In this document: piece by piece, positions 1 through 64,000 of the stretch
How positions within the stretch are numbered: the first letter of the stretch is position 1
Layout: each line of letters opens with the position of its first letter
From: Aquificaceae bacterium
GTDB lineage: Bacteria > Aquificota > Aquificia > Aquificales > Aquificaceae
Assembly (NCBI GenBank): GCA_037925075.1
Contig: JAXSNR010000001.1
Span: forward strand, 672,001 to 736,000
Direction of reading: 5' to 3'
Length of the DNA stretch: 64,000 nucleotides
The notes under the pieces: generated by a model
The model's database searches: none
What the model was told of the DNA's origin: nothing
What the model saw: the letters and a program-made list of their open reading frames with translations, nothing else
Program-made: the position numbers and the translations under genes

Positions 1-56
1 CCATCCACATCAAGAAGAAGAAGCTTTATTTTCAAAGCCCTTTCTCTAAGGTCCAT
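1..56 (-). CDS. kdsC: Partial (5' end only) HAD-IIIA phosphatase, probably KDO-8-phosphate phosphatase
   Basis: Minus-strand ATG at 56 reads MDLRERALKIKLLLLDVDG, the KdsC-like DVDG motif I; runs off the window edge. Confidence 0.7.
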   Translation of the reverse strand, partial: MDLRERALKIKLLLLDVD

Positions 57-57
57 C

Positions 58-1155
58 TTAAGCTTTTGCGTAGCTTTCCTTTAACCTTTTTATCCTCCAA
101 AGGGCTCTGCTATCTTCTGGTGCGATAAGGCTGTATGCTTTTCCGTAAGCTCCTATCCTTCCAGTCCTTCCTATCCTGTGTATGTAAACCTCAGGGTCTT
201 CTGGTATGTGATAGTTTATTACAAGGCTCACCCCCTTTATATCAAGCCCCCTTGATGCCACGTCAGTTGCCACCACTATTTTGACCTTACCTTCTCTAAA
301 AAGTCTTAGGGAGTTTTCCCTTTGCCTTTGAGTCATATCTCCATGAAGGGAAACCACATTAAAGCCTCTTCTTTTTAGCTCCTCCGTTATATCCTTTGCG
401 TCCTTTTTGGTTTTTACAAAGACTATAACCTTTTCAAGCAGGTGTTCTCTGAGTATCTTTTCCAGTTCAGAGAGCTTCTGACCAGAGGAGTTGAGTTTTA
501 TGAGCCTTTCTTCTATTTTTGGCTTTAGCTCCTCAGTTATAACTTTGACGAATTTATAGTCTCTTCTGAGGTGTTTTTTGGCGAGCTCTTCCACCTCTCT
601 TGGTATGGTTGCGGAAAATAGGAAGGTTTGCCTCTCTTTTGGAAGCTGGGATATGATCCATTCAATGTCTTCTATGAAGCCCATATCAAGCATTCTGTCT
701 GCCTCATCAAGGACAAAGTACTTAAGATTATCAAAGTTAAAAAGTCCTCTCATGGTAAGGTCCTTTATTCTTCCGGGCGTCCCTACCACGATGTTTGGTG
801 TTATCTTCCAAAGCAGTTCAAGGTCCTTTTGTACAGGAGTCCCACCGTAAAAGCTAAAAACCTTAAGCCCCTTGTACTTTGAAAGTTGATATAACTGCTC
901 CTTCACCTGAAGGGCAAGCTCTCTCGTTGGTGCCATAATGAGAGCTGTGGTCCCTTCCTCTCTTTTGCTTTTTTCTATTATGGGTATGCCAAAGGCTGCG
1001 GTCTTTCCAGTTCCCGTTGCCGCCTGACCCATTATGTCGTAGCCCTTGAGAGCCAAAGGTATGGCTTCCTTTTGAATGGGTGTGGGTTTTTCAAAGCCCA
1101 TATCTTTCAGAGCCCTTTGTACAAAGTCGCTTAGCTGTGAAAAGTCAAAATCCAT
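58..1155 (-). CDS. DEAD-box RNA helicase (core only)
   Basis: Q motif, ATGTGKT, PTRELA, DEAD, SAT, HRIGRTGR; SD AAGGAGG upstream. Confidence 0.95.
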   Translation of the reverse strand: MDFDFSQLSDFVQRALKDMGFEKPTPIQKEAIPLALKGYDIMGQAATGTGKTAAFGIPIIEKSKREEGTTALIMAPTRELALQVKEQLYQLSKYKGLKVFSFYGGTPVQKDLELLWKITPNIVVGTPGRIKDLTMRGLFNFDNLKYFVLDEADRMLDMGFIEDIEWIISQLPKERQTFLFSATIPREVEELAKKHLRRDYKFVKVITEELKPKIEERLIKLNSSGQKLSELEKILREHLLEKVIVFVKTKKDAKDITEELKRRGFNVVSLHGDMTQRQRENSLRLFREGKVKIVVATDVASRGLDIKGVSLVINYHIPEDPEVYIHRIGRTGRIGAYGKAYSLIAPEDSRALWRIKRLKESYAKA

Positions 1156-1325
1156 TTTCTCCTCCTTTTTATGTCCTATTTAATTATATGCGTTGGTGGG
1201 TAAATTACCAGTATAAGGAAATTCTAATTTTGAAATGTTAGAAGGGATTATTTGAAAATTTGAATGGATGCTTATTCTCTACAGTTTTATATTCTAAATG
1301 TGAAATTACTAAGGAGGTGCAAGAA

Positions 1326-4300
1326 ATGGAGCTTACAAGGCGAAGCTTCCTAAAGGTGGCTGGTGTATCCGCGGGAGCTACCCTTACTGGTAGCCTCGGT
1401 TTTGACCTAAAGCCTGCCATGGCAAGGGTTAGAGACCTTAAGATTTCCAGTGCTAAGGCTGTGAAAAGCATATGTCCCTACTGTTCTGTTTCCTGTGGAG
1501 TTATCATATACACCCTCACAGACGGTGCTATGAACGTAAAACCAAGGGTTATACATGTGGAGGGCAATCCAGATGATCCGGTAAACAGAGGAACCTTATG
1601 TCCTAAGGGTGCAACCATTAAGGATTTTATAAACGCTCCCAAAAGGCTCAAAAAACCTCTTTACAGACCAGCTGGTGCCAAGGAATGGCAGGAGATAAGC
1701 TGGGAGGAAGCCCTTGACAAGATTGCCAAACTTATAAAGGATACGAGGGACAGAACCCTTATAGAAACCGATGAGCAAGGTAGGGTGGTTAACCGATGCG
1801 AAAGTATAGCATGGGTTGAAGGCAGTACCATAGCCAACGAGGAAGGCTACCTATGGGTAAAGATGGGGGTAGCCTTAGGGCTTGTTGCCCGAGAGACTCA
1901 GGCGCGAATATGACACGCACCCACGGTGGCCAGTTTGGCCCCAAGATTCGGAAGAGGTGCAATGACCAATGGTTGGAACGATATTAAGAACGCGGACCTC
2001 ATCCTTGTTATGGGTGGGAACCCTGCGGAAAACCATCCCTGTGGTTTCAAGTGGGCAATAAAAGCCAGACAGGAGAGGGGAGCAAAGATTATCTGTGTGG
2101 ACCCAAGGTTTAACAGAACCGCTGCGGTTTCTGACATATTCCTGCAAATAAGGCCTGGCTCAGACATAGCCTTTATGGGAGGTCTTATAAACTACGTGCT
2201 TCAGAACAAAAAGTACAACGAGGAGTATATAAAGCACTTTACCAACGCTGCGTACATAGTAAAAGATACCTACAACTTTGACCCTCAGACTGGTCTTTTC
2301 TCTGGATACGACCCAGAAAAGAAAAAGTACGACCAGTCGCTGTGGGGCTACGAGCTTGATGAAAAAGGTATGGCAAAGAAGGATATGACCCTTGAACATC
2401 CAAGATGCGTTTTCCAACTTATGAAGCAGTTCTATTCAAGGTATACACCAGAGGTGGTGGAGAAGATAACGGGTATACCAAAAGACAAGTTCCTTGAAGT
2501 AGCAAAGCTTGTAGCAGAAACAGGCGCACCTGATAAAGCTATGACCCACCTCTATGCTCTTGGATGGACCCATCACTCCTTTGGAACACAGCTAATAGGC
2601 TCCATGGCAATACTTCAGCTACTTCTTGGAAACATAGGGGTTCCAGGTGGTGCTATAAATGCTCTCAGGGGGCATGCTAATGTGCAGGGTATGACAGACC
2701 TTGCGGGAGAGGGTAGGTTCCTACCGGGTTATCTTAGACCTCCAAGGGCGGACCAACAAACCCTCAAGAATCACATAGAAGCAAACACTCCAAAAGCTGT
2801 TGATACCTCAATGAACTTCTGGGCAAACTATGGAAAGTTCTACGTAAGCCTTCTCAAGGCATGGTACGGAAATGCTGCAACTCCAGAAAATGAATTCGCA
2901 TACCACTATCTACCCAAGATAGAAAAGCTCATATCTATGGACGAGATACTGGATAGGATGTACAGGGGTAAGATGGAGGGCTTTGTATCTGTAGGTATGA
3001 ACATTCTGGCAAGCAATCCAAACGTAAAGAAAATAGCAGAAGGTCTTGGGAAGCTCAAATGGATGGTTGTCGTAGAAGTTTTTGAAACTGAGATGGCAAG
3101 CTTCTGGAAGTATGTGGATGATCCATCAAAGGTTAAAACGGAAGTCTTCCTCCTACCATCAACCCTGTTTGCGGAAAAGGAAGGCTCTTTTACCAACAGT
3201 GGAAGGGTCATAAAGTGGAAGTATAAGGCTGTAGATCCTCCGGGTGAGGCTAAGGATGAGCTTTGGATAGCTGGTCAGCTTTGGATGAGGCTCAAAAGCC
3301 TCTACAAGAAGGAAGGAGGTAAGTTCCCAGACCCCATACTTAACCTTACTTGGAACTTCCAAAACCCCTACCATCCAACCGCTGAAGAGGTGCTAAGAGA
3401 GATGAACGGCTACGCTCTTGCAGACCTTACAGACGATAAGGGTAATGTGATAGTTAAGAAGGGAGAGAGAATCCCCGGCTTTGGTGTACTAAAGGATGAT
3501 GGAACAACCGCATGCGGTATGTGGCTTTACTCTGGCATTTTCCCTCAATCGGGCAATAGGGCAAAATCCACGGACACATCCGACCCATCTGGTTTGGGAG
3601 TTTATCCCGGATATGGTTTTAGCTGGCCTGCAAACAGGAGGATACTCTACAACAGGGCTTCAGCAGACCCAAGCGGTAAGCCATGGAGTGAAAAGAAGAA
3701 ATACCTGTGGTGGAACGAGGCAGAAGGTAAGTGGGTGGGCTATGATGTGCCAGACATAAAGCCAGACCTCACGCCTGATTATGGACCCTTTATAATGCTA
3801 CCAGAAGGAAGAGGAAGGCTCTTCTGTGCTCCCCTTGTGGATGGGCCCTTCCCAGAACACTATGAACCCGTGGAATCTCCGGTGGAAAACATACTCCACC
3901 CCAAAACACCTTATAACCCCGTGATAAAGATATACAAGTCTGACCTTGACCTGTTGGGCAATCCTAAGGAATTCCCCTATGTGGCAACAACCTACAGGGT
4001 TGTGGAACACTTCCACTATTGGACGAAGCATATATACGGTACCTCTGTTCTTGTACCCAACATGTTTATTGAGATTCCAGAGGAATTGGCAAAGGAGTTG
4101 GGCGTTAAGGAAGGTGATAAGGTAAGGGTTGTTACCGCAAGAGGTTCTGCGGAGGGATATGCCCTTCCCACAAAGAGGATAAAGCCTCTCACCATAAACG
4201 GCAAGAAGGTATATACGGTAGGTATTCCCATACACTGGGGCAACGAAGGTGTGGTAAAGGGTGCCCTTGCCAACATGATAACGCCCTTTGTCTGGGACCC

Positions 4301-4361
4301 CAACTCCCAAACCCCAGAGTTTAAGGGCTTTCTATGCAAGGTTGAAAAGGTAAAAGCATAA
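1326..4361 (+). CDS. fdnG: Formate dehydrogenase-N alpha subunit, selenocysteine-containing (Sec at UGA 1911-1913, codon 196)
   Basis: ORFs 1260..1913 and 1926..4361 are in one frame joined by TGA in ARI-U-HAPTVASLAPRFGRGAMTN; Tat signal MELTRRSFLK; CPYCSVSC..C [4Fe-4S] motif; RGHANVQG; SD AAGGAGGT before ATG 1326. Confidence 0.96.
1911..1942 (+). promoter_or_regulatory. Bacterial SECIS element
   Basis: GG-U(bulge, 1927)-GGCCA-GUU-UGGCC-CC directly after UGA; bulged U17 and loop G23/U24 counting from the U of UGA. Confidence 0.88.
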
Positions 4362-4372
4362 GGAGGTGAAAA

Positions 4373-5263
4373 ATGGCTACCGTGACCACAGAAGGAACCG
4401 TAGGATTAGGTTTGAGGCGGGTATCCGCCTCCAAATCTCCAGACCAAAGCATAAAGCAGGCTGACCAACTTGCCATACTTGTGGATATATCAAGCTGTAT
4501 AGGCTGTAAGGCATGTGAAGCTGGATGCTCCCAATGGCATGACCTAAAGCCATCTCTAAACGTGGGACAAGGGATGTTCTTTGGGTATCAATCTGGCCCC
4601 GGTCTTGCTCCCAACCTCTTTATGTATATGCGTTTTCAGGAGCATGAAACTCCCAACGGGCTCGTTTGGGCAATAACCAAGTATCAATGCATGCACTGTG
4701 CGGACCCGGGCTGTCTCAAGGCATGCCCATCCCCAGGTGCAATAATTCAGTATGCAAACGGAATAGTGGATTTTGACCATTCTAAGTGTATAGGCTGTAA
4801 GTTTTGTCTTTCTGGTTGTCCCTTTGATGTGCCAAGGTACGACGCCAACAACAAGCCATGGAAATGCAACTTCTGTATAGACAGAGTTTCTGCCGGCCTT
4901 GAGCCCATGTGTGTAAAAACCTGTCCAACAAACGCCCTGCACTTTGGCACAAAAGAGGAGATGCTCATAAGGGCTAACAAGCTATTGCAAGGTTTAAAGA
5001 AGAGAGGTTTTGAAAAGGCTTCCATTTACGACCCGCCGGGTGTAGGAGGAACTGGATACATTTACCTTCTACCTCATGGAGATAAGCCTGAGATGTACGG
5101 GCTTCCAAAAGAAGCAAGCATATCTCCCTTGGTAAGCCTCTGGAAGGGTCCAGTAAAACTTATAGGGTCAATAGTGCTCTGGGGCACGCTTTTGGGTGCC
5201 TTTCTACAGCTTATACTCTTTGGACCCATAAAGGTAGGAAAAAAGCATAAAAAGGAGGGTTAG
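4373..5263 (+). CDS. fdnH: Formate dehydrogenase beta (iron-sulfur) subunit
   Basis: Four 4Fe-4S Cys motif groups (CIGCKACEAGC, CMHCADPGCLKAC, CIGCKFCLSGC, KCNFC..C..C), C-terminal TM, operon position. Confidence 0.93.
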   Translation: MATVTTEGTVGLGLRRVSASKSPDQSIKQADQLAILVDISSCIGCKACEAGCSQWHDLKPSLNVGQGMFFGYQSGPGLAPNLFMYMRFQEHETPNGLVWAITKYQCMHCADPGCLKACPSPGAIIQYANGIVDFDHSKCIGCKFCLSGCPFDVPRYDANNKPWKCNFCIDRVSAGLEPMCVKTCPTNALHFGTKEEMLIRANKLLQGLKKRGFEKASIYDPPGVGGTGYIYLLPHGDKPEMYGLPKEASISPLVSLWKGPVKLIGSIVLWGTLLGAFLQLILFGPIKVGKKHKKEG

Positions 5264-5265
5264 TC

Positions 5266-5898
5266 ATGGAAGATGTGAGAAATCTTGAAGAAGTTGAAAT
5301 AGAGAGGTTTTCAGCCTTTGATAGGTTTGTGCATTGGCTTACAGCCATACCCTTTGTTTATCTGTTTCTCTCGGGTCTTGGTATGTATTCTCCTAAGTTT
5401 GCGTGGCTACTTCCTTTTCTCGGGGGCAAGGAGTTTTCCGCATGGCTTCATAAATGGGCTGGTGTGGTTTTTGCGGTGGGTGTTTTTCTGATGTTTTTAA
5501 GGTGGGCAAGGGACTTTGTCCTTGATAGCGATGACATGAAGTGGCTTTCTAATGTAAAACACTACATAAAGGGAGAAGAAGAGAAGCTTCCAGAAGCCGG
5601 TAAATACAACGCGGGGCAGAAGCTTTTTGGCTGGATAGTCTTTTTAGGTGGTGCCTTGTTTTTGATAACGGGTATAGTTATGTGGTTTCCTGAGAGCTTT
5701 CCCGCAAACATAGTAAGGTTGTCCATACTCCTTCATGAGATTGCCTTTATTGTGGTAGGTGCAGGTTTTATAGTGCATGTGTATATGGGCACAGTTGGGG
5801 TTCCCGGCTCACTGTCTAGTATGATAACGGGCAAAGTTTCTGCCCTTTGGGCTATGAGCCATCATCCTAAGTGGTTTAGAGAGGTTATGAGGAGGTAA
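5266..5898 (+). CDS. fdnI: Formate dehydrogenase gamma (cytochrome b556) subunit
   Basis: 4 TM helices, heme His ligands, GKYNAGQK, HHPKW. Confidence 0.93.
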   Translation: MEDVRNLEEVEIERFSAFDRFVHWLTAIPFVYLFLSGLGMYSPKFAWLLPFLGGKEFSAWLHKWAGVVFAVGVFLMFLRWARDFVLDSDDMKWLSNVKHYIKGEEEKLPEAGKYNAGQKLFGWIVFLGGALFLITGIVMWFPESFPANIVRLSILLHEIAFIVVGAGFIVHVYMGTVGVPGSLSSMITGKVSALWAMSHHPKWFREVMRR

Positions 5899-5902
5899 GT
5901 GT

Positions 5903-6418
5903 GTGAAAAGGCTTTTGCTGACTGCACTTGGAGGCTTATGCCTCCTTTCTTTTTCAAAAGCCCAGGACCTAAGGGCAAGTGCTGATCTTATAAATTCAAA
6001 AGGAGAGGTGATAGGGAAGGCGGTGCTCGTGGAAACAAACCTTGGAGTTCTCATAAAGATAGAAGCTTCTGGATTGCCTAAGAACTCTGAACTGGCACTG
6101 CATATTCACGAGGTTGGCAGGTGTGATCCGCCAGACTTTACATCCGCCAAAGGACACTTTAATCCTATGAGCAAGAGGCATGGTCTTTTGAATCAAGAAG
6201 GTCCTCATGCAGGAGACATGCCAAATGTATTTACTGATGGAGATGGTAAGTTAAGGGTTAATGTGCTTAACACCCTCGTTACCTTGCAAAAAGGTAAGGC
6301 AAACAGCCTGATTAGAGAAGGAGGGACCTCCCTCGTTATACACGCCCATCCAGACGATTACAAGTCAGACCCTGCTGGTCATGCTGGGCCAAGAATAGCC
6401 TGTGGAGTTATAAGATGA
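5903..6418 (+). CDS. sodC: Periplasmic Cu/Zn superoxide dismutase
   Basis: Signal peptide; HIHE..C, GHFNP, HG, HAGD, VIH, RIACG all intact. Confidence 0.93.
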   Translation: MKRLLLTALGGLCLLSFSKAQDLRASADLINSKGEVIGKAVLVETNLGVLIKIEASGLPKNSELALHIHEVGRCDPPDFTSAKGHFNPMSKRHGLLNQEGPHAGDMPNVFTDGDGKLRVNVLNTLVTLQKGKANSLIREGGTSLVIHAHPDDYKSDPAGHAGPRIACGVIR

Positions 6419-7182
6419 ACATCTTTAAACAAAGAGAGAAGGAGTACGCCCTTGAAAGGTTAAGGGCTTTAAAATCAAAGCATCCGGAGGCTTCTGAGCT
6501 CCTTGATTTTTATTCACATATTCTTGAATACCAGAAAGAGGTCTATGAAGCCCTTGAAGGAAAAGAACCCAATTGGCGAAAGAGCATGAAGTGGTTTTAT
6601 AAGCTACTAGAAATATGCGAGGAAAAGGGAACAAGTCAGATCTCCGAAAGGTCAAGGGAATTAAAGCAGATGGAAAGGGACAGAGTGGGTGGTATGATAG
6701 ATAAGTTTCTCAAGGAGAAGAAGGCGGAGGACGTAGACAGGTTTTTATTTCTTGCCTTCCTTGGCCCCTTTTATGAACGCATGGCGGAAGGCATGGATGT
6801 GGACAGGGAGGGCTGGCTGAAGACCAAGTGTCCCGTTTGTGGCTTCAAGCCACATATATCCTACATAGCGGACAGGGAAGAGGTGGAAGGTGGTAGGTTT
6901 CTCGTTTGTGTTTTGTGTGGAACCGATTGGATATACAACAGAAACAGGTGTGTGAACTGTGGAAACGAAGAGGACAATGCTATTGATTACTATTACAGTG
7001 AAGAAAATAGGGCTGTTCAGCTACAGTGCTGTCATAAGTGTGGTCATTACATTAAGATTGTGGATATGCGACTTGATGGTCTTGCGGTTCCAGTGGTGGA
7101 TGATATAGCCACGCTTGTCCTTGACCTGTGGGCAAGAGATAGGGGTTTTGTTAGGTTTGAGAGGAATATCTTTGGTTTATGA
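6415..7182 (+). CDS. fdhE: Formate dehydrogenase accessory protein FdhE
   Basis: CPVCG, CVLCG, RCVNCG, CHKCG..YIK, DDIATL.LD motifs; FDH operon. Confidence 0.92.
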   Translation: MNIFKQREKEYALERLRALKSKHPEASELLDFYSHILEYQKEVYEALEGKEPNWRKSMKWFYKLLEICEEKGTSQISERSRELKQMERDRVGGMIDKFLKEKKAEDVDRFLFLAFLGPFYERMAEGMDVDREGWLKTKCPVCGFKPHISYIADREEVEGGRFLVCVLCGTDWIYNRNRCVNCGNEEDNAIDYYYSEENRAVQLQCCHKCGHYIKIVDMRLDGLAVPVVDDIATLVLDLWARDRGFVRFERNIFGL

Positions 7183-7700
7183 TAAACAGGAGAGCTCTTC
7201 TTAGTTTTCTCCTTTCTATACCTGTTGTGGGCAGGGCAAGGGCGATGGATATTGAAGTTCACGGTTGCATCATAAAGGTAGATAGACTGTACAGAGTAGA
7301 GGAAGAAAGAATGCTCTTCCAATGGGTCAAGGATGAAGGTTCAGGGGTTTACTCTGTGGGTTTTATGCAAATACTTTCCTCGCTTATATATCCCCTTTAT
7401 GCTATAAGGATAAAGCCTGTTGGCACTGTGGTAGAGTTTGATGGGAACCTTGCGGTAGTGGAGTCTGGTAAAAGGGTTTCCACCTTTCCAAGCCCGCTTA
7501 GTGGGAAGGTGGTAGATTCTAACAAGTCTTTGGAAAAGGAGCCTTCCCTAATAGTTAGCAAACCCTACGAAAGCTGGATCGTAAAGATAAAGGCTGAAAA
7601 GCCCGAGGAACTCAAAAAGCTAAAAAGGGCTGAGGACATACGGGAGATTTTAAGGCGTATAATAGTCAAAGAAAAGATAGAATGCCTGCCCAAAAGATAG
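7179..7700 (+). CDS. GcvH/LbpA-like lipoyl-carrier protein with twin-arginine-like N-terminal leader
   Basis: AVVESGK(98)R lipoyl motif, SPLSGKV..N..L..EP..I...PY..W; Cys30 and Cys169; N-terminus MINRRALLSFLLSIPVVGRARA. Confidence 0.8.
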   Translation: MINRRALLSFLLSIPVVGRARAMDIEVHGCIIKVDRLYRVEEERMLFQWVKDEGSGVYSVGFMQILSSLIYPLYAIRIKPVGTVVEFDGNLAVVESGKRVSTFPSPLSGKVVDSNKSLEKEPSLIVSKPYESWIVKIKAEKPEELKKLKRAEDIREILRRIIVKEKIECLPKR

Positions 7701-7795
7701 GGAGAGTTTGATGCGCTGGTGCGGTCCCGGGACTTCAAATCCCGTGAGGGGTCCTGTTAGGGGTCCCTGGAGGGTTCGATTCCCTCACTCTCCCG
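7700..7795 (+). tRNA. selC: tRNA-Sec (anticodon UCA)
   Basis: 8-bp acceptor stem GGGAGAGT/ACTCTCCC, anticodon arm CGGGA-CT-TCA-AA-TCCCG, long variable arm, GGTTCGATTCC T arm, discriminator G; CCA not encoded. Confidence 0.95.
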
Positions 7796-7811
7796 ATTTA
7801 TAATAGGAATT

Positions 7812-8147
7812 ATGAGGGTGGCTGATTACATAAAGGAAGGGCTTAAGAACATGGTGGAGGAACTGCCAGAGGGATATCAAGAAATTGGAAAGTGCACCTC
7901 TGGTTGTCATTCTGTGAGGTTCTTCATGAAGGGTCTCCCCAAAAGGGTAGAGGATGTAAAGTTTAAAGCAACAAACAGATGCAAGAAGCTCCTCGCGGTT
8001 GCGGACTTTGTAGCTGAAAGGGTCAAGGAAAAGGGCAAGGTGGAGGTAAGCGAGGAGGAAGTGCTCTCATACTTCTCTGATGAAAAAGAGCAGGACAAGC
8101 TGAAGGATAGGCTAAGGATGGTAAAGACTGCTCTGGGGCTCAAGTAG
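7812..8147 (+). CDS. Small hypothetical protein, possibly IscU/NifU-N-like fold
   Basis: GKCTSGCH...VEDVKFKATNRC resembles IscU/SufU strand pattern (D.kF...GC); TATAAT 7 nt upstream. Confidence 0.5.
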   Translation: MRVADYIKEGLKNMVEELPEGYQEIGKCTSGCHSVRFFMKGLPKRVEDVKFKATNRCKKLLAVADFVAERVKEKGKVEVSEEEVLSYFSDEKEQDKLKDRLRMVKTALGLK

Positions 8148-8181
8148 TGTAGAAGGTACCTCACAGAATATAATTAAACCT

Positions 8182-10101
8182 ATGGAGAAGGTTAAGCTAA
8201 GGGTAAACGGTAAAGAACTTTTTGTAGACAAAGACACACCTCTGGGTGAGGTTTTCAAAACCCTTGGTATAGAGGATGCCATAGGTGGAAAATCTAGCTC
8301 AAGGCTTATAGACCTTCTTACACCCATAAGGGAAAGCACGGAAATAACCCCCATTTTTAAACAGGACCCAGAGAGCCTTGAGATAATGAGACATACCCTT
8401 TCTCACATAATGGCGCAGGCTTTGAAAGAGCTCTATGGCTACGACAGGGTTCATCTTGGAGTGGGTCCCACCACAGAAGAAGGCTTTTATTACGATGTGG
8501 AGGTGGAAGGCTACACCATAAGCTCAGAAGACCTTCCAAAGATAGAGGAGAAGATGAGGGAGATAATCAAAAGAAACTACCCCCTTTTTAGAAGGGAGCT
8601 TTCAAGGGAAGAATCCATAAGGCTGTTTTCAGAGATGAAGGAAAAATACAAGCTGGACATCATAAACAGAATAGACCCACAGGAAACCATATCCGTGTAC
8701 GGTCAGGATGGTTTTACGGACCTCTGCAGAGGACCTCACGTCCCTTCAACGGGTATGGTGGGAGAGTTTAAGCTTACCCATGTGGCTGGTGCCTACTGGA
8801 TGGGAGACTCCTCAAGGCCCATGCTTCAGAGGATATACGGCGTAGCCTTTTGGGACAGGAAAGAGCTTGAGGAAAGGCTGAGGTTTTATGAAGAAGCCAA
8901 GAAAAGGGACCACAGAAGACTTGGCAGAGAGCTGGAGCTTTTTCTGATAGATGATGAGGTAGGTGCTGGGCTTGTCATATGGCTTCCAAAGGGCGCAATC
9001 CTAAGAAGGACCCTTGAGGATTACTGGAAAGAGGAACACATAAAAAGAGGATACCAGCTTGTGTACACACCCCATGTGGGTAATGCCAAGCTATGGCAAA
9101 CAAGCGGACATTTAGACTACTACAGGCCCAACATGTTTTCCCCCATGGAGATAGAGCATGAAGAGTACTTTGTAAAACCTATGAACTGCCCTTTTCATGT
9201 GGCCATATACAAAAGCAAAGTGCGTAGCTACAAGGAGCTTCCTATTAAGCTTGCGGAGCTTGGTACCGTATACAGGTACGAGATGTCTGGAGTTTTGCAT
9301 GGGCTTATGAGAGTAAGAGGCTTCACGCAAGATGACGCCCACATAATATGCACTTCCGAGCAGGTGGAGGAGGTGATACAGGAAACCCTTGAGTTTGCGG
9401 TTGAAATGCTCAGAGACTTTGGCTTTGAGGACTTTAAAGTTTACATCTCCACAAAACCTTCTGACTCCATAGGCTCTCCAGAGCAGTGGGAGCTGGCTGA
9501 AGGTGCCCTCAAAAAGGCGGTGGAAAAGGTAGGGCTACCCTATGAAATAGACGAGGGTGGTGGAGCCTTTTACGGACCAAAGATTGACGTTAAGATAAAG
9601 GATGCCATAGGCAGGCTTTGGCAGTGCTCCACCATACAGTTTGACTTTAACCTTCCAGAACGTTTTGAAATGGAGTATGTGGGACCAGACAACAGAAGGC
9701 ACAGGCCCTACATGGTTCATAGGGCTATCTTTGGTTCCATAGAGAGGTTTGTGGGTGTTCTTTTGGAGCATTACGCCGGGCTTTTGCCCCTGTGGCTCTC
9801 TCCCGTTCAAGTTAAAGTCATACCCATATCTCTAGAAAAGCACGGGGACTACGCAAGAGAAGTTGAAGCTTTACTAAAGCATAAGGGCATAAGGGTGGAG
9901 ATGGACCTCAGAGAAGAAAGGCTCAACGCACGCATAAGGGATGCAGAGCTTCAGAAAATCCCCTATGTGGTGGTCTTGGGAGACAAGGAGATGCAAAACA
10001 AAAGCCTATCGGTGCGTAGCAAGAGGGAAGGAAACTTGGGCTTTATGACCTTGGATCAATTCTTGCACATGCTAACCGAGAAGGTAAGAAACAGAGAATA
10101 A
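8182..10101 (+). CDS. thrS: Threonyl-tRNA synthetase
   Basis: TGS, HxxxH and DLCRGPH editing motifs, RDHRRLG, KPMNCP, GAFYGPKID, HRAIFGSIERF. Confidence 0.98.
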   Translation: MEKVKLRVNGKELFVDKDTPLGEVFKTLGIEDAIGGKSSSRLIDLLTPIRESTEITPIFKQDPESLEIMRHTLSHIMAQALKELYGYDRVHLGVGPTTEEGFYYDVEVEGYTISSEDLPKIEEKMREIIKRNYPLFRRELSREESIRLFSEMKEKYKLDIINRIDPQETISVYGQDGFTDLCRGPHVPSTGMVGEFKLTHVAGAYWMGDSSRPMLQRIYGVAFWDRKELEERLRFYEEAKKRDHRRLGRELELFLIDDEVGAGLVIWLPKGAILRRTLEDYWKEEHIKRGYQLVYTPHVGNAKLWQTSGHLDYYRPNMFSPMEIEHEEYFVKPMNCPFHVAIYKSKVRSYKELPIKLAELGTVYRYEMSGVLHGLMRVRGFTQDDAHIICTSEQVEEVIQETLEFAVEMLRDFGFEDFKVYISTKPSDSIGSPEQWELAEGALKKAVEKVGLPYEIDEGGGAFYGPKIDVKIKDAIGRLWQCSTIQFDFNLPERFEMEYVGPDNRRHRPYMVHRAIFGSIERFVGVLLEHYAGLLPLWLSPVQVKVIPISLEKHGDYAREVEALLKHKGIRVEMDLREERLNARIRDAELQKIPYVVVLGDKEMQNKSLSVRSKREGNLGFMTLDQFLHMLTEKVRNRE

Positions 10102-10889
10102 TGCTTGGAAGGGTTGCAGTCCATGTATGGGAAGAGGATTACCACTACTTGCGGTATGTGAGGTTTATCCTCTCTGGGCTCAGCACAAAGCCTCACTTTC
10201 TTTTTGTGGAGGAGGAAAACCTCCTTGGAGACCTTGTGAACTTCTTCTCAAAGCCTTCCGAAGAGAGGGAGCATGCCATAAGGAAACACATAGGTGAACT
10301 CTTTCAAGATTATGAGTTTTATACGCTAACCGGCTCTCCTCGCGATACCTTAGACCATCTTCAGAAAAACTATGACCTGGTTTTTGTAAAGTACAAAAAA
10401 CACTTCTTTCGTAGGTCTATGCCCGAGTGGATAATCTCTAAAACCGACAGCCTCAAGCTTTGGGTTTACAAGGAAGGAGCCATCCCGAGCATAAAAAGGG
10501 TATGTCTTCCAGTGGATTTCTCCGAAAGGTCTGTTAAACAGGTGGAATTCGTCCTTAAGCTAAGGGAGTTTTTATCCTTTGAATTTGACTTGGTTTATTC
10601 CATCAATATAAGTAGGCTGAAAAATAAGCTAGATAGCGGTGACTACTCAAAAAGCTTAGAGGATAAGGTAGGAGAAGCAAGGCACATGTTTACCGATATG
10701 TTTGGTGGTAAGGAGATGAATTTAGTACTTTTGGAAGGAGACCCATACAAGGAGATGGTAAGGTTTATAAACTCTTCCAATTATGACTTGGTGGTTGTGG
10801 GCAGGAGAGGTAGAGGCATGAGAGAAAGGATAGGAAGCGTCTCCCTTCATCTTATAAGGAGTTTGAAATGCCCAGCGCTTGTCCTGTGA
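10101..10889 (+). CDS. Universal stress protein (tandem USP)
   Basis: LPVDFSERS and DLVVVGRRG..IGSVS..LIR..CPAL motifs. Confidence 0.85.
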   Translation: MLGRVAVHVWEEDYHYLRYVRFILSGLSTKPHFLFVEEENLLGDLVNFFSKPSEEREHAIRKHIGELFQDYEFYTLTGSPRDTLDHLQKNYDLVFVKYKKHFFRRSMPEWIISKTDSLKLWVYKEGAIPSIKRVCLPVDFSERSVKQVEFVLKLREFLSFEFDLVYSINISRLKNKLDSGDYSKSLEDKVGEARHMFTDMFGGKEMNLVLLEGDPYKEMVRFINSSNYDLVVVGRRGRGMRERIGSVSLHLIRSLKCPALVL

Positions 10890-11509
10890 GCAGGCTCGCT
10901 AAGGTGTTTCTTGCGCCTCTCTGTCCAACGGTTAAAAGGGTTTTCAGGAGTTTGTTTCGTGTGGAAGCCTTCGGGCTTGAAAACATCCCCTCAGAACCCT
11001 GCATAGTGGCAAGCAACCACAGGAGCCACCTTGACCCCCCTGTTCTCAACAGCCTTTTTCCAGAGCCTTTGAGATTTCTTGCCAAGGAAGAGCTCTTTAG
11101 GGTGCCCGTGATTGGAAAAATACTTCCCCATATGGGTGCCTTGCCCGTCAGGCGAGGTTCTGGAGACTTGGAAGTGCTTGAACTTGCCCTTGAGCTCATG
11201 CACTTTGGCTGTAAGGTTTGTATATTCCCAGAAGGGACGAGGGCAAACCCCGGGCAGTTTCTCAAGCCAAAGCTAGGTGTTGGTTTTTTAGCCATAAAAA
11301 GCCAAAGACCAATACTCCCAGTGTACATAGAAGGTACAGACAAGGTTTTTCCTAAGGGTGCTAAACTTCCAAAGCCCGGACATCCCATAAGAGTCTTTAT
11401 AGGTAAAAGCAGGGTTTACCACGAAGAGGATAATCTAAAAGGCTACAGAAGGGTGGCGGAGGATATAATGGAAAGCATAAAGGAGCTTGCCCGTGCCAAG
11501 GGTAGTTAG
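10868..11509 (+). CDS. plsC: 1-acyl-sn-glycerol-3-phosphate acyltransferase (start may be GTG 10886)
   Basis: NHRSHLD, AKEEL, FPEGTR motifs. Confidence 0.9.
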   Translation: MPSACPVSRLAKVFLAPLCPTVKRVFRSLFRVEAFGLENIPSEPCIVASNHRSHLDPPVLNSLFPEPLRFLAKEELFRVPVIGKILPHMGALPVRRGSGDLEVLELALELMHFGCKVCIFPEGTRANPGQFLKPKLGVGFLAIKSQRPILPVYIEGTDKVFPKGAKLPKPGHPIRVFIGKSRVYHEEDNLKGYRRVAEDIMESIKELARAKGS

Positions 11510-11906
11510 CATAGTAGGAGAGCACAATGTAGGGAAGACCACCTTCATAGAGGCCCTTATACCCCACCTGAGGGCAAAGGGTCTAAAGGTTGGATACCTA
11601 AAGCACGACCCAAAGGGTCACGGTATAACCGACAAAGAAGGGAGCGATACGAACAGGGTTTTTAGGATTGCGGACAAGGTTGGGCTCTTGTCTCCAGACA
11701 GGCTAACCCTTTGGGAAAAAAGAGAGGATGACCCCTTGAAGGTGGTGGAGGAGTACTTTTCGGACTTTGATGTGGTGATTTTGGAAGGCTGGAAAGGGCT
11801 AAAGGGCATAAAAAGGGTGGTCCTTGGAGGGCTTGAACTTGAGGGTCTAAAGATAGAAGGTCTCAAAGACCTGCAAAAGGTAGTAGATTATATACTGGAA
11901 GATTAA
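11493..11906 (+). CDS. mobB: Molybdopterin-guanine dinucleotide biosynthesis protein B
   Basis: G..NVGKTT, LKH....I.D.EG.DT, DVVILEGWK; SD AAGGAG before GTG 11493. Confidence 0.85.
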   Translation: MPRVVSIVGEHNVGKTTFIEALIPHLRAKGLKVGYLKHDPKGHGITDKEGSDTNRVFRIADKVGLLSPDRLTLWEKREDDPLKVVEEYFSDFDVVILEGWKGLKGIKRVVLGGLELEGLKIEGLKDLQKVVDYILED

Positions 11907-11922
11907 AAAAGGAGGCACCAAC

Positions 11923-12492
11923 ATGGTATGCATAACCCATCTTGAGCTTTGTCCCTATTGTAAAAGGATAGCACTTAGGGTTTGTGAGTACGATGAGCCG
12001 TACCCAAGGGTGGAGGCTGAGTGTCAATGTTGTGGCTACAGGGCATACGATGTGCCCATGAGGCTCACTCAGGAAGATTTTAGAAACATACTTGACAAGC
12101 TTGGAAGAAAGCTCATAGGTGAGGTTTGCATAGATGACCGATGCGCCTCTACAAGGGTGATAAGGCTAATAAAGGAGGGCAGTTATGCGGAATACCGGTG
12201 CCTTGAGTGTGGTTCCGAGTGGAACAGTGATGAATTGCAAAAGGCCATAGATAGGGTAAAGGGGGTACAAAGTGGTCTAAAAAACGGAAACAGGCTTATG
12301 GAGCTTCTAAAGGCTGGTGAAGGAGAGTGTCCCCTGTGTGGATGGGATATTGGTCATATGCATGTGGGATATGCGGTCTCCATTGAGTGCTTTGTCTGTG
12401 GCTATCATACAGATACGAAAGAAGTTTTACCTCAAGTTGACCCCTCAACCCTTGAATGTCCCGAGTACGAAAGGTCAGAGGAGACAGGTTGA
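11923..12492 (+). CDS. Multi-CxxC zinc-ribbon hypothetical protein
   Basis: CPYC, CQCC, C..DDRC, CLEC, CPLC, CFVC; SD AAGGAGG. Confidence 0.7.
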   Translation: MVCITHLELCPYCKRIALRVCEYDEPYPRVEAECQCCGYRAYDVPMRLTQEDFRNILDKLGRKLIGEVCIDDRCASTRVIRLIKEGSYAEYRCLECGSEWNSDELQKAIDRVKGVQSGLKNGNRLMELLKAGEGECPLCGWDIGHMHVGYAVSIECFVCGYHTDTKEVLPQVDPSTLECPEYERSEETG

Positions 12493-12977
12493 GGGTGCCC
12501 CACCAAGAGTTTATAAGGTACGAAGGCTGGAAGGAGCAGTTTTTGAAAGATTACGAAAAGATAAACTCAAGGGATATACATAAGCTGGCTCAGGAGATTG
12601 AGGAAATGTATCCAGAACAAGAAGAAAGGCTTTTTAAGGCTTTGATATCCATGTATGTGGGAGGTTATGAAAAGAGATTGGAAGACCCGGAGATAAGATA
12701 CTGGACCAACTGGGCTGGTATAAAGACCTACAGAACCTTTAATGGGTTTCCACAGCTTTCAGATATGGAGCTTGCCTTTGCCTTTTATGCCATGGGTAAG
12801 GTTTTTGTCCCACTTCTTTTACATGAGAAGGGTGTAAAGTCCAAAAGCTTCAAAGGCCTAAGCCAAGAGGAGCAGGAGAAGGCGGTGATGGAAGAGTTGG
12901 AAGTAATATGGGAGAACCATCTCATAAGAGTGCTTCAGATACTGCCCTTCCTTGGGTTTAACTCTATGAGCATATAA
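12489..12977 (+). CDS. Hypothetical protein
   Basis: TTG at 12489 overlaps upstream TGA (TTGA) with GAGGAG SD; native codon usage. Confidence 0.65.
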   Translation: MRVPHQEFIRYEGWKEQFLKDYEKINSRDIHKLAQEIEEMYPEQEERLFKALISMYVGGYEKRLEDPEIRYWTNWAGIKTYRTFNGFPQLSDMELAFAFYAMGKVFVPLLLHEKGVKSKSFKGLSQEEQEKAVMEELEVIWENHLIRVLQILPFLGFNSMSI

Positions 12978-14659
12978 AAGCCATCCTTGTTGGGAAGAGC
13001 CTTTACCCTCCAACCATGAAGCTCCGCTATGTGCCTTACTATGGCAAGCCCAAGCCCCATGCCCTTTGGGTTTTCAGAGTGGTAGGGCAGGAAGATAAGC
13101 TCCTCTTTGCCCTCTTCTATGCCCACCCCATCATCCCTGTAAGTTATTGTGCCTTCTCTCAACTCAACCCATACACCTTTCGCGCCCCACTCAAGGCTAT
13201 TGTTAAAGAGGTTAAAAAACATGTCTCTAAGTAGTCCTTCATCTCCAACCACCTTTAGACTGCCAACCACCTGAATGGAGAGGTCTTCATAGAGCTTTGA
13301 CATCTGCCTGAGCATTTCTCCCAGGTCCAACTCTCTGAATTGAGGCTCTGTATCTGTGGAGAGACTTCTAAATTGTTCAATGGTTTTCTTTACCCTTTGA
13401 ATCTCAAAAAACATAAGCTCCGCCATCTGGGCAACACGGTCCATATCACACTGCCCCTTTTGCAAAGACCTTATGAGCCTCTCTAAGTTAAGGCTTATGG
13501 GAGTCAGAGGGTTTTTTATCTCGTGGGCTATTCTTTTAACCGCCATCTGCCAAGTTTTGAAACGCTCCGCAAGTATAACCGCCTCAAGGTCTTCGTACAC
13601 CATAACCGTACCCAGTTCCAGCTCAACCACACTTTGCCTTACGTTGCTCTTTTTAACTATCTCCTCATAGGTCCTGTTTTGAAACCTTTCACCTTCTTTT
13701 GATATAAACACTATGCCTACAGGCAAGGCGTTAAAAAGGCTTAGAAGAATCTCCTTTTCCCTGTTTAGCCTACTGTACAAGACCCTTAGCTCTTCCTTCA
13801 TACTGGCAAAACTTTTGGCAAGCTCTTGAACCTCATCTCCTGTCTGAGGTATATCCACCTTGACCTCAAAATTGCCCTTTGCCAGCTCTTTTGCCCTTTG
13901 TGAAAGCTTCTCTAAGGGTAGGCTGATGTACCTTGCCACCAGATTACCAAACCATACCGCGGAAAGAAAGGAAATAAAGCCTGCAAGCACTATAAAATAC
14001 ACATAAACCCCACCTATTATGTCCCTTGCTTTTACCATGTTTCTTAGCTCGCCCGCGGTCTGGGAGATGTCCTTCATCAGAGAGATTATTTTTGAACTTC
14101 TTGTTATGCTTATGCTGTAGCCATCAATACACAATATAGCGGCCCTTTCGGTAAAAAGCTCTTGGCATTTTGAGTCCTTTTCAACCTTAACACCTTCCAA
14201 AGATTCAAGCACTTGAAGGTCCACTTCTCTTTCCTTCAAAAGCTCTGCCATTTTTCTGTAGCCTTCCGCTCTTCTTTTTTCTTCTTCTTCTATAACAAGC
14301 TTCAAGCCTTCTGATTTTCTTGCCACTTCTTTTAGCTGTCCGCTCACAAAGGACTTTGTGGACTGAAGGAGTATTATGGCACTTACCATGTTTAGAAAGA
14401 TCAGAGGTATTATCATATAAAGCAAAAGGCTTGTGGAGAGCTTGCGTCTCAGAGGACCTTTTCTGCCAGTAAGGTATGTCTTTATAAACTTCCTGAAAAA
14501 TATTACAAAAACCACAAAGAGGACAAGTAGGTCAAGGTTTATAACCAAAAGCACAAAGGGATAGCTAATGCCCCATATATTCCTAAGATTGTCCAAAAAG
14601 GCTATGTTTATGATAGTAAAGACAGAAAGGAAAAGAAAGAAGGCAAGATAAAGCCTCAA
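12935..14659 (-). CDS. NtrY-like membrane sensor histidine kinase (HAMP, HisKA, HATPase)
   Basis: 4 TMs, HAMP (PL..L...DEV..LA..F..M), RIAHEIKNPLTPI, N/G1/G2 boxes. Confidence 0.88.
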   Translation of the reverse strand: MRLYLAFFLFLSVFTIINIAFLDNLRNIWGISYPFVLLVINLDLLVLFVVFVIFFRKFIKTYLTGRKGPLRRKLSTSLLLYMIIPLIFLNMVSAIILLQSTKSFVSGQLKEVARKSEGLKLVIEEEEKRRAEGYRKMAELLKEREVDLQVLESLEGVKVEKDSKCQELFTERAAILCIDGYSISITRSSKIISLMKDISQTAGELRNMVKARDIIGGVYVYFIVLAGFISFLSAVWFGNLVARYISLPLEKLSQRAKELAKGNFEVKVDIPQTGDEVQELAKSFASMKEELRVLYSRLNREKEILLSLFNALPVGIVFISKEGERFQNRTYEEIVKKSNVRQSVVELELGTVMVYEDLEAVILAERFKTWQMAVKRIAHEIKNPLTPISLNLERLIRSLQKGQCDMDRVAQMAELMFFEIQRVKKTIEQFRSLSTDTEPQFRELDLGEMLRQMSKLYEDLSIQVVGSLKVVGDEGLLRDMFFNLFNNSLEWGAKGVWVELREGTITYRDDGVGIEEGKEELIFLPYHSENPKGMGLGLAIVRHIAELHGWRVKALPNKDGFYMLIELNPRKGSI

Positions 14660-15327
14660 TGCATTTCCTTCTCCTTTATGTGTTGGTGTTTGACCACCTC
14701 GCCTTCAGACCAGTATATGGTCATCTCCGCTATGTTTTCCGCATGGTCTGCCATCCTCTCAAAGTGCCTTGCTATAAAGGAAAGATGCATGGACCTTCTT
14801 ATGTTTCTTGGATCTTCAAGCATATAGGTGATCAGTTCCCTTTGCACCTGATGGTACAGCTCATCCACCATGTCATCTCTTTCTATGACCTTTTTGGCGA
14901 GGGCAGTATCCCTTTGGAAGAAGGATAATACCGCGTCCTCTATCATGCCCTTTACGTTGGCAGCCATCAGGGTAAGGTTTATATAAGGCTTTAGGGGTGG
15001 CTCTTGTGCAAGAAGTATGGACCTCTCTGCTATGTTTTCAGCCTCATCTCCTATCCTTTCAAGGTCGGAGACTATCTTGTACATACCCATTATAAGCCTT
15101 AGGTCCACCGCCTCTGGCTGGTAAAGGGCTATCATCCTTATACACCTTCTTTCTATCTCCACCTCCATCTGGTCAATCTGGTCATCACCCTTTATGACCT
15201 CCTCCGCCAACTCCACGCTTTGCTTGTTGAGGGACTCTATTGCCTTATCCACCGCATCTTTAACAAGCCCTGCCATCTTGAGAACAAGATTCTTTGTTTC
15301 CTCAAGCTCCTGAAATAGTTTCATCAT
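14656..15327 (-). CDS. phoU: Phosphate signalling protein PhoU
   Basis: QPEAVDLR, DLERIGD, ERMADHAENIAE. Confidence 0.95.
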   Translation of the reverse strand: MMKLFQELEETKNLVLKMAGLVKDAVDKAIESLNKQSVELAEEVIKGDDQIDQMEVEIERRCIRMIALYQPEAVDLRLIMGMYKIVSDLERIGDEAENIAERSILLAQEPPLKPYINLTLMAANVKGMIEDAVLSFFQRDTALAKKVIERDDMVDELYHQVQRELITYMLEDPRNIRRSMHLSFIARHFERMADHAENIAEMTIYWSEGEVVKHQHIKEKEMH

Positions 15328-15374
15328 AGCCTCCTTTAATTATAGTATTTTAAGGGCTCTTTGTTAAGATTCTG

Positions 15375-16160
15375 TTAAAGGCTTTCTCTGTCCAGCCTAA
15401 GTTCCACAAGCTTGTCCTCAAGTTTTAGGGTAAGTACTATTTCCTTATGATTTTCCCTTTTGCTAAGGAGCAAAGCTTTTGAGTCTGCAAGTACTTCCTG
15501 CGGTTCGCCTTCTTCAATTATCTTTCCCTTGTGTATTTTTATGACCCTGTCTGCGAGTCTTAGTGCTTCTTCCTTGTCGTGGCTTACCATAAGAGCTGGC
15601 ACTGAGGAGTTTCTTTGAAAGCTTTTTAACTCCTTTTGGAGGTCCTCCCTCAGTTCTGGGTCAAGGGCGGAAAGGGGCTCATCCAAAAGAAGAACCTTTG
15701 GTTCTCTTGCGATGGCTCTTAAAAGAGCTACCCTCTGTTTTTGCCCTCCTGAAAGCCTATCTGGCTTTTTGTACCTTAGGCCTTCCAGCCCAGCCATTCT
15801 CAAAAGCTCCAAAGCCCTTTCTTTGTCCCTTTTTTTCATGCCGTACATCACATTATCCATCACCGCCATGTTGGGAAACAGGGCGTAGTCCTGAAAAACA
15901 AAGCCCACATCTCTCTTTTGGGGCGGAAGGTTTATCCCTTTTTTTGAGTCAAACCATACCTGACCATCTACCTCTATATATCCTTCCTCCGGAGTTTCAA
16001 GCCCTGCGATGCATCTCAGGAGGGTTGTTTTTCCACTGCCAGACTGCCCAAGTATGACAAGGAACTCTGTCCCTTTTGCTTGGAGGTCCACATCAAGCCA
16101 AAAATCCCCCTCAAAGCCGTGAAGTAGCTTCCTCACTCTTGCCCTTATCACAGGCTCCAC
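15375..16160 (-). CDS. modC: Molybdate ABC transporter ATPase
   Basis: GQSGSGKTT, LSGGQKQR, LLLDEP, INLPPQKR; follows modB. Confidence 0.9.
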   Translation of the reverse strand: MEPVIRARVRKLLHGFEGDFWLDVDLQAKGTEFLVILGQSGSGKTTLLRCIAGLETPEEGYIEVDGQVWFDSKKGINLPPQKRDVGFVFQDYALFPNMAVMDNVMYGMKKRDKERALELLRMAGLEGLRYKKPDRLSGGQKQRVALLRAIAREPKVLLLDEPLSALDPELREDLQKELKSFQRNSSVPALMVSHDKEEALRLADRVIKIHKGKIIEEGEPQEVLADSKALLLSKRENHKEIVLTLKLEDKLVELRLDRESL

Positions 16161-16816
16161 CTCCTGTTGACCGCATATAGCATCACAAGACTTATGAAGG
16201 ATAGCATAAAGAGAAGGCTCGCATAAACATGTGCTGTTTTGTAGTCTATGGCTTCCACCGCATCGTATATGGCTATGGAGACCACGCGAGTCTGCCCTTC
16301 TATGTTCCCACCCACCATAAGCACCACGCCAAACTCTCCAATGGTATGCGCAAAGGAAAGCACTATCCCAGTTAGCACAGAAGCCTTCATATTGGGAAGT
16401 ATTACTCTGAAAAGTGTTTCTATCTTTGACCTTCCAAGGGTCCAGCTGGCTTCTATGATGTTTTTGGGTACGCTCCTAAAACCAGAGGTTAAAGGGTGTA
16501 CCATCATAGGAAGACTGTATATAACTGACGCTATAACTATCCCTTCAAAGTGGAATACAAGCTGACGATCAAAGACCTTGTACCATAGGGGGCCAATAAA
16601 TCCCTCCTTGCTGAAAAGCAAAAGAAGGTAAAAACCCAACACAGTTGGGGGTAAAACGAGAGGAAGTGTGGTCAGAGCTTCTATCACAAGCCCTAACCTG
16701 CTTTTTGTATAGGCAAGGTAGTAGGAGATGGGAATACCTATTATGAGAAGTACAAGGGTGGTAAGAAGGGAGAGCTTTACCGTAAGCCATATGGGGACAG
16801 GGTTTATATCCGTCAT
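16148..16816 (-). CDS. modB: Molybdate ABC transporter permease
   Basis: LPLVLPPTVLGFYLL, FAHTIGEFG. Confidence 0.95.
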   Translation of the reverse strand: MTDINPVPIWLTVKLSLLTTLVLLIIGIPISYYLAYTKSRLGLVIEALTTLPLVLPPTVLGFYLLLLFSKEGFIGPLWYKVFDRQLVFHFEGIVIASVIYSLPMMVHPLTSGFRSVPKNIIEASWTLGRSKIETLFRVILPNMKASVLTGIVLSFAHTIGEFGVVLMVGGNIEGQTRVVSIAIYDAVEAIDYKTAHVYASLLFMLSFISLVMLYAVNRRWSL

Positions 16817-17574
16817 CGCCCCACCTCGCCCGGCAAAAGGAAGCCGTATTTAACTAAGATTTTTCTTGCCTCCGGAGATCCCACAAAGTGGTAAAACCTT
16901 TTCACACTTTTGAACTTCTCTCCTTCTTTGGTAATTCCATAGCCTTGAGCAAGTCTTTCGTGTTTTTCCTCTGGAATCAACCAGTATTTGCCCTTCGCCT
17001 GCATCTGGGGGGCTAATGCCAAAGATAAGGCTATTATGCCAACTTCCGCCGCACCTGAATACACAAAACTAGCAGTCTGAGATATGTTGTCTCCAAGTAC
17101 AAGCTTATCCTTTATCTTTTCAAAGACTCCGTATGCCTGTAGTGCCTCCTTTGATGCCCTTCCGTAGGGTGCATGCTCCCAGTTGGCTATGGCAATCCTT
17201 TTAACCCTTGGGTCAAGAAGAACCTCAGGAAACTTTGAAGGGTCAAGGGGAGAGTCTTTTCTGGTCCAAACCACTATTCTACCGACCGCGTACAGCTTTG
17301 GCTCCGTTGTTATATAACCCTCCCTGTAAAGCTCCTCCACATACTTCATGTTGGCGGAGAAATATATGTGAAAGGGTGCACCCGCCCTTATCTGTGCAAA
17401 GCCCTTGCCAGAAGAGCCAAAGATAAGCTCTATCTTGTCCTCGGGATACTTCTTCTCATAAAGCTCTACGATTTCTTTTAGTGCGTACTGCAGGTCTGCC
17501 GCTGCGAAAACCCTTATAAGCTCTGCACGAGAAAAACCAAAAACACAAAAAAGCAGGAAAACCAATATCTTCAA
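16813..17574 (-). CDS. modA: Molybdate ABC transporter substrate-binding protein
   Basis: Signal peptide; FAAADL, FGSSG, HAPYG. Confidence 0.95.
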   Translation of the reverse strand: MKILVFLLFCVFGFSRAELIRVFAAADLQYALKEIVELYEKKYPEDKIELIFGSSGKGFAQIRAGAPFHIYFSANMKYVEELYREGYITTEPKLYAVGRIVVWTRKDSPLDPSKFPEVLLDPRVKRIAIANWEHAPYGRASKEALQAYGVFEKIKDKLVLGDNISQTASFVYSGAAEVGIIALSLALAPQMQAKGKYWLIPEEKHERLAQGYGITKEGEKFKSVKRFYHFVGSPEARKILVKYGFLLPGEVGR

Positions 17575-18557
17575 ATTAATACCTCCTCGGTGGTTTTTTT
17601 CTCATATCCGGGCAAGTAAGAAAGGAGTCTAGTATGTGCCTTGCCTCTAAGGAAGTCAAGAAGTCTCAGAAAGTTGCTTTCATCTTCCAGCTCTTCCCTA
17701 TAGCAAAGACAGTAGTCCTCCCAAGTTATTCCGATAAATTCAAGCCCGTACTCAAGGGCATAGGCTTTTGTGGTAATGCCCGCATCTCCAAAGCCTTCCC
17801 TTAGACTAAAGGCTACCTTCTCATGTCCCCCAGAAACAACCCTGAATTTCTCTATTTCCATGTGCGCCCTCAGGTTTTCAAATACCCTCCTTGCGCCGCT
17901 TCCTTCTTCCCTCACAAGCCAAAGCCTTTTTCTAAGCTCTTCCATATGCCACCTTTCCCTTATGGCTATTCCCTCTTCCCAAGAAAAAAGCCTCAAAACC
18001 TTGTATCCTTTTCCAAGAAAGTCCTTTATTAACCTTATGTTTTCTTCAAAGGTTCCCATATGAACACCTGCCATATGGACCAGGTTGGCTTTTAAAAGTT
18101 CAAGAGCCTTCATGCTGGAAAGGTTTATCACCAAAAGCCTTATGCCCTCCTCTCTGAGAGCCTCAGATACGAGCCTGAAGGATGGATCACAACCTGCAAA
18201 GGTGTAAAGGGGTGTATACCTTCTTCTAAACCACTCCACTTTGCCCGCCTTAAAGTATCCTTCTGGATATTCTTTTGCTTCCAAAAGGTTTAAAGGAAAT
18301 AAAATTCTTCTGTTTCCTATGCGGTAGCTTACAAACAGACCTTCTGTAAAGCCAGGAAAGGTGGTAAGCTCTTCATCACCGAAAAGCTCCTCTACACCGC
18401 ATCTTAGTGCCCTTGCGAGTCTTATGGCGTAGTCTACGGAAGGCACCGCCCTGCCGGACTCTATGGAGCTTATGGTGGTTCTTGGAATGCCTGTAAGCCT
18501 TGCAAGCTCCTCCTGAGACAGGCCGAGCCTTTGTCGTGCTTCTTTTAGCCTGCGCAT
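17571..18557 (-). CDS. XRE-family HTH fused to PBP-like domain; probable regulator of modABC
   Basis: N-terminal HTH_3 (LSQEELA..GI.R.TIS.IE.G..PS); C-terminal GCDP, SSMKAL, REEGSGAR. Confidence 0.82.
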   Translation of the reverse strand: MRRLKEARQRLGLSQEELARLTGIPRTTISSIESGRAVPSVDYAIRLARALRCGVEELFGDEELTTFPGFTEGLFVSYRIGNRRILFPLNLLEAKEYPEGYFKAGKVEWFRRRYTPLYTFAGCDPSFRLVSEALREEGIRLLVINLSSMKALELLKANLVHMAGVHMGTFEENIRLIKDFLGKGYKVLRLFSWEEGIAIRERWHMEELRKRLWLVREEGSGARRVFENLRAHMEIEKFRVVSGGHEKVAFSLREGFGDAGITTKAYALEYGLEFIGITWEDYCLCYREELEDESNFLRLLDFLRGKAHTRLLSYLPGYEKKTTEEVLI

Positions 18558-18566
18558 CGACTGTAT

Positions 18567-18595
18567 ATCATAATACTATGACGAAAAATCGTCAA
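18567..18595 (-). promoter_or_regulatory. sigma70 promoter TTGACG-17-TATGAT with inverted repeat TGACGA-N4-TCGTCA over the -35
   Basis: Read directly upstream of the XRE-modABC operon; repeat at 18579-18594. Confidence 0.7.
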
Positions 18596-18608
18596 GCCCC
18601 TTAGCCAT

Positions 18609-19262
18609 TCAATCTCCACATCTCAGTACAAAGGCTTGAACCTCCACAAGGCCCTCTTTTAGCATGTCTAAATCCCTTGCGGCAGAGTAAGATAGGTCAA
18701 GAACTCTCCCGGGCTTAAGAGGTCCTCTGTCTATAACCTTTACCACCACCTCCTTGCCCTTTTTGAGGTTTCTGACCCTGAGGAGGCTACCAAGGGGTAG
18801 GTCTGGGCTTGCGGCGTAGTAGCCGTAGGTATCGTACTTCATTCCGTAAGGAGTTTCCCTACCATGATAAGCTTCTGTGTAGTAGCTGGCAAGCCCCCTT
18901 ATTGTAACAGGGCATGTTCTTTTGTCATCCACGCCACACCTCTGAATTTCAAGCCTTGCGGGAAAGGGTTTATCCCCAAGAAGACCTTTAAACTTTTCAG
19001 GCACGCATACGCCTTTAATATCCTCTCTTCTGAAAACCGCTATGGTGATGCTTTTGCCAGTGGATAAGCTAACCACCCTTACCCTGCTTCCACTCTGGAC
19101 TAAACTGCTGTACGCCCTGTCTCCCTCACAGTAAAAACCTTCAGTGTGTAGGACCTGGGGGCAGTTAACCTTTAGCTCTTCTCTACCTTCTATAGACCTC
19201 TCCTGCACCACCACAGAACAGGAAAGGGCAAATACAGGCACCAAAAGTAAAAACCTTTTCAT
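18609..19262 (-). CDS. rlpA: RlpA-family septal lytic transglycosylase lipoprotein
   Basis: Lipobox ALSC; G.ASYY...HGR.T, VKVIDRGP, RVLDLS..AA. Confidence 0.85.
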   Translation of the reverse strand: MKRFLLLVPVFALSCSVVVQERSIEGREELKVNCPQVLHTEGFYCEGDRAYSSLVQSGSRVRVVSLSTGKSITIAVFRREDIKGVCVPEKFKGLLGDKPFPARLEIQRCGVDDKRTCPVTIRGLASYYTEAYHGRETPYGMKYDTYGYYAASPDLPLGSLLRVRNLKKGKEVVVKVIDRGPLKPGRVLDLSYSAARDLDMLKEGLVEVQAFVLRCGD

Positions 19263-20149
19263 AACCTTTTGAATATTATGGACAAAAGAAGCCCGTTTAT
19301 GTTTTGCACCAAGCTAAAAAGAGCACCCGGAAGGGCGGACTCTGGTGGAAAATACCTCAATGCAAGAACAGTAGCCAGCCCCGAGTTTTGCATGCCCACC
19401 TCTATGGAGAGGGTTTTTGCGTAAGCCCTATCAAGCCTTGCCACCCTTGCAAAGATGTACCCAAGAAGGAAGCCCAAAAGGTTATGAAGCACCACGAGCA
19501 GGAGTATTTGTAAAGTTAAGCCTTTTAGCCTCTCCGCATTAAGGGCAAAAACGGTGGCGATTATGACCCCGATAAAAAACACCGCAAGGTACGGCAGAAG
19601 TCCTTCAAGGTACATCACCCTTGGGAAAAATTTTCTGATAAAAATGCCCGCAACCACAGGCAGGAGGACTATAAGAAGAAGGTCCATAAACATGGACGCT
19701 AAGGGTACATCAACCCTCTTGCCTACGAGCACGTAGGTAAGGAAAGGGGTCATTATGGGAGAGATAAGGGTGGAGAAGGTGGTCATGCTTACCGAGTAGG
19801 CAAGGTTTCCACCTGAGAGGTAAGTTATCACGTTGGAGGCGGTGCCTCCGGGTGCAGACCCAACCAAGACAGACCCATACATAACCTTTTCCTCAACCCT
19901 GAGCAAAAGGGCAAGGCTGTATCCCAGCAAGGGCATGATGGTAAACTGCAAAAGTCCGGCGTACAGCACCCTTAGGGGTTTTCTAAAAACCTCGGAAAAC
20001 TCTTCTCCCTTTAGCGTTAAGCCCATGCTTAGCATGATAAGGGTAAGAAGGTATGGCACAGCGGGCTTTAGGTTTGAGAAAAGTTCTTTTGCATAAAGCC
20101 CCAAGAGGCTAAAGATTATTAGCACACCTACGGTTAGTATTGCCTGCAT
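19259..20149 (-). CDS. Bile acid:sodium symporter (BASS) family transporter
   Basis: PGGTASN, IEVGMQNSGLA; multiple TMs. Confidence 0.92.
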   Translation of the reverse strand: MQAILTVGVLIIFSLLGLYAKELFSNLKPAVPYLLTLIMLSMGLTLKGEEFSEVFRKPLRVLYAGLLQFTIMPLLGYSLALLLRVEEKVMYGSVLVGSAPGGTASNVITYLSGGNLAYSVSMTTFSTLISPIMTPFLTYVLVGKRVDVPLASMFMDLLLIVLLPVVAGIFIRKFFPRVMYLEGLLPYLAVFFIGVIIATVFALNAERLKGLTLQILLLVVLHNLLGFLLGYIFARVARLDRAYAKTLSIEVGMQNSGLATVLALRYFPPESALPGALFSLVQNINGLLLSIIFKRL

Positions 20150-20166
20150 ACTGCTATAATATATCC

Positions 20167-20988
20167 ATGAAGCTTCTGCTCCTTATTCTTTTGATTTTTA
20201 ACATCACCCTTGCCAAGGTTGTGGCGCGTATAGATAAGGAGCAAATAACCTCCGCGGAGCTTCAGCAAGCCTTTAACGCCTATTGGAGAGAAATACTTCA
20301 TCTTCCCATAGCCAGGTCTACCCCCAGAGACCTCCAGGAATTTCTCGTGGAGTATGTGAGGAGCAAAATAATACAGATGGAAGCCAAGAGGATGGGCATA
20401 TCTGTGACCTCAAGGGAGTTTGAAGAGTATGTGGAGAAACACGTGGGCACAAAGAATCTAAGTGATGTGGCAAGGGAGCTTATAACTATGGAGATACTGA
20501 GCCAGAAGATAATAAACAGGGTGGCAGGAGACCTCGATATCAAGGAAGGACAGATAACCGCTTACTACTACCTTAACCTAAGGGATTTTAAACTTCCTGC
20601 GCAGGTCCTTTTGGAAAGGTACACCACCGATAGCCTTGACACAGCCAATGAGGTATACTACAGCCTTTCAAGGGGTCAACCTCTGAAGGGAGAGGGTGTG
20701 AGGGTGGGTCAGCCCATGTGGTATTCTATTCAGACACTGCCAGAAGTAGTAAGACGCCAGCTTTATCCCTATGAGATGGGTAGGGCTACGAAGCCTATAG
20801 AGGTTGGTGGAAGCTATGTTATCTTCAGGGTGGCGGATAGAAGGGGAAGTGGTATAATGCCCCTTGAGGAGGCAAAGCCTATAGTAAGGGAAAAGCTCCT
20901 TAGGGAAAAAAGGCAGGAGGTATTCCAAAAATGGTTTCAGGAAGCTTCAAAAAGGTACTCTGTGGAGTTTTACTTTGGACAGCTCTGA
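20167..20988 (+). CDS. SurA/PrsA-like periplasmic chaperone/PPIase
   Basis: Signal peptide from M at 20167, VVARID.EQIT, degenerate parvulin, PLEEAKP.V...L. Confidence 0.75.
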   Translation: MKLLLLILLIFNITLAKVVARIDKEQITSAELQQAFNAYWREILHLPIARSTPRDLQEFLVEYVRSKIIQMEAKRMGISVTSREFEEYVEKHVGTKNLSDVARELITMEILSQKIINRVAGDLDIKEGQITAYYYLNLRDFKLPAQVLLERYTTDSLDTANEVYYSLSRGQPLKGEGVRVGQPMWYSIQTLPEVVRRQLYPYEMGRATKPIEVGGSYVIFRVADRRGSGIMPLEEAKPIVREKLLREKRQEVFQKWFQEASKRYSVEFYFGQL

Positions 20989-21773
20989 GCTTTCCCGCGG
21001 TCTTGGTGGATAGGGTGGTTGCCTTTGTAAATTCAGAGCCTATTCTTGAAAGCGACATAAAGATGGGTATGCTATACTATGCTACCTCAGACAGGAAACA
21101 GATTCTCAACAAGCTTTTGGAAGACATGCTCTTTTATCAGTTTCTTACGGGAAGAGGCTTGCAAGCCCCTTCTGAACTTATAGAGGAAGCTCTCCAAAAC
21201 ATTGCAAAGGCCAACAAAACAACCCTTGAAGGCATAGCCCAAGAGCTTGCAAAAGAAAGCCTCAGTCTTCAGGACCTTAGGAGATTCTTAGAAAGAGAAC
21301 TTCTTGCCACACAAGGGCTTAGTGCTTTCCTTGAGAGAGAAGTTAAGGTCTCTAATGTGGAGCTTGAGCTGGAAAGACTAAAAAGCGGTAATGTAAAGGT
21401 GGTTAGGGAAATAGAACTTCTTGTGATTGACAGAAAAGATGAAGGGAAGTTAAGGACAACCTTTAGCCCAGAGAAGGGGCTTGAGAAGCTGGCTCAGGAG
21501 ATGGGCTTGAGCTTAGAAAAACTGAAGGTTGGAAAGGGTGAGTTGGTTGAGCCCTTAGACAGAGAAGTTTGGAAAGTAAATGTGGGTGGGCTTGCTTTTG
21601 CTGAAGACAAGGAGCATATATACATGGCCAGGGTTTTGTCGCAGGAGGAGGTAGTTGAGGGTAAAAGCGCGGAGGAACTAAAGCAGGAAATCCTTCTAAG
21701 AAAGTTGGAAGCCAGAAGAAAGGAGCTTCTTGAAAGGCTAAGAAAGAACAGCTTTATAAAGATAGTCCAATAA
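20931..21773 (+). CDS. SurA N-terminal domain protein
   Basis: Signal peptide, VDRVVAFVN.EPIL.SD, C-terminal LRKNSFIKI. Confidence 0.75.
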   Translation: MVSGSFKKVLCGVLLWTALSFPAVLVDRVVAFVNSEPILESDIKMGMLYYATSDRKQILNKLLEDMLFYQFLTGRGLQAPSELIEEALQNIAKANKTTLEGIAQELAKESLSLQDLRRFLERELLATQGLSAFLEREVKVSNVELELERLKSGNVKVVREIELLVIDRKDEGKLRTTFSPEKGLEKLAQEMGLSLEKLKVGKGELVEPLDREVWKVNVGGLAFAEDKEHIYMARVLSQEEVVEGKSAEELKQEILLRKLEARRKELLERLRKNSFIKIVQ

Positions 21774-22535
21774 CTCTGTAAGGTTGTCAAAAACAAGGTC
21801 TGGTCTAAATTGAGCCTTTAAAAGCTCTTCCCTCTTGTACTTACCTGTGGTCATGAATACGGTCTTTATGCCAAGATCCTTTGCACCCATCAGGTCTGTG
21901 TATAGGTCGTCGCTCACCAGATATATCTCATCACCCTTTAGACCTTCTAAGGCATACTTTATAAACTCTTCAGAAGGCTTTCCAAGGTTTGGCAAATCCT
22001 CACGGTAGTTGCAAGCGTAGGCTATAGCAAGGGCAACAGAACCAGCACCAAGAAAGTAAAGCCCGTCGTCGTCTTTTACTATCCTACTGAGGTTTATGGG
22101 AATTATCCTTGCTCCACTAAGGAAGACTGCGGAGGTTGCGGTCTTAAGTTTTCCAAAGTCCAAGTTTTTGTCCTGACCTATAACTACCGCGTCTACCCTA
22201 TGGTCCTGAACCACTTCAAAGCCAAGAGCTTTTAGGTATTCTTCAACGACTGGCATACCTACAAAGAACACCCTCTTTATGCCATGCCTTTTAAGATAGT
22301 CTCCAAGAAGGGACAAGGGAGATATAAACTCCTCATCTTTAAGTTCAACACCCTTTTCTCTCAGTTCCCTCAGAAGTTTTTCCGGTGGCCTTGTGGAGTT
22401 GTTGGAAACCAATCTAAAGGGAACCTTTAGCTTCCTAAGGTTCTCAAGGAAGTTTATTGTATCTTCAAAAGGGTTTAAAGCCTTGTCCTTTACCAGAACA
22501 CCGTCAAGGTCCAGTAATAAGATGGGAAGGCTCAT
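21738..22535 (-). CDS. HAD-IIA (NagD-like) hydrolase
   Basis: DLDGVL, SNNS, GKPS, SDDLYTD. Confidence 0.88.
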   Translation of the reverse strand: MSLPILLLDLDGVLVKDKALNPFEDTINFLENLRKLKVPFRLVSNNSTRPPEKLLRELREKGVELKDEEFISPLSLLGDYLKRHGIKRVFFVGMPVVEEYLKALGFEVVQDHRVDAVVIGQDKNLDFGKLKTATSAVFLSGARIIPINLSRIVKDDDGLYFLGAGSVALAIAYACNYREDLPNLGKPSEEFIKYALEGLKGDEIYLVSDDLYTDLMGAKDLGIKTVFMTTGKYKREELLKAQFRPDLVFDNLTELLDYLYKAVLS

Positions 22536-22771
22536 TGCCTAAAGGGTATGCTGATCCAGAGCTCGTCAAAATCATCCACACCCTTTCTTATATCTACCTC
22601 TATCTTATTAACCTCAAATTGGGAATACTTGGAAAATACATATATAAGGTCATCCCTTAGCTTTTCAACAAAATTGGGTGGAAGGCCCTTCCTTTCGTAG
22701 GAGAGAACCAGGGTAAGCCTCCTTTTAGCTTCATCCTTGCTCTTACCCCTGTTAAAGAGAAACCCCCACAT
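22532..22771 (-). CDS. minE: Cell division topological specificity factor
   Basis: AK.RL.LVL..ER, LRDDLI.V.SKY; follows minD. Confidence 0.92.
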   Translation of the reverse strand: MWGFLFNRGKSKDEAKRRLTLVLSYERKGLPPNFVEKLRDDLIYVFSKYSQFEVNKIEVDIRKGVDDFDELWISIPFRQ

Positions 22772-22776
22772 CCTTC

Positions 22777-23565
22777 TTATCTCCCTAAGAGTCTTTCAAA
22801 AAGTCCTTTTTTCTCGCCGTATCGGATCATGGGAACATCTTCACCTTCGAGCCTTCTTGCCATGTCCATGATGGCTTTTGAAGCGTTGTATTCCTTTGAA
22901 AGAACTATGGGTTCTCCTCTGTTGGTAAAGTCCACAAGCTTTGGCTCTTCTGGCACTATACCTATAGGTTGGGCTTTTAGTATATCTACTATGTCCTCTA
23001 CCGAGAGCATCTCACCCTTTTTAACGCTTTCCCACTTTATCCTGTTGATCACAAGATAGTACTCCTTTTTGCCCATGTTTTCCAAAAGTCCTATTATCCT
23101 GTCTGCATCCCTTATGGAAGAAACTTCAGGGTTTACCACCACCAAGGCAATGTCTGCGGGCAAGGCGGCTATCTGAAAACCCTGTTCTATACCAGCGGGG
23201 GAGTCTATAAATATGTAATCGTATTCACCAGATTCTTTTATTCTGTTTATTAGCTCTACCCACCTGTCTCTGTCTATAGCGTCTTTGTTTTTTGTCTGGT
23301 TTGCGGGAAGAAGCCATAGGGTTAGCCCTCTCTTGTCCTTTACAAGAGCCTTATGAAACTCAACTCTACCCTCAAGTACATCAAGCACATCGTAAACTAT
23401 CCTGTTTTCAAGCCCCAGTATCATATCAAGGTTTCTCAGACCTATGTCTGCATCTACCGCAAGAACTCTTCTGCCAAAGCTTGCAAGAGCAATACTTAAG
23501 TTGGCGGTTATAGTGGTTTTACCTACACCCCCCTTTCCAGATGTAACCACAAAAACTTTACTCAT
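22777..23565 (-). CDS. minD: Septum site-determining ATPase
   Basis: SGKGGVGKTT, DIGLRNLD, PEVSSIRDADR, amphipathic C-terminal helix. Confidence 0.97.
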   Translation of the reverse strand: MSKVFVVTSGKGGVGKTTITANLSIALASFGRRVLAVDADIGLRNLDMILGLENRIVYDVLDVLEGRVEFHKALVKDKRGLTLWLLPANQTKNKDAIDRDRWVELINRIKESGEYDYIFIDSPAGIEQGFQIAALPADIALVVVNPEVSSIRDADRIIGLLENMGKKEYYLVINRIKWESVKKGEMLSVEDIVDILKAQPIGIVPEEPKLVDFTNRGEPIVLSKEYNASKAIMDMARRLEGEDVPMIRYGEKKGLFERLLGR

Positions 23566-24141
23566 CTAGACCCTCTCAAGTATTATATTACCATCTTCGA
23601 CCTTTGCAATCTCAGGATAGCCCGGAGATTTTCTTTCCTCCTCATCCATTATGGCAACCTTCTTTCCTATTCTAATCTGCTGTGGCTCCATTTCCAGGGC
23701 AACTACAACTGCCTTTTCGTCTCCTAGAGCTCCTGCTATAGCTATGCCTCTAAGCTTTCCCATAACTATAATGTTACCCGTTGCCACTACCTGTGCATCC
23801 TTGTTTACATCACCCAAAATTAGTATGTCCCCGTTGTGCTCCACCCTTTGTCCTGACCTTAGATGCCTTTGAACCACTAAAAGCCTCTCCTTCCTACTTG
23901 TTTCTAAGCCTGCAAAGCTTAATCTTTTTACGCTTTTTATGTTCCTTTCCGTAAGAGCCTTTTCTATCTTTTCAATCTCTCCCCTCTTAAGCAATCCCTT
24001 TCCATCTATAAGTACATAACTCCCTTCAAAAAGCTTTGAGGAAACCTTATGCTCTATTTCTTCTACCAGGGAATTTATATCCCCTCCTTCTTTTATCTCT
24101 ATCACCACAACAGGAAGATTGATACCCTTTATCTCCACCAT
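23566..24141 (-). CDS. minC: Septum site-determining protein
   Basis: LRSGQ, GDVN, G.LRG.A.AG. Confidence 0.93.
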   Translation of the reverse strand: MVEIKGINLPVVVIEIKEGGDINSLVEEIEHKVSSKLFEGSYVLIDGKGLLKRGEIEKIEKALTERNIKSVKRLSFAGLETSRKERLLVVQRHLRSGQRVEHNGDILILGDVNKDAQVVATGNIIVMGKLRGIAIAGALGDEKAVVVALEMEPQQIRIGKKVAIMDEEERKSPGYPEIAKVEDGNIILERV

Positions 24142-24146
24142 GTTTT

Positions 24147-24222
24147 TGGCTCCGGGGGAGGGACTCGAACCCCCAACCTGACGGTTAACAGCCGCCTGCT
24201 CTGCCCGTTGAGCTACCCCGGA
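24147..24222 (-). tRNA. tRNA-Asn (GUU)
   Basis: TCCGGGGTAGCTCAA...GGCGG-CT-GTT-AA-CCGTC...GGTTCGAGTCC...GGAGCCA, 76 nt with encoded CCA. Confidence 0.96.
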
Positions 24223-24270
24223 TTCAATAATATATTATACACCCATTTAATCCTTTGGTATACTTTTATC

Positions 24271-25416
24271 GTGCTGAGAAACTGGGATGGGTGGATTGTT
24301 TTTAGCGTGGTTTCTTTGTTTCTGGTGGGGGAGGTTGTAATAATCAGCGTTAACTTAGTTCCGTATTTTATGGACTCTTACAAAAATCTTGGCATATACA
24401 AAAAACCACTCCTTCAACTTATGGTTTTCTCCTTTGGTTTTATGCTGGCAAGTTTTCTTGCAAGGTTTGATTACAAAAAATACATGAGCGGAGCTTTTCC
24501 GTATCTTTTTGCCCTTTCTGCTGTTTTTAGCCTCTTGGTAGTCTTTTTGAAAAAGATACTAACTGGAAAGTCCATTGATAGGTGGCTTTTGGAGGGAAGT
24601 ATCCAGCCCATGGAGTTTGCCAAGATTGCCCTTGTTGTGTTCCTCTCCTACTATATAGTGCGAAAAGGAAACCTAAGGCAATGGAAACATCTTTTCTGGG
24701 CTTTACTTTTCCCCATTTTTATGGTTCTTTTGCTTCTTGCACAACCCGATAAGGGTGGAGCGGTTTTTATACTTCTGATAACATCCCTTATGGTTTATGT
24801 GGGTGGTGTTCCCAAAAGGGTCTATTTCATAGTGATTCCTATATTTTCTTTTATGGCTTACCACATACTTACCTCAAAAGGCTATGTGGCAGAGAGGCTT
24901 TCCGCGTGGAAAGACCCTTTTCTGGACGCAGAAGACAGTGGATACCAGATAATACAGTCCCTTTATGCCCTTGCTAAGGGTGGGTTCATAGGAATAGGCA
25001 TGGGTCAAGGTCTTCAAAAACTTGGACCTTTGCCGGCTTCCGATACAGACTATGTGATTGCTATTGTAGGGGAGGAGATGGGCTTTTTGGGTGTTCTTCT
25101 TGTCATAATCCTCTACGCTATACTGGTGGGAAGATTGCTATGGTATGCCTTAAGGGCTAGGGGGCAAATGGAAAAGCTTCTACTTTTTGGAACCGCCATG
25201 AACCTTGCTCTTTCCTTTCTTTGGAACCTTGCCATGGCTTCAAACCTTATACCTCCAAAGGGGATAGCCCTACCCTTTGTAAGCTATGGCTCTTCTAACC
25301 TTCTCGCATCCCTGATTTTTCTTGGTATAGCCCAGTCGGTTGTAAACCATCAGGAAGGGACCTTCTTCAGTGAATCAAGAACATCATCCACACTTACCGC
25401 CTTTAAACATGCATAG
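24271..25416 (+). CDS. ftsW: SEDS peptidoglycan polymerase (FtsW/RodA family, FtsW-like)
   Basis: RW....SIQP.EFAK, QPD.G, GYQI.QS, LP...TD, P.KGI.LPFVSYG; true start GTG 24271 after the tRNA. Confidence 0.85.
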   Translation: MLRNWDGWIVFSVVSLFLVGEVVIISVNLVPYFMDSYKNLGIYKKPLLQLMVFSFGFMLASFLARFDYKKYMSGAFPYLFALSAVFSLLVVFLKKILTGKSIDRWLLEGSIQPMEFAKIALVVFLSYYIVRKGNLRQWKHLFWALLFPIFMVLLLLAQPDKGGAVFILLITSLMVYVGGVPKRVYFIVIPIFSFMAYHILTSKGYVAERLSAWKDPFLDAEDSGYQIIQSLYALAKGGFIGIGMGQGLQKLGPLPASDTDYVIAIVGEEMGFLGVLLVIILYAILVGRLLWYALRARGQMEKLLLFGTAMNLALSFLWNLAMASNLIPPKGIALPFVSYGSSNLLASLIFLGIAQSVVNHQEGTFFSESRTSSTLTAFKHA

Positions 25417-26294
25417 GTTCCTGTTTTGCATAACTTAGGGTTTGGCGAACAGGGTGAGCAGTGAAGTTGGGGCTTTAGATATTCACCTATCAATGGATAA
25501 AAGCCATATTCTGGTGAGGTTGAAGTATATACGCTGATGGCAGGAATTCCAAGGGCGTTGGCTATATGCACGGGTGCTGAGTCGCAAGAGATGACAACCT
25601 TTGACAGACTTATTACAGCCATAAGCTCTCTCAGAGTGGTTTTGCCCACGAGGTTTATGGAAGGGGTCTCTTCAAAAATGCCTGCCTTGTCTTTATCCCT
25701 CTCCACTCCAATCACCACCGAAGGAATCTCTAACCTTTTGGAAAGCTCCACCCATCCTTCAAGGTTCCACTCTTTTAGCCTAAAGTTGGAAAAGGGAGAA
25801 AGCACCACAAAAGCCTCTGGAAGGCTAAACTTTTCCTTTACTTGCTCTTTTTCTTCCTCCGATACATACAGGTAAGGCCTTCTTTCAAAGCTCCTTATAC
25901 CCAAGGATTTCAAAAGCTCAAGGTTTCTGTCCACCTCATGTATTCCCCATCTGTGCTTCACCGTGTGCGTGTAAAGCCATCTTAGCTCCGACCTGTCAAA
26001 GCCAATCCTTACCGGCACGCCCGCAAAGAAGAGTATAAGGGCACTCCTTGCAGAAATGTGAGGGCTTATAGCTATATGGTAATCCTTGATCCTTTCAACT
26101 ATTTCAAAACTTTCCCAAAGACCCTTATCAAAGGTTATAAGCTCTACATCCAATCCCTTTAAAAGGTCTTTTATAAAGCTCCTTCCCACAAAGGCTATCT
26201 GTGAGGAGGGAAAGCACCTTTTAAGCGTCCTTATAAGGGGAGTGGTGAGAACCACATCCCCAAGGTAAGCGGTTTGCCATATGAGGACCTTCAT
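25350..26294 (-). CDS. GT9 LPS heptosyltransferase (WaaF-like)
   Basis: QTAYLGDVVL.TP, K.W, L.GKT.L.EL, DSAP.H.A.A. Confidence 0.87.
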   Translation of the reverse strand: MKVLIWQTAYLGDVVLTTPLIRTLKRCFPSSQIAFVGRSFIKDLLKGLDVELITFDKGLWESFEIVERIKDYHIAISPHISARSALILFFAGVPVRIGFDRSELRWLYTHTVKHRWGIHEVDRNLELLKSLGIRSFERRPYLYVSEEEKEQVKEKFSLPEAFVVLSPFSNFRLKEWNLEGWVELSKRLEIPSVVIGVERDKDKAGIFEETPSINLVGKTTLRELMAVISLSKVVISCDSAPVHIANALGIPAISVYTSTSPEYGFYPLIGEYLKPQLHCSPCSPNPKLCKTGTYACLKAVSVDDVLDSLKKVPS

Positions 26295-26719
26295 CTAATC
26301 CCAGATATACTGGCTATCTTCCACTTCTTTTCATCCTTTATCACTATAAAGGTAAATATCTTTTCAACGCCCCCCTTGTCTATAACCTTCACCATAACCT
26401 CCGCGTGCTTGTCATCTATTTTGCTTGCATCAAGCACTTTAACCTTCTTTATGTTCTCTCCCATGGAAGACAAAAGACAGGCAAGCACTTCCGATGGCTT
26501 CATCTCGGTAAGCTGTAGGGGAAGCTTTACATCCTGCACTAAGGCATCCCTAAAGGGAGGGTACAAAAGCTTTACCGCCTCTTTGCCTTCACCATCTCTT
26601 ATCTCTTCAATAAAGTCCTTTACAAGGTTTCTTGCGGACTTTTCTGGGTTTTCTCCGCAAGCCCTGAAAACAAAAAAGGCAAGGAGTACAGCTCCAACCG
26701 CAAGGGCAACCTTTTTCAT
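26291..26719 (-). CDS. Membrane-anchored hypothetical protein (NTF2-like/DUF4878-like)
   Basis: N-terminal hydrophobic segment; PE.....F, A.V.V, K...WKI pattern. Confidence 0.55.
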   Translation of the reverse strand: MKKVALAVGAVLLAFFVFRACGENPEKSARNLVKDFIEEIRDGEGKEAVKLLYPPFRDALVQDVKLPLQLTEMKPSEVLACLLSSMGENIKKVKVLDASKIDDKHAEVMVKVIDKGGVEKIFTFIVIKDEKKWKIASISGIR

Positions 26720-28143
26720 ACTTTTACCTCCTCTATGAGATACTTATGGATAGCTTGTGAAGCTTTTCTTCCCTCCGCTAAAGCCCTCACCACCGTATCC
26801 CCACCGTTTACCGCATCTCCCCCTGCAAAAAGCCCCTTTATGGAAGTTCTAAAGCCCTCATCCACTTTAATAGTTCCCCACTTGGTAAGCTCAAGACCGG
26901 GCATATCCTCGTAAGCTACAGGGTTTGCCTTCTGACCTATGGCAAAGATCACAGAGTCGCACTCTATTATGTGCTCGGAACCTTCTATAGGTACGGGTCT
27001 TGGTCTTCCACTTTCGTCAGGCTCACCAAGTGCCATTCTTATGCATTTTAGCCCTGCCACTTGTCCCTCATTGTTTCCAAGTATTTCCACAGGTTGAGTT
27101 AGCCAGTGTATTATGGCTCCCTCTTCTGATATGTGATCCCACTCCTCTTGGCGTGCGGAGGAGGTCTCCCTGGTTCTTCTGTAGACCACATGCGTCTCCA
27201 CTCCAAGCCTGAGGGCTGTTATGGCACAGTCCACCGCGGTAAAGCCACCGCCTATGATGGCTGTTTTTCTTCCAAGGTTTACGGGCGTTCCGCCTTCTGG
27301 GAAAAGGTCTCCCCTAAAAAGCCCTACCCTTGCGAGCACCTCTATGGCGGAATAAACACCTTTGAGGTGGTCTCCCTTTATACCAAGAGAGCCCCTACCA
27401 GCACCAACACCAAGAAAAACCGCATGGTATTTTTCCAAAAGCTCCGAAAGTTTTACAGTCCTCCCTACCACATAACCAAAGAAGAACTTAACACCCAACC
27501 TCTCAAGCCTTCTTATCTCCCACTCTAACACATCCCTTGGAAGCCTAGCATGGGGTATGCCATATGCCATAACACCACCCGCCTTTGAAAGGGCTTCAAA
27601 GATGTGGACTTCATGCCCTAACCTGGCAAGGTCGTAGGCACAGGCAAGCCCGGCAGGTCCAGCCCCAACAACCGCCACCCTGTAGCCCATAGGCTCCGCC
27701 CTTTTGCCATCAACCTCAAGCCCCGATATTCTCACAAAGTCTCCCACAAACTTCTCCAAAGCCCCTATGCTTACAGGTAGTCCTTTATTTTTTCTGCCTC
27801 TGACCGTGTCGTAGTAGAGAATACATGAGCCTTCACATTGCCCTTCTTGAGGACATATCCTTCCGCAGATGGATGGAAAGGGGTCCGTTTCTATTATCTT
27901 TTTATACGCTCCAATTAGGTCTCCTTCTGTTATCTTCTTTATAAAGCCCGGTATATCCACGTGAATGGGACATCCCTTTATACACCTCTGGTCCGCATCC
28001 TTACAAAAAAGACATCTTTGTGCCTCGTCAAGGGCAAGGCTCACCGAGTAGCCAAAGGCGTACTCTCTAAAGGTCTTTACCCTCTCAGAGGGAGGCATAA
28101 GAGGTTCTGTGTTTCTGTCTTCGTATCTTATACGCTTAGCCAT
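26716..28143 (-). CDS. GltD/SudA/NfnL-like NADPH-dependent FAD/Fe-S oxidoreductase
   Basis: EAQRCLFC....C..GCP, GRICPQ..QC, GAGPAG, GGG.TA.D, YRR, GGD..G..TVV.A. Confidence 0.88.
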   Translation of the reverse strand: MAKRIRYEDRNTEPLMPPSERVKTFREYAFGYSVSLALDEAQRCLFCKDADQRCIKGCPIHVDIPGFIKKITEGDLIGAYKKIIETDPFPSICGRICPQEGQCEGSCILYYDTVRGRKNKGLPVSIGALEKFVGDFVRISGLEVDGKRAEPMGYRVAVVGAGPAGLACAYDLARLGHEVHIFEALSKAGGVMAYGIPHARLPRDVLEWEIRRLERLGVKFFFGYVVGRTVKLSELLEKYHAVFLGVGAGRGSLGIKGDHLKGVYSAIEVLARVGLFRGDLFPEGGTPVNLGRKTAIIGGGFTAVDCAITALRLGVETHVVYRRTRETSSARQEEWDHISEEGAIIHWLTQPVEILGNNEGQVAGLKCIRMALGEPDESGRPRPVPIEGSEHIIECDSVIFAIGQKANPVAYEDMPGLELTKWGTIKVDEGFRTSIKGLFAGGDAVNGGDTVVRALAEGRKASQAIHKYLIEEVKV

Positions 28144-28199
28144 TAGTTAATAATTATATGCGTAGAAGGTGAATTGTAGCAAAACTTACAAGAGACCCC

Positions 28200-28228
28200 T
28201 TGACAAATGAAAAAGATTTGCATATAAT
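28200..28228 (+). promoter_or_regulatory. Consensus sigma70 promoter TTGACA-17-TATAAT for rubrerythrin
   Basis: Exact consensus hexamers with 17-nt spacer, followed by SD AAGGAGGT. Confidence 0.85.
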
Positions 28229-28263
28229 ATATATAACCAAAAACCTTAAAGGAGGTGTTAGAC

Positions 28264-28695
28264 ATGAGCAAGAGCCTAAAAGGAACAAAGACCCTTGAGA
28301 ACCTTAAGCATGCCTTTGCGGGAGAATCCCAGGCAAACAGAAGGTACCTCTACTTTGCCAGAAAGGCGGACATTGAGGGCTATCCAGACATAGCCAACAT
28401 TTTCAGGGAAACCGCGGAAGGTGAAACAGGGCACGCCTTCGGGCACATTGAGTTTATGGAAAAGTACGGCGGTGGTGACCCTGCTACCAACATGCCCATA
28501 GGCACCATGGAACAGAACCTCGAAGCTGCAATAGCGGGAGAGACCTACGAGTACACGGAAATGTATCCCGGCTTTGCAAGAGTGGCAAGGGAAGAAGGCT
28601 TTGAGGACATAGCTGAATGGTTTGAAACCCTTGCAAGGGCGGAAAAGTCCCACGCAGGAAGGTTCCAAAAGGCTTTGGAGTCTCTTAAGGGATAA
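28264..28695 (+). CDS. Short rubrerythrin (no rubredoxin domain)
   Basis: AFAGES.AN.RY, ETGHA, GETYE..MYP, AEK.HA di-iron motifs; no C-terminal CxxC. Confidence 0.92.
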
Positions 28696-28708
28696 TCTCA
28701 AGTCCTCA

Positions 28709-28724
28709 GGGGGCGCCCGCCCCC
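28709..28724 (+). other. GC-rich intergenic hairpin GGGGGC-GCCC-GCCCCC
   Basis: Perfect 6-bp GC stem between rubrerythrin and the Fe-S oxidoreductase; weak U-tail. Confidence 0.55.
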
Positions 28725-28749
28725 AATTTAAAAACATAAGGAGTGTATC

Positions 28750-30039
28750 ATGCAAGAGCTTGCCCTCGGTGGAGTAAAGGATTTTGAGTTCAATATAAAG
28801 GACCCCAACTTCTTAAAGGAAGAAGCTTTATGGGAAGAGGCAAAAAGGGTATATTCCAAGTGTAAGGATTGTAGGATGTGCGTTACTTATTGTCCCTCTT
28901 TTCCTGCCCTTTTTGATGCGGTGGACAGACACGAGGATAATATTGAAAAGCTTACCAAAGAAGAGCTTGCTCTTCCCTTAGAGCTTTGTTTTCACTGCAA
29001 ACAGTGCTACTTTAAATGCCCTTACACACCACCTCACGAATGGAAAATAGATTTTCCCCACCTTTCCCTTAGGTACAAGGTTTGGAAGTTCAAAAACAAG
29101 GGAGCAAAGCTCACCGACAAGTTTATGCTAAACACAGACCTTGTGGGAAAGCTCTCTCTACCCTTTGCTCCCATAGTTAACAAGGTTAACAACATTCCAA
29201 TCTTCAGGGTGATCATGGAAGGACTTATGGGGGTGGACAGAAGGGCAAAACTTCCCACCATAAACTCAGAAACCTTTGTAAGCTGGTTTAAGAAAAACAG
29301 AAAGCCTGTTAAGGGAGAAAATGGTAAAGTTGCCCTCTTTTATACCTGTCTTCTTAACTACAACTACCTTGATAGGGGTAAAGCCTTAATCAAAGTCTTT
29401 GAGAAAAACCATATATATGTGGAGCTTCCAGAACAGCAGTGTTGTGGCATACCATTTTTTGACATAGGTGATATAGACTCAGCCATAGAAAAGGCTAAGT
29501 TTAACGTGCAAAGGCTAAAGCCCTACGTGGATGCGGGTTTTGATATAGTGGTCCCTGTGCCTACCTGTGCCTTGCAGATAAAGTACGAATATCCACTGCT
29601 TTTGCCCGACGATCCAGATGTGAAGGCGGTTTCCCAAAGGGTCTACGATGTGCATGAGTACCTTTTTAAGCTACATCAAGAAAAGAGGTTTAACAAAGAC
29701 TTTAAGGTTTCTTTGGGAAGCATAGCCTACCATATTCCCTGTCATCTCAAGTCTCTCAATGTGGGCTATAGAGCAATAGCACTCATGAGGCTTATACCTA
29801 ACACAAAGGTCCAAATCATAGAAAGGTGCTCAGGGCATGATGGCACCTTTGGTGTTCGTAAGGAAACCTTTGATATGTCTGTAAAGGTGGGTTCAAGGCT
29901 TTTTGAAGATATGAAAAACTCAGGTGCGGACCTTTATGTGTCCGACTGCCCGCTTTCAGGAAATCATATAGAGCTAATGACTGGCAAAAGGGTCTACCAC
30001 CCTCTTGAAGTGTTGGCAATGGCTTACGGAGAGGACTAA
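28750..30039 (+). CDS. Rubrerythrin-associated Fe-S oxidoreductase (GlpC/CCG-domain family)
   Basis: CKDCRMC...CP, CFHCKQC...CPY.PPHEW..DFP, two CCG domains. Confidence 0.87.
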   Translation: MQELALGGVKDFEFNIKDPNFLKEEALWEEAKRVYSKCKDCRMCVTYCPSFPALFDAVDRHEDNIEKLTKEELALPLELCFHCKQCYFKCPYTPPHEWKIDFPHLSLRYKVWKFKNKGAKLTDKFMLNTDLVGKLSLPFAPIVNKVNNIPIFRVIMEGLMGVDRRAKLPTINSETFVSWFKKNRKPVKGENGKVALFYTCLLNYNYLDRGKALIKVFEKNHIYVELPEQQCCGIPFFDIGDIDSAIEKAKFNVQRLKPYVDAGFDIVVPVPTCALQIKYEYPLLLPDDPDVKAVSQRVYDVHEYLFKLHQEKRFNKDFKVSLGSIAYHIPCHLKSLNVGYRAIALMRLIPNTKVQIIERCSGHDGTFGVRKETFDMSVKVGSRLFEDMKNSGADLYVSDCPLSGNHIELMTGKRVYHPLEVLAMAYGED

Positions 30040-30048
30040 AATTCTCCT

Positions 30049-30414
30049 GTGGAAAGAAAAAGGTACATTGAGGCTATTGGTAAAACCATAGAAAGGATAT
30101 TGGGGAGGGAATGCCTTATAGTCTTCTTTGGTTCTGTGCTAAGGGAGGATTTTGGTAGGACTTCAGACATAGATGTGGCTGTTTTCTGCTCTGAGCCTTT
30201 GACTTATAGGGAATACCTTAAAGTTCTTTTGGAGCTTGAGACCCTTCCCTTCCTTAGAGACATAGACCTTGTGGACCTGTGGCGCGTAAACTCCGCGGAT
30301 TTTTTGAGTAAAATAGTTGAGGAGGGGTACTTTTGGAAAAGCTCAGAAGGTCTTATAACGCTTTTGAAAGGGCGTTTAAAAGGTTTGAGGAGGTCAGAAA
30401 TCAAAACCTTATGA
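30049..30414 (+). CDS. Minimal nucleotidyltransferase (MNT antitoxin-like)
   Basis: FGS-x10-DID motif, IDLVD. Confidence 0.85.
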   Translation: MERKRYIEAIGKTIERILGRECLIVFFGSVLREDFGRTSDIDVAVFCSEPLTYREYLKVLLELETLPFLRDIDLVDLWRVNSADFLSKIVEEGYFWKSSEGLITLLKGRLKGLRRSEIKTL

Positions 30415-30611
30415 GCTTTTTCACGGAAGATTTTTACACGGAAATAGTGGTAAAACGTTTTGAATACCTTTATGAAGCCCTATGGAAGACTGCCAAGGAG
30501 TTTTTGAGGGTCAGGGGTATTGAATGCTACTCTCCAAGGTTAAGGGACAGGCTTTTGCAAGAGGATATATACAGGCTCTTTATGGAGCTACTTCTTAGGC
30601 TAAAGCCATGA
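30333..30611 (+). pseudogene. HEPN/HI0074-like nucleotidyltransferase substrate-binding protein with internal in-frame deletion
   Basis: KRFEYLYE.LWK..K.FL...G..CYSPR N-terminal half present; only 92 aa and no RN-x3-H-x-Y motif; SD GAGGAGG before TTG. Confidence 0.68.
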
Positions 30612-32320
30612 GGTTTTTTCCTTTGGGCATAGCCGGGCATGTGGACCATGGAAAGACCTCTCTTGTGAAGGCACTCACTTCCATAGACACGGACAGACTG
30701 CCGGAGGAAAAGAGAAGGGGTATGAGCATAGATATAGGCTTTGCCTTTCTGGACTTTCCGGAGAAAAATCTCAGGGTTGAGATAATAGACCTGCCTGGGC
30801 ATGAGAGGTTTGTAAAGAACGCCATATGTGGGCTTGCTCCCGTGTGGGGGCTTTTGCTGGTGGTGGATGTGGGTGAGGGTGTGATGCCACAAACTGTGGA
30901 ACACCTCAGGCTTGCAAAGAGCTTTGTGTTGCGGGAGTTAGTCCTTGCCCTTACCAAGATAGACAGGGTGGATGCACAGATCGTTGAGCTTGCAAAGGAG
31001 GAAGCCCTTGATATGCTTGCCTCTGAAGGTATGGAAGCTTTTGGGGTTTTTCCCGTTTCCGCCTTAAAAGGTGAAGGTCTTGAAAAACTTAAGGCTGGTA
31101 TAGGGGAGTATGCTAACAAACATATAAGGGATAGGGACAAGCACCTTTTTAGGTTTTTTGTGGATTCCGCCTTTAGTGTAAAGGGCTATGGGACGGTGGT
31201 AAGGGGTAGCTGTGTCTCTGGTAGCGTGGCTGAGGGGGATGTCCTTATTCTTGAGCCTCTTGGCAGGCCTTGTAGGGTTAGAAGGATGCAAAACCATGGA
31301 GTGTTTGTAAAAGAGGGAAGGGCCGGAGAAAGGTTAGCTTTAAACATTCCAGACCTTGAACCAAAAGAGGTGGAAAGGGGTTATTTTCTCGTAAAGGGCA
31401 TAAAAGCCTCCAATAGATTAATAGTGAAGATTGAAGGACAGATACCTAAAGGGGTTTCCTACCTTTTCCTTGGTATGCGTGAGGTCTCCTTCTTGCACAG
31501 ACACATGCATGAGGATTTTTATTTGCTTAGACTTTCAGAGGCTGTGCCTGCGGTCAGGGGCGATAGAGGACCGGTGCTAAGCTCCTCTGGGAAGCATGTG
31601 GGCTCATACGAGGTGGTCCATCCCCTGCCTGTGAGAAGCTCCAAGATGTTTATCAGGGAAAACCTAAGCCTTCTTTTGGAACATCCGGAGGAGTACCTTC
31701 TCCTTGAGAGAGCTACAAGGGGGCTTAGCCTTGAAGAGCTTTTTTCCTTCTACGGCTTAAAAGTCCAACCACCAAAATATCCAAAAGTGGGAGGGAAGTT
31801 TTACCATCCCGAGTTGTTAAAGGGTCTCTCTGAAAGGCTAAGAAGCCTTCTTTCCATGAAGGGTGGGGCTGTGCCCCTTTCTGAGGCTCTTTCTAAGCTG
31901 AAGGTCTCTCAGGACCTTCTTGGGCTTATACTTGAAAAAAGCGGTGATTTAAAAGTGGTTGAAGGCTACCTGCTGGATACAAAAAGGGCAAGGCTTGAGG
32001 AGTTAGAAGGCTACAGACAGCTTATGAACTTGCTCTCAGAAGGTATAAGGGAAGAGAGGGAGCTACACCCTTACAGGGAACATCTTTCCCTTGCGGTAAG
32101 AAGAGGTAAGGTTTATAGCCTTGGGGAATATCTTTATGTATCAAAGGACATGTTTGAAGAGTATGTAAAAAGGCTAAAAGGCTTGGGAAGAGAATTTACC
32201 ATTCAGCAGGCAAAGGAGACCCTCGGGCTTACCAGAAAGTATCTTATTCCTCTTTTGGAGCATATGGACAGGCTGGGTATAACCAGAAGGGAAGGGGAAA
32301 GGAGGGTTTTTCTAAGATGA
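30608..32320 (+). CDS. selB: Selenocysteine-specific elongation factor
   Basis: GHVDHGKT, DRLPEEK.RG.SID.GFA, DLPGHE, TKID; C-terminal TRKYLIPLLEH.D winged helix. Confidence 0.95.
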   Translation: MRFFPLGIAGHVDHGKTSLVKALTSIDTDRLPEEKRRGMSIDIGFAFLDFPEKNLRVEIIDLPGHERFVKNAICGLAPVWGLLLVVDVGEGVMPQTVEHLRLAKSFVLRELVLALTKIDRVDAQIVELAKEEALDMLASEGMEAFGVFPVSALKGEGLEKLKAGIGEYANKHIRDRDKHLFRFFVDSAFSVKGYGTVVRGSCVSGSVAEGDVLILEPLGRPCRVRRMQNHGVFVKEGRAGERLALNIPDLEPKEVERGYFLVKGIKASNRLIVKIEGQIPKGVSYLFLGMREVSFLHRHMHEDFYLLRLSEAVPAVRGDRGPVLSSSGKHVGSYEVVHPLPVRSSKMFIRENLSLLLEHPEEYLLLERATRGLSLEELFSFYGLKVQPPKYPKVGGKFYHPELLKGLSERLRSLLSMKGGAVPLSEALSKLKVSQDLLGLILEKSGDLKVVEGYLLDTKRARLEELEGYRQLMNLLSEGIREERELHPYREHLSLAVRRGKVYSLGEYLYVSKDMFEEYVKRLKGLGREFTIQQAKETLGLTRKYLIPLLEHMDRLGITRREGERRVFLR

Positions 32321-33654
32321 GCCTCCTTAGACATATACCGCAAGTCTCAAAGCTTTTAGAAGATTTCAAGGAATATCCTCAGGAGGTAGCAAAAAGGGCA
32401 ATAAGGGAGGTATTGCAAAGGGTCAGAGAGGAGATAAAAGAGGGCAAAAGAGAAAGCCTTGAGGACCTTAGAGAGCTTATAAAGAAAAGGATGGACCAGC
32501 TTATCACTACAAGCCTAAAAAGGGTGATAAACGCTACGGGGGTGGTCATAAACACAAACCTAGGTAGGTCTGTGCTTTCTGAAGAAGTGGCTGACTTTAT
32601 AAAGGAAATTGCGACGCATTACTCAAACCTTGAGTACGACCTTTCTAAGGGTAAAAGGGGTTCAAGGCTGAGCCATGTGGAGGGACTTTTAAGGGACCTT
32701 ACTGGTGCGGAAGATGTTCATGTGGTAAACAACAACGCGGGGGCTGTGTATCTTGTGCTGAACACCTTAGCCTTTGGTAAGGAGGTTATAGTCTCAAGGG
32801 GTGAGCTTGTGGAGATAGGAGGTAGCTTTCGCATTCCTGACATAATGAGAGCTTCCGGTGCAAGGCTTGTGGAGGTGGGAACTACCAACAGGACAAGGCT
32901 TTCCGACTACGAGAGAGCCATAAGCCCGGATACAGCCCTACTTATGAAGGTACACAGAAGCAACTTCTACATGGAGGGCTTTGTGGAGGAGGTAAAACCG
33001 GAAGAGCTTTTGAGCCTTGGACTACCCGTTTATTACGATATGGGAAGTGGAAGCCTTTTGAACCTAAAAGACTTAGGCATAAACACGCAGGAGCCAAGCT
33101 TTGAAGAAGGTATAAGAAAGGGAATGCATATAGTTTCCGGTAGCGGGGACAAGCTACTTGGAGGACCTCAAGCGGGCATTATACTGGGCAAAAGGGAGCT
33201 CATTGAAAGGATAAAGAAAAACCCAATGAGTAGGGCTTTGAGGATTGACAAGCTTACCCTTGCAGGGCTTGAGATGACCCTAAGGCTTTGCCTAAGAGGA
33301 GAATACAGGAAAATTCCCACACTAAGCATGCTTTTGCAAAAACCAGAGGATATTAGAAGGAGGGCTCTCAGGCTTATAAAAAGGCTTAGGTCTATGAAAG
33401 CCCTTGAGGTGCGACTCATAAAAGACCTTTCCCGATGTGGTGGGGGTGCTATGCCCGAGTTAAGCCTTGAAACCTATTGCCTTGCCCTTAAGCACAAAAG
33501 CCTAAGCACCGTGGAACTTGAGAGAAAACTCAGAAATGCGGAGCCACCCGTTATAGGAAGGATAAGGGACGATGTGGTGCTTTTGGACATGAGAACTGTG
33601 AATGACAGGGAGTTGATGGACCTTTTGAAGATTTTAAGGTCCTTGGAGGCTTGA
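32317..33654 (+). CDS. selA: L-seryl-tRNA(Sec) selenium transferase
   Basis: INATGVV.NTNLGR, SRGELVEIGGSFRIP, SGDKLLGGPQAG. Confidence 0.97.
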   Translation: MSLLRHIPQVSKLLEDFKEYPQEVAKRAIREVLQRVREEIKEGKRESLEDLRELIKKRMDQLITTSLKRVINATGVVINTNLGRSVLSEEVADFIKEIATHYSNLEYDLSKGKRGSRLSHVEGLLRDLTGAEDVHVVNNNAGAVYLVLNTLAFGKEVIVSRGELVEIGGSFRIPDIMRASGARLVEVGTTNRTRLSDYERAISPDTALLMKVHRSNFYMEGFVEEVKPEELLSLGLPVYYDMGSGSLLNLKDLGINTQEPSFEEGIRKGMHIVSGSGDKLLGGPQAGIILGKRELIERIKKNPMSRALRIDKLTLAGLEMTLRLCLRGEYRKIPTLSMLLQKPEDIRRRALRLIKRLRSMKALEVRLIKDLSRCGGGAMPELSLETYCLALKHKSLSTVELERKLRNAEPPVIGRIRDDVVLLDMRTVNDRELMDLLKILRSLEA

Positions 33655-33655
33655 T

Positions 33656-34213
33656 ATGCCATACTTTCCCATGTTTGTAAGTCTTGAGGGTAAAAGGGTG
33701 GTAGTGGTTGGTGGTGGAAAGGTCGCAAGCAGGAAGGTGGAAAAGCTTTTGCCCTTTGGTGCAAAGATAAGGGTCATAGCTCCAAGGGTTATGCCCTACC
33801 TTCAATCTCTCGCACAGGAAAAAAGAATAGAACTTTTCAAGAGAAGGGTAAGGCTGAAAGACCTCAAGGATGCCTTTATGGTTATAGTCGCGGTGGATAA
33901 CCTGAGGTTGCAGGAGAAAATATACAAATTCTGCCTTAGAAGGGGGATACACTGCAATGCGGTGGACAGTCCAGACTTTTGCACCTTCCTTTTCCCTGCA
34001 CTTATACTGAGGGGGGAGCTTGTTATTGGTGTTTCCACCTCAGGCAAGGCTCCTGCCCTTTCCGCTGGGATAAGGGAGCTTATTGAGAAAAACCTTCCAA
34101 AAGACCTTGAAAAGCTTTTTTCAGAGCTTGAGAAGTTAAGACAAAGCCTTCCAAAGGGCAAAGAAAGGCAAGAGATACTTACAAGCCTCGTCAGAGAGAG
34201 GCTTGGTTTGTAA
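33656..34213 (+). CDS. Precorrin-2 dehydrogenase / sirohydrochlorin ferrochelatase (CysG N-terminal, SirC-like)
   Basis: VVGGGKVA.RK, NAVD.P..C.F.FPA, STSGKAP. Confidence 0.9.
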   Translation: MPYFPMFVSLEGKRVVVVGGGKVASRKVEKLLPFGAKIRVIAPRVMPYLQSLAQEKRIELFKRRVRLKDLKDAFMVIVAVDNLRLQEKIYKFCLRRGIHCNAVDSPDFCTFLFPALILRGELVIGVSTSGKAPALSAGIRELIEKNLPKDLEKLFSELEKLRQSLPKGKERQEILTSLVRERLGL

Positions 34214-34294
34214 TTGATGGAAAGAGCTTACTTTTGAAGAGAGAAGGGATGTGGGACAAAAGGCTAAAGGCTTAGCTGTTTTATAATCTTTTCT

Positions 34295-35242
34295 GTGTGG
34301 GTTTTAGGTCAGCACGACGAACCATACAGAAGGCTTAGGAACTCCATTTTAAACCTCGTGGGAAATACACCACTTGTAAGGCTAAAAAGGGTTATCCCAT
34401 CTCACATCTCTCCAAGGGTGGAGATATACGCAAAGTTGGAAAGCTTTAATCCCGGAGGCTCTGTAAAGGATAGGCCCGCTTTAAGCATGTTTTTGGATGC
34501 AATGGAAAGGGGGCTTTTGAAGGAGGGTAAGGTGGTTATAGATGCCACCTCTGGCAATACGGGTATAGCCCTTGCCATGGTGGGTGCTTGTCTTGGTGTG
34601 CCCGTGGAGCTTGCCATGCCCGCCAACGTAAGCGAAGAGAGAAAGAGGATAATAAAAGCCTACGGAGCAAAGGTCTATTTCACAGACCCCCTCGAAGGCA
34701 CCGACGGTGCCATACTCTTTGTGAGGGAAAAGGTAAGCAAAGAGCCAGAAAGGTATCTCTACCTCGACCAGTACAACAACCCTGCCAACTGGAAGGCACA
34801 CTTTTACTCCACCGGAATAGAGATATGGAACCAGACGGGTGGTAGGATAACCCATCTTGTTGCGGGCATAGGCACAGGTGGTACCATAATGGGAACGGGA
34901 AGAAGGCTAAAGGTTTACAACTCTGATATTCAGATAATCGGCGTCCAGCCAGCCTATCCCTTTCATGGCATAGAAGGGCTAAAACATATAGAAAGCTCCA
35001 TAAAGCCCGGCATATTTGACGAAACCTTTTTAGACAGAACCATCTTTGTGGAAACGGAGTCTGCCTACGAGATGACAAAGAGGCTCGCTCGTGAGGAGGG
35101 CATTCTTGCAGGGCAGTCTTGCGGTGCAGCCTTGTATGCGACTATTCAGTTAGCACAGGAGTTAGAAGAGGGGGTGATAGTGGTTATTTTCCCCGATGGT
35201 GGAGAGAAGTATCTAACCACCGCACCCTACAGGGACCTTTGA
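34295..35242 (+). CDS. cysM: Cysteine synthase family PLP enzyme
   Basis: KLE..NPGGSVKDR, TSGNTG, GTGGT. Confidence 0.85.
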   Translation: MWVLGQHDEPYRRLRNSILNLVGNTPLVRLKRVIPSHISPRVEIYAKLESFNPGGSVKDRPALSMFLDAMERGLLKEGKVVIDATSGNTGIALAMVGACLGVPVELAMPANVSEERKRIIKAYGAKVYFTDPLEGTDGAILFVREKVSKEPERYLYLDQYNNPANWKAHFYSTGIEIWNQTGGRITHLVAGIGTGGTIMGTGRRLKVYNSDIQIIGVQPAYPFHGIEGLKHIESSIKPGIFDETFLDRTIFVETESAYEMTKRLAREEGILAGQSCGAALYATIQLAQELEEGVIVVIFPDGGEKYLTTAPYRDL

Positions 35243-35266
35243 CCTTTTTAAGCCCAATGATAAAAT
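35239..35266 (+). promoter_or_regulatory. Promoter TTGACC-16-(TG)TAAAAT, 6 nt before pheT ATG (leaderless)
   Basis: -35 at 35239-35244, extended -10 TGaTAAAAT at 35258-35266, no SD. Confidence 0.65.
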
Positions 35267-35272
35267 ATTTTT

Positions 35273-37576
35273 ATGAGAATCCCCTTTTCCTGGCTTTCGG
35301 AGTTTGTAGATATAGAAGGGCTTGAGCCTCACAGAGTTGCGGAAGAACTCACCCTAAAGAGCGTTGAAACCACCTTAAGCAGGTGGGAAGTAGACCTTGA
35401 CGGCGTAGTTTTTGCAAAGGTTGTGGAAAAAAGACAGCACCCTACAAAAAAACTCAATGTTTATAAAGCTCAAGTGGGTGAGGGACATTTTCTTCAAGTT
35501 GTTTCCGCGGATACGCGGATAAAGGAAGGTCAAGAAGTGCTTTTAGCCCTTCCCAACTCAAAGGTAGGTAGCATGTGCATAACACAAAGGGAGTTTGACG
35601 GTGTGGTTTCTCAAGGCATGTTTCTATCCGCAAAGGAGTTAGGGCTTGAAGACCAGTCGGAAGGTGTGCTTGTCTTTGATGAAGACATAAAGCCCGGCAC
35701 GTCCGCCTATGACCTTCTTGGCTTTGGAGAATACATACTTGAAATAGAACCTACGCCAAACAGAGGAGACCTTCTTTCTGTCAAGGGTCTTGCAAGGGAG
35801 ATATCCGCCATACTTGGGGCAAGAAAAAAGGACAGGAGCTATCCAGAATACGAAGAGCTTGGATCCATTGACATAAGGATTGAGTCTCCAGATTGCAAAA
35901 GATACAGGGGAGCTATCATAGAAGGCATAAGTGTAAAAGGCTCACCTCTATGGCTAAGAAGGAGGCTTTGGCAGTGCGGTATAAAGACCATAAACAATGT
36001 GGTGGATATAACCAACTACGTGATGCTTTTGGAAGGTCAGCCCTTGCATGCCTTTGACCTTAAGGACCTAAAGCTTCCCATCTTTGTCAGAGATGCCAAG
36101 GAAGGAGAGGTTATAACCACCCTTATGGGAACTGAAAAAGAGCTAAGCCATACCAACCTCCTTATAGCGGATATGGAAAAGCCTCTTGCCATAGCGGGTG
36201 TGGTGGGAGGGCTAAAAAGCTCAGTACAAGAAGATACACAAAGCATACTTCTTGAGTCCGCATACTTTGACCCCTACAGAATAAGAAGGTCCGCAAAAGC
36301 CCTAAGCCTTCAAACAGACAGCTCTTACAGGTTTGAAAGGAACGTGGATATAGAGGGAGTAAAGACCGCACAGAACTTAGCCATAAAGCTTATCCTTGAA
36401 CTGTCGGGTGGCAGGCTTACCGCCATCAGGGATGTTTATCCAAAGCCCTACGAGCCCAAAAGGGTATTTTTGAGTCTTGAGAAGTTTAGAAGATACTCGG
36501 ACAAAGACTTTGACAGACAAAGGATTTCACAAATCCTTAACAGCCTTGAGATACCTCATAAGCTTATGAGGTGTGGTGTGGAGGCTTTTATACCACCTCA
36601 CAGAAGCTTTGATATGCAGGGAGATGTGGATTTGATAGAGGAGCTTCTTAGGGTTGATGGCTACTCGCAGGTAGGTTCGCCAATCCTAAGGGTACCTGCA
36701 AAGCCCTCAGAGGTGGAAGGGCTGGCGGACAAGCTTAGAAGACTTATGGTAAGCAGGGGCTTTCATGAGGTTATAACCTTTTCCTTTGAAGATGCGGAGC
36801 TCTATGAGCTTCTATCCTTGCCTCTTCCCAAGTTGGAGATTGTAAACCCCCTTAACAGAAGCCAAAGGTTTATGAGAACCTCACTTTTGCCCTCCCTCTT
36901 GAGGGTTTGCCTTGAAAATGTGAGAAACTACAACCACAGCATGGCTATTTTTGAGGTGGGTAAGGTATTTCTGGAAGAGGAAGAGCTAAGGCTTGGCTTT
37001 CTTATGACCGGCTACAGAATTCTATTCCCAGAAGAAGAGTACTCACCCTATCATGGGCTAAGCCTTATTCAGGATATTTTGAGAAACCATACAGAGGACT
37101 TTAGTTCAGAAACCTCCACCATACCCTTTTTGCATCCCAAGGTGCAGAGAACTTTTTACTCAAAGGGTGAGGAAGTAGGGTATTTTGGTCTTCTTAGCCC
37201 TGTCCTTCAGGATAGGCTTGGTCTAAGGCATAAGGTTATCGTGGGTGAGTTAAGGCTGAGTCTTCTCAAAGAAAAGCTCAAAAGCTACAAACCCATAGCC
37301 CAGTATCCGCCTGTAATAAGGGATATCACCCTGCTTGTGGACAAAGAGTTGAGTCTGGATAAATTAATATCTCATATCAGAAAAAAGGATTTGGTGGAAG
37401 AGATGAAGGTGTTTAGCGTCTATACAGACCCAAAGTTTGGGGAAGGCAAGAAGAGCGTTAGCTTTAGGCTAACCTTTAGAAGCAGAGAAGGTACCCTCTC
37501 GGACCAGCAAGTTAACGGGGTTGTAGAAGAGTTAATTGCTGAGCTGGAAGAGAAGTTCGGGGCAAAGCTAAGATAG
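35273..37576 (+). CDS. pheT: Phenylalanyl-tRNA synthetase beta subunit
   Basis: TPNRGD.LS, NNVVDITNYV, GQPLHAFD, RFER, DLIEE, FDX-ACB C-terminus. Confidence 0.97.
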   Translation: MRIPFSWLSEFVDIEGLEPHRVAEELTLKSVETTLSRWEVDLDGVVFAKVVEKRQHPTKKLNVYKAQVGEGHFLQVVSADTRIKEGQEVLLALPNSKVGSMCITQREFDGVVSQGMFLSAKELGLEDQSEGVLVFDEDIKPGTSAYDLLGFGEYILEIEPTPNRGDLLSVKGLAREISAILGARKKDRSYPEYEELGSIDIRIESPDCKRYRGAIIEGISVKGSPLWLRRRLWQCGIKTINNVVDITNYVMLLEGQPLHAFDLKDLKLPIFVRDAKEGEVITTLMGTEKELSHTNLLIADMEKPLAIAGVVGGLKSSVQEDTQSILLESAYFDPYRIRRSAKALSLQTDSSYRFERNVDIEGVKTAQNLAIKLILELSGGRLTAIRDVYPKPYEPKRVFLSLEKFRRYSDKDFDRQRISQILNSLEIPHKLMRCGVEAFIPPHRSFDMQGDVDLIEELLRVDGYSQVGSPILRVPAKPSEVEGLADKLRRLMVSRGFHEVITFSFEDAELYELLSLPLPKLEIVNPLNRSQRFMRTSLLPSLLRVCLENVRNYNHSMAIFEVGKVFLEEEELRLGFLMTGYRILFPEEEYSPYHGLSLIQDILRNHTEDFSSETSTIPFLHPKVQRTFYSKGEEVGYFGLLSPVLQDRLGLRHKVIVGELRLSLLKEKLKSYKPIAQYPPVIRDITLLVDKELSLDKLISHIRKKDLVEEMKVFSVYTDPKFGEGKKSVSFRLTFRSREGTLSDQQVNGVVEELIAELEEKFGAKLR

Positions 37577-37740
37577 AGCCTGCCCTGTACGTGGTGAAGG
37601 AGTTTATATTGGGGTCCACATGGTGAGGCAATAGGGAGCCCGGTCTCCGGAACAGTCGGAAGGCTTTCCGGGAGGGCACCCACCTATTTTTTCTGGGGCC
37701 CACCAAAGGCTCCTTCCTCCACGGCATGGGCGGGGGTTTC
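37576..37740 (+). ncRNA. ssrS: 6S RNA
   Basis: Long rod: CCTGCCC/GGGCGGG, CGTGG/CCACG, GAAGGAGTTT/AGGCTCCTTC, GGGTCCA/TGGGGCCC, central bubble, apical CCCGG..CCGGG, GGGCACCCACC motif; directly upstream of 5-formyl-THF cyclo-ligase, the usual ssrS-ygfA synteny. Ends approximate. Confidence 0.82.
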
Positions 37741-37771
37741 TTGCCTTCCCCTCCTGAAAAGGAGGCGGAAG

Positions 37772-38341
37772 ATGAAGGTGCTTGCTAAAAAATATATAAG
37801 AAAAAGACTTATAAATAAGAGAGAGGCTCTTACAGAAGAAGAAAGGAAAAGGTTATCAGAAGGCATAGTAAAAAACCTTCTAAGCCTAAGGTCCTTAATG
37901 GAAGCGGACAAGGTCCTTATGTTCTGTCCTCATAGGGGAGAGCCTGACATTACGCCCCTATTCTCTTGGGCTTTGCAAAAGGGTAAAATCCTCCTGCTTC
38001 CAAAGGTGGAAGGTCAGGAGCTAAAGCTTATAAGGGTTGAGGACTATACAAACCTGAGCCCTGGTGCCTTTTGCATACTTGAGCCCTTAGAAGGCGATGA
38101 GGTTAGTCCAGAAGAGGTAGGCCTCTCCCTTATACCGGGAGTAGCCTTTGACAAGGAGGGATACCGTATAGGTTATGGGAAAGGATACTACGACAGGCTT
38201 TTGGGGAGGATAGGGGGGCTGAGGGTGGGAGTTTGCTACGAGTTTCAAATCTTAGAGGAGGTGCCAAGGGATGACTGGGATATGCCTGTTGACCTCGTGG
38301 TCACAGAGGAAAAAATCTATCAAGGAGGTAAGGAAAAATGA
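37772..38341 (+). CDS. ygfA: 5-formyltetrahydrofolate cyclo-ligase
   Basis: PGVAFD..G.RIGYGKGYYDR, WD.PVD.VVTE. Confidence 0.93.
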   Translation: MKVLAKKYIRKRLINKREALTEEERKRLSEGIVKNLLSLRSLMEADKVLMFCPHRGEPDITPLFSWALQKGKILLLPKVEGQELKLIRVEDYTNLSPGAFCILEPLEGDEVSPEEVGLSLIPGVAFDKEGYRIGYGKGYYDRLLGRIGGLRVGVCYEFQILEEVPRDDWDMPVDLVVTEEKIYQGGKEK

Positions 38342-40077
38342 GCGTGGAAATGTTTCTCGTTGTGGTTTTTTTAGTCCTGATATTTGGAGCGATTGTAGGT
38401 TTTATCCTTCTTTCAAGGAAAGGATCAGGTGCCTCACCTACCTTGGAGGCTTTCAAAGAGATTGAGGAGAAGAAAAGGACCGCGGAGCTTATAGTCTCAA
38501 AGGCTAAGGAAGAGGCTCAGGAGATACTAAAGAAGGCTCAAGCGGAAGCAAGGGAGATAAGACTAAGCTCAGAGAGGGAAGCTGAGAAGATAGTCAGGCT
38601 CGCCCAAGAGGAAGCGGATAGGTTAAGGGCAACTCTCAAAGAGGAAACGGAAAAGATAAGAAAAGACCTTGATAAGAAAAGCAGGGAGATGGAGGAATAC
38701 CTCTTAGAGAGAAAGCAGGAGATCCAAAAGCTGGAGCAAGCGCTCCAACACCGCGAGGCAAATTTGGAAAGAAGGGTTCAGGCTTTAGAAAGGCGTGAGG
38801 AAGAGCTCTACAGAAGAGAAAGGGAAATAAGGGAGATGGAAAGGCAAATAGACCAAGCCCAGAGGGATTTACAACTCAAGCTAAAAGACCTTGAGGAAAG
38901 GGAAAGGGAAATAGAAGCCCTCAGGAACAGAGAGCTTATTGAACTCCAGAAGATAGCTAGCATGACCCTTGAGGAGGCAAGAAGGGAGCTACTGAAAAAA
39001 GTGGAAGAGGAAGCAAAGGCGGAAGCCATAAGGCTTATGAAACGCATAGAAGATGAGGCTAGGGAAAGGGCTGAGTTTGAGGCAAAAAAGGTGATAACCA
39101 CCGCGGTTCAAAGGCTCTCTTCTGAGATAGCCATAAACTACACAACAACAACGTTAGAGCTTCCCAACAACGAGTTTAAGGGAAGAATAATAGGAAGAGA
39201 GGGAAGGAACATAAGGACCTTTGAGCTACTAACGGGCGTTGACCTTATCATAGACGACACACCAGATATAGTCACCATATCCTCCTTTGATCCTATGAGA
39301 AGGGAATTGGCGAGGGAAGCTCTTGAAAGGCTAATACAGGACGGAAGGATTCACCCAGCAAGGATAGAGGAAGTTGTTGCAGAGGTCAAGAAGGAAATGG
39401 ATGAGAAGATAAGGAAGATGGGAGAGGAAGCTTGTATGGAGCTTGATCTTTACGACGTGAACCCGGGGCTTTACTACTACATAGGCAAGCTCTATTACAG
39501 GACAAGCTACTCACAGAATGTGCTTCTTCACTCAAAGGAGGTGGCCTACATAGCTGGCATGATGGCGGAGGAGCTCGGGCTTGATGCCAAGATGGCAAGA
39601 AGGGCTGGGCTCTTGCACGATGTGGGCAAAGCCATATCCCACGAGTTGGGAGGATCTCATACAGACATAGGTATAGAGCTTTGCAAGCGTTATGGAGAAC
39701 CGGACCCAGTTTTGAACGCCATAAAGGCACACCACAACGAAGAGCCTGTGAGATACCCGGAGGTTGCCCTTGTGTGTGCTGCTGACGCTTTATCGGCCGC
39801 AAGACCGGGGGCAAGAAGAGAGAGCTTAGAAGCATACCTCAAAAGGCTTGAAAAGTTAGAGGAGATAGTAAAGTCCTTTAAGGGAGTGCAAAACGCCTAT
39901 GCGGTGCAGGCAGGGAGAGAGGTAAGGGTGATAGTCAGTCCAGAAGAAATAAGCGACGAAGAAGCTTACATGCTTTCCAAGAACATAGCCAGGAAGATAG
40001 AAGAGGAGATGCAGTTTCCTGGGCAGATAAAGGTGGTGGTCATAAGGGAGACAAGACATGTGGAATACGCCAAGTGA
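38338..40077 (+). CDS. rny: Ribonuclease Y
   Basis: TM, coiled coil, KGRIIGREGRNIR KH domain, LHDVGK HD domain. Confidence 0.97.
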   Translation: MSVEMFLVVVFLVLIFGAIVGFILLSRKGSGASPTLEAFKEIEEKKRTAELIVSKAKEEAQEILKKAQAEAREIRLSSEREAEKIVRLAQEEADRLRATLKEETEKIRKDLDKKSREMEEYLLERKQEIQKLEQALQHREANLERRVQALERREEELYRREREIREMERQIDQAQRDLQLKLKDLEEREREIEALRNRELIELQKIASMTLEEARRELLKKVEEEAKAEAIRLMKRIEDEARERAEFEAKKVITTAVQRLSSEIAINYTTTTLELPNNEFKGRIIGREGRNIRTFELLTGVDLIIDDTPDIVTISSFDPMRRELAREALERLIQDGRIHPARIEEVVAEVKKEMDEKIRKMGEEACMELDLYDVNPGLYYYIGKLYYRTSYSQNVLLHSKEVAYIAGMMAEELGLDAKMARRAGLLHDVGKAISHELGGSHTDIGIELCKRYGEPDPVLNAIKAHHNEEPVRYPEVALVCAADALSAARPGARRESLEAYLKRLEKLEEIVKSFKGVQNAYAVQAGREVRVIVSPEEISDEEAYMLSKNIARKIEEEMQFPGQIKVVVIRETRHVEYAK

Positions 40078-42598
40078 TGAAGAGCTTACCCCCATGCTTT
40101 CCCAGTACCATCACTTTAAAAAGCAGTATAAAGACTGTCTTCTCTTTTTCCGCCTTGGTGACTTTTACGAACTTTTCTACGAGGATGCGGAAGCGGGGTC
40201 AAGGGAGTTGGGGCTTGTGCTTACCTCAAGGCCCGCCGGGAAAGGAAAAGAAAGGATACCCATGTGTGGTGTTCCCTACCACTCCGCAAGCTCTTACATC
40301 TCAAAGCTTGTATCCAGAGGCTATAAGATAGCCATATGTGAGCAGTTGGAGGGTGCCTCGCAGGCTAAGGGATTGGTAAGGAGGGATGTTATAAGGATTA
40401 TAACCCCGGGGACTTACTTTGAGAAAGAGGGTTGTGGGCTTTCAAGCCTGCTAAAGCAAGGAAGCCTTTACCTGTGTGCTTATCTGAACCCTGCTACTGG
40501 TGAGTTTGTAGGTGGAAGCTTTGACCTTGCGGGTGCAAAGGAGTTTATCCTTAAATTCTCACCAAAAGAGCTTTTGATTTCTCAAGGTCTTTCTTTTGAG
40601 ATAAAGGAGTTGGAACTTTTTAAAAGCACGGTAGAAGAAGAGTACTTCCATGAAGGACTTAGGCTTCTCTTTGAAGATATGAAGATATACAGTGCTAGGG
40701 GTCTTGGCTTTCAGAGGGAAGAGGAGCTTTTGCCCTTTGGTGGGCTTTACATGTATCTAAAAACCACTCAAAAATCCTTTTTGCCTTTTGTGGCGAGGCC
40801 AAAACCTTACGTAGGAGAAGGCTATGTGCGTATAGACCACAGAACATGCAGAGGGCTTGAACTCTTAGAGTCCTACGAAGGCTCAGAAAGGTACTCTCTC
40901 TTTGGGGTGATAAACAGAACGCTAACCGGTATGGGAAGGAGAAGGCTAAGGTTTCATGTGTTGCATCCCTTCAGAAAAAGGGAAGACATACAAAAGGTAC
41001 AGGATGCGGTGGAAGAGCTCTACAAAAATAGAGAGCTTTTGAAGGCACTTAGGGAGAGCCTAAAGGGCATGCCAGACTTAGAAAGGCTTATAACCAAGAT
41101 AAGCGGTAGTATTTCCACACCAAAGGACTTGGTGCATGTAAAGAAGGCTCTGGAGTCTTTGGAAAAGATAAAAGAGCTTCTAAGGGAGGCAGGCTCGCAA
41201 GCCCTAAAAGAGGTGCACGAGGGACTTTTGGAGCTTTCCGAACTTAGGGAGGACATTGAAAAAACCCTTGTGGATGATCCACCCATCCACTTGAAAGAAG
41301 GCGGTCTTATAAGGGATGGCGTCAGCCCAGACCTTGACCAACTTCGTTACTACAGGGACAACGCCCAAAGGCTCATAGATGAGTATGAGGCAAAGCTAAG
41401 GAAGGAAACGGGTATTCAAAGCCTGAAGATAGGCTTCAATCGGGTGATGGGATACTACATAGAGGTTACAAAGCCAAACCTTAGGCATGTGCCCCCTTAC
41501 TTTCGCAGGCGTCAGACCCTCTCAAACGCAGAAAGGTTTACGGCAGATTACCTACAAGACCTTGAAGAGAAAATCCTTTCAGCTCAGAGCAGAATAAACA
41601 GCCTTGAGTACGAGCTTTTTATGGCTTTGAGGGAAAGGGTCTTAAGCAAAATAGAGGACTTGGCACATGACGCAAGGCTTATAGGATGGCTCGATTACCT
41701 TCAGTCCTTGGCTACAATAGCCTTGGAAAAGGGATGGGTAAGGCCCCAAATGGTGGAGGAAAAGGTTCTGTACATAGAAGAGGGAAGGCATCCCGTTATA
41801 GAGGAGTTTGTGAAAATCTACTGTCCCAACGACACCCACATGGACCAGGAGAACCTTCTTTTTATCATAACCGGTCCCAACATGGCGGGAAAGTCCAGCT
41901 ACATAAGACAGACTGCAATTCTCACCCTTCTGGCTCACATGGGCTCCTTTTTGCCTTGCAAATCAGCAAAGGTTGGGTTTGTATCTTCTATACATGCACG
42001 CATAGGCTCCGGAGACATACTTGCCCTTGGGGTTTCCACCTTTATGAACGAAATGCTTGAGGTTTCTAACATCCTTCATAACACCGATGAAAAAAGCCTT
42101 ATAGTGCTTGATGAGGTGGGAAGGGGGACATCCACCTACGATGGCATAGCCATAAGCAGGGCTATAGTGGAATACATACTGGAGAACATAAGGGCAAGAA
42201 CCCTTATAGCAACGCATTTTCTTGAACTTACCGAGATAAACAAAAGGGGCGTCAAAAACTACCATATGGCGGTAAGCAAAGAGGGAGAGGAGATAAACTT
42301 TTTGTATCTTTTAAAACCCGGTAGGGCGGAAGGAAGCTTTGGAGTGAGGGTAGCAAAGAAAGCAGGACTGCCACAAAAGGTTATAAAAAGGGCTGAGGAA
42401 ATCCTAAGAGAATTGGAGCTATCAAAGACCTTGCCCATGTTGGAAAAGGTGTATGAGGAAAGCCAAAGACAGGAGGAAAACCAAGTTTTAGAAGAGCTTC
42501 TGGACCTTGATATTGCAAACTTAACACCCTTGCAGGCCCTTATAAAACTGGCGGAGTTGAAGGAAAAGGCACTCAACCTAAAAAGGTCAAAGGCTTAG
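40058..42598 (+). CDS. mutS: DNA mismatch repair protein MutS
   Basis: GDFYELF, TGPNMAGKS, STFM.EM, DEVGRGTST. Confidence 0.97.
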   Translation: MWNTPSDEELTPMLSQYHHFKKQYKDCLLFFRLGDFYELFYEDAEAGSRELGLVLTSRPAGKGKERIPMCGVPYHSASSYISKLVSRGYKIAICEQLEGASQAKGLVRRDVIRIITPGTYFEKEGCGLSSLLKQGSLYLCAYLNPATGEFVGGSFDLAGAKEFILKFSPKELLISQGLSFEIKELELFKSTVEEEYFHEGLRLLFEDMKIYSARGLGFQREEELLPFGGLYMYLKTTQKSFLPFVARPKPYVGEGYVRIDHRTCRGLELLESYEGSERYSLFGVINRTLTGMGRRRLRFHVLHPFRKREDIQKVQDAVEELYKNRELLKALRESLKGMPDLERLITKISGSISTPKDLVHVKKALESLEKIKELLREAGSQALKEVHEGLLELSELREDIEKTLVDDPPIHLKEGGLIRDGVSPDLDQLRYYRDNAQRLIDEYEAKLRKETGIQSLKIGFNRVMGYYIEVTKPNLRHVPPYFRRRQTLSNAERFTADYLQDLEEKILSAQSRINSLEYELFMALRERVLSKIEDLAHDARLIGWLDYLQSLATIALEKGWVRPQMVEEKVLYIEEGRHPVIEEFVKIYCPNDTHMDQENLLFIITGPNMAGKSSYIRQTAILTLLAHMGSFLPCKSAKVGFVSSIHARIGSGDILALGVSTFMNEMLEVSNILHNTDEKSLIVLDEVGRGTSTYDGIAISRAIVEYILENIRARTLIATHFLELTEINKRGVKNYHMAVSKEGEEINFLYLLKPGRAEGSFGVRVAKKAGLPQKVIKRAEEILRELELSKTLPMLEKVYEESQRQEENQVLEELLDLDIANLTPLQALIKLAELKEKALNLKRSKA

Positions 42599-42619
42599 TG
42601 GGTTAAAATAATAAGCTTA

Positions 42620-44212
42620 ATGAAAAAGGCCCTTATACTTGGCAGTGGTCCAAACCGTATAGGTCAGGGTATAGAGTTTGATTACGCTTGCGTGCATGCG
42701 GTCTTTGCCCTCAGAGAACAGGACATAAAGACCATAATGGTTAATTGCAACCCAGAGACCGTTTCCACCGACTACGATACCGCGGATAGCCTTTACTTTG
42801 AGCCAGTAGTATTAGAAAACGTGCTTGAGGTCATAAGAAGAGAAAAGCCCAATGGTGTATTTCTTCAGTTTGGGGGTCAAACTCCTCTTAAGCTATCTCT
42901 TCCCCTCAAGGAGTTGGGCATAAACATACTGGGAACTTCTCCAGAAAGCATAGATATGGCGGAGGACAGGGAGCTTTTCAGAGGGTTGGTGGAAAGCTTG
43001 GGAATAAAACAGCCACCAAGCGGGACCGCAAGAACAAAGGAAGAGGCCCTTAGGATTGCAGAGGAGCTTACCTTTCCTGTGCTTGTGAGACCTTCCTACG
43101 TGCTAGGCGGTAGGGCTATGAGGATAGTATATGACAGGGATGAACTTTTGCAGTACCTTGAGGAGGCGGTAAGCGTAAGCTTTGAAAGGCCCATACTTAT
43201 AGACAAGTACCTTTCTGACAGCGTGGAGGTGGATGTGGATGCCATAGGAGACGGTGAGGACTACCTTATAGGTGCGGTGATGGAGCATATAGAAGAGGCG
43301 GGCGTCCATTCGGGAGACAGTGCCGCAAGCATACCACCCTACAGCCTTTCTGAGGAGGTGGTAGAGGAGATAAAAAGACAGTCCAAGCTCATAGCAAAAG
43401 CTCTAAAGGTAAAAGGGCTTGTGAACCTTCAGTTTGCGGTAAAGGATGGAGAGGTTTATGTGCTTGAGGTAAACCCAAGGGCTTCAAGGACCGTGCCCTT
43501 TGTAAGTAAAACCATAGGCTACCCTCTGGCAAAGCTCTCCGCTTTGGTGGGCGTAGGGAAAAAGTTGAGACAGCTAGTGCCGGAGGTATTTGAAAGGCTT
43601 GAAAAGGGGCAGGCACACTTAGCCAGCGACTTTATGAAGGCGGACAAGAAAATATACTCGGTCAAAGAGGTGGTCTTTCCTTGGAACAGGTTTCCAGAAG
43701 AAGACCCAGTGCTTGGTCCTGAGATGAAAAGCACGGGTGAGGTTATGGGTATTGCGGAAGACTTTGGCCTTGCCTACTACAAGGCACAGCTCTCCGCAGG
43801 AAATAGGCTACCTCTAACGGGTAGAGTTTTTATAAGCGTGGCGGACAGGGACAAGCCAAAGGTTGTGGACCTGGCGATGGGTTTTCTCGAGCTTGACTTT
43901 GAAGTCTATGCCACCAGTGGCACATATAGGTTTTTGAAGGAAAAAGGGCTAAGGGTAAAGCATGTGCTAAAGGTATCCGAAGGAAGGCCCAATGTGGTAG
44001 ATATGATAAAAAACCAAGAAATACAGCTTATCATAAATACACCTACTGGCAGAAGAGAAAGAAGCGATGCTTATCATATCAGAAGGTCTGCAGTGCAGTA
44101 TCACATACCCTACACCACCACGGTAAGGGGAGGGTATGCCATGCTTGAAGCCGTAAGGAGTTACATAAAGCACGGGGGCAAGCTAAAAGTTTATGCCCTT
44201 CAGGACCTATGA
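42620..44212 (+). CDS. carB: Carbamoyl-phosphate synthase large chain, C-terminal half (split carB)
   Basis: Begins at GSGPNRIGQGIEFDY; one ATP-grasp plus MGS domain. Confidence 0.93.
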   Translation: MKKALILGSGPNRIGQGIEFDYACVHAVFALREQDIKTIMVNCNPETVSTDYDTADSLYFEPVVLENVLEVIRREKPNGVFLQFGGQTPLKLSLPLKELGINILGTSPESIDMAEDRELFRGLVESLGIKQPPSGTARTKEEALRIAEELTFPVLVRPSYVLGGRAMRIVYDRDELLQYLEEAVSVSFERPILIDKYLSDSVEVDVDAIGDGEDYLIGAVMEHIEEAGVHSGDSAASIPPYSLSEEVVEEIKRQSKLIAKALKVKGLVNLQFAVKDGEVYVLEVNPRASRTVPFVSKTIGYPLAKLSALVGVGKKLRQLVPEVFERLEKGQAHLASDFMKADKKIYSVKEVVFPWNRFPEEDPVLGPEMKSTGEVMGIAEDFGLAYYKAQLSAGNRLPLTGRVFISVADRDKPKVVDLAMGFLELDFEVYATSGTYRFLKEKGLRVKHVLKVSEGRPNVVDMIKNQEIQLIINTPTGRRERSDAYHIRRSAVQYHIPYTTTVRGGYAMLEAVRSYIKHGGKLKVYALQDL

Positions 44213-44733
44213 AGATAGTGCTCACAGGAGAGCCAGGCGTAGGTAAGACAACCTTGATAAAAAAGCTTGTAAGTTCACTGGGAGATAGAGCAATAGGCTT
44301 CTGGACAGAGGAAGTCAGAGACCCAAAGACAAAGAAACGTACCGGCTTTAGAATACGTACCACCGACGGCAAAAGCTTACTCTTTGCCAGCAAAACCTTT
44401 ACCTCAAAACATCTTGTGGGGTCATACGGTGTGAATGTGGAAAGGTTTGAAAGCCTTGCCCTTCCCATTCTTGAAAAAGCCCTACAAGAGGACAAGGTGG
44501 TGGTCGTGGATGAGGTGGGCAAGATGGAGCTTTTCTCAAAGGCTTTTAGAGACTTGGTGAGAAGGCTCATTTATGATCAGAAGAAAGATATGGTGATAAC
44601 CATACCCATAAGGGATGTGCATCCTCTTGTGGCGGAGATAAGAAGGCTTAGGGAGGCGGTTCTTTTGGAGGTAAGCAAGGACAACAGAGAGGGGCTTTTG
44701 GAGGACATTCTGAGCCTTCTTGACAGGGTTTGA
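44209..44733 (+). CDS. THEP1-type NTPase
   Basis: TGEPGVGKTT, GFWTEE, DEVGKMEL. Confidence 0.9.
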   Translation: MKIVLTGEPGVGKTTLIKKLVSSLGDRAIGFWTEEVRDPKTKKRTGFRIRTTDGKSLLFASKTFTSKHLVGSYGVNVERFESLALPILEKALQEDKVVVVDEVGKMELFSKAFRDLVRRLIYDQKKDMVITIPIRDVHPLVAEIRRLREAVLLEVSKDNREGLLEDILSLLDRV

Positions 44734-44749
44734 CTTTTTGGGATATAGT
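44720..44749 (+). promoter_or_regulatory. sigma70 promoter TTGACA-18-TATAGT
   Basis: Hexamers at 44720-44725 and 44744-44749; SD AAGGAGG before ATG 44785. Confidence 0.55.
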
Positions 44750-44784
44750 TTTAACCGTCCCTTCTGGGGCAAAGGAGGGTTGCT

Positions 44785-45051
44785 ATGAAAAAGGTTTTAG
44801 TTTTGGCTTCAATGCTTTCAGTTCTTGGCCTTTCCGTGCCCATAGACTTTTCTTTTGCGGGCAATGAGACAAACAAGCAGGTTGTGCAGGGAAAGGCTAA
44901 GGGAGTTGCAAATAAGGAAAAGAGTATAAGCAAGAAGACACGCAAAAAGATTGCTTACAAAAAACCACGCTACGCCAAAAACGTTAATAGGCCTCAGGAA
45001 GGTGAAAACCTGAAATTGGAGGGTATGATAAAGGACCTCAATGAACAGTGA
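44785..45051 (+). CDS. Small secreted Lys-rich hypothetical protein
   Basis: SD AAGGAGG; signal peptide ending SFA; basic low-complexity mature part. Confidence 0.6.
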   Translation: MKKVLVLASMLSVLGLSVPIDFSFAGNETNKQVVQGKAKGVANKEKSISKKTRKKIAYKKPRYAKNVNRPQEGENLKLEGMIKDLNEQ

Positions 45052-45790
45052 AGAGATAAGGCTTATAGAAGAGCTGAAGATAAGGCAGGGGGACACATGG
45101 CGTGTGCTTAAGATAATGAGCGAGTTTGTGCAAGGCTTTGATGCTTTATCTTCCATAGGTCCTGCCATAACCTTCTTTGGAAGTTCAAGGCTTGATGAAT
45201 CGGACCCCTATTACAAAATGGCATACAGAACTGCCTTTATGCTTGGAAGTCTTGGCTTTCATATAGTCACTGGTGGTGGCCCTGGCATAATGGAGGCAGC
45301 AAACCGAGGAGGAAAGGACGCAGGAACTTTTTCAGTGGGTCTAAACATCCAGATACCCACCGAGCAGGTCCCCAACCCCTATCAAAACATATCTTTGAAC
45401 TTCGACTACTTCTTTGTTAGAAAGGTGATGCTTTTAAGGTATTCCACCGCTTACCTTATATTTCCCGGTGGTTTTGGCACTCTTGACGAGCTTTTTGAAG
45501 CTCTAACTCTAATACAGACGGGTAAAAGCCCCAAATTTCCCATTGTTCTCTTTGGTTCCCAATACTGGAAGCCTCTTCTGGATTTTATGAAAAACACCAT
45601 GGCGGTTTACCGCACCATAGACCAAGAAGATATGGACCTTATATCTTTGTGCGACAGCCCAGAAGAGGCAGTGGAGCTAATATTGGATGAAATGCTTTCC
45701 CTTTACAGAAGGCTTGAAAAGGAGGAAGCTTTTAATCCCATGTTTGAGAGGTTAAGGAACATACTGTCTGGAGCGGGAGTCCTATCATGA
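45041..45790 (+). CDS. LOG family (TIGR00730-like) nucleotide phosphoribohydrolase
   Basis: TGGGPGIMEAANRG, FFVRK, PGGFGTLDE. Confidence 0.92.
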   Translation: MNSEEIRLIEELKIRQGDTWRVLKIMSEFVQGFDALSSIGPAITFFGSSRLDESDPYYKMAYRTAFMLGSLGFHIVTGGGPGIMEAANRGGKDAGTFSVGLNIQIPTEQVPNPYQNISLNFDYFFVRKVMLLRYSTAYLIFPGGFGTLDELFEALTLIQTGKSPKFPIVLFGSQYWKPLLDFMKNTMAVYRTIDQEDMDLISLCDSPEEAVELILDEMLSLYRRLEKEEAFNPMFERLRNILSGAGVLS

Positions 45791-46938
45791 GACTTCTTCA
45801 TATAGCAGACCTTCATGCGGGCAAAAGGCTCTACGACAAGATAAACAGAAACGAGGACCTTATGTATGCCCTTGAACAGGTAAAGAGGATATGCAAAGAG
45901 GAGAGGGTAAGCCTTCTTCTGATGGCTGGGGATATTTTTGACAAAAAAAGCCCTGACTTTGAGTCTCAGGGGTTGATGATGGAATTTCTAACGGAGATGA
46001 ACGCCCTCGGACTGCAGATTCTTCTCATAGCGGGAAACCACGACAGCTACGACTTTTTTAAAATATACACAAACCTAAAGAAACTTGCCAACATTCATGT
46101 TTTTGATAGACCCTACGCAAACCTTAAAGAAGCCATATTCCAATATGATCAGTTAAAAGTTGCCTGCCTCCCCTATCCCGATGAGAGGGTTTTGACCCAT
46201 TTTGACGAAGAAAGGCAAAGGAGCTACGCGGACAAGGTGGCAAAGTATATGAGTGCCCTTGCCCGTGAGGTAGAAGATGTACGCTATAGGGTCCTTATGG
46301 CACACCTAATGGTGGACAGAGCTCAGATAGCAGGCAGTGAGCTTCAGTCAAGCGTAAGCCCCTATTATGCAATAAAAGCAGAAACCATTCCAGACACTTT
46401 TCAGTATGTAGCCCTAGGTCATGTTCACAAAAACCAGAGAATAGAAGGCGTAGCCCCTAAGGTTTACTATTCAGGCAGCCTCTATCAGATGGATTTTTCA
46501 GAAAAGGGAGCGGAAAAGTTTGTAAATTTAGTGGTGCTTGAGGATGGGATGGCAAAGGTAACACCCATAAGGCTTGACCTCAAAAGGCACCTTTTGGAGA
46601 TAAGGCTAAAAGAAGGAGATATTATACAAAAAGCCCTTGAGCCCTTGGCTAAGGAAAACCTACTGTTAAAGGTTATAATGGAAGTTAAAATGTCAGACCC
46701 CTTTTACCAGCAGAAGAGGGATATGGTGGTCAAAATTCTTGGCGATAGGCTTGCAAGGCTTGAGATGGAGCCTGTGGGGAACCTTGGAGAGACAAGGGCA
46801 GAATTTAAAAGCTTTGACCTTCTTAATCTTTATGAAGAGTTCCACAAGTTCAGATATAAGTCAGAGCCACCAGAGGAACTAAAACACCTTTTGCAAAAAC
46901 TTTTGGATAGAGTTAGCCATGAGACCCATAAGGCTTGA
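45787..46938 (+). CDS. sbcD: SbcD/Mre11 nuclease
   Basis: DLH, GDIFD, GNHD, ALGHVH, YSGS. Confidence 0.93.
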   Translation: MRLLHIADLHAGKRLYDKINRNEDLMYALEQVKRICKEERVSLLLMAGDIFDKKSPDFESQGLMMEFLTEMNALGLQILLIAGNHDSYDFFKIYTNLKKLANIHVFDRPYANLKEAIFQYDQLKVACLPYPDERVLTHFDEERQRSYADKVAKYMSALAREVEDVRYRVLMAHLMVDRAQIAGSELQSSVSPYYAIKAETIPDTFQYVALGHVHKNQRIEGVAPKVYYSGSLYQMDFSEKGAEKFVNLVVLEDGMAKVTPIRLDLKRHLLEIRLKEGDIIQKALEPLAKENLLLKVIMEVKMSDPFYQQKRDMVVKILGDRLARLEMEPVGNLGETRAEFKSFDLLNLYEEFHKFRYKSEPPEELKHLLQKLLDRVSHETHKA

Positions 46939-49900
46939 GCTTGAAAATTTTACCGTCTACAGAGGAAAACACAGCCTTGACTTTTCACCCCTTAACTTCT
47001 TTGTTATAAAGGGAAGGACTGGAGCGGGCAAAACAAGCCTTATAGATGCCATATGCTATGCCCTGTATGGAAAAGTACCAAGATACGGAAAAGAAAAAGC
47101 CCACGCACATCTTATCTCCAAAGGTCAAAGGTATATGCGTGTAGCTTTGGAGTTCTCAGTCAGAGGCAGGCGATACAGAATAGAAAGGGAGTACCAAGCA
47201 GACAAGAAGAGAAATCTGTCGGACTTTAGGTTTTACGAGGAGGGAAGACCCAAGCCCTTTAGAGAGGAGGAGCTAAATAGGTACCTCAAAGACATACTAA
47301 GGCTTGACTACAACATATTTACAAAGGTTATACTCCTGCCCCAAAACCAGTTTGATAGGTTCCTAAAGCCACAGGAACCCAAGGAAAGGAGGGAAATACT
47401 CAACTTACTTTTAGGCTTTTCTGAAGCCCTTTCTGGGCTCAAAAACTTGGTAGGTGAAGAATACAAGTCCCTTGTTAGTAAAATGCAATTTTTGCAATCC
47501 AGACTTGACCAGCTTTCCCACATAAGCCCAGGACTTATTCTTCAGAAGGAAAAAGAGCTAAAAGAGGTGGAAAGGGCTTACAAAGACCTTACGGAAAAAA
47601 AGTCCCAATTAGAATACCAACTCCTGAGGTGTAGAGAGAGAGATGTTTTACAGGATGAGCACAGGAAAACTAACGAAAGCCTAAAAAAGCTATCGGATGA
47701 GGAAAAAGAAATCACTCAGAAAAAACAGCGTCTTGAAATAGCCCTTGAGATACTCCCCCACCTTCCAAAGGTAGAGCAGTATGAGAGGATAAACTTAGAG
47801 GAAAAAAGGCTAAATGATGAAATGAGGCACAAGGAAATAGAGCTTAAAAAATATCAAGAAGAGATAAAAACGGTGGAAGAAGAGTTTGAAAAAGTAAATA
47901 AGGAGTTTGAAAACCTTGAAGTATACAACAATAAAAGGCTTAAAATTAGTCAAATTTTGCGTTCTGTTGAAGACTATATGGCACAAAAAAGGGAGTTAAA
48001 CCGTATAGAAACGGAAATAGCCCAGCTGGAAGAGGAAAAGCGTTCCCATGGTGAGAGATTAAAAGGTCTAAGAGATAAGCACAAAAGCTGTTTTGAGAAT
48101 ATAAACGAACTAAGGCAAGCCATACAAGAACTTGAAGGAATGAATATTGAAACAGAATTTATAAGGGCTCAGAAAAGAAAGGAGCAGGTAGAAAGATTAA
48201 GAGAGTTGGAAGAGGAAGAAAAGAAGTTTGAGAAAGAGTTAGAAGGCCTTAATAAAGAGCTTATGTCCAAAAAGGAAGATTTAGAAAGAGCCAAAAGAGA
48301 GCAGGAAGGTTTAACTTCTGAGATAGAAAATACAGAAGAGGGAATAAAAGCCCTTGAGTCCTTTTTAGAGGAAGAAGGAAAGGTCCTTCAGGAGCTTTTT
48401 AGCCTTGAAGAAAAGCTTAAAAAGGCTGTGGAGCTTGAAGAGGTAAGAAAAAACAAAGCTTTCTACCAGAAAAGATTGCAGGAGATAGAAGATAGCCTAA
48501 GGTCTGTGGAGAAGGACTTAGAAGAGTCGAGGGAGAGAAGGTTTGAAGTTTATGCCTTTGAGCTAAGAGTGAGATTAAAGGAAGGAGATATCTGTCCTGT
48601 ATGTGGTCAGAGTGCGAGACACATGGAGGTTGAGGAGACAAGGGAAGACCTAAAGGAGCTAATAGGAAAACAAGAAGAGCTGGAAAAAAGGGAAAGAGAC
48701 TTAAGGTCACAACTTCACCACATACAAGCCCAGATTTCTACCTTAGAAGGTAGGGAAAGGGAGATAGAAGAAGTGCTTAATGGACTAACTAAGGAAGATA
48801 TTCAAAACAAAGTCTCTGAGCTAAAGGGCATCCGTGAAGATATGTCCGAAAAAAGGCAATTACTAAAGCAAAAGGAACAAAATCTGAGAGAGCTAAGAAG
48901 GAAACAAACGGAGCTTTCACAGTCTATAGATAAGTTGAGGTTTGAAGAGGCTGAGATAAGGGAAAAAATTTCCTCAAAGTCTTCGCTCGTCAAAAGGCTT
49001 GAAGAGGAAAAGGCTTTTCTTAAAAATGCCTTAGGTGATAACTTGTGGGCTGTACTTGAAGAGGTGCAGAAGATAGAAGAGGACTACGAAAAGCTTCAAT
49101 CTTTGAAGGAAAGAGAGAAAAAGCTTATCCAAGAGCTTGAAGAAGTCCAGAGGGACCTCTCGGAAGAGGAGAGAAACTATACAAAGCTTGAAGAGAGACT
49201 AAAAAACCTAAAGGAACAAAAAAAGTCCTTAGAGGAAAAGCTTAATAGTATGGAGGAGGAAATCAAGGAAAGTACAAAAGAGCCACCTTCTGAGGTTTTG
49301 ATTTACAGATTAAACAAGTATATGCAAGACTTGGAAAAGAAAATAAAAGAACTGCAAGAAAAATACACAAAGACTACATCTTACTTACAGGGGCTAAAAG
49401 TAAAAGAGGCAAGCCTCAATTCGGATATACAAAACATAAAAGAGCGTCTTTCTTTTCTGCAGAGCCAAAAGGAAAGCATTGCCACTGAAATATACTCTCT
49501 TCTGAACAAGTTCGGAAGCTTTGAAAATATAAAGGCTTACGCCTTAAGTCAGGACCAAATAAAAATTCTTCAGGAGGAGATAGAGAAATACAATAAGGAA
49601 AAACACAATTTGGAAAACAAACTTTCAGAGCTTAAAAAAAGGCTTGAAGGTCTGAAGGACCTTCCTGAGACTTCCCTTGTGGAGGTAGAACTAAAGAACC
49701 TAAATGAGTCCATTCACGAAAACAGAAGGCTCTACGGAAGTCTTCAGGGTGAGATGGAAAAGCTAAAAAGGGAGCTTTCTGAAAAACAGGATCTGGAAGG
49801 AAACCTTAGGGAGCTTTTCTCAAGTCTGAGCCTGTATGAAAGGCTAAAGAACGACCTTATGGATAATCAGTTTCCAGAGTTTGTAAGCCAGCTTATGCTC

Positions 49901-50314
49901 AAAAAGGTCACCGTCATGGCAAACTACTATCTTTTTAAATTTACTTCTGGACAGTTTACCTTTGAGCTGGTTGAGGGAGACCTTCATATCTACGACCATG
50001 CCATAGGACATCATAGGGTGGTTTCAAGTCTCAGCGGTGGTGAGACATTTTTGGCTAGCATCTCTCTTGCCTTTGCGGTGGCGGACATTCTCTCTCAAAA
50101 TGCACCCCTTGAAAGCCTATTTATAGATGAGGGCTTTGGTTCTTTGGACAGAGAAACAAGAGAATCCTTTTCTGAGTTTTTTGACCTTATAAGACAATCC
50201 ACCGACAGGCTTGTGGGCATAATAACCCACGTGGAGGACATAGCGGAAAAGTTTGATCAAAGAATTGAAGTGGAAAAAAGGGATGGCTATACGAACCTAA
50301 AAGTCATATATTAG
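46919..50314 (+). CDS. sbcC: SbcC/Rad50 ATPase
   Basis: GRTGAGKT, coiled coils, CPVCG zinc hook, LSGGE, FIDEGFGSLD. Confidence 0.95.
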   Translation: MRPIRLELENFTVYRGKHSLDFSPLNFFVIKGRTGAGKTSLIDAICYALYGKVPRYGKEKAHAHLISKGQRYMRVALEFSVRGRRYRIEREYQADKKRNLSDFRFYEEGRPKPFREEELNRYLKDILRLDYNIFTKVILLPQNQFDRFLKPQEPKERREILNLLLGFSEALSGLKNLVGEEYKSLVSKMQFLQSRLDQLSHISPGLILQKEKELKEVERAYKDLTEKKSQLEYQLLRCRERDVLQDEHRKTNESLKKLSDEEKEITQKKQRLEIALEILPHLPKVEQYERINLEEKRLNDEMRHKEIELKKYQEEIKTVEEEFEKVNKEFENLEVYNNKRLKISQILRSVEDYMAQKRELNRIETEIAQLEEEKRSHGERLKGLRDKHKSCFENINELRQAIQELEGMNIETEFIRAQKRKEQVERLRELEEEEKKFEKELEGLNKELMSKKEDLERAKREQEGLTSEIENTEEGIKALESFLEEEGKVLQELFSLEEKLKKAVELEEVRKNKAFYQKRLQEIEDSLRSVEKDLEESRERRFEVYAFELRVRLKEGDICPVCGQSARHMEVEETREDLKELIGKQEELEKRERDLRSQLHHIQAQISTLEGREREIEEVLNGLTKEDIQNKVSELKGIREDMSEKRQLLKQKEQNLRELRRKQTELSQSIDKLRFEEAEIREKISSKSSLVKRLEEEKAFLKNALGDNLWAVLEEVQKIEEDYEKLQSLKEREKKLIQELEEVQRDLSEEERNYTKLEERLKNLKEQKKSLEEKLNSMEEEIKESTKEPPSEVLIYRLNKYMQDLEKKIKELQEKYTKTTSYLQGLKVKEASLNSDIQNIKERLSFLQSQKESIATEIYSLLNKFGSFENIKAYALSQDQIKILQEEIEKYNKEKHNLENKLSELKKRLEGLKDLPETSLVEVELKNLNESIHENRRLYGSLQGEMEKLKRELSEKQDLEGNLRELFSSLSLYERLKNDLMDNQFPEFVSQLMLKKVTVMANYYLFKFTSGQFTFELVEGDLHIYDHAIGHHRVVSSLSGGETFLASISLAFAVADILSQNAPLESLFIDEGFGSLDRETRESFSEFFDLIRQSTDRLVGIITHVEDIAEKFDQRIEVEKRDGYTNLKVIY

Positions 50315-50319
50315 TAAGG

Positions 50320-50814
50320 ATGAAAGCCACAAGCAAAAAGGAGTTAAAAGAGCTTTATGACAAAGACTTTCCCCTTTGGGCTGAGATAAACTTAGAACTT
50401 CTAAAAGAAAAAGCCTATGACCTCGTAGACTGGGAAAACCTATTGGAGGAAATAGAGGATATGGCAAGGTCTGACCTAAGGGGTTGTATAAGTCAGTTGG
50501 CAAGGATTTTGGAACATCTTTATAAGTGGGATAACTTCAAAGAGCTAGCTGGTGGTAAAACCGCAGGTATGGGATGGGTCAGAAGCATAGAGAATGCAAG
50601 GAACGAAATACTTGATACCTTTGACCTATCACCAAGCCTAAGGTCAAAACTGCCTTTGGAGCTTGACACTGCTTGGCGTTTTGCAAGGAGAAGGCTAAAC
50701 ACATGGCTTGTGCAAAACAACCAAAGACCAGAAGATTTTCATATCCCCGAAGAATGCCCCTACACTTACGAAACTGCCATGACAAGGGACTTAAGGAAGG
50801 AGATAAAACCATGA
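50320..50814 (+). CDS. DUF29 family protein, copy 1
   Basis: LYDKDF..W, DWENL.EEIE.M, LEHL.KW, W..SI...R, P.ECPY. Confidence 0.85.
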   Translation: MKATSKKELKELYDKDFPLWAEINLELLKEKAYDLVDWENLLEEIEDMARSDLRGCISQLARILEHLYKWDNFKELAGGKTAGMGWVRSIENARNEILDTFDLSPSLRSKLPLELDTAWRFARRRLNTWLVQNNQRPEDFHIPEECPYTYETAMTRDLRKEIKP

Positions 50815-51305
50815 AAACCATAAGCAAGGAAGAGTTAAAAGAGCTTTACGACAAAGATTTTCCCCTTTGGGCTGAAATCAATTTAGAGCTTCTTAGGGAA
50901 AAAGCCTATGACCTTGTGGATTGGGAAAATCTCCTGGAGGAAATAGAGGATATGGCAAGGTCGGACTTAAAAGCCTGTATAAGCTATTTAGCGGTGATTT
51001 TGGAACACCTTTATAAGTGGGACCACTTTAGAGATTTGGCAGGTGGAGAAACTGCGGGAAGGTCTTGGATGAAAAGCGTAGAAAAGGCAAGGAACGAGAT
51101 TAGAACCATGTTTATGGATTATCCAAGCTTGAGGAATAAACTTCCCAACGAAGTTGAAAAGGCGTGGAGACATGCGGTAAGCAGGCTAAAAGGATGGCTT
51201 ATAGACAATGACTACGAGCCAGAGGACTTTAACATACCTGAAAAATGCCCCTACACTTACGAAACCGCCATGACAAGGGACCTAAGAAAGGAGATAAAGC
51301 CATGA
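50811..51305 (+). CDS. DUF29 family protein, copy 2
   Basis: Same motifs; ATGA-coupled start at 50811. Confidence 0.85.
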   Translation: MKTISKEELKELYDKDFPLWAEINLELLREKAYDLVDWENLLEEIEDMARSDLKACISYLAVILEHLYKWDHFRDLAGGETAGRSWMKSVEKARNEIRTMFMDYPSLRNKLPNEVEKAWRHAVSRLKGWLIDNDYEPEDFNIPEKCPYTYETAMTRDLRKEIKP

Positions 51306-51790
51306 AAACCATAAGCAAAGAAGAGTTAAAAGAGCTTTATGACAAAGATTTTCCACTCTGGGCTGAAATCAACTTGGAGCTTCTAAAAGAAAAAGCCTAT
51401 GACCTTGTGGATTGGGAAAACCTATTGGAGGAAATAGAAGATATAGCACAGAGGCACTTAGATGCTTGTGTAAGCTATTTAGCGGTTATTTTGGAACACC
51501 TTTATAAGTGGGACCACTTTAGAGACTTAGCGGGCGGAGGGACCGCAGGGAGAAAGTGGATAAAGAGTGTTTTGGTCTCAAGGCTGGAAATAGATGCCAT
51601 GTTTAAGAAATACCCAAGCCTGAAATCAAAGCTACCCAAAGAGCTTAAAACCGCATGGATAGACGCTAGAAAGGAGCTATTCAAGTGGCTTATTAAAAAG
51701 GACCTTGACCCAGAGAACTTTTCCATACCCGAAGAATGCCCCTACACTTATGAGATTGCAATGACAAGAGACCTAAGAAGGGAACAATGA
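51302..51790 (+). CDS. DUF29 family protein, copy 3
   Basis: Same motifs; ATGA-coupled start at 51302. Confidence 0.85.
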   Translation: MKTISKEELKELYDKDFPLWAEINLELLKEKAYDLVDWENLLEEIEDIAQRHLDACVSYLAVILEHLYKWDHFRDLAGGGTAGRKWIKSVLVSRLEIDAMFKKYPSLKSKLPKELKTAWIDARKELFKWLIKKDLDPENFSIPEECPYTYEIAMTRDLRREQ

Positions 51791-53076
51791 GACTTTTTTT
51801 ATTACTTTTGGAGGTGTTTTTTATGGCTACGCTGGTTCTTGCGGGAGAATTAAAAACCTACAAACTTCCCAACGGTGCAAAGCTGGTGATAAACAGAAGG
51901 GAGGATACGGAGGCGGTCGCCCTGCATGTATGGTTCAAGGTAGGTTCCATATACGAAGATTATCAACAAAAGGGCATGGCTCACTTTTTGGAGCATATGC
52001 TCTTTAACGGCTCTGAAAAGTATCCCTATGGGCAGATAGATTACATAGTGGAAAGTTTGGGGGGCAATCTCAACGCAGGCACTTCAAAGGAATACACCTT
52101 TTATCACATAACCATAGCAAAGCCTTATTGGAAAGACGCTCTTGAGGTACTTTACCAGCTTACCCAAAAGCCACTCCTTTTGGAGGAGATGGTGGAAAAG
52201 GAAAAGCCCATTGTGATTGAGGAGCTAAGGCGTGGGAAGGATAACCCAACCACAGTCCTATGGGAAGAATTTGAAAAACTCCTTTACAAGGTATCTCCCT
52301 ACCGCCATCCCATAATAGGCTACGAGGAAACCATCCAAAAGTTCAGTAGAAATATGCTTCTTGAATTCTACAGAAACTTTTACCAGCCCAGAAACATGTA
52401 TGTGGTGGTTGTGGGAGATGTGGAGCCAGAGGAAGTTTATAGGGAGGTGTTAAAAACCTTTGGGAGGGAAGAGGGTAAGCCTGTGCCAAAAGTGGAGCTA
52501 ATTCCCGAACCAGAGCAGTTAGAAAACCGTTCAAAGACCATAAGGGACAAAAGGGTAGAAAAAGCCTATTGGCTAATAGGCTGGAGAGTGCCAGCCATAG
52601 GCACAAAGGAATACTACGCCCTTGTGGTACTTGACCAACTTCTGGGCAGTGGTAGAACATCTCTTTTTTACAGAGAGCTGAGGGAAAAGGGTGTAGTCTA
52701 TAGCATATCCACAGGAGACTTTGGAAGACCAAGGGACAACCTTTTCTTTGTTTATGCAACCCTTGAGGGAGAGAGGTTTCAGGAGGTAAAGGATAGGGTC
52801 TTTGGACTGATGAAAAGCCTAAAAGAAAGCCTTACAGAGGAGGAGCTACAGAAGGCAAAGCAAAGGCTTATAAACTCTGAGGTTTTTGCCCTTGAAAGGG
52901 TGGAAAGGGATGCCTTTTACATTGGCTATTCTCTTGCGGTGGTTGGGCTTTTGGACTACTACAAATACTTTGAAAACAACATAAGAAGCGTCCGTCGTGA
53001 AGATGTGATTAGAGTACTTGAAAAGTATATTCTTGGCAAGCCTTACGGTGAAGTCCTTATGGTACCAGAGAAATGA
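51787..53076 (+). CDS. M16B zinc peptidase, catalytic subunit
   Basis: GMAHFLEH (HxxEH), NAGT, VIEE. Confidence 0.93.
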   Translation: MRLFLLLLEVFFMATLVLAGELKTYKLPNGAKLVINRREDTEAVALHVWFKVGSIYEDYQQKGMAHFLEHMLFNGSEKYPYGQIDYIVESLGGNLNAGTSKEYTFYHITIAKPYWKDALEVLYQLTQKPLLLEEMVEKEKPIVIEELRRGKDNPTTVLWEEFEKLLYKVSPYRHPIIGYEETIQKFSRNMLLEFYRNFYQPRNMYVVVVGDVEPEEVYREVLKTFGREEGKPVPKVELIPEPEQLENRSKTIRDKRVEKAYWLIGWRVPAIGTKEYYALVVLDQLLGSGRTSLFYRELREKGVVYSISTGDFGRPRDNLFFVYATLEGERFQEVKDRVFGLMKSLKESLTEEELQKAKQRLINSEVFALERVERDAFYIGYSLAVVGLLDYYKYFENNIRSVRREDVIRVLEKYILGKPYGEVLMVPEK

Positions 53077-54326
53077 GGTTTATAATACTTGTGCTTTTTA
53101 TTCTAAGCCTTTCCTTTGGAGGTGCAAGAGTGCAGGAATACATCCTTGAAAAGGGAGTAAAGCTTATACTAAAAGAAACAAAGGGCAAGGGTATAGTCTC
53201 TGGGGTTGTCTTTATAAAGTCTGGCACGCACGGAGAGGAAAAAAGAGGTCTTACGAACCTTACAGCACTATTACTTACAAAAGGCACAAAGAGCTACAGC
53301 TCCTATCAGATTGCCAGCACCTTTGAGGACTACGGTGGGAGTGTGTATGCATCCGCAAGCGACGACTATGTGGAGATAGGCTTTTCCACCAAGTTGGAGG
53401 GACTGCGGGAAGGCCTTTTGGTTATAAGGAGCATGCTTACAGAGCCATCCTTTTCCCATGAGGATGTGCAAAGAGAAAAGCAGAACCTACTTCAAGCCAT
53501 AAGGTCAAGGAGGGAAAGTGGTCAGGAGCTTGCGGTGGATGCCCTCAGAAGGCTAACCTACAAGGGCTCCAACTACGAGGTGGTGCCTCTTGGACTTGAG
53601 GAGGATGTAAAAAGCATAAGCAGGGAAGACATTGTCAGAAGGTGGAAACAGATACTGCGTTCCAAAAATGTGGTGGTGAGCCTCGTGGGAGACTTCAAAA
53701 CAGAAGAGGTTCTGCCCATGCTAAAAGAGGTCTTTTCTGAAATTCCTGAAGGGGAATACGCCATAAACCCTGTGGAGATTCCTATGGAAAGGGACCTTTT
53801 GGACAGGGTAAAAAGGCCCGGTTCTCAGGCGACGGTGATGTGTGCCTTTGACGCTCCAGACTTTAAGGGTGAGGAATACTTTGCCTTTAAGGTTTTGGAT
53901 GCGGTGCTTGGTGATGGCATGACTTCAAAGCTCTTTAAAGAGCTCAGAGAAAAAAGGGGCTACGCCTATGCGGTCTATTCCACCTATCCCACCCGCCTCT
54001 CTTCTCCGAGGCTTATAACCTACATAGGCACCTCTCCAGAAAAGAAGGAAGATGCCCTAAGAGACATGGTGAGCTTGGTAAAAGAGGTTCAAATCACGCC
54101 CGAGGATGTGGAGCTGGCAAAGAACAAGATTGTGGGAGACTTTCTTCTTTCTCGCCAGACAAGGTCAAGACAGGCTTTCTATCTGGGCTTTTTTGAGGTG
54201 ATGGGCTTTGGATGGAAGATGGACGGGCAATATACAGACAGGATAAGAGCGGTTAGCTTTGAAGAGGTACAAAAGGTAAGAGAAAAGTACCTAAAGGTAC
54301 ATCACTGTGTTGTGGTGGAACCCTGA
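53073..54326 (+). CDS. M16B peptidase, non-catalytic partner subunit
   Basis: M16 fold without HxxEH; S.LF.ELREKRG.AY. Confidence 0.88.
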   Translation: MRFIILVLFILSLSFGGARVQEYILEKGVKLILKETKGKGIVSGVVFIKSGTHGEEKRGLTNLTALLLTKGTKSYSSYQIASTFEDYGGSVYASASDDYVEIGFSTKLEGLREGLLVIRSMLTEPSFSHEDVQREKQNLLQAIRSRRESGQELAVDALRRLTYKGSNYEVVPLGLEEDVKSISREDIVRRWKQILRSKNVVVSLVGDFKTEEVLPMLKEVFSEIPEGEYAINPVEIPMERDLLDRVKRPGSQATVMCAFDAPDFKGEEYFAFKVLDAVLGDGMTSKLFKELREKRGYAYAVYSTYPTRLSSPRLITYIGTSPEKKEDALRDMVSLVKEVQITPEDVELAKNKIVGDFLLSRQTRSRQAFYLGFFEVMGFGWKMDGQYTDRIRAVSFEEVQKVREKYLKVHHCVVVEP

Positions 54327-54625
54327 TGGCGGACTTTACCAAGGCTGGACTTGACAGGGGAGACCTACACAAGGAATTAGAGCATACCCTAATATCCGCA
54401 AAAATGCTATACAGGACATACTCCGCAAGCATAGAAGACCTAACAGAAGAGGAGCTAAAATACGACCTTGTAGAATACACAGACCAATTGGAACGTACCA
54501 TTATGCCCCTTGTCAAGAGGGCTGAAGGGACAAAGGATAAAAAGTTAGTGGATATGGCTTATGAACTTAGATACACCTACGAAAGGCTTATAGAACTTAT
54601 ACATCAGAGGCTAAAAACCTTTTGA
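54326..54625 (+). CDS. Hypothetical helical protein
   Basis: TGATG coupling to upstream gene; native codon usage. Confidence 0.6.
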   Translation: MADFTKAGLDRGDLHKELEHTLISAKMLYRTYSASIEDLTEEELKYDLVEYTDQLERTIMPLVKRAEGTKDKKLVDMAYELRYTYERLIELIHQRLKTF

Positions 54626-55283
54626 GCTTTTCTATCGCTTCTGCCTTTATCTGGGAAACCCTTGCCATAGAAACACCCAAAATCCCTGCCACCTCCTTTA
54701 GTGGAAGCTCTTCGTAGTACAAAAGCTGTAGGACTAACTTTTCCCTGTATTCAAGGCTCTCTATAGCCCTAAGCAGTCTTTCCCTCAGGTCTTTTTTGAT
54801 AACCACCTCTTCTGGTCCCTCCTCTGAGCTCTCAAAGAGCTCCTCATAGCTCCTACCCTCCTGAAAAACTTCATCAAGGCTCATCATATAAGAAAAGCTT
54901 ATCGCCTGAAGGTCTTCTCTAAGTTTTTCTGGGCTTTCGCCAAGATAATCCGCTAACTCTTCATCGCTCACCTCACCGCCCTTTTCCATACTGAGTTTTT
55001 CCATAGCTTGTCTTATTGCCTTTTCTTTTGACCTGAGGCTTCTACTAACAAAATCAAGACTTCTCAAGTAGTCATACATAGCCCCCCTTATGCGTAGCCT
55101 AAGGTAGGCGGTGGTATTTTTTGTTTTATCCAGTCTTGGCAAAGCCTCTACGAGAGCAAGCACTCCATATCCTATTAGGTCCCTCACATCCACGGAAGCT
55201 GGCAGGTGTCTGTGTATGCGGTAGGCTATCTGCTGAACCAAAGGCAGGTAAGAAAGCACCAACTCCTTTTCTTCGGCGGTCAT
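54597..55283 (-). CDS. fliA: RNA polymerase sigma-28 (FliA/WhiG)
   Basis: LPLV..IA, DLI..G..AL, RIRGAM.DYLR..D...RS.R, RVSQI. Confidence 0.93.
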   Translation of the reverse strand: MTAEEKELVLSYLPLVQQIAYRIHRHLPASVDVRDLIGYGVLALVEALPRLDKTKNTTAYLRLRIRGAMYDYLRSLDFVSRSLRSKEKAIRQAMEKLSMEKGGEVSDEELADYLGESPEKLREDLQAISFSYMMSLDEVFQEGRSYEELFESSEEGPEEVVIKKDLRERLLRAIESLEYREKLVLQLLYYEELPLKEVAGILGVSMARVSQIKAEAIEKLKRFLASDV

Positions 55284-55370
55284 GGAAATATTTTAGTGGC
55301 TATGAGCTTTGTCATTGAAAGAAGGAGATATAAGTATATATTCACTCAAAAACTTAGGAGGTGTAAAGGT

Positions 55371-55763
55371 ATGCTTGAGCTAAGAAGTCTTCCAAAGGTT
55401 GCCAACGAGCTTTTCAATGCTCTGCACGAGGATGAACTACAGCTGATAAATGAACTATACTTAGCCTGTGAAAAGGAAGATCTCGCAGAGGCAGACAGGT
55501 TAATGGATCTGCTCCTATACGATGTGGAGGAGCATTTTTCTACGGAGGAGGAGCTTATGAAGGAGGCGGACTTCTTTGCCTATCCTATGCACAAGGCGGA
55601 GCACGACACTATGAGAGGAGACCTAAAAGCCCTATACAGCAACTGGAAAACATCAAAGGATACACCCATGGTAATGGACTTCATAAAGGATAAGCTTATT
55701 CCGTGGCTTTTGCTACATATATCCCGTTGGGATTCAGTGACCGCCATGCATATAGGAAGCTAA
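55371..55763 (+). CDS. Hemerythrin-like protein
   Basis: H, EHF..EE..M, HK.EH, WL..HI...D; SD AGGAGGT. Confidence 0.88.
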   Translation: MLELRSLPKVANELFNALHEDELQLINELYLACEKEDLAEADRLMDLLLYDVEEHFSTEEELMKEADFFAYPMHKAEHDTMRGDLKALYSNWKTSKDTPMVMDFIKDKLIPWLLLHISRWDSVTAMHIGS

Positions 55764-56219
55764 AAAGCCAAACCATAGCACATTGCTGGCAAGATGGAGA
55801 AGGCTCACCAAGGCTAAGGATCCAGTCCTTTGGTACGCATAGCCATAAAAAAGGGAAGGGAAAAAGGTAAGCACCGACCAAAGGTCTGTATAAAGCACCA
55901 CATGGGGCAATGTAAAAAGCACTGAAACCACAAGGTTTGAAAACCTTTGCATAAGGTAGGCTCTAAAAAAAAGCTCTTCCGCAAAAGCCTGAAGGGCCAA
56001 GCTGGCAAAGTCTTTGGGATACAAAAGGTACAAAGGGGGCAAAAGAAGAAGGCTCAAGTTCCATACACTTTTTAGCCCAAGCTTCTCCGACGGTAAGAAA
56101 ACAAGAGGAAGCAAAAGCACAATTATGCCAAGGTTGGGCAAGCCAAAGAGTCTATGAAATAGGATATTAAAGAGAAAAAGTCCATAAAGTAAGAGCTCAG
56201 TATATCCTTTTATAGACAA
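55734..56219 (-). CDS. CPBP (CAAX-II) glutamic intramembrane protease, MrtJ/myxosortase-like
   Basis: EELFFRAYL, F...H, TFFPSL.YG, H...N; last gene of the T2SS run. Confidence 0.82.
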   Translation of the reverse strand: MSIKGYTELLLYGLFLFNILFHRLFGLPNLGIIVLLLPLVFLPSEKLGLKSVWNLSLLLLPPLYLLYPKDFASLALQAFAEELFFRAYLMQRFSNLVVSVLFTLPHVVLYTDLWSVLTFFPSLFYGYAYQRTGSLALVSLLHLASNVLWFGFLASYMHGGH

Positions 56220-57045
56220 TTTTCCCCTCCTGTCTGTCGTATATTGCGGAAAAGCTTATGCTGTAGCCTCCGCTTTTTAGGTCCATCACAAGGTGGAAGA
56301 ACCTGCTTTTGGTGTCTATGTAGTTTTTCATCTTGTAAAGCATATCAAAGGTAAAGCCCTCCACAAGCACAAGGTCATCGGGCCTTTTGAAGGGCTCCTT
56401 TGCCCTCCTCTCTATTATCTTACTTGCGAGGGTTTGGTCTATGCGGGGGTCAAGTGCCATAAGCACAGGCATGGGTGCGGTGTTTATATTTACCTTGCCC
56501 GAAGAGAAGGTGGTGGTAAGGCTCCAAAGCCCGGGGTAAAAGTCTTTTCCTATGGTCTTGCCTTGTAGGTCTTCTGGCTTAAAGCCCACATAAAGGAGCT
56601 CTTCCTTTGAGTTAAGGGGTGCCCTCTTTATGGGATAAGGGCTATCAAAGGCACCATCCTTTTTGCCTATCCAGGTCAAAAGCCTATCAAGGTACTGGGA
56701 GTCAATCCTTAGGTAGGAAAAAAGGTGTTTAAAAAGCTCCTGATGTTCTCCTGCGGTGTTTAGGTTTATGTATCGGTCCTCGTCGTATATGGTGATGGTG
56801 AGCTCTCCCTTTTCGGTTTTAAAGCTCAGTGGGTATGCCCACCTTTCCTGAAGGTGGTCCACAGAGGGGTCGTCAGGCCTTATTATTTCTATGGCAAGGG
56901 GGAGTGCGGACCTGAAAACATAGAGGGCTTGGGTGCGTGCATAAACCTGTTGAACCGCCATCTGCGTACTTTTTACGCTTGCAAAAAGGTCCAAAACCAC
57001 AAGGCTGGCACTTATAAAGAGTATAAGGGCAAGGATTATGGTCAT
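56197..57045 (-). CDS. gspK: Type II secretion minor pseudopilin K
   Basis: N-terminal TM, D.L.E.WA, DE...IN.N, VNINTAP..VL.AL. Confidence 0.87.
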   Translation of the reverse strand: MTIILALILFISASLVVLDLFASVKSTQMAVQQVYARTQALYVFRSALPLAIEIIRPDDPSVDHLQERWAYPLSFKTEKGELTITIYDEDRYINLNTAGEHQELFKHLFSYLRIDSQYLDRLLTWIGKKDGAFDSPYPIKRAPLNSKEELLYVGFKPEDLQGKTIGKDFYPGLWSLTTTFSSGKVNINTAPMPVLMALDPRIDQTLASKIIERRAKEPFKRPDDLVLVEGFTFDMLYKMKNYIDTKSRFFHLVMDLKSGGYSISFSAIYDRQEGKIVYKRIY

Positions 57046-57434
57046 CTTATGGTCATTTCCACCTCATACAGCCCCTGTCCCGTGTTGTCCACGGATATGA
57101 ACTTTCTAATCTCAACGCCCGAACTTTCCAAAGAATATACAAGCTTTGGGAGGTTTTCGCCTCTTAGGTTTCTTGCCTTTACCTCATAGCCTACATCCAC
57201 CTGTTTAAAGGACACAAAGTCAGCCCCCACCTCTGATAGCTTTTGCCTTACAAAGCCCTCATCTATTGTAGCCTTCTGTCTTGTCTGATAGTTCTTTAAA
57301 AGTAGCATAACCTCCTTGTACCGTAGGTATTCCGCATAGTAGTTGTCCCTTAGCCTGTAGTAGTGGTCAAGAAGAAGGGCAAGGAGCAAAAAGGTCAGCA
57401 AGAAAAGTATAAGGTTTATCCTACTTGCACTCAT
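57042..57434 (-). CDS. Type II secretion protein M-like
   Basis: Single TM plus ferredoxin-like periplasmic domain; position between gspL-like and gspK. Confidence 0.55.
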   Translation of the reverse strand: MSASRINLILFLLTFLLLALLLDHYYRLRDNYYAEYLRYKEVMLLLKNYQTRQKATIDEGFVRQKLSEVGADFVSFKQVDVGYEVKARNLRGENLPKLVYSLESSGVEIRKFISVDNTGQGLYEVEMTIR

Positions 57435-58588
57435 GGCGTTTTCAGTTCAAACTCCACCTTTCCTGTGGGTGTTTCCTTTGTGGAGAAGAGCTTTAGCCCT
57501 TCGAGGGTTTTTCTTTCAGCCTCCCCCTTTACGGTAAGCCTTCCCTCCGCGTACTCAATGCGGTAAAGCCTCATGCCGGGCTTTAGAGATTCTTGAGCCC
57601 TCAAAAGAAGCTTTGTAAGTTTGTACTCTTCACCGCTTGACACCTTTGCCCTAACCTGCTCATAAAGGGAGATTATGGGTTCTTTTGGGAAGTGCTTTTT
57701 GAACTCTGTCCTCTGTATGTCTCTGAGCTTTTCCACCGAGTAGAGCCTTTGCATGGCAAAGAAGCTAAGGAAAAAGGCGACCGCAACCCCTCCACCCACA
57801 TAGGCAAGCCTTTTCATCTCCTGAGGGCTTAGCTCCCTTTGGGCAAAGTCCGGGTAAGGGTTTTTTAGAACTTCCCTAAGGCACGTACCTAAGCATACCG
57901 CATACTCCGGCTCGCAATAGGTCAATTCCACAGCCTCTGGGAAAAGGCTTTTTAGGCCCCTCATCCTTGAGCCCCCGCCCGTAAGAAGCACCTTATGGTC
58001 TTCAAAGTTGTATCCCGAAAGCCCCAAAATCTCCTCAACCCCCTCTCTTATTTCCTTCGCACTTAGCCCTTCTGACCTCTTTAGCCTTTCCGCACTTTCA
58101 TAGTCCAAAGACCTACCTTCCGCCAACCTCTGGGTGAGATAGTTGCCACCCCTCAGGACAAGCCTAAAGGACCTCAAAAAGCCTTCCCTTATCTCCACAA
58201 AAACCGTCTTTCTCCTCCCCCAGTCTATCACAAAAAGCTCATCACCGTAAAGACTTCCAAGCCTTGCAAGGGCAAAGGGCTCAAGCTCCACCCCTTCGTA
58301 CTGCTCACATCCTCTGCACAGGGCAAGGTAGGCCCTACCTTGGGAAAGCTTGATGTCATACCTTGCGTCCGAAAACCTTTCCTTGACGTACTGCATAAGC
58401 TCTTTGGCCTTTGCCCTTTTACTCTCTTGTGCGTAAGCCTCCACCTTTATGAGGACCCTGTCGGAGGGAATGCATGTTATAAGCCTTCCAGTTTTTTGGG
58501 AGATTTTCCACTCTTTGGAGAGCAAGCTGTATTCAAGGCTTAGACTCTTTTCTCCATCCTTTGCACTTATAACCCTTTTAAGCCACAT
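57431..58588 (-). CDS. Type II secretion protein L-like (actin-like PilM domain + TM + PilN-like)
   Basis: VIDWG...T, GG..LT, AE.LK, LTGGGS, TM, V.GEA. Confidence 0.72.
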   Translation of the reverse strand: MWLKRVISAKDGEKSLSLEYSLLSKEWKISQKTGRLITCIPSDRVLIKVEAYAQESKRAKAKELMQYVKERFSDARYDIKLSQGRAYLALCRGCEQYEGVELEPFALARLGSLYGDELFVIDWGRRKTVFVEIREGFLRSFRLVLRGGNYLTQRLAEGRSLDYESAERLKRSEGLSAKEIREGVEEILGLSGYNFEDHKVLLTGGGSRMRGLKSLFPEAVELTYCEPEYAVCLGTCLREVLKNPYPDFAQRELSPQEMKRLAYVGGGVAVAFFLSFFAMQRLYSVEKLRDIQRTEFKKHFPKEPIISLYEQVRAKVSSGEEYKLTKLLLRAQESLKPGMRLYRIEYAEGRLTVKGEAERKTLEGLKLFSTKETPTGKVEFELKTP

Positions 58589-60005
58589 TTTGGTCCTCTG
58601 TCTTTACCGCCCTTAGAAGCTCCTCCGAAGTGGTTATACCCGCAAGGACTTTCCTTATGCCATCTTCAAGCATGCTCTTAAAGCCCCTTGTCTTGGCAAA
58701 GTTCCTAAGCTCCACCGCATCCTGAGTCCTTAGTATGTACCTTTTTACCTCCTCATCCACTTCCAAAACCTCGTATATGCCAGTCCTTCCCCTGTAGCCA
58801 GTTCCCATGCAATGCTCACAGCCCCTGCCACGATAAAAGGTGTATTCACCAGAAAGGCCAAGCTCCGAAAGCTCTTCCTGTGTGGGCTTATAGGGTTCTT
58901 TACAATGCGAACATATTTTACGCACAAGCCTTTGGGCTATAATACCTTCAAGGGCTGAAGCAATAAGAAAGGGCTCTATCCCAAGGTCAAAAAGCCTTGT
59001 GATGGCGGAGGGTGCGTCGTTTGTATGCAAGGTGGAAAGCACCAAGTGTCCCGTCAGGGCGGATTGCACCGCTATCTGTGCGGTTTCTGAGTCCCTTATC
59101 TCCCCCACCATGATCACATCTGGGTCTTGTCTGAGGATGGCTCTGAGCCCTGTCGCAAAGGTAAGCCCCACCTTTGGGTTTACCTGTATCTGGCTTACGC
59201 CCTCTATCTGGTATTCTGGCGGGTCTTCTATGGTGATAATGTTTCTCTTTGGGCTTTTTATCTCAAGGATCATGGCATAAAGGGTGGTGCTTTTGCCCGC
59301 ACCGGTGGGTCCTGTGGCAAGCACAATGCCGTAGGGTTTTTGAGAAAGTCTTCTGAGCTTTGTAAGGTCTTCTTCCCAAAGGCCCAAGTCCTCAAGCCTT
59401 AGGATTTTTCCACCCTTTTCTAAAAGCCTGAGAACCACCCTTTCACCAAAGACGGTGGGCACCACCGAAACCCTTATGTCAAGGTGCCTTGTGCCTACCC
59501 TTACAGCTATCTTTCCATCTTGCGGGACCCTTCTTTCCGCCACATTGAGGTTTGAAAGTACCTTTATACGAGATACCACCTGCTCATGCAAGGAAAGGGG
59601 TATGCGCGTGTATTCGTGAAGGATTCCGTCAAGCCTTATCCTTACCAAAGCCTGCCCTTCGTAGGGCTCTATATGTATATCAGACGCCCCCACATTTACC
59701 GCCTTAATAAGCACCTGATTTACAAAGCTTACTGCCGGGCTTGTCTCTTCCTCATAGAGGATATCCTTTATTTCCGAAGACTCTCCCTCTTCTCCTTCAA
59801 TCTGCACCTCCTCCTGAGCCAAAGCTTCCTGTAGCCTTTGGGCAAAATCCTCCTCTGGCACAAAAACGGGTATGACCTCCTTTCCAAGAGAAAAGCGAAG
59901 CTCTTCAAGGACGGATGGGTCCAAACCCTTTGGTGCCAATACCTTCAAAAAGTCTTCTCCCTCTTCAAGGGGCACAAGCCTGTATTCTTTTAGCACCTTA
60001 GCCAT
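58578..60005 (-). CDS. gspE: Type II secretion ATPase E
   Basis: ASDIHIEP, GPTGAGKST, TIEDP, LRQDPD..MVGEIRD, CSHC/CEHC. Confidence 0.93.
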   Translation of the reverse strand: MAKVLKEYRLVPLEEGEDFLKVLAPKGLDPSVLEELRFSLGKEVIPVFVPEEDFAQRLQEALAQEEVQIEGEEGESSEIKDILYEEETSPAVSFVNQVLIKAVNVGASDIHIEPYEGQALVRIRLDGILHEYTRIPLSLHEQVVSRIKVLSNLNVAERRVPQDGKIAVRVGTRHLDIRVSVVPTVFGERVVLRLLEKGGKILRLEDLGLWEEDLTKLRRLSQKPYGIVLATGPTGAGKSTTLYAMILEIKSPKRNIITIEDPPEYQIEGVSQIQVNPKVGLTFATGLRAILRQDPDVIMVGEIRDSETAQIAVQSALTGHLVLSTLHTNDAPSAITRLFDLGIEPFLIASALEGIIAQRLVRKICSHCKEPYKPTQEELSELGLSGEYTFYRGRGCEHCMGTGYRGRTGIYEVLEVDEEVKRYILRTQDAVELRNFAKTRGFKSMLEDGIRKVLAGITTSEELLRAVKTEDQNVA

Positions 60006-60028
60006 GCTTGGTATAATTTTACACCACC

Positions 60029-61900
60029 ATGTGGCTTATAGTACTCTTTCTTCTTGGCATTGCCTTTTCTGGGGAGGTAAAGGTCCTCTACGAAGATGGC
60101 AGGGTAGGTGTAGTTTCCGAAAAAGCCCTCAAAAGCCTCAAGTCTCGGGTTTTGTATGTGGAAAAGCCAAAAAGGCTGTGGCTCAAGGATGAGATACTCA
60201 GAAGCTCCGCCGTAGGTGTATGGGTCAGTGGTCAGTATAAGGCTTCTCTTCCCGTAAGTGCAGGACAGAGAATAGGGTTTTCTTCCATAAACACCCAGCT
60301 AAGCTTTTCTGGTCCATGCACCCAGTCTGGAAGTCTCTTGGTATGTACCTCCGATGGAACTCTGAACATAACCGCCAGCTCCTCCAACGGAAATTTTGCC
60401 CTGTGGAGCGAGACCCATGCCCTTAGCCTTCTTCCAAATGCTTACTGGCTTGGCACATCCGCAAGGCTTTCGGGGGGAACTGGGAGTGGTGTGCTTGTCG
60501 CCGTGGTGGACTCGGGCATAGACCTTTGCCATCCTGAGTTTGAGGACAGGATAGTGCTTTTTTATGATGCGGTCACGGGTCAGGAGTTTGACCAAAACAC
60601 CATAAGACAGAAAAGACAAAACGGGGACTGTGATTATGACTATGTAGGACACGGCACCGCTGTGGCAAGCGTGCTGGCTGGCAGAAACGGAATAGCACCC
60701 GATGCAAGCATGGTGGTGGTGAGGGTAGCAGACCCCTCGGGTGTTATTTATGATACAACGCTTATACGAGCCTTACAATATCTTAAAAACAAGCAATCAC
60801 AGCTTGGAAGGCCCATGGTGGTAAACCTTTCCCTTGGAAACACCCTTGGGCCGGCGGACGGCACGTACCTTCTTGACCTTGCCATAGACCAGCTATCGGG
60901 CAGTGGTTTTGTGGTGGTGGTTGCCAACGGCAACGAGGGAGACCTTCCCATAAGGGCGGTCATTGAAAATGCAAGTTCTGTAAGCATTCCTGTAAGTCTT
61001 ACCAGTGATCTTCCCTTTGAGCTTTGGTACGGAGGAAACTCCTCCTACAGGGTGGAGCTTTGCGACAGTCAAAACCGATGCGCGGTATCACAAAAGGACT
61101 CGCAGGTAAGCGGAAATCTTCCATGCGTGAGCTATGTGGAACACAGAAGCTACCCCCTGAACGGAAAGGTTTATGCAAGCTTTGACCACAGCTGTGGTGG
61201 TAGCTACACCCTTAGGCTTTCCCTTGCCTCTGGCTCACCATCAAGGGTGGACCTCTTTGGGGGCTTTGAGGGCAACTCCTTTGGTGCCTATACAGTGCCA
61301 GACGGACAAGGGGGATATCTCTACACGGTAGGCCAGCCAGCAACCGCAAGAAGGACAATAGGGGTAGGGGCTATAAATTTAAGGTCCTCTAACGGTCTTG
61401 GTATGCTTGCCTTTTTCTCCTCACGCGGTCCAACCGCTGACGGCAGGACAAAGCCAGAGATAGTGGTAGGGGGTGCATGGGTTTATGTGGCCACCGAAGG
61501 TGGAGGCTATGATTACAAACGAGGCACCTCCATTTCCTCACCCGCGGTCGCGGGCCTTGTAGCCCTTATGCTCCAAGCCAACCCATCCCTTACACCAGAA
61601 CAGGCTAAGGAGCTTCTCTGTCAAAACGCCCTAAAGGACGGTGCTGTTGGTAGCACACCCAACAACCTCTACGGCTGTGGAAAAGCCCATGCGGTAGCCC
61701 TAAGTGCCAATAATCCGCCACCCACAGAAAACTCAACCAACCCACCACCCACTATAAACCTGCCACCACCCACAGAAAGCCCCTCCTCAGGTGGTGGTGG
61801 TGGTTGCAGTACAGGCTCATCCACCTATCTGTGGTCTTATGCCCTTTTTGTAGTGCTTTTACTTCTTAGGAGGTTCAAGGGCAAGCTTGACCGCATGTAA
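60029..61900 (+). CDS. Secreted S8 subtilase with Pro/Thr linker and C-terminal GlyGly-Cys-TM-basic sorting signal
   Basis: Signal peptide; VDSG, GHGT, ANGN, GTSISSP; ends SSGGGGGCSTGSSTYLWSYALFVVLLLLRRFKGK. Confidence 0.9.
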   Translation: MWLIVLFLLGIAFSGEVKVLYEDGRVGVVSEKALKSLKSRVLYVEKPKRLWLKDEILRSSAVGVWVSGQYKASLPVSAGQRIGFSSINTQLSFSGPCTQSGSLLVCTSDGTLNITASSSNGNFALWSETHALSLLPNAYWLGTSARLSGGTGSGVLVAVVDSGIDLCHPEFEDRIVLFYDAVTGQEFDQNTIRQKRQNGDCDYDYVGHGTAVASVLAGRNGIAPDASMVVVRVADPSGVIYDTTLIRALQYLKNKQSQLGRPMVVNLSLGNTLGPADGTYLLDLAIDQLSGSGFVVVVANGNEGDLPIRAVIENASSVSIPVSLTSDLPFELWYGGNSSYRVELCDSQNRCAVSQKDSQVSGNLPCVSYVEHRSYPLNGKVYASFDHSCGGSYTLRLSLASGSPSRVDLFGGFEGNSFGAYTVPDGQGGYLYTVGQPATARRTIGVGAINLRSSNGLGMLAFFSSRGPTADGRTKPEIVVGGAWVYVATEGGGYDYKRGTSISSPAVAGLVALMLQANPSLTPEQAKELLCQNALKDGAVGSTPNNLYGCGKAHAVALSANNPPPTENSTNPPPTINLPPPTESPSSGGGGGCSTGSSTYLWSYALFVVLLLLRRFKGKLDRM

Positions 61901-62914
61901 GGCGCTTGAAAAGGAGGTGCCAGAAAATACCCTTTCCACACCACCCACACCCAAAGCCCTGACCCTGTATGGCTCTCTTGGGTAGCCCTCGCACAACCCC
62001 TTTGGAAAGCATGGGTCTCCCGCCACCTTTAGGACCTCTGGGTGCCTTGCGGGAAAGGGAAGAACCTTTGAGGGCTCGTTGCCCACCGGTGCCACCACCA
62101 AAAAGCCAAGCTTGGATATGCCAGAGATGATAAGGCTTGCCAGCCTGTCCTCTCCGTACATACCAAAGGGCGTGTTTATGACCCTTACCCCATCCCTTAC
62201 ACACTCCACCAAAGCTTTGGCAAAGGCAAAGGAGGTGCACCTGTTTTCGGAGCATACCCTATGAAGATAAACCATCCCACCCCTTGAACCCACAAGGTAT
62301 GCGTTGGCTGTGCCGTGGTCCTCCGGAAGGTAGGGGCTTTTTAGGTGGTTTTCTACCCTTAGTAGAAAGCTCCCCACAGCCTTTTGGTCTGCACCCGTAT
62401 CAAGAAGGCAAAGGCTCGCACCACCTCCTTTTGGTTGAAGCTTTTCAAAGCCCACCTGTGCGTAGCCCTCACCAAAAAGCTCGTATAGGAAGTTGGGCTG
62501 GACAAAAAGAACCCTGTCGCCAAGGCTTTCTTCCAGCTCCCTTTGGCTCTTTTCCCACCTAACAAGAGAAAAGCTGATATCTTCAAACACACCCCTATCT
62601 ATTACCTCAAGCCCCTCCAAAAGCCCCCTATGGACCACTATAAACTCAAAGGGTACAAAGGCTGGCATTCTCTGACCCTTTTCAGCCTTGCCCTCCGTGG
62701 GTTTGGCGGGTGCCATCTTTGAAAAGATAAGGCTAAGGATAAGAGTGCCCAGTACCGTACCCAGCACCGCACCCACGCCAGTACCACCCCCACCACCGCC
62801 ACTCTGAGGGGGTTGAGGGGTGGGTTGTTCCTGCCTTTGACCAGGGATGGGAACTATCACCGTCTGAGAAAACCCAAAGGAAAAACACACCAAAAGGCTC
62901 AAAAGCCACCTCAT
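61859..62914 (-). CDS. Compact S8-like peptidase with N-terminal poly-Gly + TM segment
   Basis: Signal peptide, SGGGGGG-TM, VQPNFLY, LLDTG, DHGT, VGN, SGTSFS. Confidence 0.75.
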   Translation of the reverse strand: MRWLLSLLVCFSFGFSQTVIVPIPGQRQEQPTPQPPQSGGGGGGTGVGAVLGTVLGTLILSLIFSKMAPAKPTEGKAEKGQRMPAFVPFEFIVVHRGLLEGLEVIDRGVFEDISFSLVRWEKSQRELEESLGDRVLFVQPNFLYELFGEGYAQVGFEKLQPKGGGASLCLLDTGADQKAVGSFLLRVENHLKSPYLPEDHGTANAYLVGSRGGMVYLHRVCSENRCTSFAFAKALVECVRDGVRVINTPFGMYGEDRLASLIISGISKLGFLVVAPVGNEPSKVLPFPARHPEVLKVAGDPCFPKGLCEGYPREPYRVRALGVGGVERVFSGTSFSSALHAVKLALEPPKK

Positions 62915-62980
62915 AGCTTAAAGTATAAACCTTTTGGGGTTAAATAGCCACATACATAAAGAGAGGTAAAATAATGAAAC

Positions 62981-63508
62981 ATGGAGGAGCTTATAAGAGC
63001 CATAGCCAGGGGCGAAGAAAAGGCCCTGAGGGAGCTTATAAGAAGGATGCAGGGAAGGGTGTATGCCTACTGCTACTCTCTCGTGGGCTGTCAGGAGGAT
63101 GCGGAGGAGCTCACCTCGGAGGTTTTCTTTCAGGTGTGGAGGTCCGCCAAGAAGTTCAGGGGGGATTCAAAGGCGACCACATGGATATTTGGCATAGCCA
63201 GAAACCTTTGCTTGAACCATCTTCGGAAAAGGAAGATCCAGTTTATGGAGCTTTTGGAGGCCGATGCGGTCTGCGAGCCGGAGGAGGAGCCAGAGTGCGA
63301 CCCAGAGCTGATAAAGAGAGCCATGGAAAGGCTAAGCCCCCTTCACAGGGAGGTGCTTTACCTTGCCTACTACGAGGAGCTTCCCTATTCAAGTATAGGG
63401 GAATTGTTGGGAATTCCAGAAAGCACGGTAAAGACCCGGGTTTTCAACGCAAAGAGAAGATTAAGGGAGATTATAGAAAATGAAGCGAGCAATAAAGGAA
63501 TATTATAG
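62981..63508 (+). CDS. ECF sigma factor
   Basis: DAEEL..EVF..VW, TWIF.IARN, G.PE.TVKTR..NA. Confidence 0.93.
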   Translation: MEELIRAIARGEEKALRELIRRMQGRVYAYCYSLVGCQEDAEELTSEVFFQVWRSAKKFRGDSKATTWIFGIARNLCLNHLRKRKIQFMELLEADAVCEPEEEPECDPELIKRAMERLSPLHREVLYLAYYEELPYSSIGELLGIPESTVKTRVFNAKRRLREIIENEASNKGIL

Positions 63509-63854
63509 GGAAAAAGCACTGAAAAAAGACATAGAGACAGAGGCGATTTTGCGGATAAGAGAACACAGACTAAAAATATGGAAGTTGCTTTCTTTTGCCC
63601 TCCTTAGCCTTAACTTTTCCCTTATGACCTTTTTATTCGTGAACCTAACAAAAACTGAATACGAAACCATGTCCGGTGGTTACGAGGTGCATATACGGGA
63701 CGATGTTAGCTTTTCTCAGTTAGACCAGTTTTTGAGAAGACACAACCTATTTATAAAGGGACCTACACCGGAGGGCACATACCTTATAGAAGGTGCAAGC
63801 TCGGATACCATAAAAGCTATAGAAAAGTCAAACATCTTTAGACCAAAGGATTAA
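63480..63854 (+). CDS. Putative membrane anti-sigma factor
   Basis: Overlaps ECF stop; short basic N-terminus, one TM, extracytoplasmic domain YETMS..L....I.GP...G.Y. Confidence 0.6.
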   Translation: MKRAIKEYYREKALKKDIETEAILRIREHRLKIWKLLSFALLSLNFSLMTFLFVNLTKTEYETMSGGYEVHIRDDVSFSQLDQFLRRHNLFIKGPTPEGTYLIEGASSDTIKAIEKSNIFRPKD

Positions 63855-64000
63855 AATTTAATAACATAAATAAGAGGTTTGGGAACAAAGCAGTAGGCGG
63901 GTTTGTGCAATGAAGGAAGGGCACATTACAAAGCTTGTAAGCAAGGTGGAATTTTACCGCGAAAGGGAAAAGGTAAGGACCAGCATAGGCCACAAGGGAG

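Follow-up and report, generated by a model that had tools for sequence, protein, structure and literature searches.

A run of type II secretion (T2SS) genes that ends in a small CPBP-family gene, and that lies divergently to a gene for a subtilase with a cysteine-containing tail, raises the question of whether bacteria of the phylum Aquificota sort secreted proteins by means of a C-terminal Cys tag. The locus occupies positions 55734 to 61900 of the window, the 64,000-nucleotide stretch of an Aquificaceae genome (G000) analysed here, and had been read in a first-pass annotation as such a system, combining a CPBP protease, a T2SS and tagged cargo. Comparative sequence analysis supports this reading. 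Cys-tag routes have so far been described only in groups other than Aquificota, and a literature search returned no account of this tag in the phylum.

Gene order at the divergent locus

The minus strand carries five overlapping genes (overlaps of 11, 4, 4 and 23 nt), which agrees with the annotated layout. The run begins with gspE (58578..60005), the T2SS ATPase, for which TIGR02533 was the best hit (609.9, cut-off 630.25); a separate PilB-like paralog is encoded elsewhere in the genome. It continues with a gspL-like gene (57431..58588), whose actin-like fold is suggested by weak FtsA/PilM matches below cut-off, and a gspM-like gene (57042..57434) for a putative inner-membrane protein, named from its position and size only, with no NCBIfam match and no relevant Pfam match in the profile search. 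Neither matched a T2SS L or M family, so that both are named by position; the place of each, gspL-like lying between gspE and gspM, is conserved in related loci. The minor pseudopilin gene gspK (56197..57045; NF037980 96.1, cut-off 130; PF03934 42.7, cut-off 24.2) precedes the last gene (55734..56219), which encodes the 161-residue CPBP (Rce1-like) glutamic intramembrane protease, the candidate sorting enzyme.

The subtilase ATG at 60029 lies 24 nt from that of gspE, as annotated, leaving a 23-nt gap within a divergent promoter region (59990..60028). On the plus strand, an extended -10-like TG-TATAAT (10/12 consensus) ends 11 nt 5′ of the subtilase ATG, a weak match given that 11 such sites occur in the region against 6.6 expected. 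The S8 subtilase (60029..61900, plus strand, 623 residues; PF00082, 155.4 bits) begins with a signal peptide, keeps its catalytic motifs (D161, H208 and S501) intact and has a Pro/Thr linker that leads to a tripartite tag (61790..61900). The tag consists of GGGGG followed by Cys593 (codon 61805-61807), a Ser/Gly spacer, a hydrophobic helix and RRFKGK (61868-61885), in accordance with the initial description.

The claim that enzyme, export machine and substrate share one locus holds for the protease, gspE-L-M-K and the subtilase, but not for the rest of the T2SS. The genes gspF, G, I, J, C, D and N are found beyond the window (C1:746660-752291) and lie, together with a second tagged protein, 10-18 kb past the subtilase. 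GspD (482, cut-off 351.35) and GspG (173.5, cut-off 88.85) identify the set as a T2SS; it also includes GspE, F, C and K, best hits yet below their cut-offs, and GspI and J. The layout is specific to one lineage: the CPBP gene abuts gspK in 27/93 genomes, from four genera of one family.

The protease, its tag and the described systems

The window protein belongs to the CPBP/Rce1 family. It scores 47.4 bits with PF02517 (cut-off 22.4), is the sole member over cut-off in the genome, in single copy, and contains the expected motifs E81-E82-L-F-F-R86, F102xxxH106 and H142xxxN146. Residues E81, E82, R86, H106, P121, S122 and H142 are invariant across 30 orthologs, and the position of N146 is occupied by Asp in five orthologs from a Desulfurobacteriaceae-like family (f4). 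The predicted model (pLDDT 94.6) aligns with MmRce1 (PDB ID: 4CAD) over 145 residues in VIA-align (Z 12.3, rmsd 3.1); the next unrelated row reached Z 5.1, although the Foldseek E-value was only 0.22 and Z values below about 13 are common for helical bundles. The second-best fold match was SpdC (6U0O, Z 11.4).

Scoring of the protease and tail against the named sorting systems, a check proposed with the annotation, gave a divided result: the best protease matches were all myxosortase-type models (Mrt_core 48.6/100, MrtJ 41.1/75 and MrtS 37.6/130), and none of them reached its cut-off. All 30 orthologs match the Mrt_core, MrtP, MrtC, MrtS, MrtZ and MrtJ models, none passing a curated one (at best 81.3/100 for Mrt_core, NF040914, and about 56/75 for NF033192). 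They also conserve an FFPS stretch similar to RLSVFFPALIFGW, the MrtX segment that Haft linked to substrate recognition (bioRxiv 10.1101/2023.06.07.544157). The named nearest relatives are from Aquificaceae, Hydrogenothermaceae and Desulfurobacterium/Thermovibrio. A tree of 108 CPBP rows placed the 30 from Aquificota inside a 46-row group (SH-aLRT 89) with Nitrospirota/Thermodesulfobacteriota-type proteins; this tree, built by a quick method with many long branches and no curated Mrt reference, does not show monophyly of the Aquificota rows.

On the tail side, models for JDVT-, MYXO-, Synerg- and GlyGly-CTERM were scored, and none clearly claimed the Aquificota tags. Like Synerg-CTERM/MrtS (TIGR04564/NF040589), the tag has a Ser/Gly run ending in one Cys, a helix, a basic cluster, a cognate CPBP protein and co-occurrence with a T2SS (a divergent one in Synerg-CTERM; bioRxiv 10.1101/2023.06.07.544157). 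It differs in phylum, in the protease score (37.6 against a cut-off of 130 for NF040589) and in its helix, which carries an invariant Pro in Synerg-CTERM, whereas the window tail has none and has a polar spacer of 6-8 residues after the Cys. The window tail has no TIGR04564 match (cut-off 22.5), and 1/25 other tails passes.

MYXO-CTERM (TIGR03901, TIGR03382; NF040914; PMC11980579) shares a tripartite Cys tag carried by many secreted proteins unrelated to one another, a single-copy CPBP enzyme with an FFP segment (MrtX, MrtC, MrtP) and T2SS export; its MXAN_5598, an internal-tag fusion to a beta-barrel protein, has a parallel in the internal tag of this genome. However, MYXO-CTERM is restricted to Myxococcota and Bradymonadales, whereas the named nearest relatives of the window protease are from the Aquificota groups given above, and there are 3-73 tags per genome there against 1-10 in Aquificota. 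The Aquificota enzyme is also much shorter than myxosortases (about 160-200 residues) and is often linked to T2SS or cargo genes, a linkage not seen by Haft for myxosortases. The window tail scored 12/20 with TIGR03901, which 4/25 other tails pass, and 14.8 or 16.2 with TIGR03382 (cut-off 15.85), depending on where the tail was cut.

JDVT-CTERM/MrtJ (NF033191/NF033192) resembles the Aquificota system in its GGC motif, its single Cys and a protease adjoining a cargo gene (11/77 genomes). The near-invariant DP nine residues after its Cys is found in 0/42 Aquificota tails, and the MrtJ score, the several cargo genes per genome and a vertical-looking spread across the phylum also set the two apart. 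NF033191 was weakly matched by 19/42 tails (best 23.4/27) but not by the window tail. The statement that JDVT-CTERM loci sit beside T2SS genes had to be corrected, since Haft's preprint places JDVT-CTERM genes beside MrtJ and makes the T2SS link for Synerg-, MYXO- and GlyGly-CTERM (bioRxiv 10.1101/2023.06.07.544157). GlyGly-CTERM/rhombosortase (TIGR03501/TIGR03902), whose VesB is a serine protease displayed at the surface in a T2SS-dependent manner (PMC11980579), shares the Gly motif, helix and basic cluster; unlike the window tag, its signal has no Cys, and its enzyme is a serine intramembrane protease, with 0 matches to TIGR03902 at E<=0.001 in this 99.95% complete genome. Judged from these comparisons, the Aquificota system appears to be a lineage-specific variant, new among the MYXO/Synerg/JDVT-CTERM systems and belonging to none of them.

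Tag and protease across Aquificota

The subtilase had been presented as the cargo of the protease, but several cargo genes lie elsewhere in the genome, where unrelated proteins carry the tag, three at the C-terminus and one internally. The GGC-helix-basic pattern, defined after the tails had been seen, occurs in 3/900 ORFs (>=250 aa); shuffling the last 50 residues gave 0.04 per shuffle. As the annotation required, other proteins of this genome and of other Aquificota carry the tail: the window tag aligns with 42 Aquificota tails, one of which has a second Cys and in which the invariance of G and C is partly circular, the profile having been seeded from CPBP neighbourhoods. Genomes contain 1-10 tags. 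Among 32 tagged proteins scanned, we found 16 subtilases, 6 cytochromes, 3 SBBP propellers, 2 Ig-repeat proteins, 1 PKD protein, 1 weak DUF5123 match and 3 proteins without a match. By a crude test, 29/36 have a hydrophobic N-terminal stretch, the seven misses being downstream halves of stop-split cytochrome genes.

The expected co-occurrence of tail and CPBP clade was recovered across the phylum. In 151 Aquificota genomes, both were present in 90, CPBP only in 17, the tag only in 8 and neither in 36; the 76 best-ranked genomes gave 51, 9, 1 and 15, respectively. Fisher p-values overstate this association because the genomes are kin. The profile could miss divergent tails in CPBP-negative genera, owing to its seeding, and four g26 genomes scored negative at the 1e-30 threshold would raise the CPBP-only count from 17 to 21 if counted positive; the CPBP copy of G025 (g26) forms a long branch within the f4 clade. 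A rhomboid control did not track the tag (88 both, 43 rhomboid only, 10 tail only, 10 neither), and its presence in 27 of the 36 genomes lacking CPBP and tail means that missing assembly does not explain these. After removal of weak gspK matches in G041 and G073, confined to the helix-hairpin-helix part, gspK was present in 85 of the 90 genomes with both CPBP and tail.

Gene linkage and loss follow the same association. The CPBP gene lies within 3 kb of a tail gene in 11/77 genomes (5 genera, 2 families), and adjoins tail genes with no T2SS genes near in L042, L043, L064 and L040, the last with pseudopilins at a distance of 3 kb; in 20/74 genomes from three families, a tail gene is found no more than 10 kb from gspK. 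In G008 and G010, both closed, the same deletion of about 24 kb has brought together G000 C1:728100 and C1:752184, with loss of the two halves of the T2SS, of two cargo genes and of the first ~40 CPBP codons. Genus g6 has a T2SS without CPBP or tail (gspK 6/7, CPBP 0/7, tail 0/7), its closed genomes G023 and G030 having gspD over cut-off and no PF02517 match.

Two closed genomes speak against strict coupling. G031, with two copies, and G061 retain an intact CPBP; both lack gspK, have no gspD above its cut-off and gave no tail match even at E<=10. G032 (99% complete) and G080 (96%) have tails and no PF02517 match, while the drafts G034, G051, G055 and G072 (30-180 contigs) have CPBP and gspK with no tail at E<=0.01. 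Three of the eight tail-only genomes are from genus g22, each with a CFI-box-CTERM domain, which best explains their tail matches (position confirmed only for G109). Weak tail matches in G008 and G034 were dismissed as short frames or an unrelated efflux gene.

Proposed route, alternatives and tagged cytochromes

The catalytic motifs, a modular tail shared by secreted proteins of unrelated kinds, the co-occurrence, the recurrent gene linkage and the co-deletion are direct observations, and most Aquificota probably share a myxosortase-like route in which the protease cuts the tag and the T2SS displays the cargo. We infer cleavage, lipidation and display from MrtX, which has been found to cut a similarly built Cys tag both in vivo and in E. 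coli (PMC11980579). Cargo would cross the inner membrane through its N-terminal signal peptide and, judging from the anatomy of the tag, be held by the helix with the basic cluster in the cytoplasm. By analogy, a general enzyme such as Lgt probably adds a lipid to the Cys that follows the Gly run, a modification unproven even for the MrtX system. The single-copy CPBP enzyme would then cut just after the Cys, freeing the helix, and the T2SS would carry the folded, lipid-anchored protein to the outer surface, making the subtilase of this strain a surface-tethered protease. Such a route would add an entire phylum, missed by curated models, to those that sort Cys-tagged proteins with CPBP proteases, and would predict the surface proteome of these hot-spring and vent bacteria. 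It would also offer a thermostable enzyme-substrate pair, with a very small enzyme of 161 aa, for asking which factor modifies the Cys and at which position the tag is cut.

An unlikely alternative is that the CPBP protein cuts the tag while the cargo is freely released or remains in the periplasm or inner membrane, and that the link to the T2SS is due to other cargo. T2SSs without tails in g6, g26 and G111 would fit, as would G032, which has a tagged protein with no gspK and no gspD over cut-off, and the periplasmic function of many multiheme cytochromes, such as MccSep (PMC13510729). The presence of gspK in nearly all CPBP- and tail-positive genomes and the clustering of tail genes near it in three families argue for export, as do the proteases, adhesin-like repeats and choice-of-anchor U and Q domains, typical of surface cargo.

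Should the tail be a plain uncleaved membrane anchor, and CPBP have another or non-proteolytic role and merely travel with the T2SS island, its intact copies in the tail-less G031 and G061 would be understandable. The fold match to SpdC, a CPBP-fold scaffold partner, points the same way, and some uncleaved MYXO-CTERM protein is surface-located without MrtX (PMC11980579). However, the catalytic residues are invariant in the 30 orthologs, CPBP adjoins tail genes away from T2SS genes at the four loci named above, and mere anchoring needs no fixed Cys, which makes this explanation quite improbable. Cleavage of a GlyGly-CTERM-type signal by a rhomboid protease is highly improbable: in its favour are a Gly-rich motif that precedes the helix and basic cluster, a single generic rhomboid encoded in this genome and the passing of TIGR03501 by 1/25 tails, set against the lack of TIGR03902 and window-tail TIGR03501 matches. 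Rhomboids occur in 43/53 tail-negative genomes and are absent from 10/98 tail-positive ones, and as their distribution does not follow the tail in the 151 genomes, a rhomboid was rejected as the sorting enzyme.

If the Cys-tag route operates as proposed, cargo may differ by lifestyle. We advance tentatively, as a possibility we somewhat doubt, that this uncatalogued, phylum-wide route serves surface proteases and adhesin-like proteins in Aquificales; that in f4 vent sulfur reducers it anchors selenocysteine-containing eight-heme cytochromes at the surface, where they would act as the terminal reductases of elemental sulfur, polysulfide or some other external acceptor; and that the same enzyme cuts polyproteins with an internal tag in two, giving a surface protein and a TPR-barrel of the outer membrane. 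This would amount to a C-terminal-lipid counterpart of Shewanella MtrC/OmcA display. All 14 tagged f4 proteins inspected are multiheme cytochromes, 10 of them with a selenocysteine-like in-frame TGA. As in MccSep/ExtKL (PMC13510729), the TGA lies in frame in a multiheme c cytochrome gene and has a hairpin downstream of it. MccSep carries 5 hemes and is located in the periplasm, whereas the f4 proteins have 8 CxxCH motifs, 800-1500 residues and a Cys tag. They gave no match to the ExtKL model at E<=0.01 and match the octaheme model TIGR04315 weakly (maximum 67.7/375). A Cys lies within two residues of the TGA place in 3/7 full-length relatives, the others having Ser or another residue, which is only suggestive of selenocysteine. 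Among the 28 closest database proteins, 27 begin after the TGA or lack the first heme; tagged eight-heme cytochromes split in this way by gene callers may be overlooked candidates for extracellular sulfur respiration at vents.

A divergent locus that forms half of a larger island

All elements that the first-pass annotation had named at the divergent T2SS/subtilase locus were found in the window sequence. On the minus strand, gspE, gspL-like and gspM-like genes (the latter two named by position), gspK and the gene for the Rce1-like CPBP protease (55734..56219) form one run with successive overlaps of 11, 4, 4 and 23 nt. On the plus strand, starting 24 nt from gspE, lies a subtilase with a signal peptide, intact D161, H208 and S501 motifs, and a Pro/Thr linker leading into a C-terminal tail in the order GGGGG-C593, polar spacer, hydrophobic helix and RRFKGK. 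The 161-aa CPBP protein scored over the PF02517 cut-off and is the only such member in the source genome (G000). Its structure model (pLDDT 94.6) aligned best with MmRce1 (Z 12.3, rmsd 3.1, 145 residues); by Foldseek, the model reached an E-value of just 0.22.

The divergent pair suggests near-leaderless transcripts from overlapping promoters, because both genes carry a -10-like hexamer 10-11 nt ahead of the ATG (window 60006-60028) and neither has a Shine-Dalgarno sequence. The tagged subtilase shares its last 42 nt with a second, divergent subtilase-like gene (window 61859-62914, minus strand). Close to the N-terminus, the product of this second gene has a Gly run and a helix but lacks a Cys; the gene faces two plus-strand genes, one for an ECF sigma factor (62981-63508) and one probably for an anti-sigma factor (63480-63854). 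Three tandem paralogous ORFs of ~165 aa each (50320-51790) are followed by what we take to be two overlapping M16-like peptidase genes (51787-54326).

The window covers one half of an island of 25 kb that unites the two parts of the T2SS with two cargo genes and the protease gene, since a second tagged gene and a gspF-G-I-J-C-D-N run (C1:746660-752291) sit beyond it on the same contig. That gene, encoding a CSLREA/choice-of-anchor Q and U protein (C1:744211-746010), is divergent from the run, with one small lipoprotein gene between them. The other further C-terminal tail in G000 belongs to an SBBP/DUF7948 propeller protein on the plus strand of contig C2 (C2:708864-710717 = L002:8865-10718), whose in-frame TAA past the signal peptide marks either a pseudogene or an assembly error. 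The GGC-helix-basic pattern, fixed after the tails had been seen, occurred in 3 of 900 long ORFs of this genome vs 0.04 per shuffle. An Lgt gene is present as well (C1:758453-759223), ~6 kb past gspN, a proximity that may be chance.

Aligned over 42 tails, the tag reads (G/S)3-GG-C-(S/N), short polar spacer, helix and basic pair, the pair lying 16-28 residues past the Cys in 41 of them; a second Cys appears in one tail and DP in none. The 32 cargo proteins scanned include 16 subtilases, 6 cytochromes, 3 SBBP propellers, 2 Ig-repeat proteins, 1 PKD protein, 1 DUF5123-like protein and 3 without a match, and tail-bearing genomes hold 1-10 tail matches each. An internal tag (GGC-helix-RR) was also found in a secreted protein of G000 (C1:394506-397628 = L203:4507-7629, minus strand), and right behind it a stretch resembling another signal peptide leads into a part made up of TPRs and a beta-barrel, DUF560-like by feature search. 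In G000 the gene has a frameshift close to the 3′ end. Four more genomes of the genus, G058, G081, G086 and G089, carry this fusion, and G129 and G034 encode the barrel in a gene of its own. Relatives are followed downstream by genes that are presumably FecR-like and CHASE2-like. The fusion parallels MXAN_5598 of the M. xanthus MYXO-CTERM system, as presented in the text of PMC11980579.

Distribution over Aquificota

One set of 151 genomes was searched with CPBP, gspK and two tail profiles, with a rhomboid family as control. CPBP gave 108 matches with a single-protein query and 112 with a 30-row alignment query, gspK gave 111 and the rhomboid family 131. The co-occurrence of tail and CPBP clade for which the first-pass annotation had proposed looking was found: at thresholds of E ≤ 1e-30 for CPBP and E ≤ 0.01 for the tail, whose profile is partly circular, being seeded from CPBP neighbourhoods and selecting for G-C, 90 genomes held both, 17 CPBP only, 8 the tail only and 36 neither. 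gspK was present in 85 of the 90. Within G000-G075, at least 95% complete wherever completeness is listed, the same classes numbered 51, 9, 1 and 15. For rhomboid vs tail, the counts were 88 both, 43 rhomboid only, 10 tail only and 10 neither, and rhomboid was found in 27 of the 36 genomes without CPBP and tail.

Since kinship of the genomes inflates any p-value, contrasts weigh more. Genus g6 has the T2SS and lacks both CPBP and tail; in genus g14, all three markers fall in the identical three of five genomes; and seven genomes from six genera (G011, G021, G024, G044, G063, G067, G075) lack all three. A single deletion is common to closed G008 and G010: it joins what in G000 are C1:728100 and C1:752184 and leaves a CPBP that lacks its first ~40 codons next to the 3′ end of gspN. 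This deletion measures 24 kb (L033, L068, L214), and G010 is also without the hemerythrin gene. Among the matches listed, CPBP lies ≤3 kb from a tail in 11/77 genomes (five genera) and abuts gspK in 27/93, and a tail lies ≤10 kb from gspK in 20/74.

Several genomes count against strict coupling. Closed G031 and G061 have an intact CPBP, yet even at E ≤ 10 they show no tail, and none of their proteins passes the cut-off for a T2SS secretin; G031 carries two near-identical intact CPBP copies (L045, L046), for which another substrate is possible. Tails are present in G032 and G080 with no PF02517 match, and in four draft genomes with CPBP and gspK a tail was not found. The four genomes of genus g26 have the T2SS, no tail and a CPBP falling short of the 1e-30 threshold. 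In the tree, the one g26 copy included falls inside the clade of the Desulfurobacteriaceae-like family f4, on a long branch that could mean either that this CPBP decayed once the tag was lost or that it acts on another substrate. Three of the eight tail-only genomes, all of genus g22 (G109, L213:2162-4264, minus strand; G096; G135), encode a CFI-box-CTERM domain, which likely explains their tail match. All three g22 genomes have the CFI-box-CTERM protein and none a CPBP of the Aquificota clade, which leaves this Cys motif to a different enzyme or to no enzyme at all.

Relation to catalogued Cys-tag systems and proposed route

Scoring tail and protease against the models of CPBP-type sortases and their tags, as the first-pass annotation had advised, placed the protease near these families: all 30 CPBP orthologs matched the Mrt_core, MrtP, MrtC, MrtS, MrtZ and MrtJ models, always with scores below cut-off, and public database names of CPBP relatives are generic. 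Scored singly, 4 of 25 tails passed TIGR03901 (MYXO-CTERM), 1 of 25 TIGR04564 (Synerg-CTERM) and 0 of 25 NF033191 (JDVT-CTERM), these being 25 of the 42 tails, all of which were scored in another run. Going by sequence, the Aquificota system is one that would work like the Mrt/CTERM systems, yet it is no member of a catalogued one. The placement of JDVT-CTERM next to T2SS genes in the first-pass annotation did not hold: the main text of Haft (10.1101/2023.06.07.544157) links the T2SS with Synerg-, MYXO- and GlyGly-CTERM instead. That main text contains none of 'Aquific', 'Aquifex' and 'Hydrogenobacter'; its figures, Table 1, supplements and journal version could list Aquificota. A search of the accessible literature found no paper on this Cys tag in Aquificota. 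At six Planctomycetota CPBP loci (L143, L145, L168, L172, L175, L176), T2SS/gsp genes adjoin CPBP in five and a GGC-helix-basic tail lies in or near two, so the arrangement is wider than Aquificota. That the Aquificota system is a real new lineage form of a known sorting-system type is well supported; its cytochrome cargo and small testable enzyme add to its interest, and close precedent limits it.

According to the text of PMC11980579, MrtX cuts MYXO-CTERM in a Cys-dependent manner in M. xanthus and E. coli, the lipid and lipidating enzyme being unproven and Lgt the authors' candidate. By analogy with MrtX, we consider it quite probable that Aquificota cargo would be exported by Sec, held in the membrane by the tag helix, probably lipidated at the Cys, cut by CPBP and carried outward by the T2SS.

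Tagged multiheme cytochromes

The CPBPs and cytochromes of family f4 match named proteins of Desulfurobacterium and Thermovibrio. All 14 tagged f4 genes inspected (L103-L110, L244-L256) encode multiheme c cytochromes, with eight hemes and ~800-1500 aa. At 10 distinct loci, an in-frame TGA occupies a single conserved place, behind a signal peptide and a first CxxCH and ahead of a further seven, and an eleventh locus has a stop there. This TGA likely encodes selenocysteine: a hairpin ~15 nt downstream is the same in 10/10 loci, and selA is present in 4/4 f4 genomes tested. Two tagged paralogs are uninterrupted, with a Ser near this place, one is broken by several stops, and 3/7 full-length relatives have a Cys nearby. 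Databases mostly carry only the post-TGA part.

The TIGR04315 octahemes have been listed before with a selenocysteine form (PMC13188914), and Geobacter sulfur respiration needs a periplasmic five-heme selenoenzyme (PMC13510729, whose available portion does not mention Aquificota). A literature search found no description of the f4 tagged cytochromes. Porin-cytochrome clusters are known in Desulfurobacterium and Thermovibrio, as stated in the text of PMC4245776, and one f4 tagged gene adjoins a 28-heme gene.
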